Of a stretch of DNA of 37,954 nucleotides, positions 1-37,954 are shown in pieces. The notes beneath the pieces are model-generated. The model was given only the letters and a program-made list of their open reading frames with translations, was not told where the DNA came from and did not search any database. Made by a program: the position numbers and the translations under genes. The stretch comes from a virus (taxonomy: Duplodnaviria > Caudoviricetes). The stretch spans positions 1-37,954 of IMG/VR virus record IMGVR_UViG_3300027798_002114; one strand, 5' to 3'. Each line of letters begins with the position of its first letter. Positions within the stretch are counted from its first letter, which is position 1.

Positions 1-42
1 ACTACTATAAATTTTAGTTCCTATACGTCCTTAAAAATAATT

Positions 43-624
43 GTGAAAGATATCAAGAATCTATTGTTCTGTCCCATTGATCTCGAAGTTCCAAATTTTG
101 GAATTTATGAACTGGGAGTTACAGCTCAAAAAAGTCCTACACAGGCCAGATACTGGAATGTGGAATATCTTTGTTCTAATTATGTGTGGCGTGACAGTAT
201 AGACTATCCAAGGCAACATTTAAAAGAATGGTTATTATCAAATGTACCATTTTCTCAGATCGAAATCGTTAGACTAAATGAACAGATTTACGCAGCTAGC
301 CCGCATGTTGACCATGCTCCGAATCGATTTTCAAAAGAATTTGTAACTAACCAATTAGAAACAGAACCTTCCGGTTATCGATTAGTACTAAAGGGAGACC
401 TTAATGCTCTCAAAATACACTATTCTGGAAAAATCATAGATGGTTCTGTTTCTAGCGTCCCCGGAGTATACCTGATAAACTCTATGGAATGTGTACATCA
501 ATTACTGAGAGATGAAAATCGCATTTCTGTTTACCTTAGAGGTACTGTTGATCAAGACAAGCACAATGATTTAATAAAACGAAGTTTAGAAAAATACGAC
601 AAACATGCTATTTGGAAACATTAA
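43..624 (+). CDS. Hypothetical protein, possible 2OG-Fe(II)/cupin-type oxygenase
   Basis: 193-aa ORF with a GTG start. HxD (PHVDH), distal H (CVH) and a downstream R (NRISVYL) fit the double-stranded beta-helix pattern. Confidence 0.45.
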   Translation: MKDIKNLLFCPIDLEVPNFGIYELGVTAQKSPTQARYWNVEYLCSNYVWRDSIDYPRQHLKEWLLSNVPFSQIEIVRLNEQIYAASPHVDHAPNRFSKEFVTNQLETEPSGYRLVLKGDLNALKIHYSGKIIDGSVSSVPGVYLINSMECVHQLLRDENRISVYLRGTVDQDKHNDLIKRSLEKYDKHAIWKH

Positions 625-657
625 TGGCAATACTATAACTGTTCATCAACGGATTTA

Positions 658-1521
658 TTATATATTTTTAAGGAATAATCGTTGATCAACTATTGTCTTT
701 AATGGAACACCGTGTAATTTAGATTTTGAAAATGCATCGTTGATTGGGTCGTAATTGACCCAAGTTCCAAAACCGAGAACTAAATGTATACGTTCTATGG
801 CACAAGGTTTAGTTACTGTAACCCTATGAGGTATGCGAGTATTCCATATATATACTTTCCCCACTTCAAGATGTTCAGTCATTACTAATGAATTTCCGTA
901 TTCATCGTTACCTTTAATTTCTAAAACGTGTTCTTTTGAAGTTTGTAATGGAATGTTTATACGAAACATATGAAATGGTGGTTCGTCAACATGCCAGCTA
1001 TCGAGTAAGTTAGGAATATATTTCAATGTAGAAAATGCTGCTCTACTTCGTAATAATGGGCAATAAAAATGAGAGAATAGATTACCTAGATGTTCTTCAA
1101 CTATATCGGGTGTTTTTCTAAATGCATACGTATCGTAATAGGTGTTTCTAATCGATTTCACAGCAGCTACCCCACGCTGTCTTCCAAAATTTTGTTTTAA
1201 GAATTTTGATCCCCAAGTTTGATGATAAACACTAGCCATTTTATCATGGAAATCTGGATTGTATGTTAAACTAAAGCCTTTGTATGTCGGGCTTGCAATG
1301 CCATTTGTAACCCAACCCTGCAACCCAACCTTATCTTTAATTGCTAATGTGGCTGCTAATAGTTTATCAGCAGGTGGAAGTCCTAATTCATCTAGTGTGA
1401 ATTCTTTAAATAAAAAATCTTTTAATGATTCTTGTACTAACTGATTTGAAAAAATCTCATTGTTAGTAAGATAGCCAATTATATCTTGTTCTTGATTAAT
1501 CTTATCTATGCAATATATCAT
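658..1521 (-). CDS. Aspartyl/asparaginyl beta-hydroxylase-like 2OG-Fe(II) oxygenase
   Basis: WHVDE...RINIPL...WNTRIPHRV...RIHLV motif order. Confidence 0.6.
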   Translation of the reverse strand: MIYCIDKINQEQDIIGYLTNNEIFSNQLVQESLKDFLFKEFTLDELGLPPADKLLAATLAIKDKVGLQGWVTNGIASPTYKGFSLTYNPDFHDKMASVYHQTWGSKFLKQNFGRQRGVAAVKSIRNTYYDTYAFRKTPDIVEEHLGNLFSHFYCPLLRSRAAFSTLKYIPNLLDSWHVDEPPFHMFRINIPLQTSKEHVLEIKGNDEYGNSLVMTEHLEVGKVYIWNTRIPHRVTVTKPCAIERIHLVLGFGTWVNYDPINDAFSKSKLHGVPLKTIVDQRLFLKNI

Positions 1522-2345
1522 AATCCAAGTTCTTTACGTATACTAGTAGCACTGATATCAGTTATAGATTTATCAAACTGTTCTTGTTCAATTTTATAAC
1601 CAACATCACGACCATAGGTAATGTTTACAATGTTAGGAACAACCTGTATTTCATATTGCCCTTGATACAACATGTCAAGATCACGTTTAATAAAGTTCTT
1701 AACTTTGTCTATCTCAAAAGGGTTGCTACCTTGCCATCCTTGACAATCACGAATTTGAATAACAACTTGCCCCGTCTTAGCAATAGCACGTTCGAATAGG
1801 GCACGATGTCCTTCATGCCACGGCTGCCAACGGCCTAACATTTGTACTGTTTCTTTTTTCCAATCAAATACAGGACGTCTGCGATTATCTATAATGTGTG
1901 CGGCAACAAACTCTCCCCACTTTTCTGCTTTCTGTTCTGTAATTCTAAAATCATACACCTCAGGAGGAATAAATGCCTTGTTGGTATCTTCGTAACGACC
2001 TTTATCAATAGTATCAACCCAAATAGTCCAGTCTGCTTTAAAGTTGTTGCGCATTTCAACAAGTGGTGCAACAAAGTCACAGATAATATAATCATATTCT
2101 GTCATCGAATCTGCTAGTTCACGCATACGATGACTTTGACGGATACGACCTTCTGTGCTAAAATCCCAGTCATTATATTTTTTACGAACATCATCAGCGT
2201 TTAACCAACCAACTTTAACTTTAGTAAGTGGTGTTAAAGATAATTCGTTGACTTTATACGAATCTTGTAGATGTTCTAAAATATGTTGAGCTAATGTAGT
2301 CTTACCTGCGCCAGGCAGGCCCATGATTAAAATACGTTGTGGCAT
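1518..2345 (-). CDS. Adenylylsulfate-kinase-like P-loop domain fused to a HIGH-family (cytidyltransferase-like) domain
   Basis: GLPGAGKT Walker A, LNADDVR; C-terminal GRWQPWHEGH and ISATSIR. GGAG RBS before the ATG at 2345. Confidence 0.75.
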   Translation of the reverse strand: MPQRILIMGLPGAGKTTLAQHILEHLQDSYKVNELSLTPLTKVKVGWLNADDVRKKYNDWDFSTEGRIRQSHRMRELADSMTEYDYIICDFVAPLVEMRNNFKADWTIWVDTIDKGRYEDTNKAFIPPEVYDFRITEQKAEKWGEFVAAHIIDNRRRPVFDWKKETVQMLGRWQPWHEGHRALFERAIAKTGQVVIQIRDCQGWQGSNPFEIDKVKNFIKRDLDMLYQGQYEIQVVPNIVNITYGRDVGYKIEQEQFDKSITDISATSIRKELGL

Positions 2346-2356
2346 GTTATTCTCCA

Positions 2357-2386
2357 AAATAAAAGGAACCTTAGTTCCTTTTATTT
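2357..2386 (-). terminator. Intrinsic terminator-like hairpin after ahpD
   Basis: AAATAAAAGGAAC/GTTCCTTTTATTT inverted repeat. Confidence 0.6.
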
Positions 2387-2399
2387 AAGTCTTAACAAA

Positions 2400-2906
2400 T
2401 CAGCTGTTTAACACTTTGGCAACACTATTCATAACAGAAGCGATTCTGCCAATGTCACGCAGGTTTTCTACAGTGTAGCCTTCTGCCTTGAGTGTATCAT
2501 AATGTGCTTTCACACAAAAGTGACACTTGCCAACAATACTTGCGGCAAGACTGAACGCTTCAAAGTTGGCCTTGGTTGTTCCGCCATGTGACGCAATAGC
2601 GTTCATACGTAATTGTGCTGGTAATCCTTTTAGACTAGCATCATCAGCCATTTCAACATATGGATACCAAACGTTGTTCTGTGCCATAATACTTGCGGCT
2701 GTCATTGCTGACTCTGCGTGTACTGGAGCATCAGAAAGTATTACTGATAAGATCTTTCCGTTGCCTGTTGCGGCGAGTGCGGCTACAGCACAACCCATAG
2801 CCACATCCGCATCTAATGTACTACGCAAAAGTACAGCGTCAAGATTTAACTTAGTGTCCTTTGCGTAGTCTGGCAACGCACCTTTTACTGATTCAATAAA
2901 ACTCAT
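2400..2906 (-). CDS. ahpD: Alkyl hydroperoxide reductase D
   Basis: MAQNNVWY, SLAASIVGKCHFCVKAH (CxxC); lies near ahpC. Confidence 0.92.
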   Translation of the reverse strand: MSFIESVKGALPDYAKDTKLNLDAVLLRSTLDADVAMGCAVAALAATGNGKILSVILSDAPVHAESAMTAASIMAQNNVWYPYVEMADDASLKGLPAQLRMNAIASHGGTTKANFEAFSLAASIVGKCHFCVKAHYDTLKAEGYTVENLRDIGRIASVMNSVAKVLNS

Positions 2907-2908
2907 AG

Positions 2909-3097
2909 TTATGCTCCGTAGTAAGTGTTTGCATCTTCTTCAGCAAGTTCAGGAGTGTTCCAAACATTACGGTTGTTCCACTCTTTGATTCTCTGCAAAC
3001 GTTCTTGTTCTGTTAGCTCGTAGCATCTGGGCAGTTGATCAGGTTGACGCATCAACGGATACTTATGATTTGCTGTGCGGCTAAAGAATTTTAGCAT
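2909..3097 (-). CDS. Small hypothetical protein between ahpC and ahpD
   Basis: Start overlaps the ahpC stop (TAATG) and the ORF fills the gap. Confidence 0.6.
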   Translation of the reverse strand: MLKFFSRTANHKYPLMRQPDQLPRCYELTEQERLQRIKEWNNRNVWNTPELAEEDANTYYGA

Positions 3098-3636
3098 TAT
3101 AGTGTCTCGCCGCCAACAGTGCGGTTACAAGCACATAGTTCGCCAGTTTGTAGCGCATCAAGAACACGAAGTGTTTCTTCTGGGCTACGACCAACGTTCA
3201 AGTTGTTAACTGTAACGTGTTGAATTTCATTGCTTGGGTCAACAATGAATGTAGCACGTAATGCCGCACCTGCTGGAGCATACATTACACCAAGTTGCTC
3301 AATCAATGACAACTCACCACGCTGTGTATCAGCGAACTGGTGATGTGTAATTTTTTGTAGATCTGAGTGTGCTTTTTGCCATGCTACTTTACAGAACTCG
3401 TTGTCTGTTGAACCTGTTAATAAGATAGCATCGCGATCAGCAAAGTCTTGTGCCAATTTGTCGTAGGCTACAATCTCTGTTGGGCATACGAATGTAAAAT
3501 CTTTTGGATAGTAAACGATTACTTTCCACTTGCCTTCAAAACTATTTTCTGTAATAGTATAGAATGCATCTTCTGGTTGTCCTGGCTTAACACCTGTGAC
3601 TGCGAATGCTGTTAATTTATCACCAACTGTTTTCAT
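3097..3636 (-). CDS. ahpC: 2-Cys peroxiredoxin AhpC
   Basis: YPKDFTFVCPTE, RATFIVDP, GELCAC; AGGAGA RBS. Confidence 0.95.
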   Translation of the reverse strand: MKTVGDKLTAFAVTGVKPGQPEDAFYTITENSFEGKWKVIVYYPKDFTFVCPTEIVAYDKLAQDFADRDAILLTGSTDNEFCKVAWQKAHSDLQKITHHQFADTQRGELSLIEQLGVMYAPAGAALRATFIVDPSNEIQHVTVNNLNVGRSPEETLRVLDALQTGELCACNRTVGGETL

Positions 3637-3784
3637 AATATCTCCTTTGTGTGTGTTTGAAAACTATAATAGAACACTGTTGTTCATGTTACTATTATAC
3701 ATTTATTTACGCTATAAATCAATGGTTTTCCATTAGTTTTACCTAATATTTTTTAATAGCGGCAATAGGAAAAATTAATAATAG

Positions 3785-3806
3785 AAAAGGCCCCGAAGAG
3801 CCTTTT
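3785..3806 (-). terminator. Intrinsic terminator
   Basis: AAAAGGC...GCCTTTT hairpin downstream of the S-layer-like gene. Confidence 0.6.
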
Positions 3807-3822
3807 ATTAAATCAATTTTGA

Positions 3823-4722
3823 TTATCCAACTACTGGAGTATACTCAATACCAGTTGTTGCTAAACCAACCAACCCAATAGTAGTTTCAAACGCAGCCAA
3901 CTCACTGGCAGCAACTAAAACATCAGCTTGGCTTAGGTTGCTGTTGGTCATCCATGATGTGTAGTCTGTGACCTGTGTCAATGTAGCATCAGTGCCAAAT
4001 ACGTTTTTGTAAACGTGTTTGATGAATGTTTCATTGCTAACACCACCTGCATCTGTTTTGTAAACATCTGTAGATAACAGGGCTTCTGCCAACTGCTTGT
4101 TTGTCCAACCTTTGTCAGCAAGATCAATACCAATACCTGTGTAGGCTTTAGTAACGTCTGTGGTACCAAGTGCGGCTGCTAACAATGCATATACATCGCC
4201 TGCACGGCCTGCGGCATCATAGGCAACGGCTTTGTCTGTGAATACAACACGTTCGTGATTAGCAAGATTGAATTCCATGTTGCTGACCAATGTGCTGGCT
4301 AACTTTACATTGTCAGCAGTTTTAGTAACTGTGAACTCTGTGCTTTTACCACCCATTGCATAAGTGTCAACACCTGTGGTGCCAGTAACGTCAACGGTAA
4401 TGTCAACAGTGCCATCTCCTGCACGACCTGTACCCACTACACCAAAGGTAGCAATCTTACCAGCAGTACCAACTGTGGCTACAGTAACGATTAGATTGTT
4501 GGCTACAGTACCGCCTAGTGCAGTACCAGCAAGAGTGATTGTGTCACCTGCTACATAACCTGTACCTGCACTGGCTGCTAGACTGTCAAGAACAACTGAA
4601 TATGTTCCGTCAGTTTTTGTAACATCAAATGTAGCACCATCTCCGCTGCCGCCTGTTAAGCCTGTAACATTTTGGTAAGTTGTGTTTACTGATTTGTCTT
4701 TGATTGTAATTGTAGTTGTCAT
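3823..4722 (-). CDS. Thr/Gly-rich surface/S-layer-like protein with a C-terminal DUF4214-like domain
   Basis: TGVDT...ERVVFTDKAVAYD and SNETFIKHVYKNVFG...SQADVLVAASE resemble proteobacterial RTX/S-layer DUF4214 proteins; no Sec signal peptide. Confidence 0.65.
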   Translation of the reverse strand: MTTTITIKDKSVNTTYQNVTGLTGGSGDGATFDVTKTDGTYSVVLDSLAASAGTGYVAGDTITLAGTALGGTVANNLIVTVATVGTAGKIATFGVVGTGRAGDGTVDITVDVTGTTGVDTYAMGGKSTEFTVTKTADNVKLASTLVSNMEFNLANHERVVFTDKAVAYDAAGRAGDVYALLAAALGTTDVTKAYTGIGIDLADKGWTNKQLAEALLSTDVYKTDAGGVSNETFIKHVYKNVFGTDATLTQVTDYTSWMTNSNLSQADVLVAASELAAFETTIGLVGLATTGIEYTPVVG

Positions 4723-4847
4723 AATTTTCCTTTAATAATATGAGTCATAAACTTAATTAGTGGTTTATACTAATATTATACACAGTTCTGACGGCAAAAC
4801 ATGTGCGTGTGCGCACAACTTCGATAAGAAAGATAGGAAATGTAGCC

Positions 4848-4873
4848 AAAAAGATAGGCTCCGAAGAGCCTAT
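4848..4873 (-). terminator. Terminator downstream of the tmRNA coding piece
   Basis: ATAGGCTC-TTCG-GAGCCTAT (UUCG loop on minus) followed by a U run. Confidence 0.75.
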
Positions 4874-4874
4874 G

Positions 4875-5262
4875 GTTGTTTATTTTACAAGGTAAGTCCT
4901 ACCCCGGAGTTGCAGTTTCTTAGGCTGCCATTTCAAATTGCTCGTCATTCATTGCTGAAATGTTGAAGTCAACTGTGAAATACTCGAATGTATCTGCGTT
5001 TGCATTTACGTTTTTTGCTTGATTTACGGTCATCGCCTACCGTGTTGCCGTCTCTAACTATTTGCCCAATCGATTACCGGAGCAGGCCCAACTAAGTATT
5101 TTCTCACCAAATGGTGGAAATAATGAGAATCAAACTCATATCTATAGATTCGGAGTCAGTATGTTCTGTCATTGAACTATATTCCCGAAAATACTTAGGT
5201 GGACCTGGCGAGATTCGAACTCGCGTCTTGAACACATCCTCTTTGAAGGGATTACAACAATA
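4875..5262 (-). ncRNA. ssrA: Circularly permuted (two-piece) tmRNA
   Basis: Acceptor piece first (GACGCGAGTTCGAATCTCGCCAGGTCCACC, ending 5198), then an intervening segment, then the 5' piece GGGCCTG (from 5089). The stem GGGCCUG/CAGGUCC has a G3:U70 pair. Tag ORF 5003-4920 reads ANADTFEYFTVDFNISAMNDEQFEMAA*. Outer ends approximate. Confidence 0.9.
5112..5186 (-). tRNA. Degenerate tRNA-like element (anticodon CCG, Arg) inside the tmRNA intervening segment
   Basis: GGGAATA/TATTTCC-A-CCA acceptor, GTTC/GAAC D arm, CTCCGAA loop, ATGAG-TTTGATT-CTCAT T arm. The anticodon stem is mismatched and the T loop has TTT instead of TTC. Confidence 0.65.
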
Positions 5263-5268
5263 ACTGTT

Positions 5269-5297
5269 ATTATAACAGTCCTTGTATTTATACGCAA
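5269..5297 (-). promoter_or_regulatory. Sigma70-type promoter (TTGCGT-N17-TATAAT) overlapping a T4-type late promoter TATAAATA (5292-5285), driving the tmRNA
   Basis: Exact 17-nt spacing; exact T4 late consensus. Confidence 0.7.
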
Positions 5298-5329
5298 GCA
5301 TTTTGGTAAATATATTTGTAGGAGCGAAT

Positions 5330-5485
5330 ATGGAGCTAATTCTAAGCATATTTCTAGTTGGGTTTAATCCCAACGAGCCAAAGTGTGTTAGATGGTCCTG
5401 GACTGGCGATGTTTACAGTAGAAAAGTCGTGTGCCTGGAGTGGGCAAGGCTTCCGCCCACAGATAAGGAGCCAAAGAAAAAATGA
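5330..5485 (+). CDS. Small hypothetical protein
   Basis: AGGAG RBS before the ATG at 5330; TAAATA at 5307; stop overlaps the next start (ATGA). Confidence 0.6.
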   Translation: MELILSIFLVGFNPNEPKCVRWSWTGDVYSRKVVCLEWARLPPTDKEPKKK

Positions 5486-5979
5486 TTGATCCACTAACAG
5501 CACTTGCAGGTATACAATCTGCAATCAGCATGGTTAAAAAAGCTAGCCAAGTAGCTAACGATCTTGGCTCTCTTGCGCCCATGATTGGCAAGATGTTTGA
5601 TGCCAAGAGTACAGCAACCAAAGCATTGATAGAGGCCAAGAAGTCCAAGAAAGGTTCCAACATGGGAACTGCACTTCAGATCGAAATGGCTCTGGAGCAG
5701 GCTAGGGCCTTTGAAGAAGAACTCAAGATGCTGTTCATGCAGACAGGCAAAATTGATGTCTGGAATAAGATCAAAGCTCGTCAAGCCGAAATGGATGCAG
5801 ACGATGCTAATGATATAAGACTTCATAACGCACAAGAACGAGCACGTAAGCAAAAAGAACAAGAGTTAAACGAATGGGCAGTAATTATAGGCGCAGTTTC
5901 ATTTATTTTATTCATAATGTTTATTGGTGGTTATGAACTAATGAAGTTCTGCGAAACAGGCAACAGGTGTGGAAGATGA
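5482..5979 (+). CDS. Coiled-coil membrane protein
   Basis: 165 aa, MIDPLT N-terminus, C-terminal TM helix. Confidence 0.75.
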   Translation: MIDPLTALAGIQSAISMVKKASQVANDLGSLAPMIGKMFDAKSTATKALIEAKKSKKGSNMGTALQIEMALEQARAFEEELKMLFMQTGKIDVWNKIKARQAEMDADDANDIRLHNAQERARKQKEQELNEWAVIIGAVSFILFIMFIGGYELMKFCETGNRCGR

Positions 5980-6128
5980 ACGAATACCAAAAAACATTTG
6001 ATATGTGCCTAAAGATATTTGTTTACGGCTGTGTAGCTTTATACTTCCTAGGTTTTTTAAAATTCTTACCTGATGACCTATCTGATAAAATAGTTAATGG
6101 TTTAATAGGTAGATTTTTACCTGGTTAG
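5976..6128 (+). CDS. Small membrane protein (50 aa), not in the ORF track
   Basis: MNEYQKTFDMCLKIFVYGCVALYFLGFLKFLPDDLSDKIVNGLIGRFLPG; ATGA overlap with the upstream gene. Confidence 0.6.
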   Translation: MNEYQKTFDMCLKIFVYGCVALYFLGFLKFLPDDLSDKIVNGLIGRFLPG

Positions 6129-6136
6129 GAAATGAT

Positions 6137-6226
6137 ATGTACGGCGAACGCATTTATAATATAGTATGCGGAGTAATAATAGTTGCAGGAATTATTGCAA
6201 TTATCTGTTATGTAATTTTAAAATAA
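6137..6226 (+). CDS. Possible 29-aa single-TM peptide
   Basis: MYGERIYNIVCGVIIVAGIIAIICYVILK; AGGA upstream. Confidence 0.4.
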   Translation: MYGERIYNIVCGVIIVAGIIAIICYVILK

Positions 6227-6245
6227 ATAGTTAGTTACAAAAAAA

Positions 6246-6866
6246 TTATTTGTTTGCTAATGGATTGTCAATGGCTTTTTGTATCTTGCTATCAACTTCA
6301 CGCTTTAGTGTTTCTACTTCACGGTTGATTTCTCTGCGAGCCGCAGTAAATTCACTGTTAATTTCTTTACGTGTTGCTTCCATATCCCTGCGAATTGCAG
6401 CCGCTTCAGTCCTGGCTCTCTCTAGGTCTTCACGCACAGCCTTACGCATATCACGCATCTCTAATTCAGTTTCGCGTTGTGCTGTTTTGACACTGCGTTC
6501 TACTTGCTCGGTCACAGTTTCATTACGACGAATATCATTCTTCAAGTCAGTTTTGATATCACGAGTATAGTCGCTGGTCTTGCTGGAATTTTCTTCTATC
6601 ACAGCTAAACGCTTGTCAAACTCACTTAGGTCTGGTGCCGCATATTCAGCAATCTTTTTCTTCATACCAACGTAGTCTTTGTAGACTTCAAATGTGCCAT
6701 AAAGTCCACCTAGAATAGATGATACAATAGTGGCAGCCACCATTAGTTTAGCAGGTGTAAACTCGTAGCCACCAATACTGATAACAGTATCTTTGCTGGC
6801 ATACTTTTTTGCGGCTGCTTCAAGTTCATCAACTTTAGCGTTTACATTTTTAATTTCTTCTCCCAT
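6246..6866 (-). CDS. Membrane-anchored coiled-coil protein
   Basis: TM near residues 40-60, long heptad region, LDNPL-like C-terminus. Confidence 0.75.
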   Translation of the reverse strand: MGEEIKNVNAKVDELEAAAKKYASKDTVISIGGYEFTPAKLMVAATIVSSILGGLYGTFEVYKDYVGMKKKIAEYAAPDLSEFDKRLAVIEENSSKTSDYTRDIKTDLKNDIRRNETVTEQVERSVKTAQRETELEMRDMRKAVREDLERARTEAAAIRRDMEATRKEINSEFTAARREINREVETLKREVDSKIQKAIDNPLANK

Positions 6867-6875
6867 TTTATTTCC

Positions 6876-8711
6876 TTATTTGTATTGTAGATTAATCATG
6901 TCTTGATGTAGTTTATCCGAACTCATTTGTCTTAATACTCTTGTATTATCGATTATCTTTTGATTCTTATAAATTTCTTTTGGTGCATAGAATGCAACAT
7001 CTAGAATCGCAGTAAAATATTGTGCATAATTTTCAGGTTGTTTTGCAATCGATTCGATAGTTATGTTGCCTGCGGCTTCATTGTTTTGTACATTCTTTTT
7101 AACTGTATCATTCTGTTCGGAGCCATTGTTCATTTGCGATAAGAATGGTTTAGATTCCATAGCATTGTCAACTGGACCTCTATATCCAAATTTGATTCCT
7201 TCTGTCGATGGCAATTCAATTTGAACTGGTGCATATCTTGTCGGCGCAACTAAACTGTAAGATATTTGTGGTGTTACCATTGCAACATTAAACTCTTGTC
7301 TTGCAATATTTTGAATATTGTATTGCTGTTGTTGAGTTGTTGCGCTAGAAGTAACTATATCAGATTGCATACTCATGCTACCACTATTGATAGACTGTTG
7401 AAGTCTCGCAGAGTTTGATGCAGAGTTTCCTTGTTGATTGCCTTGCATTGATATAGATGATCCTTGCAATTGGGTAACCGATTGTGTGCCCGATGCGAGT
7501 GCTGTTCCTGTTTGTGATGAACCACCACTATTTGCAATGCTTTGAGATTGTACATCACCAGCAAGTTTTTCAGCATTTTGCTTTGCAGTCTCGCCTGCAG
7601 AGAACGCCTGTGCATCAGCCGCTTGTACTACAGATTTTTCTAGTGCCGCAGTTTTCTCTTGGTTTGAACCAATCATACTAAGAACTGACGATAGAGATAC
7701 TGTAGTCTTTGAACCACCACCCGAGTCTGATACTTCACCAATTTTAGTTTGTGGACTAGTTGCGCTTGGTTGTGATGCCGCTACTTGTTGTTGAATGGGA
7801 CTAGGCGCACCTGCTGGCGCTGGTCCTGCTTGTTGCATAGGTTGCGGTGCTTGAATATTGTCCAACGGAGCAGGACTTCCAGGTGGTGGGGGTGGTTGAC
7901 TTCCTGGTGGAGGTGCTGGCTGTCCAGATTGTATAGTCGAGTCTGCAAGTATTGGAGGTGGCGGTGCCACCTCCGTAACTACAGTCGGTGCAATAGGTGC
8001 AGGCGCAAGTTTAGCAAGTGCATCAAAATAACCAGGACAAGTTGGACTACTCAAAATATTTGTTGCACATGGGTCTACAGAATACTTCAGACTAAAATTT
8101 ACATTGTAAATTTCAGGACCATAAGGGCCAGCCCAGAAGTTATTGTCTCTTCCAACAAAACCATATTGAACACTTCCTAAATCTTTAGATGCAAAAGGAC
8201 TATTAAATGTTTCGGAATAGTTAAATGTTGTCCAGTTAAATCTAGAATTTAAATCATAGTTTTTATTGAATACTGTAGAACCGTTTGTACCATATAAACT
8301 AACATAAGCAGTAAGATAGTCCATTCTTCCATCATCCCATCCATTTCCGTTCTTAGCAGTAAATCCAAAATTATATCCGCTTACTAAAAGCCCAGTTCCG
8401 CTGTTTGGTAGAACATTAGCAATTGCTTGCATTTGATATAGATTGGTCATACCATATGAAAAGTTAATGCTATCTCCAGGACGCACAATTGCATTCGGCC
8501 CACAGTAACCAGGATCACCCCATCCCCAACATGTAAGATTGTTTTGATAGACACCATTCACCCAAGGCGTAGGTCCACCTTGGGGAGTTGTCTGTACAAT
8601 ATTCCCTGTAGTATAGACTTGCGTTGGGTCTAGTGTTTGCGCTTTACTTAAAAGCGGCGTGAACAATAATGCCAAGCAAAGAGCCAAAGCCAATATTTTT
8701 AACAGTTTCAT
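6876..8711 (-). CDS. Secreted protein: beta-rich N-terminal domain, Cys motif, Pro-rich linker, Ser/Gln-rich tail
   Basis: Signal peptide MKLLKILALALCLALL; DPCATNILSSPTCPGY. Confidence 0.75.
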   Translation of the reverse strand: MKLLKILALALCLALLFTPLLSKAQTLDPTQVYTTGNIVQTTPQGGPTPWVNGVYQNNLTCWGWGDPGYCGPNAIVRPGDSINFSYGMTNLYQMQAIANVLPNSGTGLLVSGYNFGFTAKNGNGWDDGRMDYLTAYVSLYGTNGSTVFNKNYDLNSRFNWTTFNYSETFNSPFASKDLGSVQYGFVGRDNNFWAGPYGPEIYNVNFSLKYSVDPCATNILSSPTCPGYFDALAKLAPAPIAPTVVTEVAPPPPILADSTIQSGQPAPPPGSQPPPPPGSPAPLDNIQAPQPMQQAGPAPAGAPSPIQQQVAASQPSATSPQTKIGEVSDSGGGSKTTVSLSSVLSMIGSNQEKTAALEKSVVQAADAQAFSAGETAKQNAEKLAGDVQSQSIANSGGSSQTGTALASGTQSVTQLQGSSISMQGNQQGNSASNSARLQQSINSGSMSMQSDIVTSSATTQQQQYNIQNIARQEFNVAMVTPQISYSLVAPTRYAPVQIELPSTEGIKFGYRGPVDNAMESKPFLSQMNNGSEQNDTVKKNVQNNEAAGNITIESIAKQPENYAQYFTAILDVAFYAPKEIYKNQKIIDNTRVLRQMSSDKLHQDMINLQYK

Positions 8712-9780
8712 ATTTCTTTTCTTTTTCTAATTGAGGTATTTTATCTGGGTTAGCTTCCCATGAAGTTTTAGCTTGCTCACCTATTTTACCATCATATGGA
8801 CAAGGCGTACCTGCCGCCATCATAGCATCAAACACTCTTCTATCTTGACACATGGTAGCAACTGCGGCAACTTTCATACCCATATCAAAAAGAGTCTTAG
8901 ATAACTTTAAACGCTCACAATTCAAATCTCTAATTGTACCACCAGAAGATACGCCAAAGATTTGAGTCTGAACAGAACCAGAAGAACCTGTAGAACACAA
9001 ATCGTTGTTACCACCACTCATCATTGCAGGTGCTACAGCAGTTGGTGGAGGTTGAATCACACGCTGAGTAATTGTTGTTTCATTGATGTTGCGGTTAGTC
9101 ATATCACCAGAATTGATGTTCTGATTCACATTAGCATTTTGATTCACGTTTGTACTAGTGCTAGTTGACGCATTGACGTTGTTGTTATTATTTGTCATTG
9201 TGCCAGTGTTTTCATTCTTATTCACGTTTGTGCTAGTTGTTGTATTAACGTTTGTATTTTTATTGTCGCTTGTTGTTACGTTGTTATTGTTGTACGTCAT
9301 TGTACCAGTATTTTCATTTTTATTGATATTGGTAGATGTGCTAACGCTATTGTTATTGTTGTTGAACGTTTGGGTTCCACTATTAATATTTTCGTTTCTA
9401 TTGACGTTATTACTAGTCGTTGAATTGACATTGTTGTTATTGTTCGTCATTGTTCCAGTATTGACATTGTTGTTATTGTATGTCAATGTACCAGAGTTGA
9501 CGTTGTTATTATTAAACGTCTGAGTCCCGCTATTTACATTATTATTTGTGTTAACGTTTGTACTTGTACTGGTACTTGCGTTGGTGTTATTATTAGTATT
9601 TGTAGATGTACTATTTACAGTAGATGCACTTGTGGCCGTAGATGTGCTTGTTGCCGTACTGTTACTGTTAACCGTGCTTGTGCTTGTTGATGTATTGTTT
9701 GTGTTAACCGTAGTTGTATCTTGTGCCGCTACTGAAAGTGTTAAGAAGGCAACTAAGCCTACTATTACTTTTCTTTTCAT
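8644..9780 (-). CDS. Secreted Asn/Thr-rich repeat protein with a Cys-rich C-terminal domain
   Basis: Signal peptide; repeated NxNxGTxTxNNNN units; CERLKLSK...CQD...GTPCP; C-terminal hydrophobic stretch. Confidence 0.8.
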   Translation of the reverse strand: MKRKVIVGLVAFLTLSVAAQDTTTVNTNNTSTSTSTVNSNSTATSTSTATSASTVNSTSTNTNNNTNASTSTSTNVNTNNNVNSGTQTFNNNNVNSGTLTYNNNNVNTGTMTNNNNNVNSTTSNNVNRNENINSGTQTFNNNNNSVSTSTNINKNENTGTMTYNNNNVTTSDNKNTNVNTTTSTNVNKNENTGTMTNNNNNVNASTSTSTNVNQNANVNQNINSGDMTNRNINETTITQRVIQPPPTAVAPAMMSGGNNDLCSTGSSGSVQTQIFGVSSGGTIRDLNCERLKLSKTLFDMGMKVAAVATMCQDRRVFDAMMAAGTPCPYDGKIGEQAKTSWEANPDKIPQLEKEKKYETVKNIGFGSLLGIIVHAAFK

Positions 9781-9864
9781 GTTTTCGCTCCATGTGAGAA
9801 ATTATTTGTATATTATATTTACATACAGAGTTTCTAAAATTAAACTCCGATGTTATTTTTTTGT

Positions 9865-9911
9865 TAGGTGTAAATTTTTTAACACCCAATAGGTGTAAAT
9901 TTTTTAACACC
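9865..9911. repeat. Tandem 22-bp imperfect palindromes
   Basis: TAGGTGTAAATTTTTTAACACC at 9865-9886 and 9890-9911. Confidence 0.9.
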
Positions 9912-10048
9912 TATCGATCGTTCTTAGGGTTGGGTGTTTGAACTCGAGCCTTAGCTTCTTTCAGCATCTTCTCTGCAATAGGACTAGAGTGGTGCGGATG
10001 CGGTTTTGGGGGTGTTTTAAGTCTAGGCTTATGTTTGAACCAACTCAT
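9911..10048 (-). CDS. Small basic Pro/His-rich protein (45 aa), not in the ORF track
   Basis: MSWFKHKPRLKTPPKPHPHHSSPIAEKMLKEAKARVQTPNPKNDR; GGGAGA RBS and TAAATA upstream. Confidence 0.6.
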   Translation of the reverse strand: MSWFKHKPRLKTPPKPHPHHSSPIAEKMLKEAKARVQTPNPKNDR

Positions 10049-10114
10049 AAGAAATCTCCCTGTTGTTGCAAATTATTTACAACTCTAGGGAGATGATTTA
10101 TCTACAGCTATTAA

Positions 10115-11833
10115 TTAAGCAATACCAACCTGTGGACCAGCTTTACCTTGGCTATCATCAAAGTCAATGCCGCCTGTAATAACTACACTGCTGGCACCAG
10201 ATGTAAGCATGTCACCTGAGTTAATAACTGTATAGTTGCCGTTAGTTGGGTTAAGAACTAAGATAATGCCAACGTTGTCAGTTTGACTGTAAATTTGATA
10301 CCATGCTGCTGTTAGAATTGTTTTAAACTTTTCGTAGTCAATAGTACCATCTTCATTTGGAATGCTTGCAATCATCTCTTCGTCAAAAAACGGTCTGCCT
10401 TTTTCTGAAACAACTGCACCTACGGCAGTGATTAAGAATTCTGCCACAGCACCTTGTGGATTTACACCACGCTTGCCTTGTAGGCCCGGCGGTACTTGTG
10501 CATTAAAACTATCAAACCATTTAGGACTTGTCATGCTTGTAGGTTTAACAGATCCGGTTTCTTTCTTCTCACCAGTGCCTACTTTAGTTTTTACACCCTT
10601 AACAGTCTTATACTTAACAACTTCGCTGTAGTTTTTACCAATACTGTTAGGATCAACTCCTGCTGTTTCACATAGTGCTTTTAGTGCAGGGATAAATGTT
10701 TTCTTGCCAGCTGATCCTGCAAGCACACCACTACCACCTAAGCGGCCGCCACTGTTAGCATTTCGACTAGCTTTAACTTCAACATCGACTGGACTGCCGT
10801 CGGCGGAGACACTACTTAAATCTCCTTTGCCTCTAGATTTTGAAACAGGTTTGCAAAGAATAGATAGTCCAAGTTCTCCAGGGCCCCAGGCACCACCTCC
10901 TTGACCTGCATCTAATGCTAATAACTTATCAAATATTTTTTCATATATGTAGGCTAAGTCCGGATCGTTAATTAGTAATGCAATATTACCTTCAGACACT
11001 TCAAGCAAATCTGTAAACTCAATGATGCCTTCTTCGCATTGTTTCATAAAGTTTAAAATTTTAGGACTTTCTTTCTTAAAGTTTCTTAAGTTAGGAGGCT
11101 GATCTTTAAATCCTAAATCTTGGAAAATATTTTCTAATGGGTATAATAGTTTTTGATACAGTGCATTTGTTGTTACTTTCGGTCTCGGCGCAGGCAAGGG
11201 TTGATTTGGTACCTTTTGTCTTATTGCTTCGTCTCGATACCACGTGCGCAAGTCATCTAATACTCCTACTGCCTTACCAGCAAGTAAGTCTGCTGATTCT
11301 TTAACTTGTTTAAAGAATTGATCTACTGTTACTAGTGCTTCTGTCCCACCTGCTGTAAAAGCGGCTTTAATTTTTTTCTCACCGTTTTTATGCACATATC
11401 GCATCTCTTCGCGATACTCAGGATCCGTTCTTAGTTTATTCAACATTCGTGCTGCTATTGTAGGATCTTTTATTGCCTCGAGAGCCGCTTCGTACCAACT
11501 TTCATCACCTGGCTGTACTTCTTCGGCTAACGGCTCTTCTTCAGATTGTGGAGTAGCAGGTTGTGCTGTTGATTGCGGGGTAGCAGGTTGTGGTGCAGGC
11601 TGTGCTGTTGATTGCGGGGTAGCAGGTTGTGGTGCAGGTTTCTGTGTAGCCTGTTGCGATGGCTCTACTACATCTCTTAGTAAGCCTTGGAGTATACTTT
11701 TAGCTACAGAATGCACTGGATCCTCAGAAGGAACCATCTCTATAATGTTAATTAAAAGTTGTAAGTCATTTGCACTCTTACCTGTAGGTGGGGCAAACTC
11801 TAATAGGACTGATTTAAATTCACTGTATCTCAT
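10115..11833 (-). CDS. Large protein with a putative PD-(D/E)XK nuclease-like C-terminal domain; possibly virion-internal
   Basis: GPGELGL...KGDL...VEVKAS motif; N-terminus MRYSEF..LLE; PAPQPATPQSTAQ linker repeats. Confidence 0.55.
   Translation of the reverse strand: MRYSEFKSVLLEFAPPTGKSANDLQLLINIIEMVPSEDPVHSVAKSILQGLLRDVVEPSQQATQKPAPQPATPQSTAQPAPQPATPQSTAQPATPQSEEEPLAEEVQPGDESWYEAALEAIKDPTIAARMLNKLRTDPEYREEMRYVHKNGEKKIKAAFTAGGTEALVTVDQFFKQVKESADLLAGKAVGVLDDLRTWYRDEAIRQKVPNQPLPAPRPKVTTNALYQKLLYPLENIFQDLGFKDQPPNLRNFKKESPKILNFMKQCEEGIIEFTDLLEVSEGNIALLINDPDLAYIYEKIFDKLLALDAGQGGGAWGPGELGLSILCKPVSKSRGKGDLSSVSADGSPVDVEVKASRNANSGGRLGGSGVLAGSAGKKTFIPALKALCETAGVDPNSIGKNYSEVVKYKTVKGVKTKVGTGEKKETGSVKPTSMTSPKWFDSFNAQVPPGLQGKRGVNPQGAVAEFLITAVGAVVSEKGRPFFDEEMIASIPNEDGTIDYEKFKTILTAAWYQIYSQTDNVGIILVLNPTNGNYTVINSGDMLTSGASSVVITGGIDFDDSQGKAGPQVGIA
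11562..11638. repeat. In-frame 39-bp-period tandem repeat encoding a Pro/Gln/Ala linker
   Basis: Identical 38-mers at 11562-11599 and 11601-11638. Confidence 0.85.
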
Positions 11834-11843
11834 AGTCTAATAT

Positions 11844-12527
11844 TTAGCGTATTTCCGGGAACAGGCATTCCTGAATAAAATGGCGAACATCATCTTCACT
11901 GAGCCCTAAACTGACCATAACCTTAGGAGTATGGGGGTTTTGCTTTTGATTATCGCAGTAGAAGTTTTGGTAAGACGTAGTATCTATGACAGAATCGTGT
12001 GTTTCTCCCACAGTTTCTAAGTAATGATTTACCAATATACTAGCCAATGAACTGATCTGTTCTAACTCGGTTTCGTCGCTTACATTGCCCGCAGCTATCA
12101 TGTGTTGGCTAAAGATACGCTCAGCCCAGTCTGGTAACTTACGCTTTTTGTTCCATTCATACTGACCAACTTCTTCGCCAAAGTAATCAATCATAGGGTG
12201 AAACTTATCGTATGTTGGGCTATAATCAATGAAACAACCTGTAATCTTGTTTTTACCTGCTATTACGTCAAATCCAAATATAGGAGCAGGGTTTGTTGTA
12301 TGGGGGAACACACAGCAGTGCATCATCCAGAGTCCTTTGGTTTGTCTAGCATCCACAACATCAACGTGAGCCCTACGATAACTGTTACTGGTCCAAACAC
12401 GATTAACCCAACCAGGCTGATTAAAGCGATCCATGCCCGCTTCAAAGACCTCTGTTCCTGTTTCATTGAATTTTTTCTCTAGCAGGCCTTGAATGTTAAT
12501 TAGGGTGTCCCAAACATTACTCGCCAT
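11844..12527 (-). CDS. Ferredoxin-dependent bilin reductase (PcyA/PcyX-like)
   Basis: RRAHVDVVD, MHCCVFP...PIFGFDVI, LPDWAERIFS, QNFYCDNQKQNPHT; directly downstream of heme oxygenase. Confidence 0.85.
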   Translation of the reverse strand: MASNVWDTLINIQGLLEKKFNETGTEVFEAGMDRFNQPGWVNRVWTSNSYRRAHVDVVDARQTKGLWMMHCCVFPHTTNPAPIFGFDVIAGKNKITGCFIDYSPTYDKFHPMIDYFGEEVGQYEWNKKRKLPDWAERIFSQHMIAAGNVSDETELEQISSLASILVNHYLETVGETHDSVIDTTSYQNFYCDNQKQNPHTPKVMVSLGLSEDDVRHFIQECLFPEIR

Positions 12528-13062
12528 TATACAGATCTCTCATCATAGCAATAGCAAATTCAAACGCTATTTTAGCTTCATCACCAAGATCATCAGTAAG
12601 TGTTGCACGAATAGCCCCTTTCATTGCATCGGCATTTTCAAAATCATAAAACTTGCCACTGCTAATGTGTGCTACTTGTTTCTTAATAATCTGTCCACCA
12701 AATAAATCACCCATATGGCGGCAGTATAAATGAGCTTTAATTAAATGTTTGTTTTCTGCATCATTGCCTAATGCATGTAGGTATGCTTGGTATTCTAACG
12801 TTGCAGGAGTTAGGTAACAATATGTCCCATCATCTAGTTCTAGAAAATCTGCATATATACTCTTCAGACGGGGAAGGTCTGGCATTGTATCAAGAAATCC
12901 TTGACGCTTGCAATACCATTCAATAGGATCATAAATTGCTAACAAGTTATACAGGTAATTTTTGTAATCTTGTTTTTCAATTTTGCCACCAAGTAACATT
13001 TTAGCAAATTTGGTTGTTTCTGCCTCATGATGAAGGTCTTTGGTAATTTCTCTTAAGCTCAT
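12517..13062 (-). CDS. Heme oxygenase
   Basis: LREITKDLHHEAE (proximal His); AHLYCRHMGDLFGGQII. Confidence 0.9.
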   Translation of the reverse strand: MSLREITKDLHHEAETTKFAKMLLGGKIEKQDYKNYLYNLLAIYDPIEWYCKRQGFLDTMPDLPRLKSIYADFLELDDGTYCYLTPATLEYQAYLHALGNDAENKHLIKAHLYCRHMGDLFGGQIIKKQVAHISSGKFYDFENADAMKGAIRATLTDDLGDEAKIAFEFAIAMMRDLYNGE

Positions 13063-13361
13063 TCTTCTTCCATTTTAATTTGGAGTGGGAATCCATTTCC
13101 TCGAGCTAGGTTAGTTGCTTCAACTGCTTTGACTTCTGCAATTTCAAAACTATACACGCCGGCAATTCCACTGCCCTCAGTATGTATCTGAATTGTAATT
13201 GCCTTGGCAGTTTCTTGGCTATGCTTAAAGATTTCTGTTAAAATACCAATAACAAAATCCATTGGAGTATGATCATCATTTAATAAGATAACCTTCCAGC
13301 GATGTGGCTCTTCGACTTTTAATTTAATTTTTTCGTCAAGTTTTACGTCTGTTGCGCTCAT
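13059..13361 (-). CDS. clpS: Clp protease adaptor ClpS
   Basis: KVILLNDDHTPMDFV...IHTEG...EIAE.K...FPL. Confidence 0.93.
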   Translation of the reverse strand: MSATDVKLDEKIKLKVEEPHRWKVILLNDDHTPMDFVIGILTEIFKHSQETAKAITIQIHTEGSGIAGVYSFEIAEVKAVEATNLARGNGFPLQIKMEEE

Positions 13362-13384
13362 GTCATTCTCCATATAATTACATG

Positions 13385-13408
13385 TAAGGGGAAGTTTCCT
13401 TCCCCTTA
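13385..13408 (-). terminator. Hairpin after hsp20 (terminator or processing site)
   Basis: TAAGGGGAAG/CTTCCCCTTA perfect stem with a GAAA loop on minus; weak U tract. Confidence 0.5.
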
Positions 13409-13413
13409 TTATA

Positions 13414-13866
13414 TTACTTAACCTCTACAATGTCAATAACCCTGGCTTTCTTTTCTTCAGGGATAATGTATTCTAGAGTAATGCTAAGTACACCGTCTTT
13501 TATCTCAGCATTCTTAACAACCATGTGTTCGGCAAGTTGCCATGACCTTTCAAAATCACGACTGCTTAGACCTCTGTGTAAATATTGACGAGTAGTTGAC
13601 TCGTTTGGAGTTTCGCATGCTCCACGAACTGTTAGAATCTCCTGTTCAACTTCCACTGCAATCTCTGATTTTTTAAATCCAGCTACTGCGATTTCAATTG
13701 AGTAGGTGTTCTCTCCAGTCTTTACAATGTTGTGTGGAGGGTAGTTAGTTGATAACTGATTTGCAAAACGAGTTTCAAACCCATCGAACATTCGGTCAAA
13801 ACCAACAAGGGCTCTATTAAGTTGAGCTAGACTATTCGTATCAAAACGTGTTACTGTGCTATTCAT
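13414..13866 (-). CDS. Small heat-shock protein (Hsp20/IbpA family)
   Basis: NYPPHNI, IEIAVAGF, YLHRGLSSRDFERS, DGVLSI. Confidence 0.95.
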   Translation of the reverse strand: MNSTVTRFDTNSLAQLNRALVGFDRMFDGFETRFANQLSTNYPPHNIVKTGENTYSIEIAVAGFKKSEIAVEVEQEILTVRGACETPNESTTRQYLHRGLSSRDFERSWQLAEHMVVKNAEIKDGVLSITLEYIIPEEKKARVIDIVEVK

Positions 13867-13922
13867 AAAATTTCTCCTTTATTAAGCAAGAATCAAGTAG
13901 GGCCTCACCCGAGCACCCTACA
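13867..13922 (-). promoter_or_regulatory. ROSE-like RNA thermometer in the hsp20 5' UTR
   Basis: UUCUUGCUU-AAUA-AAGGAGAA hairpin with a bulged G opposite the SD, preceded by a UAGGG...CCCUA hairpin. Confidence 0.7.
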
Positions 13923-13945
13923 ATTATTTATAACCTGTGTCTGTG

Positions 13946-15817
13946 TTAATTAACTTCTGTAAACTCTGCGTCTACAGGAGTTTCATTTTTCTTAGTTTCT
14001 TCACGTTTGCTCTTAGCTTCCATTACTGGTTGAGCGGCTGCAATCAAATCGCTAAGTTTTTGTGTAATAGCATCTTTGTCTTCAGTTAGGACTGTAGTGT
14101 TAACAGCATCAATTGCCTCATTAACTTTGTCTTTCACTTCTTGTGACAAGTCTGCTTCTACTTCTTCCATATCCTTACGGATACTGTGTACTTGTGCTTC
14201 AACAGTGTTACGAGTTTCAATAACTTCACGTTGCTTTTTGTCGCTTTCAGCATTTACTTCAGCGTCTTGCACCATACGTTCAATTTCTTCTTTGCTTAGA
14301 CCACTATCTGATTTAATAGTGATCTTGTTTTCTTTACCTGTGTTCTTGTCCTTGGCACTGACATGCATGATACCGTTAGCATCAATGTCAAACGTAATTT
14401 CAATTTGAGGCTGACCGCGTCGTGCTGGAGGAATACCTTCAAGATTAAATTCACCTAGTAATTTATTATGTTGTACAAGCTCACGCTCACCCTGGAACGC
14501 CTTAATAGTTACCGCAGGTTGATTGTCATCTGCTGTTGAAAACACTTGACTGGCTTTGGTTGGAATAGTTGTATTCTTTTGAATTAACTTAGCCATAATG
14601 CCGCCCATTGTTTCAATACCTAGGCTCAATGGTGTAACGTCAAGCAATAGCACGTCATTACGATCGCCTGCTAGAACAGCACCTTGTACTGCGGCTCCGG
14701 CAGCAACTGCTTCATCTGGATTAACATCTTTACGTGGGGCTTTGCCAAACAGTTTCTCAACTGCTTCCTGTACCTTAGGCATACGTGTCATACCGCCAAC
14801 AAGAATAACTTCATCAATTTCACTAACATCTATGCCTGCATCTTTAATAGCAATTTTGCAAGGAGCAATTGAACGCTCAATTAGTTCATCAACTAGTTGT
14901 TCTAACTTAGCACGGCTAATAGTCACGTTCATGTGTTTAGGACCGCTTGCATCTGCTGTGATGTATGGCAAGTTAACACTTGTGCTAGCCGAACTGGACA
15001 ATTCGATCTTGGCTTTTTCAGCGGCTTCTTTAAGGCGCTGTAATGCCAACATGTCTTGCTTCAGGTCTACTGCATTGTCTTTCTTAAACTCGTCAACTAA
15101 GTAGTCCATGATACGTTGGTCAAAGTCTTCACCACCTAGGAATGTATCGCCATTTGTTGACAACACTTCGATTTGTTTGTCTCCGTCTACATTCGCGATT
15201 TCGATGATCGAAACATCGAACGTACCGCCACCAAGATCGTAAACAGCAATTTTGCGATCACGCTTATCAGTTTTATCAACGCCATAAGCAAGAGCTGCCG
15301 CAGTAGGCTCGTTAATAATACGGAGTACCTCCAAGCCGGCAATTTTACCAGCGTCTTTTGTAGCCTGTCTTTGGCTGTCGTTAAAATATGCAGGAACTGT
15401 GATAACTGCCTGCGTAACTGTTGTACCAAGATAATCCTCCGCTGTCTTTTTCATCTTACGCAGAACTTCTGCTGAGATCTGTGGAGGAGCCAACTTCTCT
15501 CCATTTGCTTCTACCCAAGCATCACCATTGTCTGCTTTAACAATCTTGTAAGGCATTAGGTCAATGTCTTTCTGTACAGCCTGCTCATCGAACTTACGTC
15601 CAATTAATCGCTTACTAGCATAGATTGTGTTTTTGGGGTTTGTTACTGCTTGACGCTTTGCGCTTGCGCCTACTAGAATTTCATCATTAGCGTATGCAAC
15701 AATACTAGGTGTAGTACGTGCGCCTTCTGAATTCTCAATTACTTTTGCGACTCCATTTTCAATAATCGCTACGCATGAATTTGTTGTACCTAAATCGATA
15801 CCGATGACTTTGCTCAT
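13946..15817 (-). CDS. dnaK: Chaperone DnaK (Hsp70)
   Basis: [27 protein letters not shown]-terminal DAEFTEV. Confidence 0.98.
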
Positions 15818-15890
15818 AATGTTTCTCCTTAATTAAGCAAGATTTTGTGGACACCATGTCCTATACTAAACCCTTACGGCGTTTTAGTAC
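15818..15890 (-). promoter_or_regulatory. ROSE-like RNA thermometer in the dnaK 5' UTR
   Basis: Three hairpins; the last is UCUUGCUU-AAUU-AAGGAGA, occluding the SD. Confidence 0.6.
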
Positions 15891-15903
15891 ATAATTATTT
15901 ATC

Positions 15904-16188
15904 TCACATTTCGTGAACTATTTCAATTGTGGACCACTGCTTTAGCTTTTGAATTTTAGCTTCTCTAGCAGCCTCAATGTTGTTAAAACTAACTTCGTCC
16001 ATTTTTTGAAGAATATCAATCATGGCCATTAGGTCGCCAATTTCTTCTTCTAAATGTTGTCTGTTGGTTTTAGGTTTTCCGGGCTTGTAATTGTCCAAGC
16101 CAAATCTGTAGCACTTGCTAACAGCCTGGATAACTTCTGCGGCTTCTTCTTGTAGGATAGCCATAACTTCGTATGTTTGTTCGTCCAT
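15904..16188 (-). CDS. MazG-like NTP pyrophosphohydrolase
   Basis: EEAAEV...EEEIGDL motif; start taken as MDEQ at 16188. Confidence 0.75.
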   Translation of the reverse strand: MDEQTYEVMAILQEEAAEVIQAVSKCYRFGLDNYKPGKPKTNRQHLEEEIGDLMAMIDILQKMDEVSFNNIEAAREAKIQKLKQWSTIEIVHEM

Positions 16189-16189
16189 A

Positions 16190-16774
16190 TTATCTCTCTC
16201 TTGCAAATGGGCTAATGTATTGCCCGGCACTAGTAGTACTTGTCTTGAGTGTTTTAAAAACATTCTGCACACCCACTGCTTGATTCCACGCATCTTCTAG
16301 GGCATGATGTTTTAGCACAGGTGGACGATTTGGATTAATACCAATGTCAAACAGTGTACGTGTGCAACGTGCTTCCCAGAAACTCCAAGGCACTGCTTTG
16401 CCAATCTTTTTAAACACATGCTCGCAGATCACAATGTCAAATGCGGCACCATGGCTCCATACACGTTTAGCACCCCAACAAAATTTGTACAGTTGATTAA
16501 ATGCATCTACAATGTCAATTCTGTTGTCTTCGCTGAATGCTTCGTCTTGAGCTTCTTTACTTTGATTTGCCCACCAAGCAATTGTATCGTCATTGGTAGC
16601 TAGTCCAATGCGATCACAACTGTCCAAGTCTACGCGAACATAGAACTTTTCACATTTTGGATCTTTTATATCGTCGCCAAAGGGATCAAACTTTACTGCT
16701 CCGATCGTAAGAATGGCAGCATCCGGAGATGTTGCCAAAGTTTCTAAGTCGATCATAATATCTGTATTTGCCAT
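16190..16774 (-). CDS. DEDDh 3'-5' exonuclease (DexA/Rv2179c-like)
   Basis: MIDLETL, WSHGAAFD, HHALEDA. Confidence 0.88.
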   Translation of the reverse strand: MANTDIMIDLETLATSPDAAILTIGAVKFDPFGDDIKDPKCEKFYVRVDLDSCDRIGLATNDDTIAWWANQSKEAQDEAFSEDNRIDIVDAFNQLYKFCWGAKRVWSHGAAFDIVICEHVFKKIGKAVPWSFWEARCTRTLFDIGINPNRPPVLKHHALEDAWNQAVGVQNVFKTLKTSTTSAGQYISPFARER

Positions 16775-16799
16775 ATAAATTTCTTTCTTTAAGAAACTT

Positions 16800-16828
16800 A
16801 TTATAACATATACAGACTATTAGGTCAA
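16800..16828 (-). promoter_or_regulatory. Sigma70-type promoter TTGACC-N17-TATAAT
   Basis: Near-consensus hexamers with 17-nt spacing. Confidence 0.7.
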
Positions 16829-17058
16829 TACATTTTTTTAGGTAATGACTCTTTTTCTAACTGTTTTCGCCAACGAGCCTTGGCTGCACCTTTTTTACGT
16901 TTGCGTTCAGTAGTTGGTTTCTCATAAAACTCTTTTGATTGAAGAGTTTTAAGTGTGCCCAAATCTTCAATTTTATTTTTGAAGCGGCGTAGAGCACGAT
17001 TAACGTCTTCGCCTTCTTTTAGAACAATTACTGTTCCTTTGATATGATTATTCCTCAT
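16825..17058 (-). CDS. rpsU: Ribosomal protein bS21
   Basis: ALRRFKNK...EFYEKPTTERKRKK.AA.AR; start uncertain. Confidence 0.9.
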   Translation of the reverse strand: MRNNHIKGTVIVLKEGEDVNRALRRFKNKIEDLGTLKTLQSKEFYEKPTTERKRKKGAAKARWRKQLEKESLPKKMY

Positions 17059-17476
17059 CAGTTTCCTCTTCTGGTTCATCATTTGCTTGGTTTAGGGATT
17101 CTAAAATCCAGTCTAAATTATATATCCTATTGCGACTAATCAGCCCCCAAGGTGTGATTTCATCGCTGGTCAAATAGAATGTATTAGGTTGTGCTAGTAA
17201 AAAACTAACAAATTGTTTAGTAGTTGGATCGCAGTTATCAATATCTATAATGATAAAGTCAGCCTGTTGACTAACACTCAGCATCCACTCTACATTTGAT
17301 TCGTCTGTATCGTAGATATAGACATTTAAATCATCCATACTTTGGCTTAACAGTTGTTGGAACTGCATTTTTACCTTAGTACTTGGTTTGATTAACAGAT
17401 ATCCGGGATTAAGATTAAACAGCTTATCCGGTGGCGTGATTAAATTGATTCTTCCAAGGTTCATGTTTTCGTTCAT
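17048..17476 (-). CDS. Hypothetical protein
   Basis: 142-aa ORF packed into the operon. Confidence 0.7.
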   Translation of the reverse strand: MNENMNLGRINLITPPDKLFNLNPGYLLIKPSTKVKMQFQQLLSQSMDDLNVYIYDTDESNVEWMLSVSQQADFIIIDIDNCDPTTKQFVSFLLAQPNTFYLTSDEITPWGLISRNRIYNLDWILESLNQANDEPEEETDEE

Positions 17477-17553
17477 ATGTATTAATTAGCTGTCTCTGTG
17501 TTTAATACGGTTCCAAAGAGAGTTAGTAGTTTGTTCGCTATTTTGCACATAGC

Positions 17554-18900
17554 TTACTCTTTGAACTTCTTCACTTGTTGTTCCTGATCCTTGATCATGT
17601 AACTGCTCTTTTTTTTTGATTCTTCTGAGGCAGCTTCATCAAACTGCTCTATAATTTCCCAAGGCAAATTATCTATTTCGCCTGCATTGTACTTGCGTTG
17701 TTGTTCGTAGATATTAACATCTGGATTATCTTTTTTCCAGTTTTGTAACTCGTCAGTCCACGCAACATTTACCATTTCATCGTCCACCTTGGCTATCATC
17801 TCAGGTGCAGATTCTTCTGGTTTATGAACCATAGGAGTAGTACCTGTAAAGTGATTAAACGGTGTTAACAAATATGGGTGGCTTTCAAGTATTGACTTTT
17901 CTTCTGCTACAGGCTTTGGCTCTTCAAGTTCCGCTTCAAGATTGTCAGCAGGATGTTCGCCTGGGTCTACAAACTTCATAGGTTCTTTAGCAGTATTGTC
18001 AAACATCCAACCTGGTGGGTGCGGATTATCTAGTGTAGTTTCTATAATCTGCTCAACTTGGTCTTTCGTTAATGGGCCGTCATCAGGTTCGTATGCAGGT
18101 GTAACTGACTCTTCTTCTTTGGCTTGACGGAACCATTGGAATGAGTATTGGCTTGCTAACAATAGGATAACAGCCAGTGGGTCAAACACAATAACAATAA
18201 TAATGATTACCCAGGTGACAGCTTTTTCTAATACATTAGCATCGGGATTATCACCGTAGATAAAATTAGCAATATATTTGATTGGCCCTACTTCTGCCTC
18301 CACTTTGCGTACTTCTGCGGCAACGGGCGCACGTTGTTCATTGAGTACAGTGATCCTTTTTTGAGCTTCTGCAATGTCTGCAAGGAGGCGACCACGTTCT
18401 TTCTGTTGGGCTCTGCGTATGGCAACTGCCTTGTCCGCCCCTTTTTCATCTGAACTGCGACCCATAACTTGGTCCACAGCCTCATCCATTTGTTTGAGAG
18501 CTTTGCGATTAGCATCTATGTTTTCTTTTTCTGTTTTAATCTTTTCGTCATATACTGCAATCTTAGCCTGTACATCACCTGATACTAGACCGGCATCACT
18601 ATGTGCTTTGCTTAGGAATCCAAAGATACCCATTGAGGTGATTATCATTAGAATAGCAATAGCGGCTAACAGATAACCTTTGATAAAAAACGGAGCACGG
18701 TGCCAATTTAACTTTAACCATACTGTGGCAATTAGTTTACTAATTTCTAACACTACACCCATTACGATAATCGGTATTACTGCGGCTGCAAAGATACTAA
18801 CTAGTCCTGCTACACTATACCAAATGGCCACAGCAGAAATAGTTAGGCCACTTAAGAGTGCAAACCATGCAATAGATTTATCAGCTAATGTTATCTTCAT
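17554..18900 (-). CDS. Multi-TM coiled-coil membrane protein with an acidic tail; possible -1 frameshift isoform ending at 17486
   Basis: N-terminal TMs, TSMGIFGFLSKAH, EVGPIKYIA, VFDPLAV. Confidence 0.8.
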   Translation of the reverse strand: MKITLADKSIAWFALLSGLTISAVAIWYSVAGLVSIFAAAVIPIIVMGVVLEISKLIATVWLKLNWHRAPFFIKGYLLAAIAILMIITSMGIFGFLSKAHSDAGLVSGDVQAKIAVYDEKIKTEKENIDANRKALKQMDEAVDQVMGRSSDEKGADKAVAIRRAQQKERGRLLADIAEAQKRITVLNEQRAPVAAEVRKVEAEVGPIKYIANFIYGDNPDANVLEKAVTWVIIIIVIVFDPLAVILLLASQYSFQWFRQAKEEESVTPAYEPDDGPLTKDQVEQIIETTLDNPHPPGWMFDNTAKEPMKFVDPGEHPADNLEAELEEPKPVAEEKSILESHPYLLTPFNHFTGTTPMVHKPEESAPEMIAKVDDEMVNVAWTDELQNWKKDNPDVNIYEQQRKYNAGEIDNLPWEIIEQFDEAASEESKKKSSYMIKDQEQQVKKFKE

Positions 18901-18947
18901 AGAGTATATTTATTACATTTTTTACAGGTATTATTATACCCACATAA

Positions 18948-19268
18948 TTACTTGAAGATTATCAGTGCCATTAACATAGCTTGTACAAAGAAGCCAAAGC
19001 CAATTGTGATGATGTTCAATAAGTCTTTAGCAATTACGCTTCTAACAAAGAATGTAAACAAGCCCAACCACATTAAGGCAACCATATCAACTGGTGGCAA
19101 CTTTTCAGTGAGCCCAGTGAGTACTGCAACCAGTGTAGGTATAGTGGCCAAGTGTACTAGGATAACAGCAATCCATCCTAGAGTTTCTGCACTAAGATGT
19201 CCGATGTTCTCAGTAATACTATCTCTCATCTTTTTAAGATTAACTAACTCTCGTAAACTAACTTGCAT
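18948..19268 (-). CDS. Small three-TM membrane protein
   Basis: Three hydrophobic segments; follows the cell-wall hydrolase. Confidence 0.7.
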   Translation of the reverse strand: MQVSLRELVNLKKMRDSITENIGHLSAETLGWIAVILVHLATIPTLVAVLTGLTEKLPPVDMVALMWLGLFTFFVRSVIAKDLLNIITIGFGFFVQAMLMALIIFK

Positions 19269-19277
19269 AACTTTCCT

Positions 19278-19808
19278 TTATTTGTAAAACACATGACCTG
19301 CAATAACAGCTACTTTTTCTCGATTCCATTTTGGATTGATATGAGTAGCGTGGAAGTATAACGCCTTTTGGAGACTAGGTAAACGGAAACCTTCTAAGAG
19401 AACCTGACGTGCAACCATTTCACTTTCTTTGAATACGGCTGTGTTTTTTGGCCTCATTATAGTAGCTGTTTCGCAGTACCAACTAAACTGACATAGTACA
19501 CGTTCGTAGACCACATTCTTTTGATAAACTACTTGACAAATATCCTTGGGGAACTGTCCGCTTTCTGCACGATTAATAGTAACCTGTGCTACAGCAACCT
19601 TACCTTCAAATGGTTGATTGCCTGCTTCGTAATAGATGTTACGAGCCAAGCATTCTAATTGCTTGTTTCTAACTTCGGCAGTTATTGATGAGTTATTCAT
19701 AACCAACTGCTTGTTTGGGTCAAGTTTATACATGACCGCTTTGTATCCAATCCATCCAACAAGTGCTAGACCAATCAATACAAGTAAGATTTTAATGAGT
19801 TTAATCAT
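19278..19808 (-). CDS. SleB/CwlJ-family cell wall hydrolase with an N-terminal TM
   Basis: CLARNIYYEA...GKVAVAQVTINR...CQFSW...ALYFHA...GHVFY. Confidence 0.92.
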   Translation of the reverse strand: MIKLIKILLVLIGLALVGWIGYKAVMYKLDPNKQLVMNNSSITAEVRNKQLECLARNIYYEAGNQPFEGKVAVAQVTINRAESGQFPKDICQVVYQKNVVYERVLCQFSWYCETATIMRPKNTAVFKESEMVARQVLLEGFRLPSLQKALYFHATHINPKWNREKVAVIAGHVFYK

Positions 19809-19838
19809 TTACTTCTCCTTTTTATGATAGTTACTTAC

Positions 19839-20228
19839 TTATCTACGCATTTTAGAAATATCTATGGCCTGTTCATCACTGAATACCGGCACTGCATTGC
19901 TCTTATGCATAGTGGCAATACCCTTAACCTTAGTGCCTGTATAGACCTTAGGTTGTGCTAGGGTAGCTACACCGCTGTCTTGACCCAGACTCTTAATATG
20001 AGCAGTGCTACGACCAGCGGGAACTGATAGGGAGTAAGACAAAGGCTCTGCTTCCATTGCACGTCGACGTTTGCGCTCATCAGCTTCAACGCCCCATCGC
20101 TTCTGTAACTCTTGCCACTCTTTGTCCAATTGTTCACTCTTACGTTTGGCGTCTGCAGATGCAAACTTTTGTTTGCCTTTTCGTTTACCTGTGGTACTAA
20201 GCCACGGGCCTTCAAGATGCATACTCAT
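19839..20228 (-). CDS. Conserved T4-like phage hypothetical protein
   Basis: YTGT...GIATMHKSNAVPVFS motif. Confidence 0.75.
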   Translation of the reverse strand: MSMHLEGPWLSTTGKRKGKQKFASADAKRKSEQLDKEWQELQKRWGVEADERKRRRAMEAEPLSYSLSVPAGRSTAHIKSLGQDSGVATLAQPKVYTGTKVKGIATMHKSNAVPVFSDEQAIDISKMRR

Positions 20229-20257
20229 ATTAGCTTTCTAGTAGTTAACATAGACTT

Positions 20258-20286
20258 ATTATACAGTCTAATTACTTGATAGTCAA
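20258..20286 (-). promoter_or_regulatory. Sigma70-type promoter TTGACT-N17-TATAAT
   Basis: Near-consensus hexamers with 17-nt spacing. Confidence 0.7.
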
Positions 20287-20616
20287 CTAAAATGAGCCCG
20301 CTACCATTTCTAGTAGTTCTTCATGTTCATACGATTCATATTCCTCGTTGAACTCATATATGGCATCATCGATACCTTCCCAACCTTTTACACCCAGCAT
20401 TTCAAATAATTCTTTTTTGGTTATAGGTTCGTTACGCATATGGCTAACCCAAACTGATGTCATAATGATACAGGCAAATACAGTTCTGTCACTATACACT
20501 TCGTTGGCTTCACACCATTGAATAGTACGTTCCATGTAGTATCGAATATCTTCAATTCTATGCTCTAATTGAGCAATCCAATCTCGAGTTGCTTTTCTAT
20601 CCCACACTTTTTTCAT
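20287..20616 (-). CDS. Hypothetical protein
   Basis: ATGA overlap with iscA. Confidence 0.7.
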   Translation of the reverse strand: MKKVWDRKATRDWIAQLEHRIEDIRYYMERTIQWCEANEVYSDRTVFACIIMTSVWVSHMRNEPITKKELFEMLGVKGWEGIDDAIYEFNEEYESYEHEELLEMVAGSF

Positions 20617-20939
20617 ACCCTAAAACTTTCACCACATCCGCATTTATCTCGTTCATTAGGATTGCGGAATTCAAATCCTTCATTGAGGCCGTTACGGATC
20701 CAATCAACTGTTAGGCCTTTTAAATAGACTTCTGATTTAGCATCAACTAATAAGGCAAAATCTGGATGAGCGTAGTTGGTTACACCTACTTCAGCTTCGT
20801 AGCTATCCACAAATTCTAACACATAGGCTAACCCACTGCATCCTGTAGTTTTTACACCTAGCCTGATACCTATACCGCGGCCTCGTTTGGTTAACTGTTG
20901 TTTGATCTTTTTAGCCGCTGTGTCTGTTACGGTAATCAT
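20613..20939 (-). CDS. iscA: Fe-S assembly A-type carrier IscA
   Basis: TGCSGLAY, CGCGESF. Confidence 0.93.
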   Translation of the reverse strand: MITVTDTAAKKIKQQLTKRGRGIGIRLGVKTTGCSGLAYVLEFVDSYEAEVGVTNYAHPDFALLVDAKSEVYLKGLTVDWIRNGLNEGFEFRNPNERDKCGCGESFRV

Positions 20940-21297
20940 TTACGGCTGCTTTGATGGCATCTTCAGCCAATATTGAACAATGTATTTTAACTGGCGGTAA
21001 GGCTAGTTCTTCGGCGATTTCGGAGTTTTTAATTTCTCCGGCTTTGTCGATGTGCATTCCTTTGACCCACTCCGTAATGAGGCTCGAGCTCGCGATAGCC
21101 GATCCGCAGCCATACGTTTTAAATTTTGCATCTGTAATAATACCTGTATCATGATCAACCTTTATCTGTAATTTCATCACATCGCCGCAAGCAGGTGCGC
21201 CAACCATACCAGTACCAATATCAGGATCACTCTTATCAAAAGATCCGACATTCCTGGGATTTTCATAGTGGTCAACTACCTTATCACTGTAAGCCAT
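20911..21297 (-). CDS. iscU: Fe-S scaffold IscU
   Basis: MAYSDKVVDHYENPRNVG, GAPACGD, GCGSAIASSS, LPPVKIHCS. Confidence 0.95.
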   Translation of the reverse strand: MAYSDKVVDHYENPRNVGSFDKSDPDIGTGMVGAPACGDVMKLQIKVDHDTGIITDAKFKTYGCGSAIASSSLITEWVKGMHIDKAGEIKNSEIAEELALPPVKIHCSILAEDAIKAAVNDYRNRHSG

Positions 21298-21589
21298 AAC
21301 AAGTTCTCTCTCTGTAAGTATTGCCTTCTGAGGTGTGTACTTCTTTCCATGCTGTACAATTCTGTTGTAATGGTTGTACAACAATAGGCTGTTGTTCTAT
21401 GACAACAGTTTCACGACGATTATTATTAGCAATGGCCGCGCCAACTACTCCGCCAATAACTACAGGCGCTAGCCAATAGCCGAAGCTAGGACCATGCGGA
21501 CGATGACCATGATGTCTCCAACCATGATTATGTTGAGCAAATGCTGTAGCACTGACAGTTAGTAAAAGAACAGTTAAAAGTTTTTTCAT
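21284..21589 (-). CDS. Small secreted His/Gly-rich protein
   Basis: Signal peptide MKKLLTVLLLTVSATAFA; glycine-zipper-like GGVVGAAI. Confidence 0.7.
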   Translation of the reverse strand: MKKLLTVLLLTVSATAFAQHNHGWRHHGHRPHGPSFGYWLAPVVIGGVVGAAIANNNRRETVVIEQQPIVVQPLQQNCTAWKEVHTSEGNTYRERTCYGLQ

Positions 21590-21638
21590 ATTATACCCCT
21601 TGTAAGTATATAACGTATTTACCAGGGGTTTCGTTGAC

Positions 21639-21839
21639 TTATTTCTTGTCCGCTGGCTTACGTTCGTTCTTAACTGCGGTAACATCGTTACGAGTTTCTT
21701 TGCACAACTTAGCCAAATCTTGGCAAGCCTTACGAACACGAGTACCTGCGGCACCTACCTCTTTGTCGTAGAACTTTTCAAAGTCTGCTTCCATTGCCTC
21801 AACGATTTTTGTGAATTCTGAATATTTGTTTGTTGCCAT
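21639..21839 (-). CDS. Histone H1-like (Hc1-type) small protein
   Basis: DFEKFYDK...AAGTRVRK...LAKL.KE.R motif; AGGAGA RBS. Confidence 0.7.
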   Translation of the reverse strand: MATNKYSEFTKIVEAMEADFEKFYDKEVGAAGTRVRKACQDLAKLCKETRNDVTAVKNERKPADKK

Positions 21840-21861
21840 GTTATGGTCTCCTTTTGTTATA

Positions 21862-22374
21862 TTAGTTATTGTTTGTTGTTGTAGACGTCTGCAGAAGTGA
21901 TTCTAACCAAACTTTACAGTCTGGCCAATTTCTATAGATATGTGCATGTCCACCGGCCCTAATCCATTCTTCGCAGTTACTTGTACGGTCATCAATCAGT
22001 ATGTCACCAGGCTGGCAACGTACCCATTTGTCATGACTGTATGGTCCAAGAAAAACTGGAATACCTGGAAAATGTTTGTATGCCCAAAATACTTTATCTT
22101 GAATTGCCCAAGGCATGTCGTTATTATGTGGAATTGCACTTAAAAAGTAAAGTTCAGTATCTGGGTTACGGCCAACATAACGTTCACACCAGTCAACTAA
22201 TTTCCGGGCACCTTCTTTTAAAGGAAGTTTGCTGTACATACGCTGATCATCTCTGAGACTTCGCCACTTGTCGTCTGGAACCATCTCGCCTTCTTTCCAT
22301 TCCATACGTAAGTATGCACGAGCATATCCCATCCAATCGGCGACAACGTCGTCCATGTCTAGATAAATTTTCAT
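21862..22374 (-). CDS. HAD-family 5'(3')-deoxyribonucleotidase
   Basis: IYLDMDDVVAD, ILIDDR...W..AGG. Confidence 0.85.
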   Translation of the reverse strand: MKIYLDMDDVVADWMGYARAYLRMEWKEGEMVPDDKWRSLRDDQRMYSKLPLKEGARKLVDWCERYVGRNPDTELYFLSAIPHNNDMPWAIQDKVFWAYKHFPGIPVFLGPYSHDKWVRCQPGDILIDDRTSNCEEWIRAGGHAHIYRNWPDCKVWLESLLQTSTTTNNN

Positions 22375-22377
22375 TAA

Positions 22378-22671
22378 TTATGAATTGGCAAATACGTTTG
22401 GTGAGCCAGCGGCCACACTGGTACAACTAGTAATAGCATCTCCCACTCTACCACAGCCTAAGTTGTTTATAAAAACAGTAGGAGAACCAGTGGTAATTGG
22501 CGCGGCATGTGACGGGCAAGAGCTTCCACCTGGAAGCAAATGTCCAGTGTTCACATCAGTTTGGCGACTAACAGCAATACTGTTAGCAAATACATTGCCT
22601 GAACCGACGGCTCTGGTCATTCCACTACAATGTGCTACGTCTGCATCACCTATTCTTGTTACTGCGGGCAT
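22378..22671 (-). CDS. PAAR-repeat spike-tip protein (T4 gp5.4-like)
   Basis: MPAVTRIGD, GSPTVFIN, RVGD, GSPNVFA. Confidence 0.9.
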   Translation of the reverse strand: MPAVTRIGDADVAHCSGMTRAVGSGNVFANSIAVSRQTDVNTGHLLPGGSSCPSHAAPITTGSPTVFINNLGCGRVGDAITSCTSVAAGSPNVFANS

Positions 22672-22858
22672 ATTCTTTCCTCATTAATTCTTGTAATCGA
22701 TCATTCCATTTTGCCAATTCATCATGCTCTTCATCTGTGTGCGGCCCATCTGGGATGTGTGGAAGGAACTCAATCACATGATCAAAGTCGTCTGGTATGT
22801 CTTCATATTGTGTGTAAGTTTCTAAAACACCATTACGTTTTATTACAAACTTATGCAT
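22646..22858 (-). CDS. Conserved phage hypothetical protein
   Basis: DIPDDFDHVIEF.P..P.GPHT.EEH; adjacent to the PAAR gene. Confidence 0.7.
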   Translation of the reverse strand: MHKFVIKRNGVLETYTQYEDIPDDFDHVIEFLPHIPDGPHTDEEHDELAKWNDRLQELMRKEYARSNKNR

Positions 22859-22862
22859 GATG

Positions 22863-23153
22863 TTAGATTAAGGCAATGCCAGTAGTTGATTCAAGAAACT
22901 GTTTAGCAAACGCTTCATCAGTTGCTTCTGCTACTGTAACTGTGGACTTTTGCAAACGAACATCTGCATCTGGACTAACAGTAAACAAGTAGGGCATTAG
23001 ACCAGGGCCTTTAGGACCCATACCAATTACTTGTATTCTTGATAACTTATAATAGGTATCAGTTTCTTCTACCAATTTAGCAATAAGTTCTTCACCGCTG
23101 GTTAGCTTTAATGTGATAACTTCGCCTATGCCCACGCCTTTATTAATTAACAT
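22863..23153 (-). CDS. Hypothetical protein (possible Sm-like fold)
   Basis: TLKLTSGEELIA motif. Confidence 0.6.
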   Translation of the reverse strand: MLINKGVGIGEVITLKLTSGEELIAKLVEETDTYYKLSRIQVIGMGPKGPGLMPYLFTVSPDADVRLQKSTVTVAEATDEAFAKQFLESTTGIALI

Positions 23154-23167
23154 TTTTAATTTCCTTA

Positions 23168-23422
23168 TTAGTATCCGGTACCATTGAATCCGGTTTCGTC
23201 AATGTATTTTCTTAATTCTGTAAATCCACCAATGGATGTTCCATTGATGATAATTTGAGGGACTGTTCGAGCATTTGGTACTGCTTCTAACAATTCTTCT
23301 TTGGTATATCCATCTCCGATTTTACGTTCTTCAAATTTAACACCTTGTTGTGTTAATAATGCCTTTGCTTGATCGCAATAAGGGCAATGGTACTTTGACC
23401 ATAAGATAACTGGGTTTGTCAT
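23168..23422 (-). CDS. Glutaredoxin
   Basis: CPYC, TVPQI, IGGF. Confidence 0.95.
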   Translation of the reverse strand: MTNPVILWSKYHCPYCDQAKALLTQQGVKFEERKIGDGYTKEELLEAVPNARTVPQIIINGTSIGGFTELRKYIDETGFNGTGY

Positions 23423-23440
23423 AATTTCTCCGATGTCTTA

Positions 23441-24541
23441 TTATAGCACAGGCAAGGCATCATAGTCAATACCTTCACCCATAATTCCGATGACATAATT
23501 AGTGCTTTCATTCTCTTGCAATGCTGTTTGTTTCTTACTTGTGTCGCTGTGCTTGTTAAACCAAGGAATGGGAGTAGACTTTGGCGCAGGACTTTGATAT
23601 TTAATACCTATATCCTTTAATGCTCCTACTGCTGTATAATCAACAAACTCTTTAAGGATGTTAGCATTAAGACCAATTACTGGACCTTTATTAAACAAAT
23701 AGTCTGCCCATGCCTTTTCCTCACGAATTACATCCATGTAGAGGGCATATACTTCAGTTTCACACTCAACCTTAGCTTGAGCAAAGCGAGGATCTTCCTT
23801 AACAACTTGATTGATTAAGAAAGCCGTCCAACCTTTGTGTAGCAGTTCGTCTTGTAGAATTAAACTGATGATGTTACCGTTACCAATAAAGATCTTGTTC
23901 TCTACCATGGCCAAACTTGTAGCAAAGCTAACCATAAAGCGAAACGCTTCTAGTGCATAGCTGGCATGCAGTGCCATGTAGATTGCTTTGATGTGTTCCT
24001 TCTCGTTGACTGAACCATCCATTTCTTTCATACAGTTAATTCTGTGTAACTTTTCATAGTGCTCTCCAACACTTGATGCCATTTCCACAATTTCTTTAGT
24101 ATCATGGATTGTATTAAACACATCCTTTGGCACATTGTAGATGTTGCGGATTATATGGCTGTAACTCTTGCTGTGAATATTAGTTTCAAAGAATGTCCAG
24201 TTGTATACCAACGCTTCTAGCTCTGGCAATGATATCACAGGCATAAAGATTTGGCTTGGGCCACGACCTTGTAAACTATCTAGTGCTGTCTGACGTAACA
24301 AGTTGCTGGTAAAGATGTGTTTAACAGCATCACTAGCATCTTTAAAGTCATTGCTGTCTTTAGTCAAACTAATCTCTTCAGGTTGCCAAAAGAAGCCACG
24401 TGCTGTTGCTTCAAAGTCTGCTATTTTTTTATATTTAACTTCTTCAAAGCGTTGGATAGTAACCGGACCTGCTGGATCTAGAAACATTTTGCGATTAAGA
24501 TAGTCTGTCTTTGTGTTTAAATTATATTGTGCTTTACTCAT
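23441..24541 (-). CDS. nrdB: Ribonucleotide reductase class Ia beta subunit
   Basis: FFWQPEE, LDSLQGR, ETNIHSKSY, DELLH; start taken as MSKAQ at 24541. Confidence 0.95.
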   Translation of the reverse strand: MSKAQYNLNTKTDYLNRKMFLDPAGPVTIQRFEEVKYKKIADFEATARGFFWQPEEISLTKDSNDFKDASDAVKHIFTSNLLRQTALDSLQGRGPSQIFMPVISLPELEALVYNWTFFETNIHSKSYSHIIRNIYNVPKDVFNTIHDTKEIVEMASSVGEHYEKLHRINCMKEMDGSVNEKEHIKAIYMALHASYALEAFRFMVSFATSLAMVENKIFIGNGNIISLILQDELLHKGWTAFLINQVVKEDPRFAQAKVECETEVYALYMDVIREEKAWADYLFNKGPVIGLNANILKEFVDYTAVGALKDIGIKYQSPAPKSTPIPWFNKHSDTSKKQTALQENESTNYVIGIMGEGIDYDALPVL

Positions 24542-25191
24542 TAATATTTTCCTGATGCAAGTACTATCTTGCAAATGTGTTCTAATCTTTCTATGTGTTC
24601 AAAAGCCCGCCATGGTGTTGTATCAATGGCAACTACTCCGTGGCCTTTAATGCCTACAATGTCGTAAGCAATGTTACCTTGTTTATCTAACTTTAAATTC
24701 TTATGACACTCATCAGCAAGCTCTTGGCTGATAGGAGGTACATCTCCTACATTGGGTGCTACTTTGGTATAACGATTAAGTTCTGGAAACGCATCGCTAA
24801 TAGTACTCAACTCAATCCCGGCATGCATAGCCGCAATACAGTAAGTAGGATGAACGTGTACTACCACGCGAACCTCACCTGTATGTTGTCCCATTTCTCG
24901 TTGTAAGCCAAAGTGTAGTGGTAGCTCTCCACTGGGCTTTAGATTGGCACTGATTTCAGTGTAAGGTAGTTCTTTGCTGACATGATACAGACGAGGAGGT
25001 TGATCAAAATAACCTTTCTCAATGCCTATCTTCTTAAACTGATCAGGCTGTAGGGTTTGTTTACGCACACCGCTAGGTGTAATGTAAAAGTGATCACGGT
25101 CGTGATGACGTATACTTACGTTGCCATCACGACTGGTAATCCAATTACGCTTGTAAGCGTCTACCATTATGTCACATATTGTTTCTAACAT
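24541..25191 (-). CDS. Class II aldolase/adducin-family protein
   Basis: GNVS, ITPSG, PSGELPLH, VHVHP, GHGV. Confidence 0.9.
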   Translation of the reverse strand: MLETICDIMVDAYKRNWITSRDGNVSIRHHDRDHFYITPSGVRKQTLQPDQFKKIGIEKGYFDQPPRLYHVSKELPYTEISANLKPSGELPLHFGLQREMGQHTGEVRVVVHVHPTYCIAAMHAGIELSTISDAFPELNRYTKVAPNVGDVPPISQELADECHKNLKLDKQGNIAYDIVGIKGHGVVAIDTTPWRAFEHIERLEHICKIVLASGKY

Positions 25192-25204
25192 TATTGTATT
25201 TCAA

Positions 25205-25618
25205 TTACTCAGTAATTGGTGTAATTTCTACCCAGCTAGTAGTTTCCTCATTCCATGTATAATACTTACCGTCAGTTGGGTAAGCTACTGGAGGTACCCA
25301 TGCACAGACTGTTTCATCAAATGTCCAACTAGCAGGATGTTCAATTGCTTTAAAGGTTGCAATCTTTGCTGCCTTTTCTTCGGCGGTAAGTTCAACTTCA
25401 AAATGTACATCACGTACTATGTCATCATCGCCTAATGTATAGGTTGTTTCAATTCGAACATACGGCCCACTAGGACTAGGCGTAGGGATTCTTTCAAATT
25501 TCTTTAAATCACCGGGCAATGCATCCGGATTAAAATTTACAATTGTATAATACAAGTTGCTTTCTAAAATAGGATGATTTACTATTTCGTTATTAACGTA
25601 TTTTATGTATAAGTTCAT
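25205..25618 (-). CDS. Phage hypothetical protein with a Trp/Pro-rich C-terminal motif
   Basis: PASWTFDE..C.W.PPV.YP.DG..Y.WNE...SW; GGAG RBS before 25618. Confidence 0.65.
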   Translation of the reverse strand: MNLYIKYVNNEIVNHPILESNLYYTIVNFNPDALPGDLKKFERIPTPSPSGPYVRIETTYTLGDDDIVRDVHFEVELTAEEKAAKIATFKAIEHPASWTFDETVCAWVPPVAYPTDGKYYTWNEETTSWVEITPITE

Positions 25619-25631
25619 TTTTATCTCCAAT

Positions 25632-27953
25632 TTACAATTTACAGCTTTCGCAGTCTTCTTCGTTGTCAAAGTTAATCGGTTCTAACATAGCCGGAGCGTC
25701 ATCAGCAATTGCCTTGCTGCCTGCTTTGTTAATCAAACTGTAGTAGAATGTTTTCAATCCCCACATGTGTGCCTGCATCAAGTTCTTGGCAATCAATGTA
25801 GTTGGCACCTTACGGTCCGCAAAATGTGCAGGATTGTAAAATGTGTTAGTGCTAATACTTTGATCAACATAGGCTGCAATCACAGCCGCTGTCTTTAAGT
25901 ATCCGTCACAGTCTTTTTGTTCCCACATTAGTTGATATTTATTTTTAAGTTTAGCGTACTCAGGAACAACCTGTGTAAACGATCCTGCTTTACTTTCTTT
26001 AGTTGAAATTAAACTCATTGGCATTTCGATACCATTAGTACTGTTAATAACAACACTGGAACTCTCCACGGGCGCAACAGCCATTTGTGTAGCATTACGA
26101 ACTCCGTATTCCTTCATTTGAGCACGTAGAGTTTCCCAATCAAGTTCAGGAGCAAAGTTTGTCAATTCATTTACACCCTTGGCACGTAGTTCCCATGGAA
26201 ACACGCCTCGGCCATAACGTGTTTGATCACTGTGTTCACATCGTCCACGTTCTTTAGCAAGTTCAACACTAGCTTCAGTTAGGTAGTAGGCTTGATGTTC
26301 CATCCACGCCTTGACTTCAGCCAAGCTGTCTCGTTCTCCGTACCTGAGGCTTCGCTTGGCATGCCAGTAGGCAAGGTTGGTGATACCGATTCCCAGTGGT
26401 CTGATTTCATCGTTGGATAATTTAGACTGGATGGAAAGAAAGTCTTGATAGTCAAGAATGTTATTGAGGCTACGATGCAGTATGCGGCAAGCACGGCGCA
26501 TGTCTTCTGGGTTACGGAACGCACCCCAATTGATTGAGCCCAATGTGCAAAGTGCGATACGACCATCGCTGTCATCCAGACGTTTAAAGGATTTAGTAGG
26601 TAAAAGTATTTCACAGCAAAGGTTACTCTGGTAAATGGTGTCATACTCAGGGTCAAACGGTCCCTGGTTCATGACATTGTCAATAAACACTAGATAGATG
26701 CGGCCTGTATCAGTGCGCTCTTTCAATATGCCTGATTTGAATACTTCTTCAGCACTCATTGTCTTAGTACGCAGGTCTTTACGTTGCTCATACTTAACAT
26801 AAAGTTCTTCAAACTTTTCTGTATTGCTGTAGAAAGCTTCATATAAGTCTGGTACTTCGTTAGGATCAAAGAAGGTTATGTCTTCTTTGTTTTTAAATCG
26901 TCTCCAGAAGAAAGCACTAAGCACAACCCCATAATCCATATGACGGACTCGGGTTTCTTCTGTTCCTTGGTTGTTCTTAAGGACAATAAGATCATCAAAC
27001 TGATGATGCCAAATAGGATAAAAAACAGTAGCACTTGCATTACGAATACCTCCTTGTGAACATGAGCGCAAATCTCCAAACCACTTCTTCAAGAAGGGAA
27101 TCATGCCAGTGTGCATGATTTCTCCGCCACGGATCGGGGAGCCCAATGGGCGTAGTCGACCGATTTCCAATCCAATCCCCGCTCGCTTACTGGCGTACTT
27201 AGCCATCATCTCACCAGAAGCAAATATGCTATCCAGATCGTCGTCACTGCGGATAAGAACACAACTAGAAAACTGTTTAGTAGGAGTGCCGAGCCCAGCC
27301 AGCACAGGTGTAGCAAGAGTAAATAGACCATCAGAGGCTGCATTGTAATATTCCTTAATATAGCGCATACGAGCCGTATTTGGCTCTTCCTTATGGAACA
27401 CAGTTGCTGCCGCAATCATATATCTAATCTGCGGTGTTTCATAAGTTTGCTTTGTACTGCGATTCTTAACTAGGTATTTTTCAATTAATTGTTCAATGGC
27501 TGCACAGCTATACTGTTCATCTTTCTCATGATCCAGCATGTCATTCATCTTGTTCCAATCTTCTTCACCATACCACTCAAGCAGTTCTGCCGTGTATAAG
27601 CCAGTAGCTATATTTGTTTTTACAATCTCGTAAAGGTGGGGAGGCTCGTAACTGCCATATACATCCTTACGCAACATTGATAGTCGTTGCTTGCCTGCTA
27701 CATATTGATAATTAGTGTGTCCAATATCAGGATTAGCTTCTACATCAATAAGATTAACAATGGCTCTAAGCGTGATCTCATCTACTTCTCTAGTAGTGAT
27801 TCCGTCATAAAAATGCGGTTGGGCTTTGATTTCAATCATTGATTGACTAACATCTGCAATCCCACTACATACCTTTGCAATCTGTGTCTGCCATTTTTCA
27901 ATCATTAATGGCTCTTTTTTTCCGTCTCTTTTGATTACAGTTATTGTTGTCAT
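25632..27953 (-). CDS. nrdA: Ribonucleotide reductase class Ia alpha subunit
   Basis: ATP cone (VIKRDG), FSSCVL, QSNLCCEI, KTFYY, C-terminal CESC. Confidence 0.97.
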   Translation of the reverse strand: MTTITVIKRDGKKEPLMIEKWQTQIAKVCSGIADVSQSMIEIKAQPHFYDGITTREVDEITLRAIVNLIDVEANPDIGHTNYQYVAGKQRLSMLRKDVYGSYEPPHLYEIVKTNIATGLYTAELLEWYGEEDWNKMNDMLDHEKDEQYSCAAIEQLIEKYLVKNRSTKQTYETPQIRYMIAAATVFHKEEPNTARMRYIKEYYNAASDGLFTLATPVLAGLGTPTKQFSSCVLIRSDDDLDSIFASGEMMAKYASKRAGIGLEIGRLRPLGSPIRGGEIMHTGMIPFLKKWFGDLRSCSQGGIRNASATVFYPIWHHQFDDLIVLKNNQGTEETRVRHMDYGVVLSAFFWRRFKNKEDITFFDPNEVPDLYEAFYSNTEKFEELYVKYEQRKDLRTKTMSAEEVFKSGILKERTDTGRIYLVFIDNVMNQGPFDPEYDTIYQSNLCCEILLPTKSFKRLDDSDGRIALCTLGSINWGAFRNPEDMRRACRILHRSLNNILDYQDFLSIQSKLSNDEIRPLGIGITNLAYWHAKRSLRYGERDSLAEVKAWMEHQAYYLTEASVELAKERGRCEHSDQTRYGRGVFPWELRAKGVNELTNFAPELDWETLRAQMKEYGVRNATQMAVAPVESSSVVINSTNGIEMPMSLISTKESKAGSFTQVVPEYAKLKNKYQLMWEQKDCDGYLKTAAVIAAYVDQSISTNTFYNPAHFADRKVPTTLIAKNLMQAHMWGLKTFYYSLINKAGSKAIADDAPAMLEPINFDNEEDCESCKL

Positions 27954-27980
27954 GTTATTAAATTATTGTCTAGGACGTAT

Positions 27981-28406
27981 TTAGTGGAGCTGCTTAATTG
28001 TATAAATCTTTTGTGTTTTCAAAGACTTAGGTAAATTTTTAACATCCGTCCAATCTTCATTGTAATATACTTTATCGTCTATAAACAACAAATAATACAC
28101 TGTTTTATTGACTGTGTCAATTGATACATTTATCTTTGGTTGTATATCTTTAAAACGCTCAGTTAACTGTAGAGTATAACACATTCCTAAAATTAAATTG
28201 AATTCACAATACTCATTTTCACTAATCAATTCCCAAGGTGTTGGCCAAGTGGATGAGTCATAAGGGTCAGTGTATACTTTGACACGAGGAAGTCGTAGAA
28301 AAAATCTTGAAGTATCTTCTAATGGATTATTGGATGTTTCCAACTGCTGCCTAAGTTGATACCAGGCAGCTAATTGGCGTTTAATTACTCGCTCGTCTAA
28401 TAGCAT
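27981..28406 (-). CDS. Hypothetical protein
   Basis: DPYDSSTWPTPWELI; coupled to the upstream gene by TAATG. Confidence 0.7.
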   Translation of the reverse strand: MLLDERVIKRQLAAWYQLRQQLETSNNPLEDTSRFFLRLPRVKVYTDPYDSSTWPTPWELISENEYCEFNLILGMCYTLQLTERFKDIQPKINVSIDTVNKTVYYLLFIDDKVYYNEDWTDVKNLPKSLKTQKIYTIKQLH

Positions 28407-30046
28407 TAACTAATAATTGAGTATGTGTAGGTTAGTCTCGAAGGAGCAATAGTAGTGTCAAGTGTATTGTCATTATGATATTTGAATACTACACATCCGT
28501 TGACAATCGCTGCATCAAAATCGATTCTTGTGTCTTCAGCTGAATTTCCTGTATAGTCATAGTCGTCTACTATTTGCAAAGCACTAGTGCCACTATCAAC
28601 TGCTACGGTTAATTTACCACGTCGCATTTGTGTATTAGTAGAGTTTTCTAAAATATAAGTTACTTCAATGCCACAGCTACTAGTAAAAGGTATTCTAAAT
28701 AAATTAGTATAACTTGGTGTTGGAGTATAAATTAAACTTAACGTTCTAGATTCTAGATCACTCCAATTAGCTTTGCCTGTAATTTCAGGAACATAGTCTG
28801 CAGTTAAATTATAAGACAATGACTTGTCTATTAAAGATCCGCTAATATCGTAATAGATATCAACTGCTCTATCAAAATTATCTTGAACTGATGTATTACC
28901 CACTGGTACAAATTTAATTTGGCTATAGACACTGTTGTCATTGCCTGCACCTTCATTGCCCACATTAACAAATGTGTTGCCTCTAGTCTTGTTGCCAGTA
29001 CCGTTGGTGATGATAACACCCTCATTATCAATGGTGTCAAAGTAGCAGTTTTCAATTAGGTTCTTTCTTGGACCATATTGATAAGCACTAGGACGATCTT
29101 CTGGTAATGTTGCCATTACAAAGTTACCAAAGTTTACACCATACTGCGAACTTATGAATTCACAAGCAGAGAAGTGGTTGTTAAAAATATCTTGCTCAGC
29201 ATATACCCCGTGTTTGACAGCACTGGCAGAGACATTGACAAATTTATTTCTTTGACAAGTCACTACTGAACTGACCGCATACATGGCAATAGCATTGGCA
29301 TTAGTGGCTGTGGGATAATCACCAACAATTTTAACATCTTCAATGATAGAATCTCTTACGGCATTCATCTTAATGCCAATAGCACTAGAAGATAACGCAG
29401 TTAGAGTAAAGTCTGCTAGTCTGCAAAACTTAGGTTGATTGTTATAGGTTGTTGATCCAAGTGTACTGCGCAGAGTCTTTGTTGATGTATCGTTAACAAA
29501 TTCAAAAGCAGTGCCGGTACCTGTATAGGTAAACTTAGTCTTTTCCTTGCCGCTGCCTTGAATGCTCACATAGCTAGGCAAATAGATAGTGGTATTGAAT
29601 GTATACTCGCCTGGTGAAAACATCAATGTTACACGACTTTTTACACCATTGGTTGCATTGTCTAAAAACAAGTTGTCGATAGCACGTTGAATTTTAACTG
29701 CTTGGTTTGATGATCCAGATACTATATCATAATCTGCAGATGAGACGTGATCGTCGAGTTTGCTTTGTAATGTACGTACTACAGGAAAATTAGCATCTGC
29801 ACCTGTTTGAATAGGAGCAGTGTCGTTTGTATATGTGTAAGTCCCATAGTCTAACAAATTATCAGCGTCTGTTAGCACTTTGATGTTGTCTACAGCAGGA
29901 GCACCTTCTCCTACACTGCCGCTGCCAATCCACAACTCTTGTGTATCTATTGCCCACGCTAGTTCTCCGCTGGCTAACTGTGGAATAGGGGTTTCGTTTG
30001 CTCTACCTCTACGTAGTTGAATTCTGCTTATTTGTACGACAGCCAT
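28406..30046 (-). CDS. Tail fibre/spike-like protein with a pectate-lyase-like beta-helix
   Basis: N-terminal RIQLRRG...LASGEL.WAIDT..L.IG tail-fibre motif; IQRAID...FSPGEY; Asn-rich parallel beta repeats. Confidence 0.7.
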   Translation of the reverse strand: MAVVQISRIQLRRGRANETPIPQLASGELAWAIDTQELWIGSGSVGEGAPAVDNIKVLTDADNLLDYGTYTYTNDTAPIQTGADANFPVVRTLQSKLDDHVSSADYDIVSGSSNQAVKIQRAIDNLFLDNATNGVKSRVTLMFSPGEYTFNTTIYLPSYVSIQGSGKEKTKFTYTGTGTAFEFVNDTSTKTLRSTLGSTTYNNQPKFCRLADFTLTALSSSAIGIKMNAVRDSIIEDVKIVGDYPTATNANAIAMYAVSSVVTCQRNKFVNVSASAVKHGVYAEQDIFNNHFSACEFISSQYGVNFGNFVMATLPEDRPSAYQYGPRKNLIENCYFDTIDNEGVIITNGTGNKTRGNTFVNVGNEGAGNDNSVYSQIKFVPVGNTSVQDNFDRAVDIYYDISGSLIDKSLSYNLTADYVPEITGKANWSDLESRTLSLIYTPTPSYTNLFRIPFTSSCGIEVTYILENSTNTQMRRGKLTVAVDSGTSALQIVDDYDYTGNSAEDTRIDFDAAIVNGCVVFKYHNDNTLDTTIAPSRLTYTYSIIS

Positions 30047-30070
30047 TGAAATATCCTCGTTATACGATAT

Positions 30071-30760
30071 TTAGCTGTTCAAACGGTAGTACTGCTCCAC
30101 TCGCTTGCACCACTCTTCTGTCCAGTAGTCAAAGTCCTTGGGTTCCAGGATAAACTCCTGATATTCAAAGTCCTTGCTACACATTAGAATAACGCCCTTG
30201 CGTATGTTTGTACCGTGTACTTCGTTGTGTGCCAGTGCATAGGCGGTTAGCTGTAAGAAGTAGTCGCTAATGTACTCTAGTTTCTTGGGCTTGTTAGTCT
30301 GCTTAAAGTCCAGGATACTTTCGTCACCATTGTGTACGCCCACACAGTCAGTAGTGCCCGCATATAGTTCTGGAAAGTACAAGGGTACTTCACTGCCCCA
30401 TACTTCCGTTACATTCTTCATACCTTCTGCAATCACAATTTTAGCCATCTTCTGACTTTGTTGTGCAAAGGGATTAGTAACACTTTCGTTCATGGGCTCA
30501 CCCTTGACATAGTCCTCTAGGAACTTGTGCATACGTGTGCCGCGGTTGGCAGCTTCTGTAGTGATCTCTTGTGCTTTCTTTTCACCCACTGCTTTGCGCC
30601 AGTTGGCCAGTGCTATACGACTTTCTTCTGGTTTAGTTTTATCCAGTACAGTCGTAACACTAGGGACTTTATGCCCTTGTGGTGTAGCGTATAAACGCTT
30701 ACCAGAGCTGTCGTCCCTAGAGAGTTTTTCGTATTTAAATTTGTTTATTAGTAGGGTCAT
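30071..30760 (-). CDS. PD-(D/E)XK (Cas4/RecB-like) exonuclease
   Basis: PSVTTVL, RGTRMH, YAGTTD, ILDFKQ, QLTAY. Confidence 0.88.
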   Translation of the reverse strand: MTLLINKFKYEKLSRDDSSGKRLYATPQGHKVPSVTTVLDKTKPEESRIALANWRKAVGEKKAQEITTEAANRGTRMHKFLEDYVKGEPMNESVTNPFAQQSQKMAKIVIAEGMKNVTEVWGSEVPLYFPELYAGTTDCVGVHNGDESILDFKQTNKPKKLEYISDYFLQLTAYALAHNEVHGTNIRKGVILMCSKDFEYQEFILEPKDFDYWTEEWCKRVEQYYRLNS

Positions 30761-30765
30761 ATACT

Positions 30766-30794
30766 ATTATATAGTATTTAGACCCCTAGGTCAA
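30766..30794 (-). promoter_or_regulatory. Sigma70-type promoter TTGACC-N17-TATAAT, probably giving a leaderless mRNA
   Basis: The -10 ends 5 nt before the ATG at 30760; a TAAATA lies in the spacer (30780-30775). Confidence 0.65.
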
Positions 30795-31117
30795 CCAGGT
30801 TGTTTGAGTGTCTTAGCCGCTGCTCTACTAGCGGCAGCATCATTGCTACCTGCGCTGTTATCAGAACGAGTAGCTTCTGGTTTCTCTTTAGTTTTCAGTG
30901 TAATGCCACGCCCGTCAAATTGAGCTACAATGTTTTTCAATTGTGGTAGTTGATCAAACTCTGCTTTGAATGTTTCGTAGTCCATTTGTGTACCAGAAAC
31001 GTTCTGTAACATATTAGAAATGGCATTCCAGCTAAATTGCGCTGGAACGCCACGTGAGTTTGCTCTTGATTTTAGAGATAGAAGTATGCGGATCAATGTA
31101 TCCGCATCTTCATTTAC
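30791..31117 (-). CDS. -1 frame ORF, probably the C-terminal extension of 31114-32016 via frameshift
   Basis: Open from the A9 run to TGA at 30791; only a TTG start without a clear RBS. Confidence 0.7.
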   Translation of the reverse strand, partial: VNEDADTLIRILLSLKSRANSRGVPAQFSWNAISNMLQNVSGTQMDYETFKAEFDQLPQLKNIVAQFDGRGITLKTKEKPEATRSDNSAGSNDAAASRAAAKTLKQPG

Positions 31118-32016
31118 TTTTTTTTTGGTTGGCTTAACATTGTGCCTAATTTACGGCTGTAGGCAATGTTTTCACGCATTTCGCGACCAGCTGCCTCTGC
31201 ACCGCCTGCACTTGCATCTGCTGCTGTGAATTCGTCACCGCTTGGGAATTCATCTGCACCCATTGCTGTTGGCTCTGCACCCATTGCGTCAGGAGCCATA
31301 CCTGGTGCTTCTTCGCCTGTTAGAATTGCCACAGCCTGTGCCAATGTTGTACGTGCTGTTTCTAATGTTGTATAAATTTCTTCTAATGCTGGTTTAACTT
31401 TACCTGTGAATTGGTTGCTAATGTCACTGCCTAATTCGTCTCTTATAGAGTCAACTAATTCTAACATGGTTTCTGACTTCAATGATGCAGTATCTTCTAG
31501 CCATCCTGTGACCTTGTCTACCATATCACGTGCGCTCATGATTAACGCTGCTTTTTCTTCTTCGCCTTCAGTTAGTGTTCTTTCAGAAAGAACACCACGT
31601 AGTACTTCCATTGCTTCTTCAATACTTTCTTTCTTAGCCATTTTAGTAGCTGTGGCATGCATTACTTCTTCGCCTTTATCGCCATAACGCTTTTTAAATT
31701 CGCCTGACTTTTTCTTCATGCCTTTAACATACTTTTCTTTCTTGCCTTCTTCGCCTGGGCTTAGAGTGCGCTCTGAAATAGCCTGTGTGATTACATCTAG
31801 TAATGCACGATCACGTTGGTAGCTGTTGCTTTCGTAAACAGCATCGTAGTTTCTGCTGGTTTCAAATTCAGCAAGTTCCATTGTGATTTTATCACGAGCT
31901 GCTTGTAGTTGTTCCATGGTGAAACTGTCTACATTTAATTTGTAGCCAAATTTCTTAGCTAGGCCCTCGTTTAGTGCCTTGCTGCTCTTTGGATGTGAAA
32001 GTTCTTTAATCTGCAT
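31114..32016 (-). CDS. Acidic helical protein, possible prohead core/internal protein
   Basis: Repeated ISE/LSE/LTE/MRE motifs resembling prohead-protease sites; TAAATA upstream. Confidence 0.6.
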   Translation of the reverse strand: MQIKELSHPKSSKALNEGLAKKFGYKLNVDSFTMEQLQAARDKITMELAEFETSRNYDAVYESNSYQRDRALLDVITQAISERTLSPGEEGKKEKYVKGMKKKSGEFKKRYGDKGEEVMHATATKMAKKESIEEAMEVLRGVLSERTLTEGEEEKAALIMSARDMVDKVTGWLEDTASLKSETMLELVDSIRDELGSDISNQFTGKVKPALEEIYTTLETARTTLAQAVAILTGEEAPGMAPDAMGAEPTAMGADEFPSGDEFTAADASAGGAEAAGREMRENIAYSRKLGTMLSQPKKK

Positions 32017-32052
32017 GTTCTGTTATCCCTAAAAGACTGTTATTGTTATTTA

Positions 32053-32490
32053 TCAAAAGTTTGACTTAAACATTGAGGAAATTGTTTCCTTGTGACGTTT
32101 AGCCCTGTGGTCTGCTTGTTCCCAACGCCACATGAAAATATCTCGTTTTTCTATATCTGTTGCATGTTCATATCTATATTTAAAAAATACTGCATCATTG
32201 CTGTTATTCCAGTAATCAGAATCTAGTTGCTGTACTTCATTGTAACGCTTAAAGTTAGTTTGATCGTAGAATTTAGCTGCTAATGTTGCTGTAGTCTTAA
32301 TTTTAAATTCTGCAATGCTGTCACCGTCAATATAACTTAAATCCCAATTACCAGTTTTATTCTGTTTGATCTTATAGCGTTTATATACAAGACTTTTATC
32401 TGGCATGACAAGTATGGGAATCTTTCTTTTAAATTCATCTTCTAAAAAAGATTCTAGTTGTTTAGCTTGGCGTTTAATGTTCATTGGCAA
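32053..32490 (-). CDS. Hypothetical protein
   Basis: 145-aa packed ORF. Confidence 0.7.
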   Translation of the reverse strand: MPMNIKRQAKQLESFLEDEFKRKIPILVMPDKSLVYKRYKIKQNKTGNWDLSYIDGDSIAEFKIKTTATLAAKFYDQTNFKRYNEVQQLDSDYWNNSNDAVFFKYRYEHATDIEKRDIFMWRWEQADHRAKRHKETISSMFKSNF

Positions 32491-32674
32491 TTACTCTAGG
32501 ATTTATGTCTCCCACTTTAATTACCAGACTTTTACGGATAAGGCTCTCAATTGTGAATTGATCATGCTCACTAAAACTGCTCAATGGACGAACGTGTGTT
32601 AGCTGTTCTAACATACGTTTTTCTTCGTTTGAAGTATATACTTCAAAATCTTTGATCAACTCATTTATTTTCAT
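32474..32674 (-). CDS. Small hypothetical protein
   Basis: ATGA overlap; MKINELI N-terminus. Confidence 0.65.
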   Translation of the reverse strand: MKINELIKDFEVYTSNEEKRMLEQLTHVRPLSSFSEHDQFTIESLIRKSLVIKVGDINPRVIANEH

Positions 32675-33834
32675 CTTAGGCCTGCAATAGTCAGCATCTT
32701 GTCTAATAAGGCTTTATCTGATTCTCTTAACGGTGGTGCACCGATGCCAGTTTTCTCAGCACTAGTTACGCCCATTGGTCTTCTTGCAGTGCCGGCATTG
32801 CCAGTTCTTGTCATATTTTCAAAGTCACTAGGGGCAACAATAATTTTACTACCCATAGCTTGGTCGCCACCTTCTAAGCCCGGAACCATCTGACCGTTTA
32901 CCTTAAGCATGACCTTACGGAAACCTTGTTGTGTTGCCTTGGCTTCAATATCAGGAGTAATTGCTGTCCACTTCTTGCTTGCTACAATGGCAGTTGGTTT
33001 TGGACTAGTCATAGCCATAGGTTGCGGACCTTGCTTAACTTGATACGGCACATCAGCTGCTTCTGTACTAACTACTGCTGTTCCTGTTTTGAGGTCTGGA
33101 GTGTCCATAGACATCTTGCCATCAGGTGTTGGCTTTAAAGCTGTACTATCAACTTCCATTGAAGTTCCATCAGGTTTAGTTAATGTTGCTTTCTTTGTAG
33201 CAGGATCAACTTTTGTAATCTTGCCCACGTCTGCGCCCATTGCTTCAGCAGTAGGCTCAGCACCTGTTTCATGCACTGTGGCTTTTTTACCTTTGTTCTG
33301 TAAAGAACGGGCAACGGCCTGTGCGTGGTTCTTGCTGGCAAACACTTTCCAAGTACGTCCGTCAATAGCCACTGCATAGTTATTAGTTTCATGAGCTAGT
33401 TCTTGATCTAAGCCGCGGTGATCACGAGGACGATCAAATCCTGTTTCGCTAGATCTTTTATCTCTGTCATATGCTGAACTACTGCCACGCTGACGATACA
33501 GTGCTTCTTGTTCAATGCCTTCGCGTTCCATACGATCATTGTAGTCGTTGGCCATTTGTTCTTTCTTGTCTAGATAGTTTTGATATCTTTGTTTATCACG
33601 ATCTGTAGCATCTGGACCTTCTGCTCTGGCCTTTAGGTCAGCAGCATGTGACTGATCTAACTTACGGCGATGTTCTGCACCAGCTGAGTTAGGATTATAC
33701 CCTTCCATTGGCTTGACTGGTGCTAGTTTTTCTTTAGCTTTGCCAAACTCAGCAGTGTGATCTTTAGGTTTCCTATTGTACTTAACAGCCTTGGTACCTT
33801 TCTTGTGTTCGCCTAGTATTTCATTTCTTTTCAT
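32671..33834 (-). CDS. Hypothetical protein, possibly virion-internal
   Basis: MKRNEILGE N-terminus; C-terminal MLTIAGL. Confidence 0.65.
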   Translation of the reverse strand: MKRNEILGEHKKGTKAVKYNRKPKDHTAEFGKAKEKLAPVKPMEGYNPNSAGAEHRRKLDQSHAADLKARAEGPDATDRDKQRYQNYLDKKEQMANDYNDRMEREGIEQEALYRQRGSSSAYDRDKRSSETGFDRPRDHRGLDQELAHETNNYAVAIDGRTWKVFASKNHAQAVARSLQNKGKKATVHETGAEPTAEAMGADVGKITKVDPATKKATLTKPDGTSMEVDSTALKPTPDGKMSMDTPDLKTGTAVVSTEAADVPYQVKQGPQPMAMTSPKPTAIVASKKWTAITPDIEAKATQQGFRKVMLKVNGQMVPGLEGGDQAMGSKIIVAPSDFENMTRTGNAGTARRPMGVTSAEKTGIGAPPLRESDKALLDKMLTIAGLR

Positions 33835-34550
33835 TGTTGTTCTCCTAGGCTCATTGCCTGGTCCTCTAAATCATATATATGTTGACGCAGTTGGTCAATA
33901 TATCCCTTTGCTCGTAACACCTTAAAGGCAATGTTCTCTACTGAGAACTCACCTTGTCTATCTAATCCTGTCTTACGCAGTCTATTCAAACGATCTTTAA
34001 CTGTATTAGCTACACGAATATCATCTGATTTCAAAGCCATTTTAATCTTGTTCAAGTAGTTGCGAACTTTAAGTTCTACATCGTTATCATCAATAGTAAC
34101 TTTAACTGGCTTAGGCTGTGCAATCCACTGATCATCTAGTACTGAGTATATGCCTGCTGAGTGATGTGCATCTGTACTTGGTTGCACATATACTTCTACC
34201 TCAATGCCGTAAAGTCTAACATCATGATTAAAATTATACTGGTTCTTCTTAGCATCGAACAAGGGTTTTAGGTGATATTGTGCAGCACTGGGAATATCAA
34301 CTACTAGGTGTAGATCTAAGTCACTGTGTTCAGTGTAGGTATAGGCAGCATTGCTTCCTGATATTGTAACATCTTTTAAACGTATGCTGGGAATGTCAAT
34401 GAACTCAATAAAGTGTTTGGCTATCTTCAAGAGCTTGAATCGTACTTCACGGTCAAGGCGGCGCTGTTTCCATAGCTTAGGGTTAAGCTCTTTGTGAAAC
34501 AATATAGCTTGATCAACTACACTTTCTAATGTGAACTCTCGTAATAACAT
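33831..34550 (-). CDS. Pol-beta superfamily nucleotidyltransferase
   Basis: SGSNA...SDLDLH...EVEVY; start taken as MLLREF at 34550. Confidence 0.75.
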   Translation of the reverse strand: MLLREFTLESVVDQAILFHKELNPKLWKQRRLDREVRFKLLKIAKHFIEFIDIPSIRLKDVTISGSNAAYTYTEHSDLDLHLVVDIPSAAQYHLKPLFDAKKNQYNFNHDVRLYGIEVEVYVQPSTDAHHSAGIYSVLDDQWIAQPKPVKVTIDDNDVELKVRNYLNKIKMALKSDDIRVANTVKDRLNRLRKTGLDRQGEFSVENIAFKVLRAKGYIDQLRQHIYDLEDQAMSLGEQQ

Positions 34551-34560
34551 ATTAGTGTAT

Positions 34561-34935
34561 TTATTGTTTATAATTGAAAATAATATTGTGACCAAGTTTG
34601 AACATAGGACGTTCAAATTCAACAGTTTCAGTTAGATTAGTGATAACAGGCACATATTCAAATAGATCTTTTAGACGAGCAAGTTCGTCACCATCTTGTT
34701 CAAATAGGTGCTCAATTTCCATGCGCCATTCAAAGTACCAACACTTCTGCTCGCTGTTGCCAAATATATCTGCTGGTTGAATTTCTGGAGCTCTTTCATA
34801 ATAGATGTTGCCCGCTAGACCTATAGTCTGCATTACTGTGTCAAAATTTTGTTGTTGAAGTCTTTCTAGATCGTTTCTAGATTTATAATGCCCTGTGGCA
34901 GTAATATCAACGAGAGTGTATAAACAATAAATCAT
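34561..34935 (-). CDS. Hypothetical protein
   Basis: TLVDITATG...R.QQQNF.T; start just after TAAATA. Confidence 0.65.
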   Translation of the reverse strand: MIYCLYTLVDITATGHYKSRNDLERLQQQNFDTVMQTIGLAGNIYYERAPEIQPADIFGNSEQKCWYFEWRMEIEHLFEQDGDELARLKDLFEYVPVITNLTETVEFERPMFKLGHNIIFNYKQ

Positions 34936-34979
34936 TGCTGTATTTAACAGCATTAGCAAAGCCTATTTTATTTTAGAGT

Positions 34980-35387
34980 TTATAGTCCTAGGAACTTTAA
35001 AATATGAGAGAGACTCAATGAATGTCCACTAAGCCAACCTGTACCTGCAATAAATGCCATTCCAGCCATGGCATACATAGTCCATTTGTTTTTAATTTTT
35101 TCTAATTCGCCAATACGCTCAGATAGTTTGCTATGTGTTGAAACATCTTCTGCGTGTAGCTTGTCTGCATGTTCAAAGAACTTATTGCTGTTAGCACGGT
35201 ACTCATCTTGCATTTCACATAGTTTAGCATCCAGTTTGTCACCTGTGCGATCTAAACAGTCGTGCATTTCTTTAACGTCTGCTTTGAGATCGACTAGTTT
35301 TTCATTGATATTCTTAACTTGTGTTTCTAGTACGCTTACACGCTCAGGTAATACTGCCAGTTGTGCTACAGCTTCTTTAGTGGCCAT
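34980..35387 (-). CDS. Coiled-coil protein with a C-terminal TM
   Basis: Heptad pattern and hydrophobic C-terminus; GGAGA RBS. Confidence 0.7.
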   Translation of the reverse strand: MATKEAVAQLAVLPERVSVLETQVKNINEKLVDLKADVKEMHDCLDRTGDKLDAKLCEMQDEYRANSNKFFEHADKLHAEDVSTHSKLSERIGELEKIKNKWTMYAMAGMAFIAGTGWLSGHSLSLSHILKFLGL

Positions 35388-35509
35388 TTGTAGGCTTCTC
35401 CAATGTTATAAGTCAGGGGTTCACTTAGAACCATGTGCCTATTGTATGATTGTTCTGCCTAGATATGATTACAGTTGCCTATTACTATGTATTTATTAAA
35501 AATCTCAAC

Positions 35510-35531
35510 AAAAAAGGACCCGAAGGTCCTT
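35510..35531 (-). terminator. Intrinsic terminator
   Basis: AAGGACC-TTCG-GGTCCTT followed by a U run. Confidence 0.8.
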
Positions 35532-35561
35532 AATTGCTTCCCATCCCTGAGAATTTAGTTA

Positions 35562-35924
35562 TTAGGATACTGTAATGTGTGTACCTAAAGTAACTGTTGC
35601 GCCAGCAAAGCTGTAGCCGTTTACTGTACCTAAAGCAGCAATACGTGCTGCCAAGCCAGTTGCGTCAACTGCGTGACCGTCAACGATAACGTGGATAACA
35701 CCACTTGTGCTTGTTGATTCAAACATCAATGGTTGAACTTCACGGAAAACTGCTTCGATAGCGCCACCGATACCGCCTTGGCCTGCTAATGTAGCGCCGC
35801 AGTCGATAACGAATGCTTTCAATTGCATTACGCTGAATAATACGCCATGTGTATGGCCTGATGTGTCTACGCCGTCACTGTTTGTATAAGCGGCTACTGG
35901 ATTGACTCTTGTTGATGTTGACAT
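35562..35924 (-). CDS. Small putative structural protein
   Basis: Has its own TAAATA promoter, GAGGAG RBS and terminator; Ala/Gly/Thr/Val-rich. Confidence 0.6.
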   Translation of the reverse strand: MSTSTRVNPVAAYTNSDGVDTSGHTHGVLFSVMQLKAFVIDCGATLAGQGGIGGAIEAVFREVQPLMFESTSTSGVIHVIVDGHAVDATGLAARIAALGTVNGYSFAGATVTLGTHITVS

Positions 35925-36008
35925 AATAATCTCCTCGTGTATGTCGTGTCCTTTCTCTAAGGACTGCCTACCCCGTGTAGGCCTTTGTATTATTATTTAC
36001 CAAAAGAC

Positions 36009-36037
36009 AAAAAAAACACCAGGATATGGTGTTTTTT
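36009..36037 (-). terminator. Intrinsic terminator
   Basis: AAAAAACACCA/TGGTGTTTTTT inverted repeat with a U run. Confidence 0.7.
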
Positions 36038-36051
36038 AAAGAGATAAGTTA

Positions 36052-37197
36052 TTACTTAGGAGTCCAGCGTTTACGAGGTACTAGCTTAACATTTCCGAAC
36101 TGTTTTTCAGGGCCTGCATAGCGAACACGACCTTCACCATGTGTATCCCAGATTTCGCCCTGTCCCTGCTCTACTTGTGCAATCACAGTATCTTTAAGAT
36201 CCATAATACGCCCAACAAGGCCAAATATAGCTTCTAATGCGCGAGCATATTGTTGTGCTAGTTGTTCAATCTTAGTCTGCTTGGGTTCACTAACTTTACT
36301 AGATTTAAGCCAAGCTAGGAAGTTCTGTGCGCCTAGGTTATCAAGTTGTTTAGCTTTGGCTGTTTGATTAACATAGGTATACAATATATTCTTTAGATCG
36401 CCTAGGCCAGTAGTGCCTTGTAGGAATCCGTCAATTGCCGCACTGTGTTGACTTAGGTACTGTTCTACACTGTCAATAGCACTAGTATCTAAACTAACAG
36501 GATTACTGTTATACACAGGACCTTGCACAATCAGTGCAGGGTTAGTGTTAAACATGCTGAAATCGTCCATGGGCTTTTGCGCACTGTCATCCATGCCAAA
36601 CTCTGGAAAGTAAGCATGTCCCACAACCATAACTTGTGCATTGCTGATCTGCTGTCCTAGTGGACTGTCTGCTTTAACGTGATAGCAGGTTTGACTGTTG
36701 GGATTAGGACAGAATGTATACACGCCCTGTTCGTCTATTTGGGGTTGTTGCAAAAACAATCCGTCTGCGTAGACAAATCCCGCAAAGTTCTTTGGTGTAG
36801 CTGCATCAAACAGTGGATACAGGCTGGCAAACTGCTTGCCAAACGCCCGGCGCTCTTTTGCCTGTTCAGGAGTCTTTGGACTGCCGCTTTTGTTAACAAT
36901 AAAGTCGTAGACATCTTTGGGATTATCGCTAGCAGCACCACGGCTCCAACCATTGTGTCCTGCTAGAATTAGTGGGCCACCTTTGCGTTCACGACCCCAA
37001 TAGATTTGCGGATTGCCGTCCCACTTCATACGTACACTCTTACTGCCTTCTGCTGTGGCTATTTCTTTTAGGTGCTCAAGAGCTTCCATAGTGCCTTTGC
37101 TACCATGAAAGAACACTAGGTCTTCTAGGTGATTAAAAGCACGACCTAGTTTTTTTGTAGCAGCTTCTGCTTCCTGCAGGAACTCACGTGCTCTCAT
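36052..37197 (-). CDS. ATP-dependent ligase-like (KxDG) protein, DUF6267-like
   Basis: HLEDL, KWDG, YADG, GEG, VKLV in ligase motif order. Confidence 0.55.
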   Translation of the reverse strand: MRAREFLQEAEAATKKLGRAFNHLEDLVFFHGSKGTMEALEHLKEIATAEGSKSVRMKWDGNPQIYWGRERKGGPLILAGHNGWSRGAASDNPKDVYDFIVNKSGSPKTPEQAKERRAFGKQFASLYPLFDAATPKNFAGFVYADGLFLQQPQIDEQGVYTFCPNPNSQTCYHVKADSPLGQQISNAQVMVVGHAYFPEFGMDDSAQKPMDDFSMFNTNPALIVQGPVYNSNPVSLDTSAIDSVEQYLSQHSAAIDGFLQGTTGLGDLKNILYTYVNQTAKAKQLDNLGAQNFLAWLKSSKVSEPKQTKIEQLAQQYARALEAIFGLVGRIMDLKDTVIAQVEQGQGEIWDTHGEGRVRYAGPEKQFGNVKLVPRKRWTPK

Positions 37198-37934
37198 AAT
37201 AGTATATCCATCATGTTACGGAACCATTCGTTAGTACCTGCTGTTTGTTTAGGTTTACGCTCTGCCCAATTCTTATCTTGTTTGACATGTGCTAGCAATG
37301 CCTGTGCTTGTTCTTCTGGCAAGCTGGCCATGATAGCTTCTACTGAATCAATGTTATCACCTGTGGCATTAGGTCCTAGTAATGTTTGTGCAATAGCATC
37401 CCAATCATCTGCAACTAGTTCGCCTTTCTTACCTTCTGGTGTGCGAGCAAAAAGCCCTTGCCATGCTGAATACATATAGCCCTTGCTTTTAGCTAGTTGG
37501 GCTAGCATTAGCTGTTTACCTACACCTTTGTATACTGATCCTTTGGGAATCTTGTGCTGGTGATAGCGGCTAACTTTAGCCACATTAGGAATAGTTTCTA
37601 GGTCAACTTGATAAAACTCGTCACCTACTGGCAAGCGTACGAATACATTAACCCCTGCTTGACGCACTTGGAATCCACGATCCTGCACAAACTGTGCCAG
37701 TGCTTTACGGGCTGATTTATCATCGTCTGTTTTAAACTTGGTTTTAACTTCGTCTAGGTCAACTTGTAAGTCCATGTCTCCACTCATTTCACCTGGTGTA
37801 GGAGTATGTGCGCTGCCAATGGCCACGCTGTTCAGTCCTAATGGATTTAGAATAGCATCCATTTTAGCCTTCATTTCCGGGGCCAGTGCTTGATCAAACT
37901 CTTTAGTGTCCGGAAATATTACATTCTTACTCAT
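37194..37934 (-). CDS. Pol-beta superfamily nucleotidyltransferase-like protein
   Basis: IGSA...SGDMDLQVD...YQVDL. Confidence 0.65.
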   Translation of the reverse strand: MSKNVIFPDTKEFDQALAPEMKAKMDAILNPLGLNSVAIGSAHTPTPGEMSGDMDLQVDLDEVKTKFKTDDDKSARKALAQFVQDRGFQVRQAGVNVFVRLPVGDEFYQVDLETIPNVAKVSRYHQHKIPKGSVYKGVGKQLMLAQLAKSKGYMYSAWQGLFARTPEGKKGELVADDWDAIAQTLLGPNATGDNIDSVEAIMASLPEEQAQALLAHVKQDKNWAERKPKQTAGTNEWFRNMMDILL

Positions 37935-37954
37935 TGCCTTTGCTTTCCTGTATT

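Follow-up and report, generated by a model that had tools for sequence, protein, structure and literature searches.

The window (the whole stretch of 37,954 nt of viral DNA that was analysed) carries a tmRNA gene in two pieces on its minus strand. ARAGORN reported a permuted tmRNA with a 27-residue tag at 4829-5289, and in Rfam the gene scored 111 bits with RF04321 (tmRNA_permuted, cut-off 47) and 107 bits with RF01850 (beta_tmRNA, cut-off 84). The gene is confirmed as a beta-type two-piece tmRNA, in which the acceptor piece precedes the coding piece. The original prediction had read the order promoter, acceptor piece, spacer, 5' piece, tag and terminator from the minus strand; this layout is present in the sequence and both programs agree with it. 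The coordinates of all features are given in Table 1. The acceptor piece ends with TCCACC at 5198 and the terminal A is not encoded. The inverted repeat which closes the spacer, also noticed before, forms a stem of 12 bp with no mismatch (5198-5187/5103-5092), and the region 5045-5262 folds with a z-score of -2.84, whereby none of 200 shuffled sequences folded as well. The promoter was absent from the list of a simple consensus promoter scan, because its -35 hexamer matches the consensus at 3 of 6 positions only. The tag frame has a resume motif and a hydrophobic end with two alanines (ANAD...EMAA*). Its 27 residues make up a long, acidic and aromatic tag; the tags of relatives have 10 to 28 residues. 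Directly downstream of the tmRNA, a second terminator-like hairpin (4802-4817) and a promoter-like TATAAT (4770-4790) were observed, the latter preceding an ORF of 299 aa (3823-4722) with a weak DUF4214 match. SmpB was searched in five related contigs (two of them complete) and found in none, hence, SmpB of the host is assumed.

Table 1. Features of the two-piece tmRNA gene and of the tRNA nested in its spacer (positions in the window).
Feature	Position	Strand	Basis
Predicted σ70 promoter (TTGCGT 5297-5292, 17 nt, TG-extended TATAAT 5274-5269)	5269-5297	-	Read from sequence; aligned to RF01850 promoter columns
tmRNA acceptor piece	5198-5262	-	Sequence, ARAGORN, Rfam
Parts of the acceptor piece	T arm 5224-5208; acceptor strand CAGGTCC 5207-5201; A73 5200; CC 5199-5198	-	
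Intervening sequence (spacer), 108 nt, exchangeable cargo slot	5090-5197	-	Rfam and spacer comparisons
5' arm of the 12-bp spacer-closing stem, takes in tmRNA C75	5187-5198	-	Sequence, fold, covariation
Nested tRNA	5112-5186	-	ARAGORN, RF00005, family alignment, tRNA base-rate comparison
Alanine acceptor set of the nested tRNA (G1-C72, G2-C71, G3·U70, A73)	G3 5184; U70 5118; A73 5115	-	
Further parts of the nested tRNA (CCG anticodon, encoded CCA, D loop lacking GG, U56 in the T loop)	Anticodon 5153-5151	-	
Predicted trailer hairpin CACC/GGTG	5105-5116	-	Fold prediction
3' arm of the spacer-closing stem	5092-5103	-	Sequence, fold, covariation
tmRNA coding piece, begins GGGCCTG at 5089; its G3 forms a pair with U70 in the acceptor piece	4850-5089	-	ARAGORN, Rfam
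Tag reading frame ANADTFEYFTVDFNISAMNDEQFEMAA*	4920-5003	-	ARAGORN
Intrinsic-terminator-like hairpin with T tail	4854-4873	-	Terminator scan

Other genes of the window, itself a fragment from a phage record, encode a ribonucleotide reductase, an endolysin, Hsp20, a NifU-like protein, a PAAR protein and DnaK. Host-type chaperone and Fe-S genes lie at 13059-15817 and 20613-21384 (Hsp20, DnaK, NifU/IscU and a gene with the PHROG label ‘ATP-dependent protease’, which we take to be ClpS-like). The DnaK is 72% identical to that of Ralstonia in a plasmid collection of biased composition, which fits a betaproteobacterial host only loosely. Complete records with a related tmRNA have lengths of 364 and 383 kb. 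The upstream flank of the tmRNA varies among close relatives (e.g., L260 and L264), and in some relatives a cspA-like region is found near the tmRNA, with weak RF01766 matches in L264 and L177. The best RNA run holding the window stretch is labelled freshwater. In one run (X1), a single exact contig of 206 nt spans the spacer (5027-5232, depth 3.9); it is an assembled contig giving no RNA ends and could stem from DNA carry-over. The contigs of three further runs (X2-X4) cover the tmRNA coding piece and not the spacer, and speak neither for nor against spacer expression.

Inside the spacer, ARAGORN called a tRNA-Arg(ccg) of 75 nt, which scored 48.7 bits with RF00005 (E-value 6e-10, cut-off 29). 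The cloverleaf seen in the original prediction is therefore recognized by tRNA models, and its details (encoded CCA, CCG anticodon, G3·U70, a TTT T loop and a broken anticodon stem) are all in the sequence; the T loop is TTTGATT and the anticodon stem has two mismatches. The cloverleaf of the window allele has a calculated energy of -7.4 kcal/mol and is not its minimum-energy fold, compared to -19.7 kcal/mol for L270/L273, for which the minimum-energy fold is the cloverleaf plus extra pairs within the anticodon and T loops. Concerning overall similarity, tRNA-Gly(TCC) from T4-like and Lactobacillus phages comes nearest to the window allele (74-76%) and tRNA-Ala(CGC) comes nearest to L301, while the D arms of the family resemble those of phage tRNA-Arg.

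Related nested tRNAs were collected with two kinds of searches. Searches anchored on the tmRNA gave L244, L263/L270 and L273. A second search was anchored on the T arm and the 3' strand of the acceptor stem, in which C71, C72 and A73 were fixed, whereas the anticodon, the context and U70/C70 were free. It resulted in eight matches, namely seven family members (adding L295/L296, L299 and L300) and one unrelated tmRNA-like end. All seven family matches have CCG and U70 and are nested in a tmRNA spacer; no free-standing copy was among the eight matches, nor was one found in 1.4 Mb of related contigs, in which the family scored 84-102 bits and the next score was 51. The seven variants belong to two tmRNA lineages, since L299 and L300 deviate from the others in the acceptor stem and the tag of their tmRNAs. 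They differ at up to 23 of 76 columns. G1-C72, G2-C71, G3·U70, A73, CCA, U33, CCG and A37 are invariant in 7/7, of which C71, C72 and A73 were preset by the pattern that found three of the seven.

In the cloverleaf alignment 97.4% of the cells are paired (slid controls, 33-50%), the paired cells coming from two or three branches and not from seven independent events. Both-sided changes occur in 7 of 22 pairs, distributed over the acceptor stem (1), D stem (1), anticodon stem (2), T stem (2) and the tertiary pair 19:56 (1). Five of these separate the window type from the rest, i.e., pair 4 of the acceptor stem, pair 12 of the D stem, two pairs of the T stem and 19:56, the last being A-U in the window type and G-C elsewhere, depending on gap placement. 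In L299/L300 compared to the rest, the anticodon stem is rebuilt while CCG stays the same, with two changes on both sides and two on one side only. The spacer-closing stem covaries as well. Compensatory changes are thus found in all four stems, and they support a tRNA-shaped RNA under structural selection. A single precursor giving rise to both a tmRNA and a tRNA-like RNA, as proposed before, is accordingly plausible. The conservation of the anticodon is backed by two or three independent branches only. After the CCA, the GGTG partner of the trailer hairpin is present in 6/7 variants, and the hairpin is predicted to mask the ACCA end of the nested tRNA in the precursor. The two anticodon-stem mismatches occur in the window and L244 only; the stem is fully paired in the five other variants. 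Therefore, the earlier view that loss of this stem fits a non-decoding role fails for the family, and the broken stem is a peculiarity of the window/L244 allele.

For an unbiased view of tmRNA spacers, loci were sampled with a pattern that matches nothing but the acceptor end of the tmRNA and is blind to spacer content (120 loci, L001-L120, of about 410 estimated). A full spacer was obtained from 93 loci, 87 of these being unique. Using a strict rule, 36 of the 87 unique spacers are filled by an ORF, four of which look incidental (L049, L084, L088 and L101); for spacers of at least 80 nt, 35 of 54 are ORF-filled compared to a mean of 3.3 after shuffling. In five of the 87, a T arm adjoins the 3' stem (two classed as such plus L049, L084 and L088), another five are shorter than 40 nt and the remainder contains other hairpins. 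The nested element of the window was found in 0 of the 120 loci. It recurs with the window's spacer on the contigs L133, L209 and L232, and the same spacer lies behind a different promoter region in L244. L220 was left out of this support, as it equals the window in length and probably represents the identical record. Outside the spacer, 12 of 534 positions distinguish L265 from the window (98% identity); the L265 spacer of 71 nt is unrelated to that of the window and has no tRNA. The spacers of L260 and L264, whose tmRNAs are closely related to that of the window, are also without tRNA. Judged from these comparisons, the spacer is an exchangeable cargo slot and the nested tRNA is optional, because a locus as similar as L265 does without it; it is therefore not required for processing. 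The role as RNase P processing signal, which had been suggested, does not hold as far as a required signal is meant.

Several further cargoes were observed. Small-ORF spacers (about one third of phage tmRNA spacers; e.g., L078, L011, L002 and L105) often have the ribosome binding site in the 5' arm of the closing stem, the stop codon being placed in the 3' arm. The spacer ORF of L078 was named a WCGPC thioredoxin-like protein from its motif; others encode single-helix membrane peptides or belong to a CxxC peptide family running into the tmRNA 5' end. The spacers of L160 (1514-1593) and L208 (979-1058) contain a D arm, a GNRA hairpin at the place of the anticodon arm and a T arm showing compensatory changes, the acceptor stem being fused into the closing stem. 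More unrelated tRNA-like cargoes with a T arm and without CCA are present in L165/L187/L248, L157/L240, the L162 family, L140, L177, L181, L202, L216 and L242. An intact tRNA-Asn(GTT) with encoded CCA lies in the spacer of a divergent permuted tmRNA (L246, 986-1060) and has G3·U70 with G73. These data indicate that the tmRNA spacer, regarded as ‘discarded’, is used by these phages as a cassette from which small proteins and RNAs are expressed.

G3·U70 is the major determinant for AlaRS, while A20 is the main determinant for E. coli ArgRS, together with C35, G/U36 and A/G73 (PMC9976931). Base rates for these positions were taken from 445 unique phage and metagenome tRNAs, 351 of which have CCA and a clean acceptor stem (tRNA-His excluded). 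The full alanine set (G1-C72, G2-C71, G3·U70 and A73) is found in 18 of 18 tRNA-Ala and in 0 of 326 other tRNAs outside the family. G3·U70 occurs in 9 of 333 non-alanine tRNAs, i.e., six family members, one mis-called tmRNA end and two ordinary tRNAs without the rest of the set; for the non-family tRNAs alone, this is 2 of 326. All seven variants combine the alanine acceptor set with the anticodon CCG instead of the NGC of tRNA-Ala. C35, G36 and A/G73, as expected for a tRNA-Arg(CCG), are also present in 7/7, whereas A20 following G18G19 is not, since the D loops lack GG in 7/7. The non-family tRNA-Arg listed have GGA in the respective D-arm interval in 30 of 30 cases, one of them atypical. 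Five variants have the D loop AAGUA, which offers no candidate for A20. The D loop of the other two (window and L244) is AAUGAYA, whose adenosine could be A19 or, if one G was lost, A20; in this alternative reading the window D loop AATGAYA corresponds to the Arg-type AATGGATA minus one G, with A20 kept. The elbow is non-canonical in 7/7 (no G18G19; G54 in 5/7; U56 in 2/7). Thus, the standard elbow of a canonical tRNA-Arg is absent and its paired anticodon stem is broken in 2/7, whereas the conserved mismatch between acceptor and anticodon expected for a dual identity is present throughout the family.

CGG is the rarest codon of this phage family and of the window, the latter with 3 of 10,965 codons in 44 chosen ORFs and 5 of 10,387 when ORFs were called automatically. 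Stronger avoidance in carriers was not found, the fraction of CGG among arginine codons being 0-0.024 in six carriers and 0-0.031 in six non-carriers. For 25 CGG sites of carriers with homologs, the aligned weight was 14.5 for arginine and 0.5 for alanine. Recoding of CGG to alanine in the phage was therefore rejected, and the phage would miscode a few of its own proteins. A CCG tRNA is missing from two complete relatives, which encode 44 and 48 tRNAs, Arg(TCG) being among them. Among further tRNAs of related phages, a long-arm tRNA with a TAT anticodon (L279, 2425-2516; L283, 8217-8308) was called Ile by ARAGORN, and tRNAs with a CTA anticodon are found in G007, G011, L158 and L252. The translation of the phage itself has little use for a CCG tRNA, and any action directed at CGG would hit mostly host mRNA, if the host uses CGG. 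Genes for ArgRS and AlaRS were each found in 0 of 5 contigs, two of the five being complete genomes and neither of these a carrier; the carrier contigs are fragments (8-35% complete).

As the explanation we tentatively prefer, at somewhat less than an even chance, the nested RNA might be an alanine-charged missense tRNA reading CGG. A single transcript from the promoter at 5297-5269 would carry the acceptor piece, the nested tRNA and the coding piece. Host RNase P would, following its known biochemistry, cut at 5089 (G1 of the tmRNA) and 5186 (G1 of the tRNA), trimming of the 3' sides would expose both CCA ends and CCA addition would complete the tmRNA. Host AlaRS would then charge both the tmRNA and the nested tRNA via G3·U70. 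The cleavage, trimming and charging steps are those generally known from tRNA and tmRNA processing. EF-Tu and the ribosome would have to accept the nested tRNA despite its degenerate elbow, and alanine would be put at CGG arginine codons. As a speculative purpose, miscoding would fall mainly on host mRNAs using CGG and nearly spare the phage, such that newly made host proteins might be spoiled or ribosomes stalled at CGG might be cleared. The window allele, with two anticodon-stem mismatches and a weak fold, may be an attenuated version. The degenerate elbow could bar the use by EF-Tu or the ribosome and counts against the missense reading, as do the weak fold in the window, the lack of additional CGG avoidance in carriers and the alignment of phage CGG with arginine. 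Going further, it is doubtful that large freshwater phages co-produce a codon-targeted mistranslator (Ala-tRNA at CGG) which corrupts host proteins, including those for defence, from which the phage itself escapes by its near-zero use of CGG. If true, this would be a weapon for host takeover consisting of one tRNA. According to the usual explanations, phage tRNAs supplement codons or take the place of host tRNAs that were cleaved, and a mismatched CCG tRNA fits neither. The mismatch of acceptor and anticodon at the rarest codon of the phage rather points to deliberate mistranslation or to a specific decoy role.

Such a decoy is a possibility, on the unlikely side: the RNA would be a non-decoding tRNA mimic, charged with alanine for stability or for avoiding actions of uncharged tRNA, and the Arg-CCG arm would serve as a decoy or sink for an anticodon nuclease or another enzyme binding tRNA-Arg. 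Degenerate D and T loops in 7/7 next to a preserved anticodon loop and acceptor would suit this role, and phage tRNAs have been proposed to counter host tRNases (PMC10264068). Other cargo families (e.g., L160/L208), which keep the D and T arms and replace the anticodon arm, also lend it some weight. However, for a decoy there is no obvious need for an invariant alanine set that occurs in 0 of 326 other tRNAs. Moreover, the same source argues that phage tRNAs evade cleavage and not that they act as decoys, and contains nothing on CCG.

It is unlikely that host ArgRS charges the element as a genuine or dual-identity tRNA-Arg(CCG), which would complete the arginine set of the phage or replace a depleted host tRNA. 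C35, G36 and A73 are arginine determinants (PMC9976931), the D arms look like those of Arg(CCT) and Arg(TCT) encoded by the phages themselves, with D-loop deletions, the window may have kept A20, and G001 and G002 have no other CCG tRNA. On the other hand, A20 is missing in 5/7 variants, G3·U70 is invariant although the adjacent pair covaries, and the best overall similarity is to tRNA-Gly and tRNA-Ala instead of tRNA-Arg. In addition, the complete relatives manage with Arg(TCG) and lack a CCG tRNA, and CGG is hardly used by the phage.

Quite improbable is a decaying pseudo-tRNA in the window, hitch-hiking in a neutral slot. The anticodon-stem mismatches arose from one-sided changes, the allele folds weakly, and the element is absent from the near-identical L265 and from 120/120 content-blind loci, all of which speak for decay. 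In contrast, the window type has its five both-sided changes (acceptor, D, twice T and 19:56), all cells of its acceptor, D and T stems are paired, and its spacer recurs on L133, L209 and L232 and behind another promoter region (L244). Finally, a nested cloverleaf acting as required punctuation, in which the RNase P cut at its 5' end starts the 3' maturation of the tmRNA acceptor piece, is very improbable, as closely related tmRNAs (L265, L260 and L264) have spacers without tRNA, a T arm next to the 3' stem occurs in no more than 5 of the 87 unique spacers sampled without bias and the invariant anticodon would be left unexplained, even though a cut at 5186 leaves a trailer of 11 nt on the acceptor piece, which the geometry permits, and several unrelated cargo families bear a T arm.

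Compared to the betaproteobacterial two-piece tmRNAs of Rfam (RF01850/RF04321), the window gene has the same gene order, a tRNA-like domain with G3·U70, a tag ending in AA and a terminator. It differs in being phage-borne and in its 27-residue tag, the cargo-holding spacer of 108 nt and the 12-bp closing stem. The mitochondrial LSU rRNA of Tetrahymena reportedly consists of rearranged segments with a tRNA gene between them. Like the window gene, it would be a permuted two-piece RNA gene with a tRNA gene between the parts, for a mitochondrial rRNA instead of a phage tmRNA.

The nesting of a tRNA in a tmRNA spacer as such, for which the original prediction knew of no description, has a published precedent. 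Nawrocki, Petrov and Williams (2025) described one permuted tmRNA (GCA-2688965__sp002688965.2) whose intervening sequence contains an intact tRNA-Ala, and called it unique (PMC11915505). In this tmRNA, the tRNA gene is nested in the spacer as in the window, and the same place is taken by intact tRNA-Ala(TGC) genes in the spacers of L207/L245. However, the published tRNA is a tRNA-Ala that is intact and scores highly, whereas that of the window has an alanine acceptor and an arginine anticodon and belongs to a family of seven variants. New would therefore be the cargo, a family of covarying and always nested tRNAs in which the acceptor has alanine identity and the CCG anticodon is invariant, for which we did not find a description. 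The literature searched for a phage CCG tRNA with alanine identity largely excluded subscription papers, among them earlier work on tmRNA variation. In a review of mistranslating tRNAs, the word ‘phage’ is absent from the main text (PMC11415595). A strict pattern for tRNAs nested in permuted tmRNAs gave three matches in bacterial genomes, none of which was real (two standard tmRNAs and one without a coding piece), and absence from bacteria is not implied by this.

A conserved mismatch between acceptor identity and anticodon is shared with tRNA-ProX of Streptomyces and Kitasatospora (PMC10404621). tRNA-ProX has proline identity, adjoins a dedicated ProRS isoform and was shown to cause mistranslation, whereas the window family is known from its sequences; membership was rejected, as no dedicated synthetase was found in the five contigs searched. 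An alanine determinant combined with a non-alanine anticodon is also known from allo-tRNAs with G3·U70 (native anticodons GCG and UUA), which were proposed as missense suppressors; amber-anticodon variants inserted mainly alanine and serine in E. coli, and growth was arrested by a missense allo-tRNA (PMC5389517). Allo-tRNAs have an acceptor branch of 8/4 or 9/3. The nested tRNA of the window has a 7/5 branch, hence, it was rejected as an allo-tRNA, and it differs further in its short variable loop and in being phage-encoded and nested in a tmRNA.
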